Below are positions 1 to 64,000 of a stretch of 64,000 nucleotides of DNA, one piece after another. A model generated the notes under the pieces. That model had not been told where the DNA came from. It did no database searches and saw nothing but the letters and a program-made list of their open reading frames with translations. The translations under genes were made by a program, and so were the position numbers. Origin of the DNA: Convolutriloba macropyga (lineage: Eukaryota); assembly GCF_964194025.1 (NCBI RefSeq), contig NC_134472.1:51336001-51400000 (forward strand), written 5' to 3'. Every line of letters begins with the position of its first letter. Position 1 is the stretch's first letter.

Positions 1-1562
1 CAGTAATCAGCAACTGCTAGTTTTTGAGTGTTCTTTTTCTTTCTGTTTCGAACTTTCAACGACAAATAACGGAAATCGAAGGTTTAAGCACCAGAGATTT
101 GAAATCGCGCAATGTAACAAATTTTTGGTATGAAAATATTCAAATGAAGAAAACCAAAAGTGCGTTTGTTTAGTTTTAATCGGTTTCTATATATTCAAAC
201 ACTGAAAGAGCCCTGTATAAAGAATTTGTGCCTTTTCCAATGGCCTAAACAATTGTTTTTCGCAATTAGTTTTATATATAAAAGTCGGATATCAATACAA
301 AGATTTGATTTCATTCAAATGGAGTACAGATCATTTTATTAGTACTATAAGCCGGGCCCTTGCTCATTATGATACGCAAATCAATTTATTAAGTTCATGA
401 TGTTGAAGCATGAAGTTGAAGTACAAGTTATGAATTATAATGTTTAAAGAGCAAGCCAATTAGTACTTTTTGAGCATCTGATTACATTTTTTTTCACAAA
501 ATGATACATTAAAAATTATAGGCTCTATGGTAAACGTTCACATTTATATTACAAATATTTATATTTTTCCAATTTGACCATGCGAATAATAAATATAAAT
601 AATCATGCGTTATATGTTATTTAACATGTTGCATGCAGTTAATGTTGCATGCGATTAATGTTGCATGCGGGCTAATTAAAATTAAACATCGTTATTGTCT
701 TAAATTTTTTGAAAAACATGAGGTTTGCTTTTTTATAAAGTCTATTAGGAACTCTCCAGTTTTTTTTTGGAAGTGACTGAGAAGTAATCTACTATACTAA
801 CATCAAGAGAGAACTGAATAGCCTACATTGTTCTAACATTTGAAAGTATAATGTTAATCAAGATCGCATTTTATTTAAGCTTTATTTTTAAGTTTCTACA
901 TTTTTAATATGATATTTTCTAACTTTTCAAATGATTTTTTGACCATGCACGTATCACTATACAGTCTTCAACATGAATAAAACATAAGCGAAAATTCTGA
1001 AGTCCTCTGGCCACAACGTTAGTTTGAACACTTTGTACTCTAAAACTATGATATGGTAAGATGCATCAACGCCGGTTTTATAACTAACTAACTTTTAATA
1101 CCCAAAAAATAATCGCGAAAAGTGGCAATGTGAACATACTGTCGCCATAACGTGAACTAACCATCATTTAAAATTTTCGCAGCAAGTTGCATCTCAAAAT
1201 ATAATTGCCCATTTTTTGTAAAAATTGTTGAGAAGAGGAGTAAAAGTTACATGTCTTTGCACAATTCCAAACTAACCAGGGTGCCAAAATACCCAAAGCC
1301 ATAATATGCCATTTATTTCCTCTGAGCTTATCGTTCAACAATCCAATTACAATTTAGCAGTCGGTATTGAAAGCATGCTTTAACGTACTTAAACTAATAC
1401 TTCATTACTTCATCCTATATTCGGTATTGTCATAGTTTCATATCGAGTCGCGCAGGCCACTCTCAAGTCGGTGTTGCGAATACAACCAACAATTTTATTC
1501 GAACGTTTCAGAGGGCTGAAAGCAAGTTTGAAATTTAAAACAGAAAGCAGGAACAAAAAGTC

Positions 1563-2021
1563 ATGATGAGTGACATCTTTTTCTTTCCGCCGGGTGATGG
1601 AGCGAGAGCAGCTACTCCTGAAATGTACGTCCCTCAAGAGTCGAATCCACGCGAAAGGGGTGGTGATATAAACAGTTTGAACCTGCAGGCCAGGGATGAT
1701 AGTCTAACAGAAAATTGCAGCAATGCTTCCACTAGATTGACGAGTCACTCTGGTTTGACATCAAACCAAAGCGACGGAGAAATACGGAAGACAAAGCGAG
1801 AGAAAACCTCAAGTGACCTCATAGTAATCAACCATAAGAGCGAAAATTGTAGAGTTGTAGTGGCCGCAACGGGGGGAAGCGCTAACTCAGGTGCTTGTGA
1901 ATCTGTGCCCAAAAACAACAGATCACTGCCCGAGAAGGCAGATTCAGCGCAAAAGGTGCCGATTGCAGGAGGAGAAGAAGACCTTGAACAATTTAACCTG
2001 ATACAACTGTATCACTGTCAG
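1563..2021 (+). CDS. Exon 1 of a coiled-coil protein gene (Ser-rich, probably disordered N-terminus)
   Basis: ATG at 1563/1566, open frame to CAG|GTACGT donor at 2021/2022 (phase 0), which joins in frame to the phase-0 acceptor at 6552/6553. The join is inferred and additional small exons cannot be excluded. Confidence 0.6.
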
Positions 2022-4199
2022 GTACGTAATTTGAGCCAATGTTAACTTGAATTTGAAAAAAGCTCCAGTTTCAAGGAAATTGCTGGTAACTCAGGTCGAG
2101 AACAGCTTGGAAAATACGGCAGAAATAACTAGAATTTGAACAAATTCCAAATTTGAAATTTTAATAAATTAGCGAAAACCGTTTATTTGACTGGAGGTAG
2201 AATGGGAAGAAATGATCGGATTTTCTCAGAAAGGTCACTCTAATTTCTGGCAACATTTCTTTAACTAAAAAATCATGAAGTGCTGTTCTGCATTTGCGCA
2301 GAACATCAGATTGGCTGTTCGCATTCAGTACTGTGAAAACAAGGTCCCGAGATTTAAAAATCGTTCCAACTTCGGTCATTTGTTGATTTTTTGTTAAACT
2401 CTGTTTCTTTCCAACCGATTATTACGTTCAGATTCTACTCAGTTCGTCCATTTTGGCGAAAATCTAATCGAGCTTATGCACCTGGGCATAAAAATGACAA
2501 GAAAATGAGGAGCTGATAAGACAAATTTTCGGCAAATCAATCATAGATAACATTCTGCTTGTTAGGGATCTAAGAGCAACTCATACTAAATATTATCTCT
2601 TTTGCACGCACTTAGTTGATAATCATGAAAGTTTATTAGTAATAACGACAGTATTCTCGCAAAAAATCTCATGCTTTACAGTCCTTATTTTGAAAGAGGA
2701 AAATTTTAATTCTGATTAAGTACAGGCGAAGAGAAACAAGTTACAATCTTGAATTCGTCGAAAATCCAAAAAAGTAAAGTAGTAATTTTATTTTAATAGC
2801 TTTTGAAAAAACACCAATTTTTTCAATGCGAATTCGTTTTTAGCCAATTCTATCCGAAAACGAAATTCCACCGGTACAAAATTTTTGAGTAAATTTACTT
2901 GTTTTTATTTCTACATTTCATTTTTTCTATGCTATCACATTGTGCGTGCGAAATATACTTGCGAACTTCGCGTACGAAAAGGCGTTGCCCTATATGGAAA
3001 TTACAGTCAGTGTTTTACACTTTTGAACTGGAAGTTGAAAAGTTAAAATTTGGTTGAAATTTGACTTTGAATTTGAAAAAAGTTGAAATTCCCTGACAGC
3101 CGAAGGTAACTACTTTTCACGATTATTTGATGCTGTTGCTCTTAATCGTTTTGTGGAAACTACTTTTATAAATTTGAGCGCATTGAACGGAGGTGGCTAC
3201 TTGAAAGCGCCATTCACTTTCTTTGGAAGTAGTTTTTGGTACCTGTAGACGCTCGTAGTGATTGTTATTCATTTTCATTTACACATGTTCCCCCAAAGAA
3301 TAAAAAAATTAGAGAAAAATCAAAAAATATCTATCCACCTATCCAACCACAACCAAAAAAAGACAAATGAGCAGAAAAGATGTCTTTCAGTAAGCCACTG
3401 GAAAAAGAGTGAAAAAAACATTGAAAATGAAAACGGAACTGTTACAAAAGTTTTGCAAAAACTTTGATTTAATTTGTACTTTTTTTCAGTTGGATTCCAG
3501 CTTTTTGGCAATTTGTTTAGAATCTAATAGATTTTGTTCGAAATAATTAGCGCTGAGACCAAATGTGTGGTTCTAGGTTTTTGATGTGTTTATTTTACTC
3601 CTTTCTCTTGTTGAGGTTTGAGTTTTGTAATGTCAATAAAATATCAAAACATTTTCGAGGTGCTCATGTTCAACTGTGCTTTTTAAATACGTTTTTTTTC
3701 ATTGAAAAAAATGTGTTCTTATGTCACGTGTGTGAACAAATTCAGTCCCAACTGACTTCCTTCACTATCAAACTGACTTTTCATTTCTATCAAAATTTCT
3801 TTGCTTGTATTGATTTTACGATTTAAGATGAACAAACAAAATATTATTTTTGAGAGGGTTATTTGAAAAGCAACAGTTTGGTCTAAGTTGTCGTCATAAT
3901 CGTCACTCGAAAAGCCAAAAACTGTTTCTCGTAAGTGTTTTGGCACTTAATTTGCTTTATTTGTAATTTCAAACTTTAGTTATAAAAAGACAGTTTTGGT
4001 CACTCAGCTTTGTTTGAAAAACTGAATTTTGTAAGGCGTTCTTTTTAGTCGAACAAATTGCATTCATTATCTAAAGAAAAAGAACTAGATATTGAAATTT
4101 TTTATGCGATATTTCATAAATGTCAAACAAATATCCGCGAGCAAACAAAATATATTTTTAATTTCAATTTTTTTCTTTTTTAGTATATCTTATTTGAGG

Positions 4200-5300
4200 A
4201 GTCGGGTTACTAGACAATGTGTTTGTTTTGCTTAAACCTTTAAATTGACTGATAAATTTAGAAAAAGTTTATACACATTTAAATTATTTTAAAGCACTCA
4301 AGGCAAAAATGGTTAATTCTTTTGCCTAGCTTTCATTCAACAAAGCGCAGGAAGAACAAAATTACAAGTTATTAATGTGTTGGCATATTTTTGTAGGGCG
4401 TCAGCCTTGATTATTTTGTAGCATATTTGTTTAAAACAAGATCTTTCTTGTTATCCGCACAATGCTACTCGGAAAGTTTTTGATGTGTTTTTTTAGCTTC
4501 AGATTTCCGTCAAGATTAGAACCCAGGAATTTACACTAGTCATCTCAATATTTTATCCCGTAAAGTGATAATATTTGGTTTTACATCTAGACGTTCCTCT
4601 TATCGTTAAAGAAGAACATAAATTGCATTTTTCCAAAGTTTATCATCAGCTATTTTGTTGTAAAGATTTTTTTTATTAATTTTGATTTTCCTGGAGTTCC
4701 ATAATACATTTGTCGGCGTTTAGCTGCTACCTAAAATAGTCGTATCATCTGTATGTTTGATCAATTTTCTTTATGACTGACTGCTACTATGATATCGCTC
4801 AGCTAAAATTTCTCTAAAGCTTTTGCAAAGAGATGATCAAAGTTTATTTAAAAAAATAATTTCGCTAGAAGTTTGCTAATCTTAATTATTATATGTTTCC
4901 AGAGTTTTTATCTAATACTCACAACATAATTTTTTGTTAACCAATCACATGTGTTTTGTAGAACATTTTTCGAGAAAGCAATGAAGTGTGATTGCCTAAA
5001 ATAGGAACAATAATAAAAATAATAATAATAAGTTTCTTCAATGCGTTTCTTTACAGATTTAAGTTTCGCATACAAACTCGTGAAGAAGACACAACCACCA
5101 CACCACTCATTTCCTTATCTGATGTTATCCATTAAGTTGCTTTGAGGAAAATGAAACCCAAAAAAGACTCATTTTGCATGATTAACCATCTAGCTTAAAA
5201 AATCTGATTTGCATTTCACTCTACGACCTGTAATCTGGCCGTATAAGATTATTAGTAACTAAATAACTAAGCATTCTCTTTGCTCTATTATGTAGCGAAA
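4200..5300 (-). mobile_element. Old decayed CR1/L2-type LINE reverse-transcriptase fragment inside intron 1
   Basis: Manual minus-strand translation gives IKHTDDTTIL (~4735-4765, YADD motif), QNxLMINFGKMQFMF and CKFLGSNLDGNLKLKKHIKN (~4475-4535) in the expected order; many stops and frameshifts; boundaries approximate. Confidence 0.65.
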
Positions 5301-5350
5301 ACTGGATTTTCGTCGTTTTACATTTACCGATGCTATATAGGTTTTTCTGT

Positions 5351-6189
5351 CCCTGGGCGAGACTGGATGGTTATCTTGTAAGATTTTACAAAATTCTTGC
5401 AAAAAAAATTATCCCCGGGTCGCCACTTCTCAGTAGTCATACAAGGATCATAAATGATGTCATAGATTTTATAACGTATTTCATATTACAATCCTTGTAA
5501 GACTACTAAGAAACCATACATGATCCTTGTATGATTGAGAGAAAAGCACATATATTTTAATCGATTAGGCATCACTTTTGTGATTCCCAGGCATCACTAT
5601 GTGAACCCCCAAAAGACCCTAACCTACAATATCGCCTGCAAAATTGGGCACTAAATAAAAGAATAAGTCCAAATGCATAACTAAAGATCTGATACTCTCT
5701 GAAGCCAGTTAATACCTATAAATGCTCATTTATAAGAAACATAGAAAATTTTTTAGCATACAACCTCAAAATCGTTTTGTGAATATGTCCAAATTGCAAA
5801 TTTATTCTTTTAGTGCATGCAAAGAATCAAATGTGGATTGCAAATGCGATATATTCATATTACATGTCCCCTGACTACATTATACTGGAATTTGTGGCTC
5901 CAGTCAACGCTTTATGTGTCATATATGAGCTTGTATAATTTCCAAGAAATTTTTTTAACCTCGATTGAAAACGAAATTTAAACAGTTTTTAGGCTTTGAA
6001 ATTTTTTGTATGATCCCTGAATGACTAGTAGGAAATCATATGGGATCCTTGTATGACTACCAAGTTTTCGTACAAATCATATATGACCGAATATGATTAC
6101 TAAGAATCATATATGACCTAGTATGACTTGTAAGATTCTGTCAGAATCTTGTAAGATCTTACAAGATAACCGTTCGGAGTTGTCCCGGG
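5351..6189. mobile_element. Non-autonomous DNA transposon/MITE with CCC...GGG termini
   Basis: ~40-bp imperfect TIRs (CCCTGGGCGAGACTGGATGGTTATCTTGTAAGATTTTACAA vs ...TTGTAAGATCTTACAAGATAACCGTTCGGAGTTGTCCCGGG) plus a perfect 17-bp internal inverted pair 5433-5449/6044-6060; no clean TSD seen. Confidence 0.7.
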
Positions 6190-6552
6190 TTGTCTTCTTG
6201 TTTCATAATTCAATCTTGGTTGCAATTGAACGAGGTCTTTTAGGAAACCAATACAATGGATATTGTTTTCATTTTCAATCGCAAAAAACAAGCAGACGTT
6301 GTCTTAAATAGAGCTCATAGATTGTGTTTATATTAAATTTAAAAAAGATATTAAGAGGGGAATTTTTTGGAAAAAAAATAAGTCTGATTATCTTTTTTTG
6401 AATTTTAAGCAGGGGTTCCAAATTGTATTTTCTGACTGAACCATGATATCATCCCTTTGAATCCCAATCTTTCAAGACAACACAATTGACCTGGAATTGA
6501 GTTTTCGCATTTATTTGCTTATTTAATAAAAATTTGGTATTTTACTGTTCAG

Positions 6553-7089
6553 CTGAAGCTTGAGGAGGTACTCACGGTCACCGTAGAGCAAAAGATAGAG
6601 GTCGAGAGTTTGAAACAGCAACAGCATGAAACCCTTCAGAAATTGAGCAGAAGTGAAACCGATCGGATAACTTGCGAAAAAAAACGTCAAAAAACAATTG
6701 GGCAATTACAGAAACAAATTAAGTTACTTGAAAAACAGTCAGCAGAATTTGTGAAGCAAATTGATGCCAAGGAAAAGGAATGCAAACGACTGCAATTGAA
6801 ACTTCATCGCAGCCATGAAGAAGCTTCTTCATATTTCGACCATTTTTACTCGGAATCAATTGAAAGCCAGGAAGAAATGATAGAGAAACAAAAAGTAGAC
6901 ATAACAAAACTACGTACCCAGATAGAGGAGAAAGACTCCCAAATCAGAGATTACGCCATTAAGGGAATCGCAGCTTTTAAAAAAGAAGAAGAAACGTCAC
7001 TTAAAAACGAGGAACTGTTGCATGAGCTGGAAGAAAAAGGAAACACTATAGAAGAACTTACGAAACAAGTTGCTGCCTCTAAAGAAGTC
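6553..7089 (+). CDS. Exon 2 of coiled-coil protein gene
   Basis: TTTACTGTTCAG acceptor ending 6552; frame LKLEEVLTVTVEQK... continuous with ORF 6610-7254; strong E/K/Q/L heptad character; GTC|GTAAGT phase-0 donor at 7090 (alternative CAG|GTTAAG at 7201). Confidence 0.75.
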
Positions 7090-7227
7090 GTAAGTCCACA
7101 ATCTACTAACAAACTATCCGATAATGTCGTCGTGTATAGCTTAAGTGACTGTGGTGAAATCAATGAGAAAATCTGCCGTGCAAAAAAACGAGTTCTGCAG
7201 GTTAAGATGCAACAGGACATATTCGAA

Positions 7228-7461
7228 GTGACGGAGTCACGTAACCTTGCTTGAAACACCCACTTATTAGAAAGTCTTAAAAATTGACATTTTAAATCGA
7301 ATAATATGGCGGTCTAGACACTGTACGTGAGGGTTTCTATCAGTTTTGATAATCAAAATTATGCAAGTGCCAGTTTCAAAATTCTATATCTCTGCCGTGC
7401 CAGTGACAGACTTGAAAGTGGCTTGAAAGGGCATATTTCAAGCACGGTTACGTGGATCCGC
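7228..7461. mobile_element. Small MITE in intron 2
   Basis: 25-bp inverted repeats with 3 mismatches (7232-7256 and 7436-7460); 8-bp direct repeat TATTCGAA on both sides (7220-7227, 7462-7469) as a possible TSD. Confidence 0.65.
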
Positions 7462-7937
7462 TATTCGAAAACTTGATTTGCATCTCAAACTGCAGCGCAA
7501 TTCTAGAATAATGCCTGATTTTCGTAGTGACAGAGAACCGTTTCATTGACACACACAACCGTTTCTTCATCAGAGTCTCACAACCCATACTTAATTTCAT
7601 CATGTACACTGTATGTTCCCAGGTTGACGTTTAACACCCAAAACCGTTGTCCACATTTGCCCATATAGTTCTCCCATTTTTGTTTATATATGATGATGAG
7701 AACATCAAAATGGTGCAATGGGGCAGTCCTTTGGAGTAAGAGCCCCCCCCCCCCCCCCCCCAAAAGAAATAAATTGTGAGAAAAAGCTGAATTGGCCTGA
7801 GTTCTGAATTAAATCTAGGAGTTGTCTCGCAAAAATATTGTAAGCTTGAACAGTTTTTTTTTACGAATTGAAGTCTCGTCGCTTTCGTTTAAATATAATA
7901 CATTCATTAATTCTGAAAGCCATTTGACATTTTTTAG

Positions 7938-8339
7938 GTGGCTCAATTGGAGCAGAATTTGAAAACTGAGAAAGACAGGGCCGATCGTGTCCAGGACGAA
8001 TACGAGCGAGACAAGGAAAAATGGAGCAAACAAAAAGAGGGAACAATGAATATGGTAATGCAAAAGTCAGACACGATCCCTACAAGCAGTTCAATGCAAA
8101 AACAGCAACGAAAGTCTCTCTATGAACATGTTGGCCGCCAATTAACAGGTGATCACAACGAAGATAATGAAAATTTCGAGGAAACAAAGAAACAAAACAA
8201 GAAGAAGAGTCGCTTTTGGCAATTATCAGGAAAGCAGAAAAGGGCCAAAACTCTTGATGAGTATGTATCAACTCCACTTTACGGACAATATGAAACTATT
8301 GACGAGTATTCTGCATATGCAACTGAAGCAGAACATTAA
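7938..8339 (+). CDS. Terminal exon 3 of coiled-coil protein gene (about 465 aa total if exons 1-3 are joined)
   Basis: TTTTTTAG acceptor ending 7937, phase 0; splice gives ...QVAASKEV|VAQLEQNLKTEKDRADRVQDEYE..., continuing the coiled coil; TAA at 8337-8339; AATAAA at 8639-8644. Confidence 0.75.
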   Translation: MAQLEQNLKTEKDRADRVQDEYERDKEKWSKQKEGTMNMVMQKSDTIPTSSSMQKQQRKSLYEHVGRQLTGDHNEDNENFEETKKQNKKKSRFWQLSGKQKRAKTLDEYVSTPLYGQYETIDEYSAYATEAEH

Positions 8340-8906
8340 AACTCATAGAGCATCAAACGAAAGCTCAGTAAATGCTTAGTTACACACAACAGTTTCACTG
8401 ATAAGATGCACCAGATGGAACACACTAAATTTTTCATTATATTCAAACGCAAATAATATTTTACAACTCTCGTGTACAATTTTTTCAAAAAAAACTTTTA
8501 CTATTTTTGATTTTCATGTCAATGTAAGTTTACGTAAAGCAGTGTTTGTATGAAAACTTTCTATGAATTCCTAAAATTTTCATTCTATAAGGGCTTTTTT
8601 CTTATCATTAACTCGTCGGTCTTGTTTCAAAATTCCGAAATAAAAGAATTAAAATAGCCGAAATATATTGGATCTAAGTCTGCTCTATTCGCAATTCCAC
8701 ACGTCTCCTTAGAGTAGTTCGTTGGAAAAAAGACCCACTAGTAAGGCTAATTACTTCGAAGCCCTCACTGTTTGACAAAAAGTGTCATATCAAGCACTTC
8801 CTTCAACCCCTATATGAAGTTTGTCGGGGCCTCATTGTTTTTTACTCAATTGCCAATAGTAAAGTGTTAGACTTTCTGTAGTTCTCAAGAACGTAATAAC
8901 CAATTA

Positions 8907-9650
8907 ATTCGAGTGAAGAATCTCGATATGGGATTTTTTGCCAGGCTCCCAATTCAATTGTTTTATTACATGATCAACCAAAATTTTTATGAAACAGTGA
9001 GAATGAAGCGAAAACACTGTTGGCGTTGACTCCACAACCCAGCCAGACAAAAGACAAACAACTTGAATAGAGCACTAAGCCAATGCTCATCCGGTTTTTA
9101 AGGCTACTTCAGACCTATACTGGGTTAGCCCAGTTCGCCAAGTCTCTTAAGGTTAGGCAACTTTATCCACTTAGACGCTTCACTATTCATCCACTGGAGA
9201 GAGCACAGCTCGCTATCACTCTGAGTATAAGGTCGTCTCAGTGTCTTAGTGGTGCACACTGTCGTTAATGTAGCCATCTCTCCGTTGTTGTTCTCCTTCT
9301 ACAATCTCAATTTAGCATACTTTTTGAAAGGCGTATCGTTAAATAAATCAAATGCCAGTCAATAAGATTGTAAATAAAAAAAGAGCTTAAAATTAGTTTT
9401 ATGGTAGAGAGATCTACCTTTCTTTTGAAGAAGTTAATTAAGCTGTACATAAGAATGCACTTCCTTTATGAGAAAACTAAAAAAATTAGAACTACACAAT
9501 ATTAAGTAACATATGGTCAATTTTCCTGTAGAGCAACTAGCTAAAAACTTCCATGTGTTCCAAGCAAGTAATGGTACGGACTATACTTACCAGTACAAAG
9601 CCGGTATCAACAAAAAATAAGACTCAAAACAAGAAAGAGTAGAAAATTAG
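8907..9650 (+). repeat. ~750-bp repeat, copy 1 (copy 2 at 16884-17630; partial copy at 16675-16860)
   Basis: Collinear diverged match, e.g. CTGTTGGCGTTGACTCCACAACCCAGC and GTGTTCCAAGCAAGTAATGGTACGGACTATACTTACCAGTA occur in both full copies. Confidence 0.9.
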
Positions 9651-12600
9651 CTGACTAAATTAGAGAAAAAGTATGGTTACCACAATACATAATTTTAAAC
9701 AATTCTTTCAAATTTTATTTTATCCCCCCGACGGTAACAATAAGTCCACGAATCACATTATAACTAAACTTTGTCTTTTCCCAATTGGTTGTTCACAAAC
9801 AGCATCCAACTGTGGAAAGAGTCCAACGGCGGGTGGACAGTAGATGGAATTGACAATGTAGAAATACGGTTTGTCCGAACAAAACCGATCGCTGCATCAT
9901 CCTTTTTAGCACTTCCAGGTGACCTGGCTAGATGTAGGCATCTGCTTAACATTCGCAATCGACAGGATGAGAAGTGCTTCCTCTACTGCTACACCGCTCA
10001 ATACCATAGCACCATTGGACCCAAACTATTTTCTGACAATACATCCTGGCGACAGAAAACAAACCCCATAATGTATGGACCGGAAAACCCCAGAGCAAAA
10101 CAACCCGTTGGAACATTTATGAGGCCAATGGCTTTCCATCAAATGGAAAATTTTGAGCAGCTGAACAATGTTCGTTTCAATGTTTTCAGACACTCGAACA
10201 ATAAGTTGATACCGTTTCGCATTTCAAAAAATCAAAATTTCAGCTTTGACCTTGATCTGCTCTTGCTAAGTGATGGCACAATGCCTCACTATGTCCTTAT
10301 CACCAACATCAAAGGACTAATTCACAAGTACAAGCAGATAATTCAACGCGCAGACAATCATTTATGCCGCAATTGTTTCCACCTCAGTACTTCACTAGGT
10401 AGACATGAAAAGCATGAACAAATTTGTCATCAGAACACTCAGGCAATAATAAAAATGCCAAAAACTGAGCAGCGAAACTTTGAATTCAAAAATGTTCAAG
10501 CCCGGTGGTTTGCCCCAATTGTTGGTTTTTTTGATCTCGAGTCAATTATTGAACCCGTTGCTGGCAGTAGTCAGGAAAACTCAGTAACGAAAGCGCTGGA
10601 AGAGCACAAACCATGTAGCTATGCTCTACTTTTTGTTGCCCTGGATAAAAAAAAACCTTTCTTCTTTGATATAAAAAGCGGACCGAATGTGATGAAAGAT
10701 TTTGTCAAGACACTTGAAAGAATTGCTAAGGATATTTATGATGTGAAGCAATAACACAAAAACTTTTCCGGTGAGGTAACAACACCCAAGCAAGACGCTA
10801 CCTTGTGTTGGATATGTGACACCGAATTGAACAAAAACGCTCAAGATCCAACCGTACTAGACCATTGTCATTTCACTGGAACATTTTTAGGATGGGCTCA
10901 CGCACAGTGTAACTTGAAACGCAGAACTCTCAACTACACTCCCCTCTTCGCCCACAACTTAGCAAATTATGATCTTCACCATGTAGTACTGGCACTACAG
11001 AACATAGATGAGAGGAACACAATTTCGATTGTACCCAGCACAAGCTAAAAATTCATCTCGTTGCAAATAGGAGTTCACATCAAAACAACTCAAAACAAAA
11101 AAGGTGTGTGGACCAGTCAATATGAATACATCAGACTTATGGACTCATGTAAATTCATGAACACTTCACTTGACAGGTTGGTGCAGAACCTGCCAGCAGA
11201 CCAATTCAACATGCTTGAACAACATTTCGAAAATTGGCCCGAGTCATCAGTCAAACTGTTGAAACAAAAGGGTTCGTTCCCTTATTGCTATATAGACAAT
11301 TTCGAAAAACTGCAGGAGCTTCAGCTTCCTCCACGCAATTTGTGGTCAAATAGCTTGCAGCAGTATGAAGTCACAGTAACTGAAGATGAATACGCAAGGG
11401 CAGTTGAAGTTTTCAATTTATTCAAGTGTCAGAACATTGGGAAGTACTACAACTTGTACTTGAAAACAGATGTTTTTCTTCTCGCTGCTGTAGTTCTATG
11501 CTTCCGGAAGGTATGCTATGAGACATATGGACTGGATTGTTGTCAATACTACACGGCATCTAACTTGTCAGGTGATGCCATGCTGAAAATCTGCAACCCC
11601 GAACTCCATCTTCTTACAGAGAGAGAACATCTCGATATGGTGGAGAGCTTGATAAGAGGTGTGAGCTCAGTATACAGCAAGCGACTTTGTAGGGCAAACA
11701 ATAAGTTTCTGCCGGACTACAAGCCGAAGAATATTTCTTCGTTCATTGTAATGATTGATGCAAATAACCTCAACGGTGGAATCATGGAAAAGTTCCCGCT
11801 TCCTCTTCGTGGTGAGTTTGAATTATTTGACAAGAGCGAATGGACCGACGCAAATGCACAAGAAATATTGAATCGAATCTTTAAAACACCGGACGATGAT
11901 GAAATAGGATATATTGTTGAAGTAGATTTCAGTTATCAAGATAGCTTGCATGACCTTCACTCATATTTTCTATTGGCACCCGCAAAAGAAGCAATAAATG
12001 AATGCTGGCTGAGTGAATATCAAAGCGATTTATTAGAAGAGATGCAAATCAAAAAACCTCCTCCGGTTAAAAAGCACATTCAGACGCTTTTTGATAAACA
12101 GAACTATACACTGCACTATCAAACGCTGAAACTCTATGTTGAATTGGGATTGGTAGTAACTAAGCTTCATCGAGTGCTATCATTCAGACAAGAAAAGTGG
12201 TTGGCCCTCTACGCGAAACTGAATACGGAAAAACGGAAGCAGGCGAAGAATAAATTTGAAGAGGATTTTTTCAAATTGATGGTCAACTCATCGTTTGGAA
12301 AAACCTGTGAGGGTAAACGCAACCATTTGAAAATCAAGTTGACCCGCACTGAAGAAGAAACTTTGAAGTGGACAGAAAAGCCCGAGTATCAGTCGTCGCA
12401 GATCATTACTGAAGATCTTGTTACTGTATGTCTTCAGCAATCGGAAATACTTTGGGACAAGCCAACAATAGTAGGTGCCTGTATATTGGATTTGGCGAAG
12501 AAGTTCATGTTCGAGTTCCACTACAAAGTCATGAAGAAAAACTTTGATTGTAATTTGCTTTATTCAGACACAGACTCTTTTGTGTATGAAGTGCGCTCGA

Positions 12601-12798
12601 GAGACTTTTTTGCGGAACTACAGCGGAAAAAGTCGGTCGCTGAACAGTTTGATTTTTCAAACTTCCCATCTCAACACCCATTGTACAGCAGGGAGAATGC
12701 CCGTGTCACGTTGAAATTCAAAGATGAGATGGGAAGCAAGCCAATTGCAGAGTTCTGTGGACTGAAGCCTAAGCTGTATTCTATCAAGCTCGCCGAAG

Positions 12799-12951
12799 GT
12801 AAGTATAAGTCTTTTTCACTACCACTACTGCACCATACATACAAAGACATTCAACAAAAGCAAGCATACGCTAGACGTTAACATACAACTAAGTTTTTTA
12901 CTGCAGGCAGGAAGACCAGAATGAATTGGAAACAAAACAATTTTTTTTCAG
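12799..12951 (+). other. Probable spliceosomal intron within the polB gene
   Basis: GAAG|GTAAGT donor, TTTTTTTTCAG|G acceptor; 153 nt with an in-frame TAA (12879-12881); removal restores KPKLYSIKLAEG-PAKQSAKGV. Confidence 0.8.
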
Positions 12952-13277
12952 GTCCCGCTAAGCAGTCAGCAAAAGGAGTCACAAAAGATGCACGCCGCAA
13001 TATGAAACATGAGCTGTACAAAAGAACTCTCTTGGGGGGTGAGGTGGTGCGTTTGCTCAACACCCGAATAGCATCCAGCAACCACAGGCTTCACACGATT
13101 GTTGTCAACAAGAAGTCGCTGTCAGGCTACGATGACAAACGTTTCATCTTGAGTGACCAAGTTTCAACGCTGCCCTATGGTCACAGTGCAATAAGAGAAG
13201 ACATGTTTTTCCGGGCAATAGTGAAGGAACCTGATTGGGGCCTGGATGATTTTAGCGAAAGCGAGCAAGAAAGCGGG

Positions 13278-13511
13278 CAGCAGGCCCAGGATAGCTCGCT
13301 GCAGGCCCAGGATAGGTCGCTGCAGGCCCAGGATAGCTCGCAGCAGGCCCGAGGTAGCTCGCAGCAGGCCCAGGATAGCTCGCAGCAGGACCAGGATAGC
13401 TCGCAGCAGGCCCAGGATAGCTCGCAGCAGGCCCAGGATAGCTCGCAGCAGGACCAGCATAGCTCGCAGCAGGCCCAGGATAGCTCGCAGCAGGCCCAGG
13501 ATAGCTCGCAA
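13278..13511 (+). repeat. Coding 21-bp minisatellite, 11 units encoding QQAQDSS
   Basis: Unit CAGCAGGCCCAGGATAGCTCG; explains the several overlapping repetitive ORFs on both strands. Confidence 0.97.
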
Positions 13512-15189
13512 CCGGTAAAAAATAAAAACCAGCAGAAAAACAAGCACCAAACACAACAGTCAGCAAACATTCCACAAACTAATAGCATTCTAAACACAAG
13601 TTTCAACTCAATTCCCAACCCAGGTCTTCACCAGCGAATTTATAGCGAGGATGAATTGAATGAAAATTTGGTAGATTTTGACAATTTGTCAGAGTTGTCG
13701 GACAGTGGTTCTTCTACGGACGCAGCTTGCGATGGTTTTATTCAAAGTCAAGCGATAGAAGATTCAGATAGCAGCCCCCAACCTCCAATCACAATTGACG
13801 AACAACCGCCAGCCAACCTCCCAATAACAATTGAACAACAAAATCTGCAAGATCAACCACCTACCAAAAAGAGAAGACGAGCAAGAATCATAGAAAGTAA
13901 TAGCGAAGAGGACTGAAGAACCAAAACAAAACTAAAAACTCTTGTCTCATCCTGTGTTTTTACCTATATTGTCCAAAAAACACTGGCAGTCGGGCTTATA
14001 TGGCCCAATTGACTTTTTCAAAAGTGAAATTTGTACCGTCCCCCCTTTTTGGGCTAGAAATTTCTTGTGTATAGTGCGAGTTTTTGATGGTGCACGCGTG
14101 AAGTGTGAGAAAGTGAAAGGTGTAGTCCAACGTACCAGGAGGGGTTGAACTGCCACAGCGTGTGACAGAGTACAGTTCTTCCTGCACATATCAGACTGTA
14201 TCAAAATTCGTTTTTGCAACAAAACTTGTGTCGGAGTCAACTTATTAAGTCAGCTTTTCCGCTGCCACACATGCAGGGTTTCTCTTATTCATTTTAAACC
14301 CAATAAATTTCAGTAGAACCGGATTTTTTGAAATATAGCTCCTACCCATATATCCGGTCTACTAAAAAAGATTTTTTTTACTCAATTGTTGCCCAGGGTG
14401 ATGTGTAGTTGTCCGTTGATACCCTCTTGGACAACGCGATCTTGAATATCAAAAATTCGTGGATTCCTACACTTTCCACAGTGGCAAAAATGGAGGTCGA
14501 TTACACTTCTGTTGAGACAGAAAACCACTTTTCTCAGGTTTCTGATTGGATCTAAAAATTTTTATCACGTTCGTCAAATGATTTTAGGAACTTCATAAGT
14601 CGTCCAATTTCATTCATCATTGTTCTCCGTTTCAGTATTTAATCTGTATTAGGAATTTTTTTTAATGATTAGGAGTTTTTGGAAGAACGTCTTTTTTCCA
14701 AAAAGAACAAGAAACTTGCTGTTGACCTTTTGAGAATTTCTCAAATTGCAAAAAAAAGTAGTTTTCATATATATTAAGCAAAAAATTGTTATAACCTACT
14801 TGGTTTGCTACTTGATTCTACCATTAGTTCCTGTTTATCGTTCATTCAATCTGACTGAAACAGCCTTAGTATCATAACAAAAAGAAAAGATCGGTGAGCT
14901 CAACTTATTTTTTTAGACAACAATTCTAAAATCACTTTGACAAATTTTAAAAATCTGCACAACAAATACAATCAAATTATAGCCCCCCCCCAAAAAAAAA
15001 ATATTTACAATGATGGGGGGCTTTGCAAAAAATTGTTATCTGACCACTAAGCTGGGGGGGGGGGCTATAAAGAAAAACCCAAATTTTTCAGAAGTTTTCT
15101 CGTTTGTACCCCGTCCCAATGGGGAAATTAAAAATATTCAGAACTAAAACTCACACTTACGTAATAAGAACGTTGATCTCCTCTTGTAT

Positions 15190-15287
15190 TCTGCTGGATG
15201 TAGCAGAATATCAAAACATCAGTTGATTGACCCGCAGTTGAGAGTTCTGCTGGATGTAGTAGAATATGAAAACACCAGTTGATTGAA
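15190..15287 (+). repeat. Two-copy direct repeat, 56-bp period
   Basis: TTCTGCTGGATGTAGYAGAATATSAAAACAYCAGTTGATTGA occurs twice. Confidence 0.85.
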
Positions 15288-16198
15288 CATCACAGTTTGA
15301 GAATTTTTCAGAAAAAAGTCGGCAATTATTTTTCATGAATCCTGCTTTGATGAAAAAATATTTATACTATAATTCGTTTTTAAAAATATTAGCTGACTAT
15401 TTGTTGAATTATTTGGTTTATAGGTTTAAGTTGAATTTTTAGTTTCAGATAGTAAAAGTCTCCCGAAACAATTCTTTATCTGTTCACAAGAAAAAAAATC
15501 ACAAGAGAGACTTTCACTGTTGAGCAAAACACAAAATTAAAAATAAATTGCCAACTTTTTATGTGAATGTTCAAGCAGGCTGATTGTAAAAAGAGCTGAA
15601 TATATAGGAAGCAATAACTAGCAAGCTGAATGTATAGGAAGCAAAATAACTGGCAAGCTGGGTTGGAAATAGTCAAATTTACAAATGATAGCTATCTTGA
15701 AATATTCAATCTGGGATTTCTTATTTGCAACAGCAGGACTTCAGTTTTTTAACCAAAACATCGTAAAATTATCACAGCTTTGATCCCCCTTACCCCCTCT
15801 TTCATCTGCCGAAAATTAAGTTGTTTGAAGTAGGGGGGTTTCCAGAAAAATTGAGATAAATCCAGCAATTCTAATGTAATATTAAGTAAAAGTTAGGCTT
15901 GGGGAAGCTTTAATATACGTATGCTTTTATAGCTCAGACAGTATAGCGTGGTAATCCCCATAAGTCTTTTGTTTAGCACCGAGAAAGCAAAGAGTAATGG
16001 CGTCACTTTGTCTAGCACGACTGAGTAATATGGCGGGAAAGTTAGCAAAAGTTGCAAAGAGTTTGAACTAGTTTATAGCACCGATGAATGAATTAGCCGA
16101 ATAAAGCACCAAAGATTTGAATAAAATCAAAAATTAGGGGGGATGCCAGGGGGCGTTGTAAACTTACAAAAAAATTTGCGTTGCAGAAAATGTCCCAA

Positions 16199-16273
16199 AA
16201 GTGTCCCCCCTAGGGGGGGACACTTCATGCATTCCAATCTTAATACATAGTGTCCCCCCCTTTGAGACCCCTG
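16199..16273. mobile_element. Probable right end of a hAT/Charlie-like element with subterminal palindrome
   Basis: AAGTGTCCCCCC-TA-GGGGGGGACACTT palindrome (16199-16225), a third AGTGTCCCCCCC copy, then TTTGAGACCCCTG (reverse complement CAGGGGTCTCAAA, a hAT-like terminus); partner end not found. Confidence 0.45.
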
Positions 16274-16325
16274 TCAGTTTTTTATACTACTTCCAACAAC
16301 CACAACGCAAATTCTCACGAGATAA

Positions 16326-16539
16326 NNNNNNNNNNNNNNNNNNNNNNNNNNNNNNNNNNNNNNNNNNNNNNNNNNNNNNNNNNNNNNNNNNNNNNNNNNN
16401 NNNNNNNNNNNNNNNNNNNNNNNNNNNNNNNNNNNNNNNNNNNNNNNNNNNNNNNNNNNNNNNNNNNNNNNNNNNNNNNNNNNNNNNNNNNNNNNNNNNN
16501 NNNNNNNNNNNNNNNNNNNNNNNNNNNNNNNNNNNNNNN
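16326..16539. other. Assembly gap
   Basis: Run of N. Confidence 1.
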
Positions 16540-16674
16540 TTGTTCTCTCCAAAATCATTTTATATATAATTATTATCTGTTTAAAAGAATATCAATTAAT
16601 TAAAAGAATATTAAACAATTAAAAGTCTGATCAACTTATAAAAAAGAACTCGAACGGTAAATAGATCTAAGCGT

Positions 16675-17630
16675 AGTTTTACGCTAGATAGATCTACTTT
16701 TATGTGAAGTGCAGTTTTTTGAAGCTGTACATAAGAACACGCTTCTTTCTTTTGAGAAAACTAAAAATGATTTAGAACTACACAATATTAAATAAAATCT
16801 GTTTGATTTTTTTGTAGGGCAACGAGCTACAGATTTCTATGTATTCCAAGCAACTAAAAATACGGATAGTCATTACTAAATATTTCGAGTGAAGAAGCTA
16901 AAAATGCGATTTTTCACCAGGCTCCCAACTCAAATCTTTATTACTTAATGAACCAAAACGTTTTTAAAAGCAGTGAGAAGGAACCGGAAACTCTGTTGGC
17001 GTTGACTCCACAACCCAGCAAGACAATCAATAAACCATTTGAACAGAGCTTTAAGCCAATGCCTATCAGTTTTTTAAGCCTACTCCGGACCTCTGCTGGG
17101 TTAATCCAGCTCGCCAAGTCTTTTAAGGTAAGGCCAATTTACCCCTTAGAGACTTCACTATTCATCCGCTGGAAAGAGCACGGGTCACTATCACTCTGAG
17201 GAACCAGTCGTCTTAGTGGTGCCTACTATCGTCGCTGTAGCCATCTCTCTGTTGTTGTTGTTCTTCGCTCAATCTCAAATTAACGTACTTTTTAAAGGGT
17301 GTATCGTTAAATAAATCAAATGCCAGCCAATAAGATTATATCTAAAAAAAGAAATTAGTTTTATGGTAGACAAATCTACATTTATGTGAAGTGCAGTTAC
17401 TTAAGCTGTACATAAGAACGCGCTTCTCTTGTGAGAAAACTAAAAATAACTTAGAACTACACAATAATAAGTAACACCTGGTTTAATTTCCTGTAGAGCA
17501 ACTGGCTAAAAACTTCCCATGTGTTCCAAGCAAGTAATGGTACGGACTATACTTACCAGTATAAGGCTGGTATCAACAAAAAAGTAAGACTCAAAACAAG
17601 AAAGAGTGGAAATTTAGAAAGAGTAGAAAT
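16675..17630 (+). repeat. Partial plus full copy of the 8907-9650 repeat
   Basis: Direct sequence similarity to 9395-9570 and 8907-9650. Confidence 0.9.
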
Positions 17631-17809
17631 NNNNNNNNNNNNNNNNNNNNNNNNNNNNNNNNNNNNNNNNNNNNNNNNNNNNNNNNNNNNNNNNNNNNNN
17701 NNNNNNNNNNNNNNNNNNNNNNNNNNNNNNNNNNNNNNNNNNNNNNNNNNNNNNNNNNNNNNNNNNNNNNNNNNNNNNNNNNNNNNNNNNNNNNNNNNNN
17801 NNNNNNNNN
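17631..17809. other. Assembly gap
   Basis: Run of N. Confidence 1.
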
Positions 17810-18205
17810 GTCTGATCAGAGGTCACTTCCAGATGTGCCTTCAACCTCGGAATGATCACCTGGCCGGGAAAGAGGATCAAGCCTTAGGAATAAACGCTAT
17901 TAAAAGAAGTGAAGTTAAAACAGCTTTGCAGTGGGAGATATTAGATGAGCGTGGATATCGATCTATAATTAGTTGACACTTGCTTAGCTGAACTCTAAAA
18001 CCAAAATTTCGGTCGGATCAGTGGTCATTTCCGTCTGGAAATGTCTGATCAGAGAGTTCTGAGCGCACTTCGATCGCTCGCGGTTTTTCGAGCGCACTTT
18101 ATTCTGATCAGAGAATACTTTGGTCTGGGATGTTCTGATCAGAGGTTACTTTCGTCTGGCACGGTCTGATCAGAGATCACTTCCGGATGGCACCTCAACC
18201 TGGTC
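17810..18205. repeat. 31-bp-period minisatellite with palindromic TCTGATCAGA core
   Basis: Cores at 17811, 18013 (variant), 18044, 18103, 18134, 18165. Confidence 0.85.
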
Positions 18206-18689
18206 AGCAATCAAGCCGCGCGTGAAAACCACACCCGAAAAAGTTACTCTGAAATGTCAGTTTGAACCAAAAATTTTCGAGCTATGCATTCATACGTTTA
18301 AAAACAAATTAGTAGAAACAAAAATTTAAAAAGTATTGAAACTTGATTGTTTTTTTTCTACAGCAGAATTAAAGAGAAATATTATTTTAAAATTCATTTT
18401 CCACTTGACATGAGAGTTTCATCAGACCTTAACAATTTGTGATGAAAGGGAAAATTTACGCATAAATTTTAAGTATATTGTTTGCTGAGAAAATGAATTT
18501 TCAATTCAATTTTCCTGAACAGTTGACTCTATTAGTTTGTTTCATGAATCATACCTCCATATGATTTCATTGAGACCGCTTTTTACATTTGGTTTAGGTC
18601 TTCAAAAAAATGACAAGTACAGACGGAGGACAAAAAAGCATTATCATCATTACCTAAGTCAAAATCATTACCTATTCGGTAAAAAATAG

Positions 18690-21600
18690 GATATAATCAA
18701 TTGCCCATTCTTGAACACCAATAATGTGATATGTAACCTGTGAATGATGATATTACTTGATATTGAAACTCTTTCTATCAGGAAATCGAAGCGACCTGTC
18801 ATTGCCAACTTTAAGCTGCAAACTGATAAAAAAGACAAATAAAGACAGAAAAAAACTCAATAGAACTTTGTGAGGAAACAGCTCCGAACCGACAAACACC
18901 ATTATCTATTCGATAAAAATTAAAATAAAATGAAAAATTTTTTTGAACGCCAAAAATATTTGTGACTTCTGAATCCTAATAAAGATACTAGCTAACATCT
19001 AGACAGAAAAAGGAACAAAAAGCAAAGTTAAAAAAACATTTTTTTCTAAAACAATTATATTGCAATTGATAAAAAATAGCTGTCAACTGATTTCGTTAAA
19101 AGCAATCAGTTAGTGATCCAAAAAACTATTGAGAACTTTCATTAATCAGAATATCATGTAGGTCTACAAAAAGAATGATAACAACACAAACAATAATCGA
19201 AAAAAATGAAATAATAATTTTCAAGAAATAAATGTTGAAGCCGTTAAATCAAACAGCAATGCGCTAAAATTATAGATATATTCGTTTTTGCTATTTTTTA
19301 ACATGTGATATGCAACCTGTAATTAGGGAAACTAGGTAACAAGCAGAAAAAAAGAGTATCAAGGATCAAATCTAAAAGAATACGCCTCATTTTAGTTTAA
19401 ACATTTGATTTCAAAGTCAAGGAAAAAATTGGGTTTTATCTGAAATCAGTAAAAAAAAGTTTTTCTGTTCATGCATAGAAAGCTGCCAAGAACTGAAGTT
19501 AACCAGAAGTTTTCGTACAAATAAGGAAAATACGAAAAATAAAGGCAAAAAAAATCTATTTAATTCTGCTAGGAGACGGCGTGGAAGCCATTAAAACCAT
19601 AATCCAATCACTAAATTACATGATATGTTCAATTGAGCCTTCTTAGGCCACAATAAATTGACATTAAAATAATGTGACCGGACAGAGAAGAACCTCAAAG
19701 ATGGGCAAATATTCAACATTCTTTTGAAAATTCGTCATATGAAAGCCAAAGATTGAAAACGCAAGTACTTAAAACCTAAAGACGACAATAGACAATAAAT
19801 TATAATCTACTTGATGTTCAATGCGACCTGTCTTTTCTCACTTTAAGCTGAAAAATGTCAGAAAAAAACAGAGTGAACAAAACTCAATTAAACATTGCCG
19901 GTCTATGCGGTAAAAACCATTATCTAAGCGGTAAAAAACGATCGAATGAAGTACCCATTTTGAACACCCATATTGTGATATGCAACCTCTGAACAAAGAT
20001 ACTAGCTAGCAGCTAGACAGAAAAATCAACAAAAGTTTTCAAAAAATGAAAAACAATTAATTTTCAATTATCAAAGAAAATAGCTGTCGACTGAAACCAT
20101 TAATATAATGATTTATTGCTCCAAAAAAAACTAATGAGAAATTTCATTGTTCAGATATGTCATAGGTCTACAGTAAGAACGACAACAATTTCAAACAATA
20201 ATTAAAAATTGAAAAAAATTTGCAAAAAAAAATAATCGTCGAAGACGTTAAACCAATGAGCCTTGAACTAAAACATTAGACAAGTTCAATTTTGCTGTTG
20301 ATTAACATCAATCATGTAACATGCAACGTGTAATTAATGACAACAGGTAACAAGCAAACGAAAAGCAGCGCATGAAATAATACCTCTTTATTTTTTTTGA
20401 AAATATTTGATTTCAAAGTCATGGAAAAACTTAGTTATTTTCAGAATACAGTCGGAAAAACTTCTTTATTTATGCAGAGGAAGCTGCTAAGACCTGCAGT
20501 TAACCGGAAGTTTTAGTACGAACACAGAAAATACGACAAACAAAGGCAAAACAAAAAAGTCCATTTAAATCTACTAAAAGACGATGTTGAAGCCGTTAAA
20601 ACCATAATACATTCACTGAAAAATCGATATGTTAATTTATTTTTTCTTTTAAAATCTATATTGTGTCTTCTGACCTTACAGTAATAATAATGTGACAGGA
20701 CAAAAAAGCACCTTGAAGAGGGAAAAAAATCAAAATTTTTTTGACAACTCGTAAAATTAAAGCCGAAAACTGAAAACGTCATTACATAAAACGCAAAAAT
20801 GGCAATAGACATTAATTGTTTTCTTTCTTTTCATTTAATAAAGTGAATTACACTAAAAATTCAACAAAAAAGAAATCCAAAAATTGGTTTTTAATGTTTA
20901 AATTAAGCACAAGTGCTTTTGCCATGAACTCTATCACATAAATCCTAATTTTACCAAATTAACCTTAATAAAACATCAATAAAACAGCAGGCAAAAAATT
21001 GAAAAGCGGATAAAATATGCAGATTTCAAAAACATTGGAAAAATTTGCTATCAGCTGGAATTATTAAATATGTCCATTTATAACTCCATAGGAAGCCATT
21101 GAGACCTTTCGTTGTCCGGAGTATGTCTAACGACAATCAATAAAAACAAAAAGTACTGTTAACAATTAAGTATTTGAGACCTCTAAGTATTCAGAATTCT
21201 GTATAGGTTGTCAAAATCAAACGGCAAACACAGATGGAGAACAAAATTCAATTGAACTTTGCCAAAATCCGGTATAGACTCTCTAAACAATTATCCACTC
21301 GGTGAAGATCAAGATATAATAAGAAGACCAATTTAACCTCTGAATGATGTCATTAGAGAATACCTAGACAGAAAGAGCAACAATGAGGGCAAAAAATTTT
21401 TTTAAAAAACTTTTTTTTCAAAAACAATTAATTTCGAATTCATAAATTATAGTTGTCGACTGAAACCATTAAATAAAATCATTTATTCTTCCAAAGCACG
21501 CCATTGAAAACTTTCATGATTAAGATTTTTTCGTTTGAGAACTTTCATTAATCAGTATATGATGTAGGTCTACAAAACGAACGACAACAAATACAGACAA

Positions 21601-24600
21601 AATTGTAAATTGAAACAATCTTTCCGCGAAAGACAAGTGTCGAAACCGTTAAATTAGTAGGCAATGCACTAAACTTTTACATATGTTCAATTCTATTTTT
21701 GTTGATATCCACAATGTGATAGGGAAACTTTAACTACTAGGGATCAAACTTGGTACAAGCAGAAAAAAGAACAACAAAGATCAAATTTAGAAAAATACCT
21801 TTTTATTAAAACATTTGATTTCAAAGTCTTGAACAGTTACCTGAATTTAGCTTAAAAAATCTCTTTGTTCGTGCAAAGGAAGGTGCTACGACTTGCATCT
21901 AACCAACACTTTTCATACGAATACAGGCAAACAAATACAAAACAAAGAAGTCCATTTAATTATGTTAAGAGACGGTGTGGAAGCCGATAAAATCATAATC
22001 CAATGACTGAAGAACTTGATATGTTCAAATGCAACTTCTTTTTAAGACTCAAAAATGTGGTATCTGACCTTACAATAATGTGACTGGGCGAAAAAGACCT
22101 CAAAGATGGGCAAAACTTCAAAAGTTTTATGAAAAACTTGTAATATTAAAAAAAAACTGAAAATGCCTTACTTGAAACCCTACAATGGCAATATTCATTC
22201 ATATGTTCAATTGATCCTTCTTTTTAAACCTCAATAATTTGGTATCTGACCTTCCAATAATGTGAGAGGACAAAATGACCACAAAGATGGGCAACATTTC
22301 AAAGTTTTCATTAAAACTGGAGATATTAAAACCAAAAACTGAAAGCTCCATTACTTGAAACGCAACAAAGGATATAGACATTCAATTTAAATCTATTAGA
22401 AAGTCAATGCTGCCTTTAAGCTGAAAGTTGTCGAAAAAAAAGAAAAATTTGCAAATCTCAAAAATGCATTTTTTATACTGAAAACAAATAGTTTTAAACA
22501 TTAGAAAGATGATAAGATGTTGACTTGATGGACTAGATAGGTTTCGTGAAACTCTCTAGGAAACCAATTGAATTAATCACTAAAATACCTCGATTTCAAT
22601 ATTGTTCTCTATTTCACATTAAAAAAGCAAAAAGAACCAGATAAAACCTCGTTAACTTGGTCGAAAAAACGAATTTCAACATAAGTATTTTTAGTTCTCT
22701 GTTCTACGCTGGACGCATTTTCTAACGATGTCACTCACAACTCTCTTCGATTAATATATCGGTTGACCAGAATTGACTAAACAAAAAAACCCATTTGATT
22801 ATATAATTCGTCTCCACTAAAGCGACTCGGTACAACTCCTTTACTGGAGGGCACTCTCTTCGACAAATTTTACTGGCACGCAAAAGCCAGATCACCGAAA
22901 GCAAAAGCTTTGTAAGATAGAAATTAGATAGATTAGTAATTGACAGTAGATGTTCGATACAAAAAAGAACGATTAAATAAAAAATTGTTTTGCTATTTTA
23001 ATTGAGCTTCAAAACTGATTTTTGAAAAGACCTATTAACTCTGAGGGGTTAAAAAAAATACTTACATTGTAGAGGATCCAGATAAATTTCCTCATAAGTC
23101 GATTCAAAGTCTTTTTTCTATACGAAAATAAACTAAGGAAAAAAGTTAAAAAACAGGAATTTCAGAGCTCTAAAATATTAATTAGGCACAAGTGTTTCTG
23201 CCATAAAATGTTAACACATAAAAATTGATTTCACCAAAATAACTTCAACAAAACTTCAATAAAACAGTAAGCAAAAAATAAGAAGGGCAAACTTGAAAAT
23301 TACGCACGATCTCAAAATCATCGGAACAATTGGCTATCAGCTGGAATTATTAAACACGTCTAGTTCTAACTCCATAGGATACCATTGGGGTCGTTCGTTA
23401 TCCAGAGTATGTGTTATGACTAAAAAAACAAAAAGTACTGCCAACAATTAAATATTCGAGACCTGTCATTGTCCAGAATTCGTTTTTGGTTTTTCAGAAA
23501 CAAACGACAAATACAGATGGAGAAAAAAGAAATTCAATTGAACTTTGCGAGAAATCTGTACGAACGGGTCGAGACCATTATATATTCGGTCAAAAACACG
23601 ATACAATCATATGCCCAATTTAACTTCTGAATAACGATAATAACTAACACCTCGACAGAAAGAGCAACAAAAAAGGCAAAATTAAAAAAAAATCAATAAC
23701 AATTAATTTCCGATGCATAAACAGTAGCTGTCAACTAAAACCATTAAATACAATCATTTATTGCTCAAAAGCACACGTTGAAAAATTTCAGTAATTAGAA
23801 TATGTCATTTGAGATTTTTCAAAAATCAGAATATGTCGTATGTCTACAAAATGAACGACAACATATTGAAAAATGAACGACAACGAATTGAAAAAAAATT
23901 CCGCGATAGACAAGTGTCAAAGCCGTTAAATTTGTAAGCAATGCACTAAACATTACATATGTTAAATATGCTTTTGATAAAATTCACAGTGTGATTAATT
24001 CACAGTAATTAATTGATAATCAAACTTGAAACAAGAAAAAAAAGAGCAGCGATCAAAATGAAAAAAATACCTCTTTTTCATTAGAACATTAGCCTTCAGA
24101 GTAAAGAAAAACTATCTGAAGTTAGCTTAAAATTTTTTCTCCATGCATAGAAAGGTGCTATGACCTACATCTAACCAGGACTTTACATGCGAATACATAA
24201 AATACGACAAACGAAACAAAACAAAAAACTCTATTCAATTCTGCTAAGAAACGGTGCGGAAGCCGTAAAAACCATAATCCAATCACAAAAATACTTGATA
24301 TATTCAATTGTTTCTTTTTTTTAAATCTCAATAATATGGTATATGACCCTTCATTAAAATGAGAGAACAAAAAGAACCTCAAAGATTAGCAATTATTTTA
24401 AAAACTGTTTATAAAAACTGGTAATATTAATCCGAAAACTGAAAACGACATTAATTGAAACGTAAAATCCGCAGTGGACATTGATATTTAGCTATTAGAA
24501 AAATCAATGCAACCTATCATTGCTGACTTTAAGCTGCAAGTTGTCAAAAAAGAGAAAAAAGTACAAATCTCAAAAAATAATTGTTTGTATTGCAAACAAA

Positions 24601-25520
24601 GAGTTTTTTAATACCAGAAAGTGTTGACTTAATGAACTAGATGTGTTTCGTGGAACTCCAAAAGAAGCCATTTAGAACAATCACTAAAATAAAATGATTT
24701 AAATTTATGTGTACTGTGTTTCATACCAAAAGTAAGAAGAGCGAGAAAAAACTTCGTTAACTGCGTCAAAAAACGAGCTTGAAAAAGATCTGTTTTATTC
24801 CATATTCTAATGGACGCGCTTTCTAATGATACCACCCACAAATCTCTTTGATTTTTATATCGATTGGCCACCATTGAATGAACAAAAGGAACCATTTGAG
24901 TAAATAGTTCGTCCCCACTAAAGTGGCTCGGTACATTTCCTTTACGGGACGGCATTCTCTTAGACAAATTTTACTGGCTTGCGAAAGCTGGATCACCGAA
25001 AACAAAAACTTTTTCTATGACAGAAATTAGATAAGTTCCCCATTGATTGACAGTAAATGTTTGATACAAAAAACGATTAAAAAGAGGTGTTTTGTTTTTA
25101 ATTAAGCTTCAAAATGATTATTGAATTTTTTTTAAAATTGATTTTCAAAAGACCTATAAACTTTGGGGGGGGGGGAGAGGATTTTACTTACATTGTAGAG
25201 GATCCAGCTAAATTTTTTTTATAAATCCAGCCAAATTCTTTTCATAAACAAAAATGAGATAAACTAAAAAGTTAACAAACAAGAAATTCAGAACTTAGCT
25301 TTAAAAAATCAATTAAACAGAAATGTTTTTGCCAAAAAATGTTTACACATAAAATTTAATTTTATCAAATTAACTTCAATAAAACTTCAATAAAACAGTA
25401 GACAAAAAAAGAAGAAGGGCAAAACTTGATAAATACGCAGCCAATTAGGCCTTTCGTTATACAGGGTATGTCTTACGACCCATAAAAAAAACTAAAAGTG
25501 CTGTAAAAAATTAAATGTTT
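18690..25520 (+). repeat. Diverged AT-rich tandem macro-repeat array (units about 1.0, 1.4 and 2.3 kb)
   Basis: Anchor TAGYTGTCRACTRA at ~19077, 20081, 21450, 23725; block 20860-23110 repeats at 23130-25240 and starts again at 25250. Confidence 0.85.
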
Positions 25521-26731
25521 GCCAAAAATCAGTTTTCAGGCCACTAAAGTCATAATCTAATAGTTGACCAAAGAATTGCATATATTTATATGTATCTTTC
25601 TCAAATGCTGCTGGGACCAATCTTTAGTGTGTTTTTGCGAGAAAACACTAAAAAAACGACATTGAGCAACTATACCAAATCTCAGAAAAAGTGAAAACCA
25701 GTAGAACCAAAGCCAGAAACTACTAGTTTAAACATAAAATAGCTATTCAGATTGAAATTTGAACATCATATTACTACAGAAGCAATCTGTCAATTAAGAG
25801 ACTCAGCTACAAAGTGACGTCAACAAGATTTAAAAGGGACAATGTTCCAACTATCACCAATTTTTTCAAAGCACAGATATTCAAAGCCAGGAGAACGATT
25901 AGCAATGAACTGCAATCCCTAAAGAACTTCATTCGTATTCAATAGCAAGCAATTGAGACTAAATGTTTTGCCAGAAATTTGTATCGAAGCTTACAAAACC
26001 ACAAAAGTTAAATTTGCTTAATTTGCACCTGAATTTAACCTATTTTCTGGTGACCTGCTTTTAATATAAAAACATCGAATAAGGACCTCAGAATGGCAAA
26101 GGCCCAAAAACAATAAAAAAAGAAAAACTATTCCTCTGAAGACAAAAACCTATTAAGTTTTAAATTTTCATTGACTGGAAAAAATTGGAAACTTAAGTTG
26201 AGATTGGTTTAAGACTGAGCTACAAATAAGCTACAATTGAATTGACCGAAAAGATAAAGGAAAAAAAAACAAGTTGTTTAAAATACAAAAAAGCTTATCA
26301 AAAAAAGAATAAATTATACGTTAACTTGTAGCTCTATAAGATGACGCCAAGGGAAACTCCAACCAGCGGGAATAGCTCATATAATTCTAAAATAACAATA
26401 AAATAAAGGACTAATGCAAAACAACTAAAAATCAAAAAGAAATTACGAGCACACAGTGTTCAAGTCATTAAAAAAATTATATTCAAATTACCTTATTTGT
26501 ACGTGAACAAGACTTGTCGTTAATTGAACAAAATTTTGATTTCATTCTATCATAATAAATTTTTGATAATTAACATCAATGAAACAAAAAAGCCGAAAAA
26601 ACATAATTTCCTAACTATGAATTAATTTTTTTGTGAAAACGTTCTATTAGGGTAAATTTAGACATGGATCTTGCCGTTCTTTTTCAGGATTAATTAATAG
26701 TTCCAACTGTTAGCGAAAAATATAGTTTGAC

Positions 26732-26801
26732 AAAATAATAATAATAAATTATCATTTTTTATGTCGGTATATCAAAAATGATAATTTATTATTATTATTT
26801 T
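26732..26801. repeat. Perfect 28-bp inverted repeat with 14-nt spacer
   Basis: AAAATAATAATAATAAATTATCATTTTT (26732-26759) / AAAAATGATAATTTATTATTATTATTTT (26774-26801). Confidence 0.95.
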
Positions 26802-29461
26802 TGGATAAAAAAGAGTTGTATTAGAAAAAATATTCAAATTTGCATTTCCAGAAAACTCTATTAGGAATTGGAGGTTAAACCTCTTTAGAGTGCGTGAACA
26901 TTGTTTCAGCAGTTCTTCGCTTTCTTATTTCGTCAAAAATATATAAATTTTACAATAGAAGCTTTATCAGCGCATTTTGGATGTAAGAATTCTAAATGTT
27001 TCCTAAATTTTGGCCAAAACTTTGTATAAAAAACTGCGGCAACACTAGTTTTTCAGAGAAAATAGAAACGCGGCTTGCAGAAACTTCCACGAGGCCTTTC
27101 ATTAGGGACCTTTCTTTTACACATATAATGTATATTTTTAAACTAAGTCAAGTTAGATTTAAATTTTAAAACTCAAATGTAATTCTATTGTCTGAGATAA
27201 ATCACGAGATAATCAAAGACTAATACTACAATTTGCATAAAAATGATTTTTAGAGGGTGTTAAAAATGACGTAAACGCCGTACATGTGATGAAGTTGTCA
27301 TTCAGAGCAATTGACTTTTCCAGCTTTGCTCGATGAAAAAATTTAAAAAAATTACAATGCATCAGACGACGAAACAAAAAAATAGCAAGCACGACCTTAA
27401 ATACGACTCAAACAGTTTATTTTAGTTCAATCTGAAAACTATTGATTTTGATCTGAATTTTTTTGTACTACAAATTAATATCAAAATAAGACATGCGCAA
27501 GATTGATTTAAAAAAACTGAAAGCAATGAGAAAAATTTATTACAAACGTTTTTGTTCTAAAAATACTAAAAACGACAACAATTTTTCAAATTATTGGCTA
27601 TAGTAAAAACCAACACAAAAACATAAGCAAAAAAATTGGAGAAATTTGCAAATCCAGAATATCTTTGAAAACCAGCGGATTCAAACTAAGAGAACCCAAT
27701 AAATTCAAGCAAAAACTCCTAGGAACAACTGATCATGAGAGGTCGGCAGTCATAAACACTTTTATCAGTTTTGATGGCTGGAAAAGAGACAGAAAAAACT
27801 AAAAATGAAGAAAAACTTCACAAATCTATCCGAAGTTTTTGACATTTAGAAGATAAACGATATTTTGGTCAATAAAAATGTTCTTTGAATATACACCAAA
27901 ACATTTACCAAAATTACAAGTGGCCATACAAGATGGTCACTTTGACTAATTATGTTACCGTAATATTCTAAAACAGACAATGGAAAGTGCCACTAATGAG
28001 GTTGAGGGATGAGACATCAATAACTCTAACAAAAACCAGCAAAACTCAGCAGTTCAATGAAAAGTTTAAACGAGCAGCGTATAAGTCAAAAAAAAGCTAG
28101 ATGTGAGTTGAGAAGAGTATTTTTAAAATTTTAAGCATCCTTATCAATTGATAAGACTTGTGATTAACAAGACTAAACAACTAGAAATCAATAGAAACTC
28201 TCTAAAATTAGAAATTTGTTAAGATTTCTTCAGAAAATTTAGTGTCATAGAAAGCATTAATTTGAACCGAAGCAACTGATCCAGTTAAAATAATCCGACT
28301 CAGCAGCACATGAGACCTTTTTTTACTGATATCCCAAATATCCCAAACACTCCCAAATTTCTAAATTTCGTTTAAATTTTTTGAGATTCACTTGCAAAGG
28401 ACTTGAATTGTTAATCAGATTTATGTATGGCACATTAGCAATCAAAAAGTCCTGTTATCAATGATGCTACTTGATCAGACTACAGAAATAACAAAATGTA
28501 GCGAAAAGTTCAAAATTCAACTATTGTGTTATGACAACTAATAGCGTCGATTTAATAAAAAGCATTCGCTGAACGTTAAAAACTTCACTCAATTGCAAAT
28601 AATTGCAGTTTGAATGCAAAATCATCGTATTGATAGCACTCATTTGACAAAAAGGCCAAAAATATAAGTCATACTGCCCCACTTGAACAAAAACTCGCTT
28701 TCAGAAACGAAAACTTTCTTCAAATAACTTTTCGGACTTAACTTTGCAGCTTCTTTGAAAAAATCCTACTTTAAAACTGCTCTTTTTCTCGCTCTTCTGA
28801 CATCTGCGACCTGATTAAGAAAGCCATTCTAATTTCACTTCTCACTGACATGAAAATGCTGAAAAAAGGGAACAGATGTTTAAAATAAGAGAGCACACCA
28901 GTACAATTCAAATAGTTTCTTAAAAAAACCACGAACACCGCAAAGTAGATACACTCAATTTAGAACTTCGTAGCTTTAAAAAAACATTAATAACACTTTA
29001 TGAAAATTGGCAGCAAAACTTGCAAAAAAATAGCAAAAAACCGGAAATGTGAATAAACATCAGCCAAGTGTTCACTAAACTAAAAATCTCTATAACTCCA
29101 TGTATGAAGCTAAATTTTAAAAAAATAATTCTATTTCCTTTGCTGGACGGGCTTCCTAAAATTACCACTTATAGCCTTCCACAATAAAAAATTGATCGGT
29201 CGGAATTGGCTGAACAAAGAAACGTTTGAGTATATAGTTCCAACCCAACAAAGTGCATCTTTACAAAAAATGGAGGCTGTGTTTAGCTTACGTTTATTTT
29301 GAAGGCTTATTTTCCTTTTTGTAAAAACAAACAATTTCATACTGATCATTGTTGAAGCCAAATTCTGAGGTTCTACAATGGAATAGTCTATTCAAACAAT
29401 ATGGAGGGAACGTGAAAAAAGTTTTAAAAATACGTTAAATATAGCACCAAAGTGAACCCAT

Positions 29462-29540
29462 CGAAGTCTGATGAGCTAATAAAGAGCGCCTTGTTAGCAA
29501 AATAGATTGTGAGAATTGATTTATCTATAGTTTTTTTTCG
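29462..29540 (+). ncRNA. Degenerate type I hammerhead ribozyme-like motif (G12A)
   Basis: CTGATGA 29468-29474; 8-bp stem II GCTAATAA/TTGTTAGC; AAAA in place of GAAA; stem III ATAGAT/ATCTAT; UA cleavage-site position 29528-29529; weak stem I. Confidence 0.4.
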
Positions 29541-29549
29541 CTCATTTAT

Positions 29550-32500
29550 TTCTGAACTATTTTCCTAATACCATGGATGGTGAATATTTTGAGTTTTTTT
29601 TAATCGTTTTTTTTAAACATGACTCCCGATTTTTTGTAATGCAATATATGCAATTTATTAATTATTTCAGGAAATTGCAGCCCTCCTGAATTTTGCTGCA
29701 TGTGGCAAGAGCGTTATTTAAAAGTTCGTTTATAAACACTTTATTGAGATTTTAGGGTCTTGTGGAGTGCTGTTGATTTGAAAACAAAATTAAAAAACTC
29801 CTTTATATGTAGATCTATGAAAGGCTTTAAAAAATCTCAAACATCCTATTTTACCTTTGTTGGAAATATAAAAATATCGGGTAGTAATGTTTTTCAATTA
29901 ATTTTCCGAACTTCTAGATCAAACGTCTGTTCACTTGTTAGGTAAGGTCCTAGGATTTCAACCTTGCTAGACTCAGCGGGAACTTTGCCGTCAACAGATG
30001 CATTTTAACTAGTTTTCCAAAAGTTACCATTTGAGTTTTGGAAGAATTGAGAACTAAATTGTTCTCTGGATACCGTGAAGTGGTTTATTACTTTCGCTAC
30101 TAAAGCATCCCTGCAAATTTTTTCGAATTGGAACTGTACAGTAAAATTGTATCATCAGGAAAAAAGTATGGTACAATCCCGTAAAATATCCACAGAGACT
30201 AGCAGGCTTGATTCCGAAAAAAAATCAGAAAAGGTCCCAGGCCTGATTCAGAGTCTGATCATGTCAAATACAAGAGAACACTCCAGGTTCGATCTCTGAA
30301 ATTAATATTGACAGAGAGAAATCAAGACTTGGGGGTCTCTGCCCAGAGAAATTCCAAGTCTTGGGTCTCTCTGCTAAGCAAAGGTCCAAATGTTGGGTCA
30401 CTCTGTGAAGAGTACAATCAAAACTTGGTAACCTCTTGGCAGACAAGACGCAAGACGTGGGATTTCACTTGGCAGAAAGGATCCAAGACTTGATTTTTTC
30501 TTGACAGAGGGTTAGATTGGTGCAATTTTCTAGGTTAATGGGCACTTTTAACATAAGTTTGAGCGCCCTGATGTAAAAAAAGCACCAATTATGATTATGA
30601 ATGCAATTAAAACTATGTTTGTGGCTTTTGCTAAGGTATGGTCACCTTTTCAAGTCCTCAGAGGTCTTTAAAAACACAAATTCAGTACTCACTGTTGACG
30701 AGAAATGAAGAGCTATGGCTGAAAAAATCATTACAATGCCAAACATTAAAAAATTACGTAAAACCTCATCCTGAAGCAAAAAGAATTGAATTGGAATTCA
30801 AGGGTATATGGGAAATTTGATTTGTAGTATTTGATTATGTTTCATCTACCTAACCCGCAAACGTTTTGTTTTTCTTTTGAACTTCAATTTACAGGTAATC
30901 TTTTGTTGAGACATAGTACATAAGCAGGGGTCTTAATTGGAAATAAAACACTCAGTTTTTACTTCTATTACATTACAGGGACATTTTGTAAATGAGTTAA
31001 CGTGAAGAGAAGAAACGGATTCTAAGGCGTGGCAGAGAAACCCAAGACTTGGATTTTCTCTGCCCAGAGAGGCCCTAAGTCTTCGGGTGAAGTTCACGAA
31101 TTTCCAACGCAAATGATTTTTTTGACAGAAAACCTGTAATTGTGTGCCAAATTTGTAAGAGAGTTTCCCTCATTAAATGAAAACATCGGATCGTCATGAT
31201 ATCAATATTAACTCTGCTCAGAAAAACCCAAGTCTTGGCCTCTCTCTGCCCAGAGAGTTCTCAAATCTTAGCTCCACTACCCAAGTCTTGGCATCTCTCT
31301 GCCAAGACTTGGCCTCTGGAAAAATCTACCGTACACGATGGCAGCCAGCCCATCATGAGCAGCTATCATCAACCAGGCCATCGTGTTATCTATTTGAGAT
31401 GTATTAACAAACAATTTAAGGGCAACGCCTCGACTCTTTTTTTTTCTATTTTGGTTTAAAGTTCTTATGATCTGTGACATCAAAGTCTTCCTTCTTGTTA
31501 CTTGGCACGCAACCGCATAACCTAATTTTCGCAAATATTAAGCTTTTAGTTATTTTGATAAGAACATCCGTAGTCAAAACGTTAGGTTGAAATCCGAATT
31601 GTTTTCATATGAAATTTTTGATTAAAAAGGAAACTTTTGAAGTCCATTGTACATGGACCTCCCAATTTTTTGGAAAAGACGGCAACAAAGAGATAGTTCC
31701 TTAGCTTATAGCAATTTGAATTGCACTGAAATTTGTAAGGAAGTAAGTTTAGCAAAATTTAGACACTCTGGGAATGAGTTTTGCGAATGAGTTCTTCATG
31801 ATAAGAGATAGTGGCCAAGCAATGAAATGGGTACAATTTTTATGTAAACTAAGTGGAACTTCATCAATGTCAGTTGCTCGTCTCGTATTTGTATTACATA
31901 TCAATTTTTATACCTGAAATACTATCTCAATCATATGAAAAAAAGTTCTGTCATCGACTGGAATAATTATATTGCGGCAACTATCAATAGACGAAAAAAA
32001 ATCACTGAATTTTTCGGCACATTCATATAATCATTATAAAAAGCGAGGTTCACTTGAGCAACGGCTCAGCACCTGACCGCGTTTTTGTCCCTTAAGTTTT
32101 ATAAAGTTGCTAACGAATAATCTCTATTAAGTGAAATAATGAGTCTTTTGTTAGTTTAAAGTTCTTTCTTTTTGTATTTGACGGTATTAAAAATTTCAAT
32201 CCGTAACCGGGCGTATTTACACAGTTTCAGTTCTTTTGGACACGCTTTGAAAGATTGTACTCCAAAATAACTCATCCCATTTTCAGGAATCTTATCAAAT
32301 CATTAACTAGACTGACTTAGAGTTCCAACTACTGACACAATAGGCTATTTGTAATTGCTTTCTTTCATTATCATTTTGAATTCAGTGAAGAAAATTGAAA
32401 TAGAGTCGGTTAAAGTTCAAAACTTTAGTTTCGTTTCAATTGTTCCTAAAAATTAACTCAATGTATTAGTGTTTTTAAAGAACAACAAATGTGCCTCTTG

Positions 32501-33030
32501 ATGCTCGGAAGGCAATTTTCTTTCTGGCCATGGAAAGTGAAATCTATTGTACAAAAAACGGAAATGTCAATATTTTCAATGGAACAGTTCATGTTTTTTT
32601 AAGCGTTCATTACGTAAGACATGTTCAAATAAGTGAGTTTTTGATTTTTTTGAGTTGTTAATTTGTACATTGGACTAGTCCATTTTGGGATTTAATAGCT
32701 TTATAATCCAAGACTAGGTTTTCCGTTTGTATAATTGATGCATTGAAATCGCTTTTATGCAGAATTGGATAGCTATATATCCTTGTTATTAGTCAGATCT
32801 TTCATGAAAATAAAATGCACAATCTCCGCCAGTTATACTAGACTGTTCATAAACACTTGCTATTATACAATTATAAATATGGAGACAATTTACCGCTTTT
32901 ACCTACATATGCATTCTGTCTTTCCTCAATCCCGTTAAATGAAATACTGTTGTGAATATCTAAAGCACCTCCGTTATATTTGCTGATAATGCTTGATTTA
33001 TAAATATTAAAATACTGGTTCTTACCTATT
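29550..33030 (-). mobile_element. Old, heavily decayed CR1/L2-type LINE ORF2 (EN+RT), interrupted at ~30180-31330
   Basis: Manual minus-strand motifs in the correct order: NGGALDIHNSISF, IIASVYEQS, IKSDFN (APE endonuclease, ~32550-32990); RATDIDEVP...IAWPLSLI, ECLNFAKLTSL, TISLLPSF, FGFQPN..TTDVL, FDVTDHK, RGVALKL (RT, ~31400-31880); ENNLVLNSSKTQMVTF, VEILG (~29940-30070). Confidence 0.7.
30179..31331. mobile_element. Non-autonomous DNA element with 32-bp-period CCAAGWCTTGG subterminal repeats, inserted in the old LINE
   Basis: Cores at 30322, 30354, 30386, 30418, 30450, 30483 and 31042, 31075, 31228, 31261, 31281, 31302; splits the LINE RT; exact termini uncertain. Confidence 0.6.
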
Positions 33031-33086
33031 ATACACCACCCCAAAGCACCAGATTAGTGATCAGATAACCGACAGCCCCCCCCCCG

Positions 33087-34211
33087 TTATGGGACTCTCA
33101 TTGAGACCGAAAACCAATCCCGACTACTCATTGGCAGGGAGGTGCTGGTGGGCAAGAAGAAGAATGCGGGCTGGTTCGAGACACTAGCTGGCGAGAAACT
33201 GAGATTGAAAAGTTCAGCGGAGGCTGAGCTTGTGACAGTTAGCAGCGACGAGAGGTCAGTGGTTGCTGATCTAGTGTCTACGGCGAGTAACAGATCATCT
33301 GCGGTCTCTGATGACGAGAGTTGTGTATGTTCAGGTTGTAAACGTCGCTTCGACAATGCAAGAGGCTGCAAAGTGCATGAAGCCAGATTCTGCAAGTCTA
33401 AGAATTCGAAGAGTGTCAAAGACTGCGCGTCAAAGTTTGTTGGACTAGAGAAAACCCTCATTTGTCAGAAGTGCACTAGGAAATTCGCGACAGTGAAAGG
33501 GCGACGAATTCACGAGTCACGATGTTGCGGCAGAGAAAAGGCTGGAAGATCTCGCATTTTCTTCTGCAATTTCCTCGATCGAGATGGAGTGGAATTCGAA
33601 AATGTAGACGCTTTCAAATGTCTCGGTTCTTTCGTGAGCTTGCAACCTGGTGACCTAAAGGAAATCAGTGTCAAGCTGGCCGAAGGGAGACAGCGATTTG
33701 CGAGCTTTGAGAAGCTTTGGAAGAGCAAACAACTTAGTATTCCCCTCAAATGCAAGTTATACAGAGCTCTTGTGTTATCAGTGGTCTTATATAGCTCTGA
33801 AACGTGGATCATGAATAAATCAACGCAACGGAAACTTGAGAGCTTTCACACCAGTTGTCTGCGAAGGATACCATGTTTTTCATATATGGAGAGGGTGACA
33901 AATGAAGAAGTACTGGCTAGATCACGTATGTCGACACTTTCTGCAATGATCATGATTAAACGGTTGAAATAGTTTCGCCATGTCTTGAGGATGAATGACG
34001 ATCGTCTAGCGCTTCGAGCCTTCACCTGGGAGCCGACAGAATAATATCGTTATGCTAAACGAGCTCCAGGGGGTCAACGCAAGACGTGGCTGGACCAACT
34101 TGAAGAAGATTGCTCAAGGATCAACATGAGCTACATCACGTAACGACAAAAAACGAAAAAAGAGTCTAAATCCCGCTTCAACAGTTTTGTCGAACAGCAT
34201 TTCCTGGATTA
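33087..34211 (+). mobile_element. Internally deleted RTE-like non-LTR retrotransposon with two N-terminal zinc fingers
   Basis: ORF 33142-33972: CSGC...HEARFC and CQKC...HESRCC, followed by the RTE RT C-terminus (VDAFKCLGS, LWKSKQLSIPLKCKLYRALVLSVVLYSSETW, FHTSCLRRI, RVTNEEVL); frame continues past stops as HVLRMNDDRL...RAPGGQRKTWLDQLEEDC. Confidence 0.85.
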
Positions 34212-34293
34212 AACAAACGCAAATAAGCTCAAACTTATATGCATTCTGTTAACTTGTTTGTACTTATTGTCATTGTTCCTTTATTTCGTTATG

Positions 34294-34666
34294 NNNNNNN
34301 NNNNNNNNNNNNNNNNNNNNNNNNNNNNNNNNNNNNNNNNNNNNNNNNNNNNNNNNNNNNNNNNNNNNNNNNNNNNNNNNNNNNNNNNNNNNNNNNNNNN
34401 NNNNNNNNNNNNNNNNNNNNNNNNNNNNNNNNNNNNNNNNNNNNNNNNNNNNNNNNNNNNNNNNNNNNNNNNNNNNNNNNNNNNNNNNNNNNNNNNNNNN
34501 NNNNNNNNNNNNNNNNNNNNNNNNNNNNNNNNNNNNNNNNNNNNNNNNNNNNNNNNNNNNNNNNNNNNNNNNNNNNNNNNNNNNNNNNNNNNNNNNNNNN
34601 NNNNNNNNNNNNNNNNNNNNNNNNNNNNNNNNNNNNNNNNNNNNNNNNNNNNNNNNNNNNNNNNNN
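34294..34666. other. Assembly gap
   Basis: Run of N. Confidence 1.
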
Positions 34667-34799
34667 CACTAGGGTTGACATCACTTTATTGGTTGGCTAA
34701 TTTGACCTTCTGCACTGGATTGCAGCTGTTGCAGTTGCACAAAAATGTCCACGTACAAGAATTGAATTCAGAGTAAAGTCTAGAGAAATACTTCCAGTA

Positions 34800-36240
34800 T
34801 AATTCGGTTAATCGTTTTTTGCTTAAGCTTTCAATAGCTAAATTTGTGATGTTACAGATAATATTTAAAAGTTGACTAGGACGCCTCCAGAAATTTTCAT
34901 CTGCTTTTTTCGTTGTTGTTTGGTTAATGTTTATTAGCTGAAATTGTCTGGTATTTGGTTGATCATCACAGTTTTTGTTACTAGTAATTGGAGTATTGAT
35001 ATTGTAATTTCCTGAGAGAAAAGCGATTTAAAAAAGTAGATCGTGAAATTCTATATATAAGGAGAGAGGAAGTAAATAGAGCTTTCCAAGCCTCTTCTTG
35101 TAATTCAATTCCCAGTTGTTTAGGCTCCAACTGGTAGCTTTCTTTTGAACGCTCTCAATCTCTTCCGTCTCCGTTTTGTTAGCGAACCAGGCTTGAGTTG
35201 CATATGTAACTATTGTTACGACATATCCTGCGTACGCATTGAGTTTTGCGCTTAGTTTTGGTGGACGTTGAAGTGTTTCTGATTAAGAAATAGAACGCTT
35301 TCAGTGCCTTTGAGCTTATTTTTTCAACATTAGGTTTCCAGTTCAGCTTTGGCGTCAATGTAATGCCTAGATCTTTTTGCTCGTTTTGGTAAAATGAAAT
35401 TTTGTTGTTTACACCTAACTTGGGTTGGTTTTGACTTTTGATTGGTAAGATATAACACTTATTTTCGATTACTGTCATTTTATTGTTTAAACACCATTAG
35501 GATTTGTTTATATCGTATTGCATGTTTTCACTATTCGTTGCAACAAGCTTGAAATCGTCTGCATAACCAAAGGTTTCACACTTAGTTACTTGTAGAGGAG
35601 GATCGTTAACACAATTGATGAAAAAGAGGACCTAGAAGTGATCCTTGTGGAACACCACTTGTTACTTGCACTGTTTCAGAGTTAAAATCCTTAAGCTTTT
35701 CTTATTGTTTTCTTTTACCTAAGTAGTTGGCAATAATTTTCAAGAAGTTACCGCCAAGCCTAGCTTTTCAATTTTCTGTCCAGATACAGAACCAAAAGTT
35801 CTTCATTACCACCAAATTTGTTGTAGAGGAACAGCAACATCTGTGTTACCACAGACCTGTGTCTTCGAAAACCATGTTGTGCATTGTGTAGTGTCGTTTT
35901 TACAATGTCATACAGTTCATTAAATATAACTTTTTCGAAAACCTTTGATGTGTTGCAGAGAAGGCTTATAGGTCTGTATTGCTTCACGTCTGCTCTGTCT
36001 TCGTCTTTAAAGACGTGAATAACTTCACTTATTTTCCAAAACGATGGAAAATAACCTTTCGATAGCGCAGCCTTAAACACTATCAGTAAGGATTTCGAGA
36101 GGGCAGGCAGGTTTTTGAGCACAAGATTACCTATGTTGTCCGGGCCGCTTGCTTTTTCTAAGTCATTATCTCAGGGTGGCTAAGATGATTGTTCCTTTAT
36201 ATTAGAAAAAAAATGATGTTCGTTGGCATCAATTTGTTCT
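34800..36240 (-). mobile_element. 5'-truncated CR1/Jockey-type LINE (RT and C-terminus), frameshifted
   Basis: KASGPDN, QYRPISLL, QHGFR, GVPQGSLLG, GYADDFK (~35550-35570), QKDLGITLTPKLNW. Confidence 0.9.
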
Positions 36241-36619
36241 GTTAATAAGTTATTATATAGAGCATTCACAGCAAATCCCTTTCTGCAATCTTACGGTTGT
36301 TCAATGCGTCAAAGTGAAGGTGTCGCGAAGATATATATACTATGTATTGCTCCATCACTGTAACACTTTCACTAATGACATCTTCGATTAGTTGTACAGA
36401 GGAAGACCTGGGTCTTAAAGAGTTTCCATTATTGCTGTCGAAGAGTTTTTGAAGCATTTTTAGTCTTTTTTACCTAATGGACGGAACATTGAACCCACAC
36501 TACGAAACATCACAACAGAGTTTTTAAATTTACCGCAAAAACACATTGTAATTTAAAGTTATCTCAACATGCTAGGCTCTAGGAGCAGCGTCCGAAGGTT
36601 TAAATAATACTATGCTAAT

Positions 36620-37130
36620 TAGGAATGTAGTCTCCCCTTCCGCACAGCACTATAAGTTTTATTTACCTCAGATACACATTTAGTACCACGACAGCCTCTG
36701 AGACAGGTAATTGCGCTGCATAGGAGTGCGAAACTTATTTTCGTTCGAATGAATGTTATTGCGTCCAAGTATGTGTCGTCTTTTATTTCCAGAGATTTTT
36801 GTTGCCAGTTGCTTTTTACTGCGTTTTGCAGAGGACCCTACCCCTTCCATGCAGAAAAACACGAGGGGAACAAAAATTCTTTTTTATTTCCAAATTTCGT
36901 TGTCCATATTTTAGATTTTAAATTGCCTCGTGTTATTTGTAGGCTTCCTTGGCTTCTTTTGGGTATGGCTTTGCAAACGGATTAAAAATTTTCACGTCAA
37001 AGTCAGTTCTGGTGAATCTAGACCCGTTTGCTTTGATATCAAGTCGAGCGTTTCTGATCGCCTTTTTTAGCCTTTGGTTCGACTCATGGGGATTTGAGTG
37101 ATGCCAATTGCTATCTCATTCTCAATTCTA
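36620..37130 (-). mobile_element. 3' fragment of a CRE-clade non-LTR retrotransposon (restriction-like endonuclease domain), decayed
   Basis: Manual translation: NARLDIKANG..TDFDVKIFNPFAK..AYKxHE..KYGQR..KQLATKIS..YLDAITFIRTKISFALLCSAITCLRGCR, matching the CRE-type RLE/C-terminal pattern. Confidence 0.8.
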
Positions 37131-37626
37131 ATAAGCTGAACTCAATTGACAGTAGATGGTTTGTATACACTGGCATGTACTTATGAGGACAAACAAAGGA
37201 CAATGATATCTGGAAAACAATTTAATGATGATGAACTGGCGGCAGTTTAGTTTATTTGGAGAATATTAAATTTGCTTGTATCTTAGGGAAATTGCAGCAA
37301 ATGGCGAAGGACGGCGTACGCTTGTAAGACGGAAGGACCATCACCTCTATTACATTGACTTGCATAGACACAAATCATGGTCTCTGAAAGGTTCTGTGAA
37401 TGGTTCATTCTTGTCTTCCAGCGAAAATCATAATTCAACAGTTTAAATTTGCAGACGAACATTTTCTGCTACGTCATATTTGTATTCATAGTTGAAAGAT
37501 GATCTATTATTGTCGACTGACTTGTAATGCTTTGTATATGATTGCTACTATTTCGTCATATTTGAAAATAGTTACTTAGATTGATGATCATTTGCGTGAT
37601 ATGATACTGGTTTTCAGATAATTTAG

Positions 37627-37750
37627 ATGGCTAAAACTTATGATCAGTTATATAAGCTGCTTTTGATCGGTGACTCAGGAGTAGGGAAAACATCTTTGCT
37701 CTTTAGATTCGCAGAGGATGCGTTTAATGCGACTTTCATTTCGACCATTG
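37627..37750 (+). CDS. RAB8: Rab8 small GTPase, coding exon 1
   Basis: [42 protein letters not shown]; G|GTGAGT donor. Confidence 0.95.
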
Positions 37751-37952
37751 GTGAGTATATATAATATCTTTTTGGCTATGACAGTTTTCTTTGGACACTT
37801 CAATGAACACGACAAAAGTGGCTAGTGTAAATACGGATTATAATTGTTTTAATCCAGGACTTAAAAAGGGTGCAAACCCCAGGCAAATTGCTTCAATTCT
37901 ATCCTAAGACTACTAAAGATTGTTTAAATTTTTAACATTGTTTCTTTGCTAG

Positions 37953-38013
37953 GGATTGATTTCAAAATCAGAACAATAGAAATAGAAGGCAAGAAGATCA
38001 AACTACAAGTATG
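37953..38013 (+). CDS. RAB8: Rab8 coding exon 2
   Basis: TTTGCTAG acceptor; IDFKIRTIEIEGKKIKLQVW; TG|GTAAGT donor. Confidence 0.95.
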
Positions 38014-38096
38014 GTAAGTAAATTAAATGCATTTACAACCAAATTACGGTTTTCAGTTGTTTTACGCGAACAAAAGTTAATTTGGAACATTTGAAG

Positions 38097-38235
38097 GGAT
38101 ACGGCTGGACAGGAGAGATTCCGGACTATTACCACTGCTTACTACCGGGGTGCTATGGGGATCATATTGGTCTATGACGTCACCTGTCAGGCGTCTTTTG
38201 ACAACATCAGCAACTGGATCAAAAACACAGAAGAG
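38097..38235 (+). CDS. RAB8: Rab8 coding exon 3
   Basis: [29 protein letters not shown]...NWIKNTEE; GAG|GTCAGT donor. Confidence 0.95.
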
Positions 38236-38904
38236 GTCAGTTAATGTAGATTAGATTCACTTGTATTGAAAGAAGGCAAACTTGTTTAGATGCTTTGACA
38301 CAAAAGACTCAGAAGCCGACTTTGTTACCAGTATTAGTACTTTAAGTTGATATGTAGATATAGTTAGAGTGATATACTGAGAGTTAGATTGTCAAATACT
38401 CATTTGGTATCATGTATTTTATAGCGTGATAGTATCAGAAATGTGATGAACATATTTTTATGCGTCGTATCCCCGTAAAAACGAGGGTTTGAGACGAAAG
38501 TTTTAATATTTTGTCAAAAAACTATCTGCTGATGCCAGATGAACATCAGCAGTGTGAATTGTTTTCTAAAAAGTGAAGTAGATTAGGTGGAAGCCTGCCT
38601 GAAAACAGCTTCATTTGCTGCAAAAAGAACCAAAACTGCATGGTGAACTAAAGATAAGCTGATATGCTGATGGTGTTAAATGCTATAATCAAGTTTTCAA
38701 ACCATTAGCTTGAATTACTAAGCGGTTAGCTGATTTTTTTGAAAAGAGGTGGAAATGAGTAGTGGTTAAAACTTGTATGCAAATGTAATTTGTTACCTAA
38801 ATTTAGCCAAAGTTTGTTTTGTGGTTTCCGCCTAGTTTTGTTGATCCAGCTGGTGCTCTTTGATAAGTAACAAAGGATTGTTGTTTAGTTGGTTGTTCTT
38901 TTAG

Positions 38905-39234
38905 CACGCTTCAGCAGATGTTGAGAAGATGATTCTGGGAAACAAATGCGACATGGAGCCGAAGCGAATGATCACAACAGAGAAGGGCCAGCGGCTAGCC
39001 GACAACTATGGTGTCAAGTTTTTCGAAACGAGCGCCCGCGACAGTGTCAACGTCGAGCAGGCCTTTTTCGAGTTCGCGAAAGCCATCAAAGCGAAAGAAG
39101 ACAAAAAGAATCTGGACAACCAAGCGAATGGAGCCAGCAAAAAGCAGCCTGGAAAGAGCGGTGGCGTGAACATCAATGTCCCCGGCACAAAGGGCCCAAA
39201 TTCATTTTTCAAAAATCTTTGCAACATTTTATAA
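38905..39234 (+). CDS. RAB8: Rab8 coding exon 4 (protein 217 aa total)
   Basis: CTTTTAG acceptor; HASADVEKMILGNKCDM (Rab8 signature), FFETSA, C-terminal CaaL box CNIL; candidate poly(A) signal AATAAA at 39854-39859. Confidence 0.95.
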   Translation, partial: HASADVEKMILGNKCDMEPKRMITTEKGQRLADNYGVKFFETSARDSVNVEQAFFEFAKAIKAKEDKKNLDNQANGASKKQPGKSGGVNINVPGTKGPNSFFKNLCNIL

Positions 39235-40924
39235 TTAATCCGACGAATGAACATGCATTGTTAGATGAGTTAGTTATTTACTGATCGCAAAAATGCTCGA
39301 TTGAATGCACTCAATGTGTTCTGTGCTGTGTGAACTTGGACTTGAAACAATTCGAGCAACAACCGGTGTCATGCTTATGTTAATGTTTTATAGTTCGATT
39401 ACAACACATTGTCTCATCCGATCTCTGAAATCATGTAAATCTGAATTATTGTCTCCATTTTCTACCAGAAAAGTCGATATCATTCAGTAAAAAATTTCAT
39501 TCTAATCAATTCTGGTGGAAATGATAAATGTAGGTTACTCGCCAAAGTAAAGTTAGCAAAGCTGGAACCCTTTCAAACTTTAATGACTCAAAAAGAGATT
39601 GATGCTGATTTGAAAGAGCTATGCTAATTTGTGGTGTTTGATACTTGTTTGAAAGTACTGCTAGTTATTTCCATGTTCTATTATTTAAAATTAATGCTGT
39701 AATTGATCAAATCAAGCTGGAATTTGCGTTAATCAAATCTTTGTTATGCCGAAAATTTAATCGTATAATTTATAACTCAGAGGGCTATATCTACCGTGGC
39801 TTCCGTGCGTGTGTGGAACAGAAGGCAATGGACTGATAGAGAGCCAATGTATCAATAAAATCGAATTGTTGTATTCATTTTTTACAGTGTTTCAATTGTT
39901 TATTTCCAATTCGAATTTCTCTCGGCGCGGTATATGTAGAAATGCTTTTGATTAACTGCAGAGAAATTATTTTGATTTGAACAATATCCAGTTGTTCAGA
40001 ATTAGAAAGTTTTATTTATCACTCAAACTTTTTACATTTGATATTTTCTCAATAACACTTTTATAGAGGAAATGAGAAAGGTCAATCTGGTTTAAGGTAG
40101 TGTTGAGTATTTGATACGTAATGTCTTTACTTGCCTCAAAAGTTTCTCAGCACCAATGCACTTTCAATCAACATTCTTTTTAACTTCAATCAACTGAGAG
40201 CTCTTATTTCACGTTTCCGCCTTACCTAGCATAAATTATATGCAATCCCTTCAATGACTTTTGATGGCAATGGACAATTATTCGATTCCGTCAAATTTTT
40301 TGGGTGAAGAATCGTTTTCTTATAAACGCTGAAATATTGAATTTCATTTCATCTCTTTAATCAAGCAGAAGACGGATACCTCGAGTTTCTCATACTTTTC
40401 CAACATGCATCCTTACAAGACTTTCAATAATTTTAACGGCTTTTGCACACGTCAATTCACTCCTGGAATTTTTCTATTGAGTACCAACTTATTACTTTTC
40501 TCGGAGTGAAACAAATTTCCTTGATCCTTTCGAAGTTGAGCTGTTTAATTGCTCTCGAACGAAGTCTAAAGCAATTATTGTAAACGTGTTGGTCTTTTTT
40601 ATGCAAAATTTTTGCTTGACCGATTTGAATTTTGAAGTGACTTCTGCACTCTTGCTTTTTTCGTTATGCGTGATATAAATTTCTCTCATTCAGAATTATA
40701 AGCAGCTGAACTCAAGTAGCAGAATTTCACTACTATAAGTTAAATTGAAAGGGCTCCGAAATTGGTGTCATTCTTTCAATTTAAATGTTATTAGTGATTA
40801 TAATCTCTAATGACGTCATTTGAAGCCCCCTTTGCGATTTTAGTTGCCCCGGAATGAAGCATTCTGCAATAGATTAGAGCTTCCATTAGTCTTTCGAGAG
40901 CAATTCTTCAGACGTTATTGGGTC

Positions 40925-42200
40925 ATGTTTAATAGCCGCCTCAGCTTCTCAGCCGGCTATTTTAGCGCTCCTAATTTTCAATTCAAAGAATTTGAATTGT
41001 ATTGGGGCGCTGTCTTTTTTTTAAGATCTGTTCACACAGTTTCATGATTTTTGAAGTCAAATTGGAGAAGTGATTCTCGTCACGCCGAAACAGGAAATGG
41101 AGCGAAAAAGCGAGTGGTTCTGCGGCGTGAATTTTTTTTGCTCTAATTTTAATGTAGAGTGAGAAAACGGTGTTTGAACAAAAATTCGGTTTCTCGGTAG
41201 TGGTTTTTTGTTCACATGCGGCAATTTTACTCTGATTTTTACTATTTTTTCGATTTTTTTATTTGATTTTTTTTCTATATGGTTTTCCCCATCATAGCTC
41301 ATTCTAGGCCTAGTTTTTTGTTTGAATTAAATTTTCATTTCTCGCTAGTGGTTTTTTCGTTCACATGCGGCATTTTGACATTGATTTTCTGTTTATTTCT
41401 TATTTTTTTGTTCTGATTTTTTAAAAATGGTTTTCTCAATTCACTCATAGTTCATTCTAGGTCTAGTTTTCTGTTTAGTCAATGAAAATTCTTTGAATTG
41501 TACGTCAGGACTTCTCCTGCTATGTTTTTTTTTTAGATCTGTTCACACATTTTCATGATTTTTGATGTCAAATTGGTTTTCCCAATCCATTCGCAGCTCA
41601 TTCTAGGCCTAGTTTTTTGTTTGAATTCAATTTTCATTTCTCGCTAGTGCTTTTTTTGTTCACATGCGGCATTTTGACATTGATTTTCTGTTTATTTCTT
41701 ATTTTTTTTGTTCTGATTTTTTTTAAATGGTTTTCTCAATTCACTCCTAGTTCATCCTAGGTCTAGTTTTTCTGTTTAGTCAATGAAAATTTTTTGAATT
41801 GTACGTCAGGACTTGTCCTGCTATGTTTTTTTAAGATATGTTCACACATTTTCATTATTTATGAAGTCAAATTGGAGTAGTGATTTTGATCACGCCGAAA
41901 CAGGAAATGGAGCGAAAAAGCGAGTGGTTTTACGGCGTGAAATTTTTTCGCTCTAATTTCCAAGTAGAGTGAGAAAACGGTGTTTGAACAAAAATTCGCT
42001 TTCTCGCTAACGGTTTTTTGTTCACATGCGGCCATTTCACTTTGATTTTAACTGTTTCTTCGATTTTTTTGATCGGATTTTTCAAATTGGTTTTCCCAAT
42101 CCATTCATAGTCCGTTCTAGGTCTAGTTTTTTGTTTAGTCAATGAAAATTCTTTGAATTTTACGTCAGGACTTGTCCTGCTGTTTTTTACTTCGTCGAAT
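40925..42200. repeat. Non-autonomous repeat with internal tandem rearrangements; related copy at 63200-63640
   Basis: Blocks GTAGAGTGAGAAAACGGTGTTTGAACAAAAATTCG, TTCACATGCGGC and TACGTCAGGACTTGTCCTGC recur 2-4 times here and once near 63.4 kb. Confidence 0.85.
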
Positions 42201-43963
42201 AAAAAGTTTTCGCTTTATCTTAGTTCACAGTTTGTTCAACATTTTGCGTGAAATCTTTTTGACTTCTCTAGGCTAGTATCAATCCTCTTTCATTCTGCTA
42301 AAATTTTTTGAGATAGCAGTTGCTCAGCAAAGCAATTGAACATAAACAGAGTCAGTATCAAAAAACGAAATCAGAAATAGAAACGGGGTAAACCCATAAA
42401 ACCCAATTTTAGATGCCCGTTACCCGTACTTTGTTCTTAGTTACCATCTCTAATGCATATTGGTATTGATAATAGCCCCTATGTGGTCTCACTAAGAAAC
42501 AGTTGTACGTTCAGCTGCAACATGAAATCAAAATAGTTCGCACTTTAAAATTGTTTGTACAAAACTCATTTTTTCACTGCTTTTTTCTCTTCTTTCAATC
42601 CCAGTCTTGGTTATGGGAATCAACGGCGGCTATTTTGCGGCAATCTGCTGGATATGTTTTGTTTTGCCATTGAAAACATTTGAGTTTCCGAGTATTCGAA
42701 ATGTTTGGTTTAAGTGTCCCAGTCTCACCTTATTGGTTTTTAAAACCCTCCATGATAACGTTTAATCATAACGAATTAAATTTAATTTTAAAAACAGCCT
42801 ACGTATAAATTTTAGCAGTTCTGTGAAATCATTCTGCGCATACTCGGTTTATGATGATAGACGTTTACAAAACAATTTTCTTAGCATCTTAGAGATGCCA
42901 ATATGATCATTGTTAAATGCTCTCGAACGATATTTGAGGCAATTTTGGTAAATGTTTGTCTTTTAATGCAAAATGTGTGCTTGACCGTCTTCTCTCTAGA
43001 ACTTTTAACGAGGCCTTGGCTCAACTTCATAGCTCGAAAAACAGATAGAAAAAAAGAATCATTAGAAAATAAGTTTTTTGTCTCAGAAGAAAAATAACAC
43101 TCAAGGCAAGCAAATCCCCCTGACATCTCAGAAACAGAACAGTAAATTTGTATTTTTTTATATTTACAAATTCAAGACCAGTGATCACTTTCTATAATTC
43201 AATAGCAGATATCAGACTAATGTTTTTCTGCTTTCGTGGAAAAAGTTGCTGGTTCCACAAATTAAAACAACCGGACAGAATAAATTGAGGAAAAAAAACA
43301 TGACCTTTCTGTCATAACATGCGAATTTAACGCACGCCCTTGAATTTATCTTGTAAGCTTAGCATTAGAACATTTTTCCATTAAAAATTTTATAAAAGTT
43401 GTTACAACTGAGTGAAAACAAAAGAAACTTGATTGAATTCAGGCGCCAGTTCTGCTTAAATGTTTTAGCTTTAAGTTTTTTAGACGGTGATATATGTCGG
43501 AACCTATGAGAACAGGAAAGTAGTCAAGCTTATCTCACTCTACTGATATAAGAGTGTTGCTGAGCTGTTTTATTCATTTTGTTCGAGTACAATTTTTGCT
43601 AAGTTTTCTTTTAAGTTTGTTTTTCATCAAAAGTGGCACGAAATAATTTTCTTCAGTCCACTTAATTTTTCCAGATTAACACACTAAAAACTGCTGACAG
43701 AAGTTTCGTTAGCTCCAAAGAGGGCTATATCTTCTTGTGCTTACTTTGAGAGTGTTCTTTCCATTGTGATTATTGTTAATTGCTCTCGATCGATATTTGA
43801 AGAAATTCCGGTAAACGTGTGTCTTTTAATGTAAATTGTTTGTTTGACTGTCTTCGCTCTGGAACTTTCCTTCGATTTCATTTTTCTTTGATTTGAGTTG
43901 CGCTCATGTAGAAATTAAATCTGCTGTTGAAATGAAGGCGATTGTGAGCCGAGAATTCATGTA

Positions 43964-44036
43964 GCCCCTGTAATGTAATGGTTAATGTACGCGACGCTAA
44001 TCTGAGAGGTGGCGGGTTCGAAACCCTCCCTCATCA
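43964..44036 (+). mobile_element. tRNA-derived SINE head (pseudo-tRNA), copy 1
   Basis: A-box-like TAATGTAATGG and B-box GGTTCGAAACC at tRNA spacing; acceptor and anticodon stems do not pair, so not a functional tRNA. Confidence 0.7.
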
Positions 44037-46054
44037 GAACTTTTCACCACTAATTTCTCTAGCCTGTGCCCCCTTCAATTTGTTTGCTTGCGCAATCGTT
44101 CGAGTGCAATTCTTCGACGCTAGTTGGTTTATTTGCGGTTTTGATTTTTTGATATAGTTTTGGTTCGTATATGTAGTCCAACACGCACATTTGTGGAAAG
44201 GTTATGGAACAAAGAAAGGCTTTATTGATTAAGCAAAAAAACATTGTTTGTTCTTAATTTAAACGGATCTTGAATTGCTTTACTGTTTTTTTGTCATGCA
44301 CGTGTTGTGTGTCATTCGATAAAAAGTTTAGCGCTCAGAAGACGTCTTTGAATTTCGTTTGTTCTTTTTTTATTGACCAATTCATCCTGATGTCATTCTG
44401 GTGCCCAAGTTTGTGATATTCTGCGTAATCATCTGTCCAATTGTTTCAACGAAGTTGTTTTATTGAGGTAACAAGCTAGCTCTTCAGACGAACTACGTTT
44501 TATTATCACTTAGTTTTCTCATAATTTAATTTCCTCGTTATTTTGTTAAATTTTTTTGATTTGTGTTTTCGTTTTTTTAAGTTAAACATAATTTTGATTG
44601 ATTTTTACAAAGTAAGTGAGAGTCTGTAAAACATATTTTTGTCAAAGTAGCTATTGTTTTGGTTGGAAAAAGAAAAATTGTGAGTTGTTGCTCGTCATCT
44701 CAAACCGTATAAATAATGGCCAAATTTTTCATGTACATCTCCGTCAAAAAATGAAAAAACTTGATCCGAGTTTGTTCTGGCAATATACGTGTTTTCATTA
44801 TTTTCAGGCTGTGATAATTTAAGGATTGTTATCCTGAAATTAAATGTTTATCTAATCAGTTTTAATCAGGTCTTGGTTCAACTTCATAGCTCAAAAAACA
44901 GATAGAAAAAAATCAGTAAAAAACCAGCAAAAGTTTTTTTGCTCAAAAAAGATAGAAGCCAGCAAACCCCTGAAACATCTCAAAAACAGAACAGTAATTT
45001 TGTAATTATTTTTTGTTAACGAATTCAAGACCAGTGATTACTTTCTAGAATTCGATAGTAAATAGCAGACAAATGGTTTTCTGCTTCCGTGGAAAAGGTA
45101 ACCGGTTCCACAAATTAAAACAACCGGACAAAATAAACTTAGGAAAAACTTATGCCCTATGTCATAATAACATGCGAATATAACATACGCCCTTGAATTC
45201 ATCTTATGAGCGTAAAACTAGAAGTTTTTTTCTTTAAAATCAAAAGTTAAGTCGTTACAACTGAGTGAAAACAAAGGAACCTGATTGAATTCAGGCGCCA
45301 GTTCTGCTTAAATGTCAAATTGACTAAAATAAAGCGAATTTTGTACAATTGGTCAAAAAGTCAAATGCTGAATTTTTTTGACAATAAAAAAATAATTGCG
45401 TTAAAATAATGATTCCACATTCTATCGTACAGCAGATGAGAAAGTGAAGGACATACTATGTTTTTGCTGGCCCCCTTTATTAGCTAAGTTTTTTAGACGG
45501 TGATATATGTCGCAACCTATGATAACAGGAAAGTAGTCAAGCTTCTCTAACTCTGCTTATGGAAGAGTGTTGCTGAACTGTTTGATCCATTCTGTTCGAG
45601 TACAATTTTTGCAAACTATAAGTTAGTGCTTTTCATCGAAATTGCCACGAAATGAGTTTTCTCAGTCCACTTAATTTTTCCAGATTAACACACTAAAAAC
45701 TGCTGACACAAGTTTCGTTAGCTCCAAAGAGGGCTAGATCTCCTTGTGCTTACTTTGAGTGTTCTTGCCATTAGGATTATTGTTAAATGCTCTCCATCGA
45801 TATTTGAAGAAATTCTGGTAAACGTGTGTCTTTTAATGTAAATTGTTTGTTTGACGGTCTTCTCTCTAGTACTTTCTTTCGATTTCACTTTCCTTTGATT
45901 TGAGTTGCGCTCATTTAGAAAGTTGCGCTCGTTTAGAAAGTTGCGCTCATTTAGAAAGTTGCTCTCAAGAACTTGCCTTTGATTTGAGTTGCGCTCATTT
46001 AGAAATTAAATCTGCTGTTAAAGTGAAGGCGATTGTAAGACGAGACTTCATGTA

Positions 46055-46128
46055 GCCCATGTACTGTAATGGTCAGTGTACCAGACGCTAATCTGAGAGG
46101 TGGCGTGTTCGAAACCCTCCCTATTCAG
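46055..46128 (+). mobile_element. tRNA-derived SINE head, copy 2
   Basis: Homologous to 43964-44036; B-box TGTTCGAAACC. Confidence 0.65.
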
Positions 46129-48033
46129 AACTTTTCACCATAAGTTTCTCTAGCTTGTTCCCCCCTCAATCTGTTTGCTTCCGCAATTCTTCGACGCTAG
46201 TTGATTTAATTGCGGTTTTGGTTGTTTGATACAGTTTGAGTTCTTATATGTAGTCCAACTGGCACATTTGTGGTACGGTTTTGGAACAAAGAAAGGCTTT
46301 ATTGATTAAGCGAAAAAACATTGTTTGTTACAACAAAATTAAATGGATCTTGAAATGCTTTTTTTGTTATGCACGTGTTGTGTGTCATTCGACAAAAATT
46401 TAGCGCTCAGAAGACGTCTTTGCATTTCGTTTTTGTTTTTTTTTGACCAATTCATCCTGATGTCATTCTGGTGCCTAAATTTGTGAAATTCTGCGTAGTC
46501 ATCTGTCCAATTGTTTCAACGAAGTTGTTTTTTCGAGGTAACAAGCTAGCTCTTCCGACGAACTACATTTTATTATCACTTAGCTTTCTCATAATTTAAT
46601 TTCCTCGTTATTTTGTTAAAATATTTTGATTTATGTGTTTTCGTTTTTTTAAGTTTAACATAATTTTGATTGATTTTTACGTATTTAAGTAAGTGAGAGT
46701 CTGTAAAACATATTTTTGTCAAAGTAGCTATAGTTTTGGTTGAAAAAAGAAAAGATCGACATTAGGGTTGTTGCTCGTTATCTCAAACCGTATAAATAAT
46801 GGCCAATTTTCTCATGTACATCTCCGTCAAAAAATGTTAAATAATCTTGATCCGAGTTTGTTCTGCAATATACTTGTTTTCATTATTTTCAGGCTGTGAT
46901 AATTCAAAGATTGTTATCCTGAAAACAAAGATTCATCAAATAAGTTTTAATCAGGTCTTGGCTCAATTTCAGCTCAAAAAACAGATTGAAAATCATTAAA
47001 AAATAAGTTTTTTTGCTCAAAAAAGATAGAACTCAGAAGCTAGCAAACCCCTCAAACATCTCAAAAACAGAACAGTAAATTTGTAATATTTTTTGTTAAC
47101 GAATTCAAGACCAGTGATGACTTTCTAGAATTCCATAGTAAATAGCAGACAAATGGTTTTCTGCTTCTGTGGAAAAGGTAACCGGTTCCGCAAGTTAAAA
47201 CAACTGGACACACTAAATTGAGGAAAAACACATGCCCTCTGTCATAATAACATGCGAATTTAAACTACGCCCTTGAATTTATCTTATGAGCTTAAAATTA
47301 GAAGTTTTTCCATTAATATCAAAATTTATAAAAGTTAAACCGTTACAACTGAGTGAAAACAAAAGAAACCTGGTTGCATTCAGGCGCCATTTCTGCTTAA
47401 ATATCAAATTCATTAAAGGAAATCGAGTTATGTACAATTGGTCCAAAAGGCAGAAATGCTGAATTTTATTTGACAATAAAAAACTAATTGCAATAAAATT
47501 TTGATTCCACATTATTTATCGTATAGCGGATGAGAAAGTGAAAGACATACAGTTTTTGCCGGCGCTCTTTATGAGCTTTAAGTTTTTTAAACTGTGATAT
47601 ATGTCAGAACCTATGGGAACCGGAAAGTAGTCAAGCTTCGATAACTTTTTCAGCTAGCGTTTTTCATCAAAGTTGTCACGAAATAAGCTTCTTTAGTCCA
47701 CCTAAATTTTCTGGATTAACACACTAAAAACTGCTGGCACAATTTTTATTAGCTCAAAGGAGGCATAGGTCTACTTGTGCTTACTTTGAGAGTTTTCTTG
47801 CCATTATGATCATCGTTTAATGCTCTCGAACAATAGTTGAAGAAATTCCGGTCAACGTTTCTTTTAATGTAAAGTGTTTGTTTGACCGTCTTCTCACTAG
47901 AGCTTTCCTTTGATTTTAGTTGAGCCCAATTAGAAAGTTGCGCTCTAGAACGTTCCTTTGATCTGAGTTGTGCTCATTTAGAAATTAAATCTGCAGTTAA
48001 AATGAAAGCGATTGTGATTCGAGACTTTATGTA

Positions 48034-48107
48034 GCGCCTGTAATGTAATGGTTAATGTACGCGAGACTTATCTGACAGGTGGCGTGTTCAAAACTCTCCT
48101 TAGTCAG
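48034..48107 (+). mobile_element. tRNA-derived SINE head, copy 3
   Basis: Homologous to 43964-44036; more decayed B-box TGTTCAAAACT. Confidence 0.6.
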
Positions 48108-49845
48108 AACTTTTCACCATAAGGTTCTCTAGCCTGTGCCCCCTTCTACTTTGTTTGCCTCAGCAATCTTCGAGCGCAATTCTTCGACGCTAGTTGGTTT
48201 ATTTGCGGTTTTGGTTCTTTGATACAGTTTAAGGCCGTACTTGTATTCCAACACGCACATCTGTGGTACGGTTTTTGAAGAAAGGCGTTATTGATAAAGC
48301 GAAAAAACAACGTTTGTTCATAAGTTAACTGCATCTTGAAATGCTTTTCTGGTTTTTTTGTTATACACGTGTTGTGTGTCATTCGACAAAAAGTTTAGCG
48401 CTCAGAAGACGTCTTTGCATTTCGTTTGTTTTTTTTATTGACCAATTCATTCTGATGTCATTCTTGTGCCCAAATTTGTGAAATTCTGCGTAATCATCTG
48501 TCCAGTTGTTTCAACGAGGTTGTTTTATTGAGGTAACAAGCTAGCTGTTCGGATGAACTACGTTTTATTAGCACTTAGTTTTCTCCATAGTTTATTTTTC
48601 GCGTTATTTTGTTAATATATTTTGAATCATCTTTGTTCTGTTTTTAACAATTTGGTAGATTTTTGCAAAGTAAGTGAGAGTATGTAAAACTTTTTTTTGT
48701 CAGAGTAGCTATAGTTTTGATCAAAAACAGAAAAGGTCTGACATTAGGGTTTTTGCTCGTTATCATAACATGCGAATTTAACCTACGCACTTGAATTTAT
48801 CTTATGAGCTTTAAATTAGAAGTTTTTCCATTAATATCAAAATTTATAAAAGTTAAATCGTTACAGCTGAGTGAAAACAAAAGAAACCTGGTTGCATTCA
48901 GGCGCCATTTCTGCTTATATATCAAATTCATTAAAGGAAATCGAGTTATGTACAATTGGTCCAAAAGGCAGAAATGCTGAATTTTATTTGACAATAAAAA
49001 ACTAATTGCAATAAAATTTTGATTCCACATTATTTATCGTATAGCGGATGAGAAAGTGAAAGACATACTGTTTTTGCTGGCCCTCTTTATGAGCTTTAAG
49101 TTTTTCAGACGGTGATATATGTCAGAACCTATGGGAACAGGAAATTAGTCAAGCTTCTCTAACTCTACTGATAGAAGAGTGTTGCTGAACTGTTTGATCC
49201 ATTCTCTTCAAGTGCAATTTTTGCAAAGTTTTTTTTTCATTAGTGTTTTTCATCAAAATTGCCACGAAATAAGCTTCTTTATTCCACTTAAATTTTTTAT
49301 ATGTTACTTACAGAACACAGAATAGAAAAGTTCAAATCTAGGCAACTAGTGATAGGTCTATAGGCTTTTTAGGGGTTTCAAGGAAACCTATCTAGTGGTA
49401 GTTTTTACTTTTGAGTGTACTTTTTTTTATAGTTTCGTATTTTTTGGTCAACTTATAGCTCAAGGTCAGCAATGTCTTTCTAATTTAATAAAATTTCATG
49501 TTTTTTTTATGATTCTGTTTTAAGTAATGGTTTTTGAACATATCGATGTTTTTCGGTCTCTAGATGATGATTTTAACGGGCTCGCCGCTGTCTTATAGGA
49601 GAATATAATTGAATCTGTTTACTAATTTTAGTTTATAAATGAAATTTTTAATGACTTTAAAATCAAATGTTTTAAATAAAACAGTCGTATTTTGTAACTT
49701 CTCATAGTGTTCTTTTGGCTACTTGTTGCCTAATCTCACTAATTACAGGTCGAATATCGCATTATTGGTGTTGAAAAAGGCATAATTGAACATATCTAAT
49801 GTTTTAGTGTATTGCTTATTGTTAGATCAAGGAGCTAAGATCAAG

Positions 49846-52800
49846 GAAAGAAAGAAAGAAAGAATAAATTTCTCCAAATAGTAGACAGCAAATTAAATCA
49901 ATTTAATTAAAACATTTACTTAATCATATAACATAACAACAAAACGTATCTCGGAGAGGACAGATAGACGGGGTTATTAAACCCACCTAGTATCTGCCCT
50001 GGCTAAAGTTAAATAGTTACAGTTAAATATTTAACATTCCATGACCAGGTCACCGGTGCCAACGCCTAGGCAAACAAACCTCAGAACGCTGTCATAGAGA
50101 CATGAACAAAGAACAATGCTTAATCGGAAGAACGACTAACGCTGTGTCTTTGCTAACGAGAGAGACGTTGATTCCTAGCTACTATGTATTAAATAAAAAA
50201 AAATTTTCTGCAGTTCGGTTTTCTTCGTCGATTTTCTATGTGTAGACTTCGTTATTTTGCAAAAATAATACCATTTTTGAAACCTCGGCACTTACGAAGT
50301 AAGTGCCGGAACAATTTTTGACAGGAGTTCATGGAAAAGAAAAGAGAAAAAAAATTATTTAAAAATATAGGATACTAGCTCCTCATTATTCAGCAAGTAA
50401 CTTTCTTTGAATTTATGATAAAATTGCGATATTTTTTTTGCCAATTTTTGTCTTCAATATTTTGTGCTAGAACTTTCTCAGTATGTTAAATAACCTTGCA
50501 CAACGATATGAAATAGAGGATCGCTCAAACTGCTTTTTAAAGGAGGGAATTTTTAGGTAATTTTTGTTAGACCTAGTGTTTCTGGTACTGTGCTCATATT
50601 CAGAGTTCATTTGGACAAGTTTCGCTATGCATCTTTTTCAATGATTTCAGGACAAATTTCAGCAGCTCATATAAATGAAACTCGAATACTGTTAGCAATT
50701 TATTAGAGATTAAAATGTCCCTGGAACTACCTGACAATTTCCTAAAGTAAATGAATTTTAAATTTTTTTCTGCAGATTGTAGATAGGTAAAAGCGACGAA
50801 TAACTGCAACAGCCATATACCAAAATACCGTATTGAATTATTGGGTTAACATTGCTTCGGTAGTAATCAATTAACTGTTTTCGGGCTACATAGTGACGCA
50901 GCTTACATATAATACCACACTGTTTTGAGAGTCTTTTCTTAATATATTCGATATGTGATTGAAAACTTAACTTACTATCTACCAAGATTCCGAGATACTT
51001 ACAAAGATTTCCAACTTCAATGAAAACATCATCAAACTTAAGCACTGATTTGGAAGCACTATGTTTGTTCCCTATATTCATTTGTACGGTTTTTCCATAT
51101 TTAGTATTAACTTATTAGCAATCAACCAATTATTGATGTTCTGCAGATCTTCTTGCACTGAATTATTGTCTTTATTGATTGCGGTGAGGTTTGTATCTTC
51201 CGCAAATAAAATAACATCAAGAGATTTGCAAACTGTTGGCAGATCATTGATATAAATTAGGAACAATAACGGACCCAAAATTGAGCCTTGTGGAACCCCA
51301 CAAACTATGGAATTCCACGATGAACAGGCCCCATTAACAATAACCCGCTGCTGTCTCCCATTTAAGTATGATGTTATCCAAGTTAAAGCTGGGCCCCTTA
51401 TACCAGTGTTTTCGATCTTTTTTAATAAGATATCGTGCTCAATGGTATCAAAAGCTTTTTTTCAGATCAAGAAAGAAACTGATAGCTTTTGCATTTTGGC
51501 AATTCAATCTTTTTTTTCCGACTAATTCAACAAGAGCGTCAATTGTACTGTGTTTGGCACGAAACCCAAATTGCTTATTGAAAAGCAAATTATGATATTC
51601 CATGTAGGCATATATGCGAATGAACAAAGCACGTTCTATATTTTTACTCCAAACAATTAGAAGAGAAATTGGTCTGTAGTTATTTTCATCTAGTTTTGAT
51701 CCATCCTTGTGAAGGGGAATTACTTTAGCCTTTTTCAGATCATCGGGAAACATTCCTTCTTCAAATGATTTATTGATTACCTGAGTTAGGTATGGAATCG
51801 TGATGTTTGATGATAACTTTACTATGACATTAGAGATATCATCATCACCGGATGAAAATTTATTGTCTAGATTTTCAATGATTTCTCTTACCTCGTCAAT
51901 GGTTATTGGTTTTAGATACATGGAGTGGTTATCTTCGTTCATCTCAGGTAAAGGAACGTGTTTGAGTTTGTCAACTTCGGACCAACATTGGTGAAGAATG
52001 TGTCAAACTGCTCAGCAATGTCAGCGCTGCTGGAATCAGTGCAACGTTCACTACATGAGTTTAGCGCCGGTACTTGCGAACTTTTGCGATTAGTTCCCTT
52101 TATTTCATTGATTAACTTATATGTTTGCCTTGAGTCTCCCATACATGATTCAAATATTTGTCTAAAAAAATCTTTTTTAGCTTTTTTGACACATGTTTCA
52201 AACTTTTTGCGTAATACTTTGAATTTTGTCTCTGCCTCATTATTTTGCGGATTTTGTTTCATGTTTCGATGTGCTTTATTTTTTTTTGAAGCGCAAGTTT
52301 TTAAGTGAGTTGGTAAACCACTTCGGTACCTTAGACTTTTTATCGGTCAAGGATTTCAGAGGAGCATACTTGTTAGTGGTTTCCAGGAAAACTTTGTTGA
52401 ATTTAGTAAATAATTCATTGGTACTATCAGAATCTAGAAAGTGACATCGATTCCTTAGGCTCCAGTCTAAGTCAATTAAGTAGTTCGACAGTTGCTCTTG
52501 ATTTTTTTTAAAGCTTCTCTAAACGGCAGATAGTTTTGTTCAGTATCAACATTAATTAGCCACTTCATTAGGATAGGATAATGATCCGAGAAGTTTTCAT
52601 GAGTTAGTACACTAAAATCAGGGCTGGCCAAATTTTGATATATAAAGTGGTCTAGACAAGTTGCGGAGTTAGAAGTTTCCCTGGTAGTTTCCAGATTGGC
52701 AAGCTCAAAATCATTAGAAGATATCGTACATAAATAATTAGATTGTAATTGGTTCTTTACATTAATGTCAATATTAAAATCACCAGTTATAACGGTAGGG

Positions 52801-54060
52801 CAATTTAAGGACGTTAACTCATTCAAAAAATTATCCAATTTTTCGACGAATTTTAGTTTATTTGTTCTTGGTGGATTGTAGACAGTAGCCAATTTAAAGC
52901 TGTACTTTTTATACTCTAATGAGACAAGAAGGGTCTCTTCCATATCTGTTGAGTGTGTTTCTAACAAGGACATGGAATCCTGAATTTGTATCATCACACC
53001 TCCGCCATGTGTGTTTCTATTCTTAATTGCATTATTCTTATAGCCAGGAACCAATAAGGAATCGATGTCATCGTTATCAGTTAACCAAGTTTCGGTGAGA
53101 CATATTACATTTGGTGGAGACTCAAGACTATGAACAAGTGCTTCCAAATCATTAAGATTGACCAACGCTTGACCACCATAATATAGAGAATTGATTTTTT
53201 AAACTCTATTGTCACCTCCAGCTTTGACGTATTGTAATGTTCCTTCTCTTGACCAAACTTTCTGGCTTCTTGGACGTGGAGCTGGCTTCTTAGTCGGCAC
53301 TGGATGAGCAATAGAGATATCGTTTGCACTAACCTCAGCATCAAGTAAACTAGTAAGATCAACAACTCTGTCCATAACATCTGCAGAACTTTCAGGCATA
53401 CCAATTATTTGCACATTCTCTCGTCTGTTGTACGATTCCAGCATTTCACTTTCACATTTAGCTTTCAGGTCACTTCTTTCTTCGGCGTAAAAAACTGTTT
53501 CTTTAAATTCCCTCGTGATGTCTTCTCTCAAACTTTTAAGGCTCTCGTCAACGGCGGCTTTGATTTTCGTAGTCAGTTGATCTTGAATCGTTTTCATAAT
53601 ATCGGGCATTGACGAAGCTACTGTTGCTTGAATTGCTTCTTGAACCGTTTTAGTAAGGTCACTTTCATTGTCTTCCGGGCTCAATGCACTACATAGACGC
53701 TTGTTGTCTGCTTTTGCGAGAGGTGTTTGATCGTGGTATCTTAGATCTGGCATCTTTTGTGCGTCTTTACTCGGTGAAATAGTTATGTGTTGTGCGTCTT
53801 CACTCTGAGAAGTAGTCATGTTCGTTCTCTGAAACTATTTAATAAGTTTATCACAACAATTAGGCTAATGAAATGAAATGAAACGATAAATTTATCAATA
53901 GATGTAATTTTTCGTCCTAGAGACAACCTGCGGTTAAAATTAAGTCCCATTCTTCCAGCGGCTGATTTTGTTGTTTTGCTTCTACGATGTTTAAACATAA
54001 TCTCATTGTTATTGGTCAATAATTTTTGAACAAGCTCAAAACTCGGAGGGAGAGATCTGA
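49846..54060 (-). mobile_element. Near full-length CR1/L2-group LINE (ORF1 + EN-RT ORF2), frameshifted
   Basis: ORF1 53819-53199 (coiled coil, LESYNRRENVQIIGMPE, DISIAH, KVWSREG); EN ICLTETWL, GGGVMI, VYNPP, GDFNID, CLDHF, SDHYPI; RT NYRPISLL, QFGFR, FLDLKK, GVPQGSILGPLLFLIYINDLP, LFAEDT, KYLGILVDSKLSF; 3' (TTTC)n tail at ~49846-49863. Confidence 0.93.
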
Positions 54061-54284
54061 AAAAGAGTTTTTGCTATTTTTCAATATCTCTTTGTGATAA
54101 TACGAACGATGGTTACAAACAAAACAGATTTTGGTTAATTGATAAAAAAAATAAGGGTACGCATAGAAACGGTTGGTACAAAGGATCGTAAAATTATTAG
54201 AATTTTATTAATTTTATGAATGCGCTTTGGTAACAGTTGGTACAATTGAGCTAAAATATAAGACTAGTTTGCTGAATACAAATA

Positions 54285-57200
54285 TTTATTCACTATTATT
54301 GAGTGAATTTTAAAGAATTGAGGATAAAAGCCTGCGACAATTCATTCACAGCCAAATCATTTCAATCAGAAGATCTAATACTTCTGTTGGTCCAATAAAA
54401 TCGTCGAGGTAGTTTTTAAAGTTAAATCTGGGTACACATTGGCTTCTCATTTTGTTAAATTTTTAAAATTAGCCCTCAGTTGTAAGAACTGGTTCGTCTG
54501 AAGAAATTGTTGAAGTCTGTTAAAATAGTTATGGAAAATTTTTTAATAAAATTGCCGAAATGGGAGATTCCCCGAATTCAAAATTAAACTCGTTGTGCCC
54601 TGATACTGTAGGCGCACCTTTTGTTTATCTTGTCGGTATTAAAAGCCGTTTTTCAAATTTTATACTCAGATGTGTTTTTTAATGAAACACTGTTGGATTC
54701 TGTTAGCTTGTGTTAAACAATCTTCCAGTCCTTTTTATTCCGACCCCCTCTTTAGTGGGGAGGGAGGAACTATATACTCAAATGGTTCTTTTTTGTTCAG
54801 ACAATTTTGGCCGATCGATATATTCATCTTAGAGAGTTGTGAGTGGTATCACTAAAAAGCACGTACATCTTGGAATTTGGAATTGAAAAGATTTTTTCGA
54901 ATTTCGTTTTTTACAGGAAGTTATCGAGGTTTTGTGAATATTCGACAGTTTTTATTCACATTTTCAGTAATTTTTGCTCAAAATTTTGCACAATTTTGCT
55001 AATATAATTTAAAGTGAGTTACAAGATTTTTAACGGCAATGGATAAATTTATCATTCTTGATAAGTTTTGATAAATTTTTCAAAATTCAGATTTTTTTCA
55101 TCAAAAATTGCACGAAATATGTTTTTTTGGTCCACTTTGTTAATGTTTGCCGAAAGTGGAGAGATAGAAACCGCTAACACAATCTCTTTTAACTCCCTAA
55201 AACAACTAGTTGAAACTCGGCGCCCTATAAAAGTCTTCTGGAATTAATTTTGTGCCGTCTTCTGGAATGAAAATTGTGCCGCAAATTCAACTCGATAATT
55301 ATACAAAAAGCATCATTGCTTTTTTTAATATTTGAAGTATTTTTTAAATCAACAATTGGTCTAATTAGCAAATATTTGAAACACTTGGGCGGATTGTTGG
55401 GAGCGCGGCAAAATCAGGGATAGGTTTGGTATCATGGATTCTTACAATCAGAAATTTCTCAATTTTTGTTTTGCTAATGCCTTTTTCAAAATGTTTTTAG
55501 TGTTTTTTTAGTGTTAGTTTCTGACAAATTTTTTTTTTCACGGCTCCATTTGGGAAAGCTCCCTTTTACGTAAGAAATGAGGCCGAATGTAGATATAGTT
55601 TGTTTTCAGAGAACTTAAAGTTTTTAAGGGTTTGAAGACGTTTTTTAGGAAACTCTAACTAAATTATTGTTTTGCTTTCAGTTGTTATTCTTTTTGTAGT
55701 CTGATTACTAAGTCTACCATTCGAAGATCCAATTGGCTTCTTCAGGAGTTGTAAGTGAACCTGAGATCCTAGTCTAGATTTTAGAAAATTTACATTAATC
55801 TCTTGTTCATGTTAAAAGCTTTTGAAAGGTTATTTTAACCACTAAAGAAAGTTCTGAACGAGTTATGTATAATAAGATTATCTTGTCGTAGCGCAGCGGA
55901 CGAGAAACAAACTAACAGTTGTGCTCGCCCCCAAACGTGTCCTATTTTTCTGCTATTACACAATAATTGCAAGTCGGTCTGTTGTAAGTAGCTCAATATC
56001 ACTCAATCGGGGACTGTTTTTTACGTTAAGATATCTTGAATACACTTTCTGCAGAAAAAAATAGATAGGGGTCAACATACTGGTTTAGAAAAAGAAAAAA
56101 TCGATTTTAAAAATTTGTTAAATGTTTTGTATATTTTTCATAGAATTCAATTATTTTCAGATATTAAATAGAAATAAAAGTTATCAGGATGCGTATAAAT
56201 AAATAGAACATCAGATGTGCTCACTGTTGATTAAAATATTGATTATCACCTGTTCTGATGTAAAATTACATTATTTTTCTTTGCATAAAAAGTAAAAGTT
56301 TTTCTGGTTCTGTTGAATTTGACTCCTTTGTGGTCAACATGTTTCATGTGACATAAAACTTAAAACTGTACCGGGGAGCACGTGCACAAATTCTTAAATA
56401 TACTCAAACTCTTAAATACACTTAGTCTTAAAACTCTTAAAAACATATTTCCTGTTTTCGTATTGCTTGAATTTGCTTATCAGTTCTCAAGAAACTATTT
56501 ATTGAACCCGGGCAGTGTTAATTCACGACTATTGGGTAAATTTTAAAGAATTGAGGCTAAAAGCTTGCGACAATTCATTCTTAGCCAAATTATTTCAATC
56601 AGAAAATCTAATAATTCTGTTGGTCCAATAAAATCGTCGAGGTAGTTTTTAAAGTTGAATCTGGGTACACATTGGCTTCTCATTTTCAAATTTTCAAAAT
56701 TAGCCCTCAGTTGTCAGAATTGGTTCGTCTGAAGAAATTGTTGAAGTCTGTTAAAATAGTTATGGAAAATTTTTTATTAAAATTGCCGAAATGGGAGATT
56801 CCCCGAATTCAAATTTAAACTCCTTGTGCCTTTATACTGTAGGCGCACCTTTTGTTTATCTTGTTGGTATTAAAAACCGTTTTTCAAATTTTATACCCAG
56901 ATGTGTTTTTTAATAAAACACTGTTGGAATCTGTTAGTTTGTGTTAAACAATCTTCCAGTTCTTTTTATTCCGACCCCCGCTTTAGTGGGGAGGGTGGAA
57001 CTATATACTCAAATGGTTCTTTTTTGTTCAGACAATTTTGGCCGATCGATATATTCATCTTAGAGAGTTGTGAGTGGTATCATTGAAAAGCACGTACATC
57101 TTGGAATTTGGAGTTGAAAAGATTTTTTCGAATTTCGTTTTTTACAGGGAGTTATCGAGGTTTTGTGAATATTCGACAGTTTTTATTCACATTTTCAGTA

Positions 57201-59950
57201 ATTTTTGCTCTGCACAATTTTGCCAATATAATTTAAAGTGAGTTACAAGATTTTTAACGGCAGAATGATAAATGGATAAATTTATCATTCTTGATAAATT
57301 TTTCAAAATTCAGATTTTTTTTCATCAAAAATTGCACAAAATATGCTTTTTTGGTCCACTTTGTTAATGTTTGCCGAAAGTGGAGACATAGAAACCGCTA
57401 ACACGATCTCTTTAAACTCGCTAAAACTACTAGTTGAAACTCGGCGCCCTATAAAAGTCTTCTGGAATTAATTTTGTGCCGTCTTCTGGAATAAAAATTG
57501 TGCCGCAAATTCAACTCGATAATTATACAAAAAGCATCATTGTTTTTTTTTAATATTTGAAGTATTTTTTAAATCAACAATTGGTCTAATTAGCAAATAT
57601 TTGAAACACTTGGGCGGATTGTTGGGAGAGCGGCAAAATCAGGGATAGGTTTGGTATCATGGATTCTTACAATCAGAAATTTCTCAATTTTTGTTTTGCT
57701 AATGCCTTTTTCAAAATATTTTGCTACTGTTTTTTTAGTGTTAGTTTCTGACAAAATTTTTTATTCACGGCTCCATTTGGGAAAGCTCCCTATTACGTAG
57801 GAAATGAGGCCGAATGTAGATATAGTTTGTTTTCAGAGAACTTGAAGTTTTTAAGGGTTTGAAAACGTTTTTTAGTAAACTCTAACTAAATTATTGTTTT
57901 GCTTTCAGTTGTTATTCTTTTTGTAGTCTGATTACTAAGTCTACCATTCAAAGATCCAATTGGCTTCTTCAGGAGTTGTAAGTCACCCTGTACCATGTAT
58001 TCTGTTGTCCCTAATGTCTCGATGTCCCAATAACGGTTTTTATCTTCCTCAAATGGTCTTTTTTCTTGGTACAAACAGTTTCATAAAATATTCAAAGAGT
58101 TTCGCATTTTCGTAATTATATGTAGGTTTTTCTTTTCTTTTCAATGTATCACAATAATGTTTAATTGGCTGGGACATCGTTTTCCTGCAAATTTTCTAGT
58201 GCAATTTATGTGAAAGTTTTTTCGTGCAATTTTCTTTTTTCCTGTTTTTGTCGTTCTTTTTGTCGTATGAAATATCCTGGATTATAAAAGGTCTCAATCG
58301 CTCTCTGTGGAGGTTTAAATAAAAGAATGTCTCATTGATTTTGATTTGATGCATAATGTTCCTAATCAGTTCGACATTAATTCTTTTTAAAAAATGCAAT
58401 GTTTTATTAAACTCTCGCCTCTGGCTTATTTCTTGTCGACTTGTTACCAAGTCGCATTTAGGAAAAGTCCCATATTTTTTTTCTCATGTAGTAGATGTTA
58501 ATTTCCTTTAGCATAAGTCTTATCTGATGCCATTTTGTTTTGGTTATTAACGGTTTTCAAAAAATGGACAACGAGTTTTGGTTGTAACTAATATTTGTAA
58601 TCATTTGATTTTCATCGCCGTCTTTTCGGGTACTCATATTATGGTACTCGCAGGTCTCATGGACTCTCTAAAGTAGATTGTTTTATTCATTTAGTAGTTT
58701 GTTGAACGATATGATGGTATGGTCATTTTTTTCTCTTCAGCATTTGGTAGACAATTAAGTTAAAAATGTAGATGAGCGGTGTCGGAACTTTATGTGCACA
58801 CATTACCGAGCCTCCTTGTTGCTTTTGAATTTTTGTATAGTTTAAAATTTACTTGTTAGCGTTTTCCTTTTGCGCTTTGTTTGGTTTCGTTAACACCATT
58901 TCATTTTTTTCTGCGTGCTTAAATCTTGAAATATTTGTAGCACAAGGGTTTTCCTAATAAATCATTATATCTTTAATTTTTTAAACCCTTAAATGATATC
59001 CTTTGAGAGAAAAACAATTGAGAAGGTTAGTCTGTTGTTAATAGTTACGGGTAAGAAAGTTGGAAGGCAGCACGAAATCTTTCTGCTGGTAATCTGGATT
59101 CATGAAGTGTTTTTTTAATCTAAATTTTTGTTCAGGAATGTGTCCTAAATTTTTATTGGTTAATATTTGTCAACTCACCATTAACTGAGATCCTAGTCTC
59201 GATTTTAGAAGGTTTACATTAATCTATTTATTGTTTATGTTAAAAGCTTTTGAAAGGTTATTTTAACCACTAAAGAAAGTTCTGAAAGAGTTATGTATAA
59301 TAAGATTATTATGTCGTAGCGCAGCGGACAAGAAACAAATTAACAGTTGTGATCGCCCCCAAACGTGTCCTATTTTTCTGCTATTTCACAATAATTGCAA
59401 GTCGGTCTGTTGTAAGTAGCTCAATATCACTGAATCGGGGACTGTTTTTTACGGCAAGATATCTTGAATACACTTTTTGCAGAAAAAAATAGATAGGGGT
59501 CAACATACTGGTTTAGAAAAAGAAAAAATCGATTTTAAAAATTTGTTAAATGTTTTGTATATTTTTCATAGAATTCAATTATTTTCAGATATTAAATAGA
59601 AATAAAAGTTATCAGGATGCGTATAAATAAATAGAACATCAGATGTGCTCACTGTTGATTAAAATATTGATTATCACCGGTTCTGATGTAAAATTACATT
59701 ATTTTTCTTTGCATAAAAAGTAAGTTTTTCTAGTTCTGTTGAATTTGACTCCTTTGTGGTCAACATGTTTCATGTGACATAAAACTTAAAACTGTACCGG
59801 GGAGCACTTGCACAAATTCTTAAATATACTCAAACTCTTAAATACACTTAGTCTTAAAACTCTTAAAAACATATTTCCTGTTTTCGTATTACTCGAATGT
59901 GCTTATCAGTTCTCAAGAAACTATTTATTGAACCTAGGCAGAGTTAATTA
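54285..59950. repeat. Recent ~2.2-kb tandem duplication; second copy carries ~1.2 kb of extra sequence (57990-59183)
   Basis: 54285-55765 is near-identical to 56518-57985, and 55760-56520 to 59184-59950. Confidence 0.92.
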
Positions 59951-60132
59951 GGGCTTAGGACCTTGTTTATCGTCCTCTCTGATGATCATTTACAATTTTT
60001 TACAATTGTGTGATTTGCATAACAATTATACTTAAAGAATAATATTGTAATATAATTTGTCAGAGAAATTACTTCTTTCTTTCTTAAAGTATGCAAAACG
60101 AAATTTTTAAATTGCTTTGCTGAAAATTTTGT

Positions 60133-60395
60133 GGGTCTAGGAAATAAACCCCCACGGAAAAAAGCCTACTTAACTGCAGATAGGAAATAAACCCCCACGG
60201 AAATAAACCCCCATTTGAAAATTGATTTTCGGACATAATTTGTTCGGTTGTGATAGTTTCATATCAAGTCCCATGGGCGGCTGAGGCATGGCCATGGCCC
60301 GTGAGGCATGGCAAAACGCGCTAAATGCGCAGCTCTAATAGTAAAGTGGGGGTTTATTTCCTATCTAAAATGAAGTGGGTTTTTTTCCGCAACCG
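60133..60395. mobile_element. MITE with GGAAATAAACCCCCA subterminal repeats (MULE-like appearance)
   Basis: Three to four direct copies at 60140-60213 and inverted copies TGGGGGTTTATTTCCTATCT / GTGGGTTTTTTTCCG at 60346-60389; no clear TSD. Confidence 0.65.
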
Positions 60396-61250
60396 CCTTA
60401 TTGTTTGTACGCAACTGAAAATTGACATGTTCAGTTCAACAAAAAAATTCGTTTACGACGTATCCGAGGTAAAAAAATTTGAAATTTTAAGTTTTGCGGG
60501 ATCTTAGCATATCTTTTTAAGAATATTTTATCGTTCTCTTTAGTTGGTTGCTAGAGATGCCGATTCCTTGGCAATAAAATTTGAAATTTTTCATGCATTT
60601 TATGAAATAATTTTTTTTGGAAAATAGAAAACAGTTTACTGCAGATAAATCTTAAGTAGCCTTTTATGGAGCCGTCTAGTTGTTACTTGTTTTCTTTTAA
60701 AGACTTTCTGTTTCTCTATGTTTCAATCAATGGAAGTTTTTCCAGTTCGAAAATTGTTTTGTAAATGTATTCGCATAAAGCTTGCAGCGTGCCATAGCAG
60801 TTTTTGGAATAGCTATATCAAAAACGTCAAAGATTGTTTGATAGTATCAAAATGCCCGATACTTGAAAGCGAATAAGAACAGTTGGAAACCTAATGTTAA
60901 TTCTTCTAGTCTCAATTGGAGACATTAAATTAAATAGAACAATCCTAATTTCTAGCCTTGTAATGTGGTTGTTTTCCCTTCAGTGTGGCCATGTGTGACA
61001 GGTGATTGTTGGTAACGAAAAGGAAAAAGCGCGAGTTGGTCAAATGTTTGTTTCTCATAACTGAAAGAGTACAGCTAATGCAGGAATTCTGGAACACATG
61101 CGATGGTTTGGCCAGAGTTGTTCTGTTTCTCGTGCCACTGCTACCTTGTGCATAGTATTAACAGGAGTTGATTATTATGTGGAACACTAATGTACCGAAT
61201 GATATGCCAATTACGAGCCAAAAGTCATAACTGAAAGCGTCTGTTGGTAA

Positions 61251-61477
61251 ATGTCTGCCTCTAATGACGTTAGTGAACACTTGATCGAAACTAGCACTGC
61301 TGCTGCGGCTGTCACTGTTTCTGGTGCTACAGAAACAACTGAGGCGGTATCAGATTTCACTGCTAAAGAGTTGGCGCCCGAAAACAGCAGCACTCAACAC
61401 AACAACAACAACCAGGTGCAACCTTCCTGTTCGAAGAACTTCGCGGCGGACAATCAAAGGAATCTTATTTATGACAA
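61251..61477 (+). CDS. Probable first coding exon of an unidentified gene (Ala/Thr/Ser/Asn-rich)
   Basis: AAATG start, GC-richer coding-like composition, upstream acceptor TTTTCCCTTCAG at 60983. Donor uncertain: AA|GTTATA at 61478 fits the phase of the next exon; CAG|GTGCAA at 61416 is an alternative. Confidence 0.45.
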
Positions 61478-62315
61478 GTTATAAATTAATGAATTATACA
61501 ACTGCAATTTTTCCGTGAACTCTGAGCATTTTAACTGAGATCTGCTCATTTGCGCCTTATTTTGCTCTGACTTGGTGACGTTTTTTGGGAAATACAGCGG
61601 ATAAAATTTTAAGGTGAAAACACAGGGGATGTTGATAGAAATTTTCTCCACTTCTAACCAACCCGTATGACCTGACTGGATGAATAGCCGTCATTTGTTA
61701 TCTAAATTAGTATTGGTGTTTCTGTTTAAGTTGGGCTTTTCAATGTATGCAGACTGCTTTCATGACTAGCATTACATTGTTGCAATGAATGCAGAGGCAA
61801 TTTAGGCAATCATTGTTTAGCTACAATGAACATTATTTTGTCTAGCCTTTACGTAAAATTTTGTCTGCCGAGGTTAGGTGAAATTATGTCTAGCGGTTTT
61901 CATGTGATTCTAAATTTGTGTAGTGTCCTATTTCATTACTATTAGATTTTATATTAAGCTGTTACGTGACCTCATCATGTTTCTAAACAAAGTAGTTATA
62001 ACTAGATAACCGTTTAGATTAACATTGTTTTGTTCGGCGTGGGGGTTGTTATCGATTTTGAATTGAACTTACGTTTCAGTTTTCCCCGTACAAGCCAAGC
62101 AATTGTTTTTAAGCGGCAGTTATTCCATTTCAAGTGTACATGAATTGAGAGCTTCGAGTTTATTCAAACGGCATTTTGTTAGGAAATTAGTTCATTCTGA
62201 CGTTGCTGCTGGCAATTTAATACACGTTGCTGAAGCGTATTTTGTAAAGATAAAAGAATAGAGCTTATGTATTAATTAGAATAAGATTCCCTTCTTATGC
62301 ATCTTAATTGTGCAG

Positions 62316-62464
62316 TGAAGCAATGACAGTCCCGGTAGTGGAGGGATTTTTAGCTGTGGAGAATCAGCCCAGCCTACCAGTTGGGGTAGGAGTGGGAACA
62401 AGTGTGGGAGGTGCTACAACTAGTGGGAACAGTAGCACTGCTATGGGATCTCCCGTTACTTCAG
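62316..62464 (+). CDS. Probable internal exon of the same gene (Gly/Ser/Thr/Val-rich); gene continues beyond the window
   Basis: TTGTGCAG acceptor ending 62315, open frame EAMTVPVVEG...SPVTS, TCAG|GTGAGA donor at 62465. Confidence 0.55.
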
Positions 62465-63199
62465 GTGAGATAAATATTTTGAGGTTTCATAGAAACAATT
62501 AATGTTCTAAACTGTCGTCAACTAACAGGACGCTAAAAAGACCCAGAACTGAAATATTAGTAAAGGAAGCTGAGAAATTAGAGTTTTCAGGACAAGAATG
62601 ATAAGATTAAGTTAATAATTGCAAAACGAGACGTTGAGTAATTTCGCCCATTCAAGAGAACCGATAAGATTTAATTTTCTGTAACATTAGTTTAAGTTTT
62701 CTGGCATTTTGGCATCATTTTGACTAGTTTAATTGCTCTCGAAATTTGTTTCCATTATATTAAATCTGACCATCTTTTTGCGAAGTTTTGTACTACCGAC
62801 TTTACTTGCTGATAGTATTCTTCTAACCTTTTGATTTTTCGTCCTCAAAAATGGTTAAAACAGGCAAAGCCAGGAGGGCATTAAAGCGCTGGGCAGTTAT
62901 TTTAGAGCTTTACTAGTCTCAAATCATGGTGTAATCTGCAGTTTTTTTGGCGATTTAGACCCTCTTTCACCCCACCTCATTCCACTCCTAACATTGCAAA
63001 CTCTGCCACCCCTCAATTACAATAACTTACACCTTTCTCTTTTGCTTATTGAACCCTCTGGTTTAAGTTTGTAATAGTCTGTATTTTGTTTCGTTTTGCG
63101 AGATGAATGCTGTAAGTATAATTCGTACCCCATGAGCGTCTGATTGATTTGGCGTCAGCTTCTATAATTATAATTTATATTAGTCTTGTCGGTCTTTCC

Positions 63200-63640
63200 T
63201 TATTTAATAGCCGCACAGCGATAGCTGGGGCAATTATTGGCCTTCTCTTGGTTTTTTTCCAATTCAAAGAAATTTATTTGTATTGGGGCGCTGTCTTTTT
63301 TTAAGATCTGTTCTTACTTTTTCATGATTTTTGGAATCAAATTGGAGTAGAAAAAGCGAGTAATTATGCGGCGTGAATTTTTTGCGCTCTAATTTTGAAG
63401 TAGAGTGAGAAAACGGTGTTTGAACAAAAATTCGCTTTCTCGGTAGTGGTTTTTTGTTCACATGCGGCAAATTCGCTTTGATTTTTACTGTTTTTTCGAT
63501 TTTTTGGATTGGATTTTTTTCCACATGGTTTTCTGAATCCATTAATAGTCCCTTCTATGTATAGTTTTCTGTTTTGTCAATGAAAATTCTTTGAGTTGTA
63601 CGTCAGGACTTGTCCTGCTATGTTTTTTATTTCGTCGTCA
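63200..63640. repeat. Copy of the 40925-42200 repeat family
   Basis: Direct similarity from TTTAATAGCCGC to TACGTCAGGACTTGTCCTGC. Confidence 0.85.
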
Positions 63641-64000
63641 AGATTTTTGTTACGACCATATGACGTAACAACCACTTCAAATCTGCTTTTTGTTCATTCT
63701 GTCATGCAATTTCAACTGAAGTACGTGCGTGACGTCATTTTTTGCTCTTAGTGGAGCGAGTTTTTTGTTCATTCGCGTGATTAAATTTTTGGTCTCATGT
63801 GACTTACCTCACTATCAAATATGACTTCCTGACTTTGAAATTGACTTATATTTACTTAAATTCAAAGAGATAAGGTCAAGTGATTGTCACTCGAAATGAA
63901 GGTTATTTGAGAGCAGCTAATAGAGGCAGCAATAACGGGGCAATAACTTATACAGATTCTTAATCAAAATAGTCTCAGCCCTTAATGAAAAGAATATCTT

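Follow-up and report, generated by a model that had tools for sequence, protein, structure and literature searches.

Animal Polinton/Maverick elements (adintoviruses, eupolintoviruses) are about 20 kb long, are bounded by terminal inverted repeats and by target duplications of 6 bp, and encode an rve integrase, an A32-like ATPase, an adenain-like protease and a protein-primed PolB (pPolB). Their core genes have been described, and searched for, as single ORFs. The core genes of vertebrate Polintons are described as intron-free (PMC8097293) and those of nematode Mavericks as intronless, with introns only in cargo genes (10.1101/2022.07.12.499685), which agrees with what a first-pass annotation of the present locus had said of Polinton polymerases.

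Mechanistically, there is nothing unusual about an intron in a nuclear DNA element, and several described systems bear comparison. Integrated Polinton-like elements of dinoflagellates (introner-bearing polinton-like viruses) also carry spliceosomal-type introns, which PMC12166617 presents as young, mobile and host-derived, whereas the intron described here is old, occupies a single site and has a body found only in a polymerase context. Ginger DNA transposons likewise have spliceosomal introns, one to four per gene and including one GC-AG intron (PMC2836005), but they are small, integrase-only elements that lack the polymerase and virus-like module of the element studied here. In the Drosophila P element, as set out in PMC7776569, it is again the last intron of the key enzyme gene, intron 3, whose retention gives a C-terminally cut protein; that enzyme, however, is a cut-and-paste transposase with proven germline-specific splicing, whereas here it is a replicative polymerase and regulation is hypothetical, so the likeness is one of analogy and not of kinship. 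Our literature search, which covered passages of main texts, found no Polinton polymerase described as having a conserved spliceosomal intron, and a prior notice is possible; nothing relevant was found in PMC8502044 (on introns), 10.64898/2026.07.28.741278, PMC6431247, 10.1101/2024.03.25.586562 and PMC11296320, and the introns found in PMC12220804 are group I only.

Here we describe a Polinton family that resembles these animal elements in size, ends and gene content, and that differs from described Polintons in one conserved pPolB intron and an acidic tail of 100–250 residues. The comparisons of sequence indicate that the intron is real, of old date and spread through the clade, and that the replicase which carries it belongs to a canonical Polinton.

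Results

The right-hand fragment of a Polinton/Maverick, about a third of an element of ~20 kb, occupies positions 9829–16291 of the window, the 64-kb stretch of DNA analysed here; all features are given on the forward strand. Both limits are shared by 94–96% matches to five other copies, and the sequence to the left of 9829 has no match to those copies. The pPolB gene starts with an exon 1 remnant (9829–12798, from the ORF list; PF03175, E=1.5e-10; PF02945, E=6e-6) whose 5' part is missing. This remnant encodes an Endonuclease_7-like insert, exonuclease and palm motifs and a KxY motif (12771–12779), and is interrupted by in-frame stops at 10752–10754 and 11046–11048. Exon 2 (12952–13916) is 59% identical to residues 891–981 of P0004, an uninterrupted relative. 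The right terminal inverted repeat (16154–16291) matches both ends of the five other copies and ends in the reverse complement of AGTAGT; it is the only one in the window, and an inverted-repeat search of the first 30 kb found no element ends. The window copy is a dead fragment.

The five other copies supply what the fragment lacks. They are 19.4–20.2 kb long, with terminal inverted repeats of ~138 bp at both ends that finish in AGTAGTA, which we take to be Polinton AGT-type ends, and with 6-bp target duplications that are exact in four (one of them a C6 run) and carry one mismatch in the fifth. An rve integrase, absent from the window fragment, is present in L056 (PF00665, E=3.2e-10), and an A32-like packaging ATPase (PF04665, E=6.9e-6) and an adenain-like protease (PF00770, E=1.9e-6 and 2.1e-4) were found in other copies, so that the Polinton identity proposed in the first-pass annotation is borne out by PF03175, repeats, target duplications and these three genes. 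The full element sketched there had also included capsids, for which we have candidates: conserved ORFs of 437 and 293 aa lie between integrase and protease, at capsid positions, with no match in Pfam, PHROGs or PDB profile searches. The putative capsid has 449 homologues, two of which (81% and 61% identical) are source-labelled as the acoel Convolutriloba macropyga, which makes an animal host likely, and its single-sequence model has a pLDDT of 31.7. For the integrase, both putative capsids, the ATPase and the protease, single ORFs are present in one copy or more, and the alignment of the integrase-to-protease module with a distant subfamily is unbroken. The search for further introns suggested earlier came up empty in the polymerase as well, where alignment to two uninterrupted relatives gave no second intron. 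The absence of introns from core genes, a descriptive and not a defining trait of Polintons, does not extend here to pPolB, which has one.

Several other features of these elements and of their surroundings were observed. Compared with L066, L056 carries ~3.5 kb of accessory ORFs (6500–9999; 214, 128, 101 and 215 aa) between protease and polymerase; such ORFs occur in close subfamilies and not in the distant one, and three that were scanned had no Pfam match. L073 has two terminal-repeat matches (3158–3294 and 3786–3924) ~630 bp apart at its left end. In the window, coiled-coil-like ORFs lie to the left of the element (6490–7254 and 7938–8339), with no significant Pfam match and no match to the other copies, and broken ORFs at 33061–33972, 35760–36170 and 51078–53834 look LINE-like by eye (reverse transcriptase, endonuclease, ORF1-like).

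The two exons are separated by 153 nt (12799–12951) with the features of a phase-1 spliceosomal intron and an in-frame TAA at 12879–12881. It opens, at 12799, within a near-perfect 5' splice site, AAG|GTAAGTAT (12796–12806), whose complementarity to the canonical 5' end of the host U1 snRNA genes L174–L176 extends to 10 of 11 positions. It closes with a polypyrimidine tract and a likewise near-perfect 3' splice site, T8 and then CAG|G (12941–12952), the last intron base being 12951. When AG|GYAAGT donors and Y7CAG acceptors were counted on both strands of the whole window (4 and 22, respectively), 12799/12951 was the sole donor–acceptor pair at a spacing of 50–300 nt. The join is gapless against P0004, exon 1 ending at residue 887 and exon 2 matching residue 891 with its third full codon, and the intron first proposed from the window's letters stands on both counts. 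With an insert whose length of 153 nt preserves the reading frame, and with further stops in the copy that holds it, the window alone cannot exclude a decayed coding loop; it is the evidence of the other copies, given below, that excludes a loop with one nonsense change.

The insert has no Rfam match near threshold and its folding is not unusual (z = 0.94). Inserts of 57–153 nt are too short for a group I or II self-splicing intron. A second CAG within the intron (12904–12906) had been put forward as an alternative acceptor that would add 15 aa. It is present and in frame in the window copy, but YAG, frame and freedom from stops coincide in just 6 of 30 copies, so it is not conserved as an acceptor. 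The 3' part of the intron resembles a duplicated acceptor, with two T-run/AG blocks ~45 nt apart (12889–12906 and 12934–12951), a pattern also seen in L032, L034 and L042; acceptor duplication would account for the second AG at 12906. Four contig runs (one study, kind unspecified) cover the intron as DNA would and show no 12798/12952 joint, and since this coverage is DNA-like they carry no weight on splicing.

The genome was searched with DNA (41 matches; best 40 of 266 candidates scored) and with the exon 2 protein (best 150 of 2556 candidates scored), loci being picked by similarity rank and not at random; 59 were examined, with the duplicates L166–L169 removed before counting. The insert lies at the same phase-1 site in all 54 loci where both ends could be read. 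The remaining five comprise one imprecise deletion that retains the acceptor, two loci without the exon 1 end, and L044 and L046, shorter stretches that cover the positions of L070 and L071 without room for exon 1. Donors are GT in 22, GC in 30 and other in 2; acceptors are CAG in 47, TAG in 5 and CAA in 2. Insert length varies from 110 to 683 nt (for L036, 340 nt from a duplicated upstream donor and 110 nt from the near one), with lengths modulo 3 split 19/17/18. Only 2 of the 54 inserts are in frame and stop-free, so retention would stop or shift the frame in 52, and the first in-frame stop falls anywhere from codon 1 to codon 42.

The insert also evolves unlike the sequence around it. Against 13 distant copies, mismatches by codon position come to 0.047/0.020/0.297 for exon 1, to 0.053/0.054/0.250 for exon 2 and to 0.361/0.274/0.273 for the insert, which has no codon bias; the codon-conserved insert named in the first-pass annotation as a sign against an intron is thus not what the copies show. 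Between subfamilies ~70% identical in protein the intron bodies are unalignable, while the site is the same and the ends are kept, as had been expected of GT/AG conservation against body divergence, with GC joining GT at the donor. Conserved ends on a body that drifts in length, frame and sequence are expected of a U2-type intron, and the ends themselves are of that type: 52 of 54 donors are GT or GC, 52 of 54 acceptors are YAG, and a polypyrimidine tract and U1 complementarity are present. The other sign against an intron, copies lacking the 153 nt, was sought in two pattern searches that detect only motif-keeping copies, and no precise intron-less copy was found; among junction-pattern matches the intron acceptor precedes 47 of 47. 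The intron body has 37 matches in the genome, and all 30 that were fetched sit between polymerase exons. Reading frames are broken in the copies viewed in full; splice sites in such dead copies are no longer under selection, and 4 of 54 loci have a damaged end. These comparisons confirm that the intron was inherited by the whole Polinton lineage and is not a late insertion, in keeping with the intron-bearing lineage proposed at the outset.

Some copies have rearranged this region. The introns of L070 and L071 (683 and 649 nt) have bodies grown by a long T-rich low-complexity stretch, with GTAGTT and YAG ends kept, and L067 has a short duplication of the exon 1 end, donor included. Tandem repeats of the intron region occur at G000:C7:5651828-5656010 (~1.2 kb period), C16:33791948-33795499 and C12:47014550-47021880.

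Relatives from other sources place the intron in a wider clade. The 27 closest database polymerases divide into 13 that break off or acquire an insert 5–7 residues after KxY, 13 that are continuous and 1 ambiguous case; the remaining 93 include 90 that continue through the site and 3 that end upstream. Database protein clusters are uniform in their interrupted or continuous state. The continuous relatives P0002 and P0004 lie on short contigs and may stem from RNA or DNA, but several continuous members lie on contigs of 290–717 kb, which argues that true intron-less lineages exist and that the intron is dispensable for the clade. In metagenome DNA, 8 of 80 loci (L080–L084, L096, L156 and L159; about six lineages) carry GT...YAG phase-1 inserts of 57–101 nt that fall in the same hairpin loop and no more than one codon away from the site in the window, at protein identities of 50–55% for seven and 37% for one; KxY was unreadable in 13 of the 80, and 15 of the 23 flagged as interrupted were judged on visual inspection to be protein loops, frameshifts or failures of the pattern. 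Two of the eight introns, in L082 (63 nt) and L159 (57 nt), are in frame and stop-free. A metagenome scan with P0003 as query gave no match, and viral contigs gave no relative by single query and one distant locus by alignment query. On a quick, midpoint-rooted protein tree of 81 rows, with a poorly resolved backbone, every interrupted row falls in one 46-row group (SH-aLRT 99) that includes continuous members, against 0 of 35 rows elsewhere. The simplest reading of this distribution would be one gain and several losses of the intron.

Exon 2 encodes, in order, the last palm strand, the KG motif, the thumb, a YDDKR motif and a long, acidic, disordered tail. The P0004 model (pLDDT 85.9), ordered to residue ~979 and disordered after ~987, aligns over residues 120–945 with residues 5–575 of phi29 polymerase (Z 23.4, rmsd 3.6, 529 aligned; Foldseek E=4e-18). 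In this model the intron site (887–889) is the hairpin turn between strands 880–885 and 891–894, ~57 residues ahead of the end of the phi29 alignment. Exon 2 is thus predicted to supply the last palm strand, a presumptive equivalent of the thumb, as judged by the domain limits of phi29 polymerase, and the disordered tail, and an unspliced product would lack these parts. Beyond DDKR the acidic tail is mostly 100–250 residues long in the clade, compared with 25 (median) for 69 proteins outside it. In the window copy it ends in a cluster of basic residues and then hydrophobic and acidic/Ser ones (13866–13913), presumably NLS-like and SUMO-interacting-motif-like; such endings occur, by pattern match, in 55 of 102 exon-2 proteins and in several distant clade members. 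The tail also contains a 21-nt tandem repeat of 11 copies with Gln/Ser/Asp-rich coding (13277–13510), whose copy number varies among elements.

The history of the donor was followed on a quick, midpoint-rooted DNA tree of exon 1 with 55 rows. Its two outer lineages bear GT (GTAAGT/GTTAGT and GTAGTT). Within a group of 46 rows (SH-aLRT 95), five lineages carry GC donors (GCAAGT, GCTAGT, GCCAGT), and the group to which the window belongs, nested inside it (SH-aLRT 99), again carries GT; on the protein tree, which includes outside relatives, the outer GT lineages likewise take an outer position. As far as midpoint-rooted quick trees go, the donor likely went from GT to GC and back to GT while subfamilies multiplied. 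At +1/+2 every amplified subfamily has GT or GC, which are the two donor dinucleotides that the major spliceosome accepts. No other sign of selection for splicing is as strong as this confinement of multiplying lineages to GT and GC donors. Across the family GC outnumbers GT; C at 12800 makes up 61–70% of the depth in the four contig runs, depth not being copy number. In the host, whose genome of 1.18 Gb has intron-rich genes, the best donor at 32 myosin junctions was GT in 26 and GC in 6, a rough estimate in which the GC calls are mostly non-consensus and doubtful.

Three of the six host U1 loci that were read, L177, L178 and L179, have a variant 5' end, TTGATTACCTG in place of ATACTTACCTG. 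The variant alters the pairing partners of donor positions +5 to +8, and these loci score well above the Rfam cut-off.

Discussion

Our results support a model in which the insert is a routine intron, spliced by the host and required for full-length polymerase, a reading that we consider probable on the strength of sequence comparison; that splicing is routine, and not a switch, is taken by default. The element would be transcribed in the nucleus by the host, and the major (U1/U2) spliceosome would remove the intron, U1 pairing with a GT or a GC donor. The spliced mRNA would then yield a full polymerase, with thumb and tail joined to the rest of the enzyme. In most copies an unspliced mRNA would instead meet a stop inside the intron, and its product, missing the KG motif, thumb and tail, would not work as a polymerase. 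Since only copies that make polymerase, or are helped to it, would found new subfamilies, selection would keep the ends spliceable.

A second possibility, which we judge unlikely, is that the intron is real and also acts as a switch in the manner of P element intron 3. Retention would be under cell-type or small-RNA control, splicing would occur only where the element replicates, the retained form would lose the thumb but still carry terminal-protein, protease and exonuclease parts, and the ratio of the two forms would be set by weak GC donors. Part of the appeal lies in position, as the sole intron found in the polymerase gene sits close to the 3' end, ahead of an essential part, where retention would stop or shift nearly all loci, and there is the P-element precedent itself (PMC7776569). 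The placement of terminal protein and vOTU at the N-terminus of Polinton pPolB, as given in PMC11161782, would suit it too. The donors can be read either way: GC is in the majority, with some sites weaker still (GCCAGT, GCTAGT), and the host myosin junctions are by contrast mostly GT, but that host estimate is rough and small, and the subfamily of the window went back to a strong GT donor and multiplied. Some acoel genomes use GC-AG often, which would make GC donors simply tolerated. Truncation, moreover, is not universal, the introns of L082 and L159 being open in frame; where a stop exists its position varies, and intron-less clade members exist. Extended to a widespread Polinton clade, the single polymerase intron would by analogy be a P-element-like replication switch, with GC donors favouring retention, a proposition that we hold to be doubtful; as part of the same joint reading, splicing in permissive cells would add the thumb together with a predicted nuclear-targeting, SUMO-binding tail.

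A reading without splicing is very improbable, whether the insert serves as a spacer that separates two genes, giving two proteins, or is passed by recoding. A long open frame does follow the stop (344 aa in the window), and gene callers list exon 2 as a protein of its own (102 matches). However, the KG motif has no conserved start codon ahead of it, conservation falls exactly on GY..AG and T-tract-YAG, the exon ends meet without a gap against an uninterrupted relative, and insert lengths in all three frames exclude one fixed read-through or frameshift. Least probable of all is a decayed coding loop, or a mobile piece (introner or self-splicing intron) that landed after the death of the element: a length divisible by three with a single stop in the window copy, protein insertions accepted by the same hairpin in distant polymerases (for example, L108 and L116) and the introners of dinoflagellate polinton-like viruses (PMC12166617) speak for one or the other, but the insert lacks codon bias and is present in all subfamilies and in other sources, and a mobile piece sits poorly with body matches found between polymerase exons, the Rfam result and the ordinary fold. 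Loop and late insertion are thus largely refuted, and an ancient introner origin is possible.

If the intron is a routine, inherited part of the polymerase gene, nuclear transcription and dependence on host splicing would be implied, and such dependence bears on whether the Polinton lifestyle is that of a transposon, a virus or both. There is also a practical side: exon 1 alone, at ~1,190 codons, passes a 900-aa ORF filter, such as that given in 10.1101/2023.08.22.554363, yet lacks the thumb, and gene callers already split the two exons into separate proteins. With one intron in many subfamilies, GT and GC donors and intron-less sister lineages, the family offers a natural experiment on splice sites. 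Elsewhere among the database polymerases, P0054 and P0105 end soon after the FHYK motif, upstream of DTDS, perhaps because other lineages have an intron at a second site.
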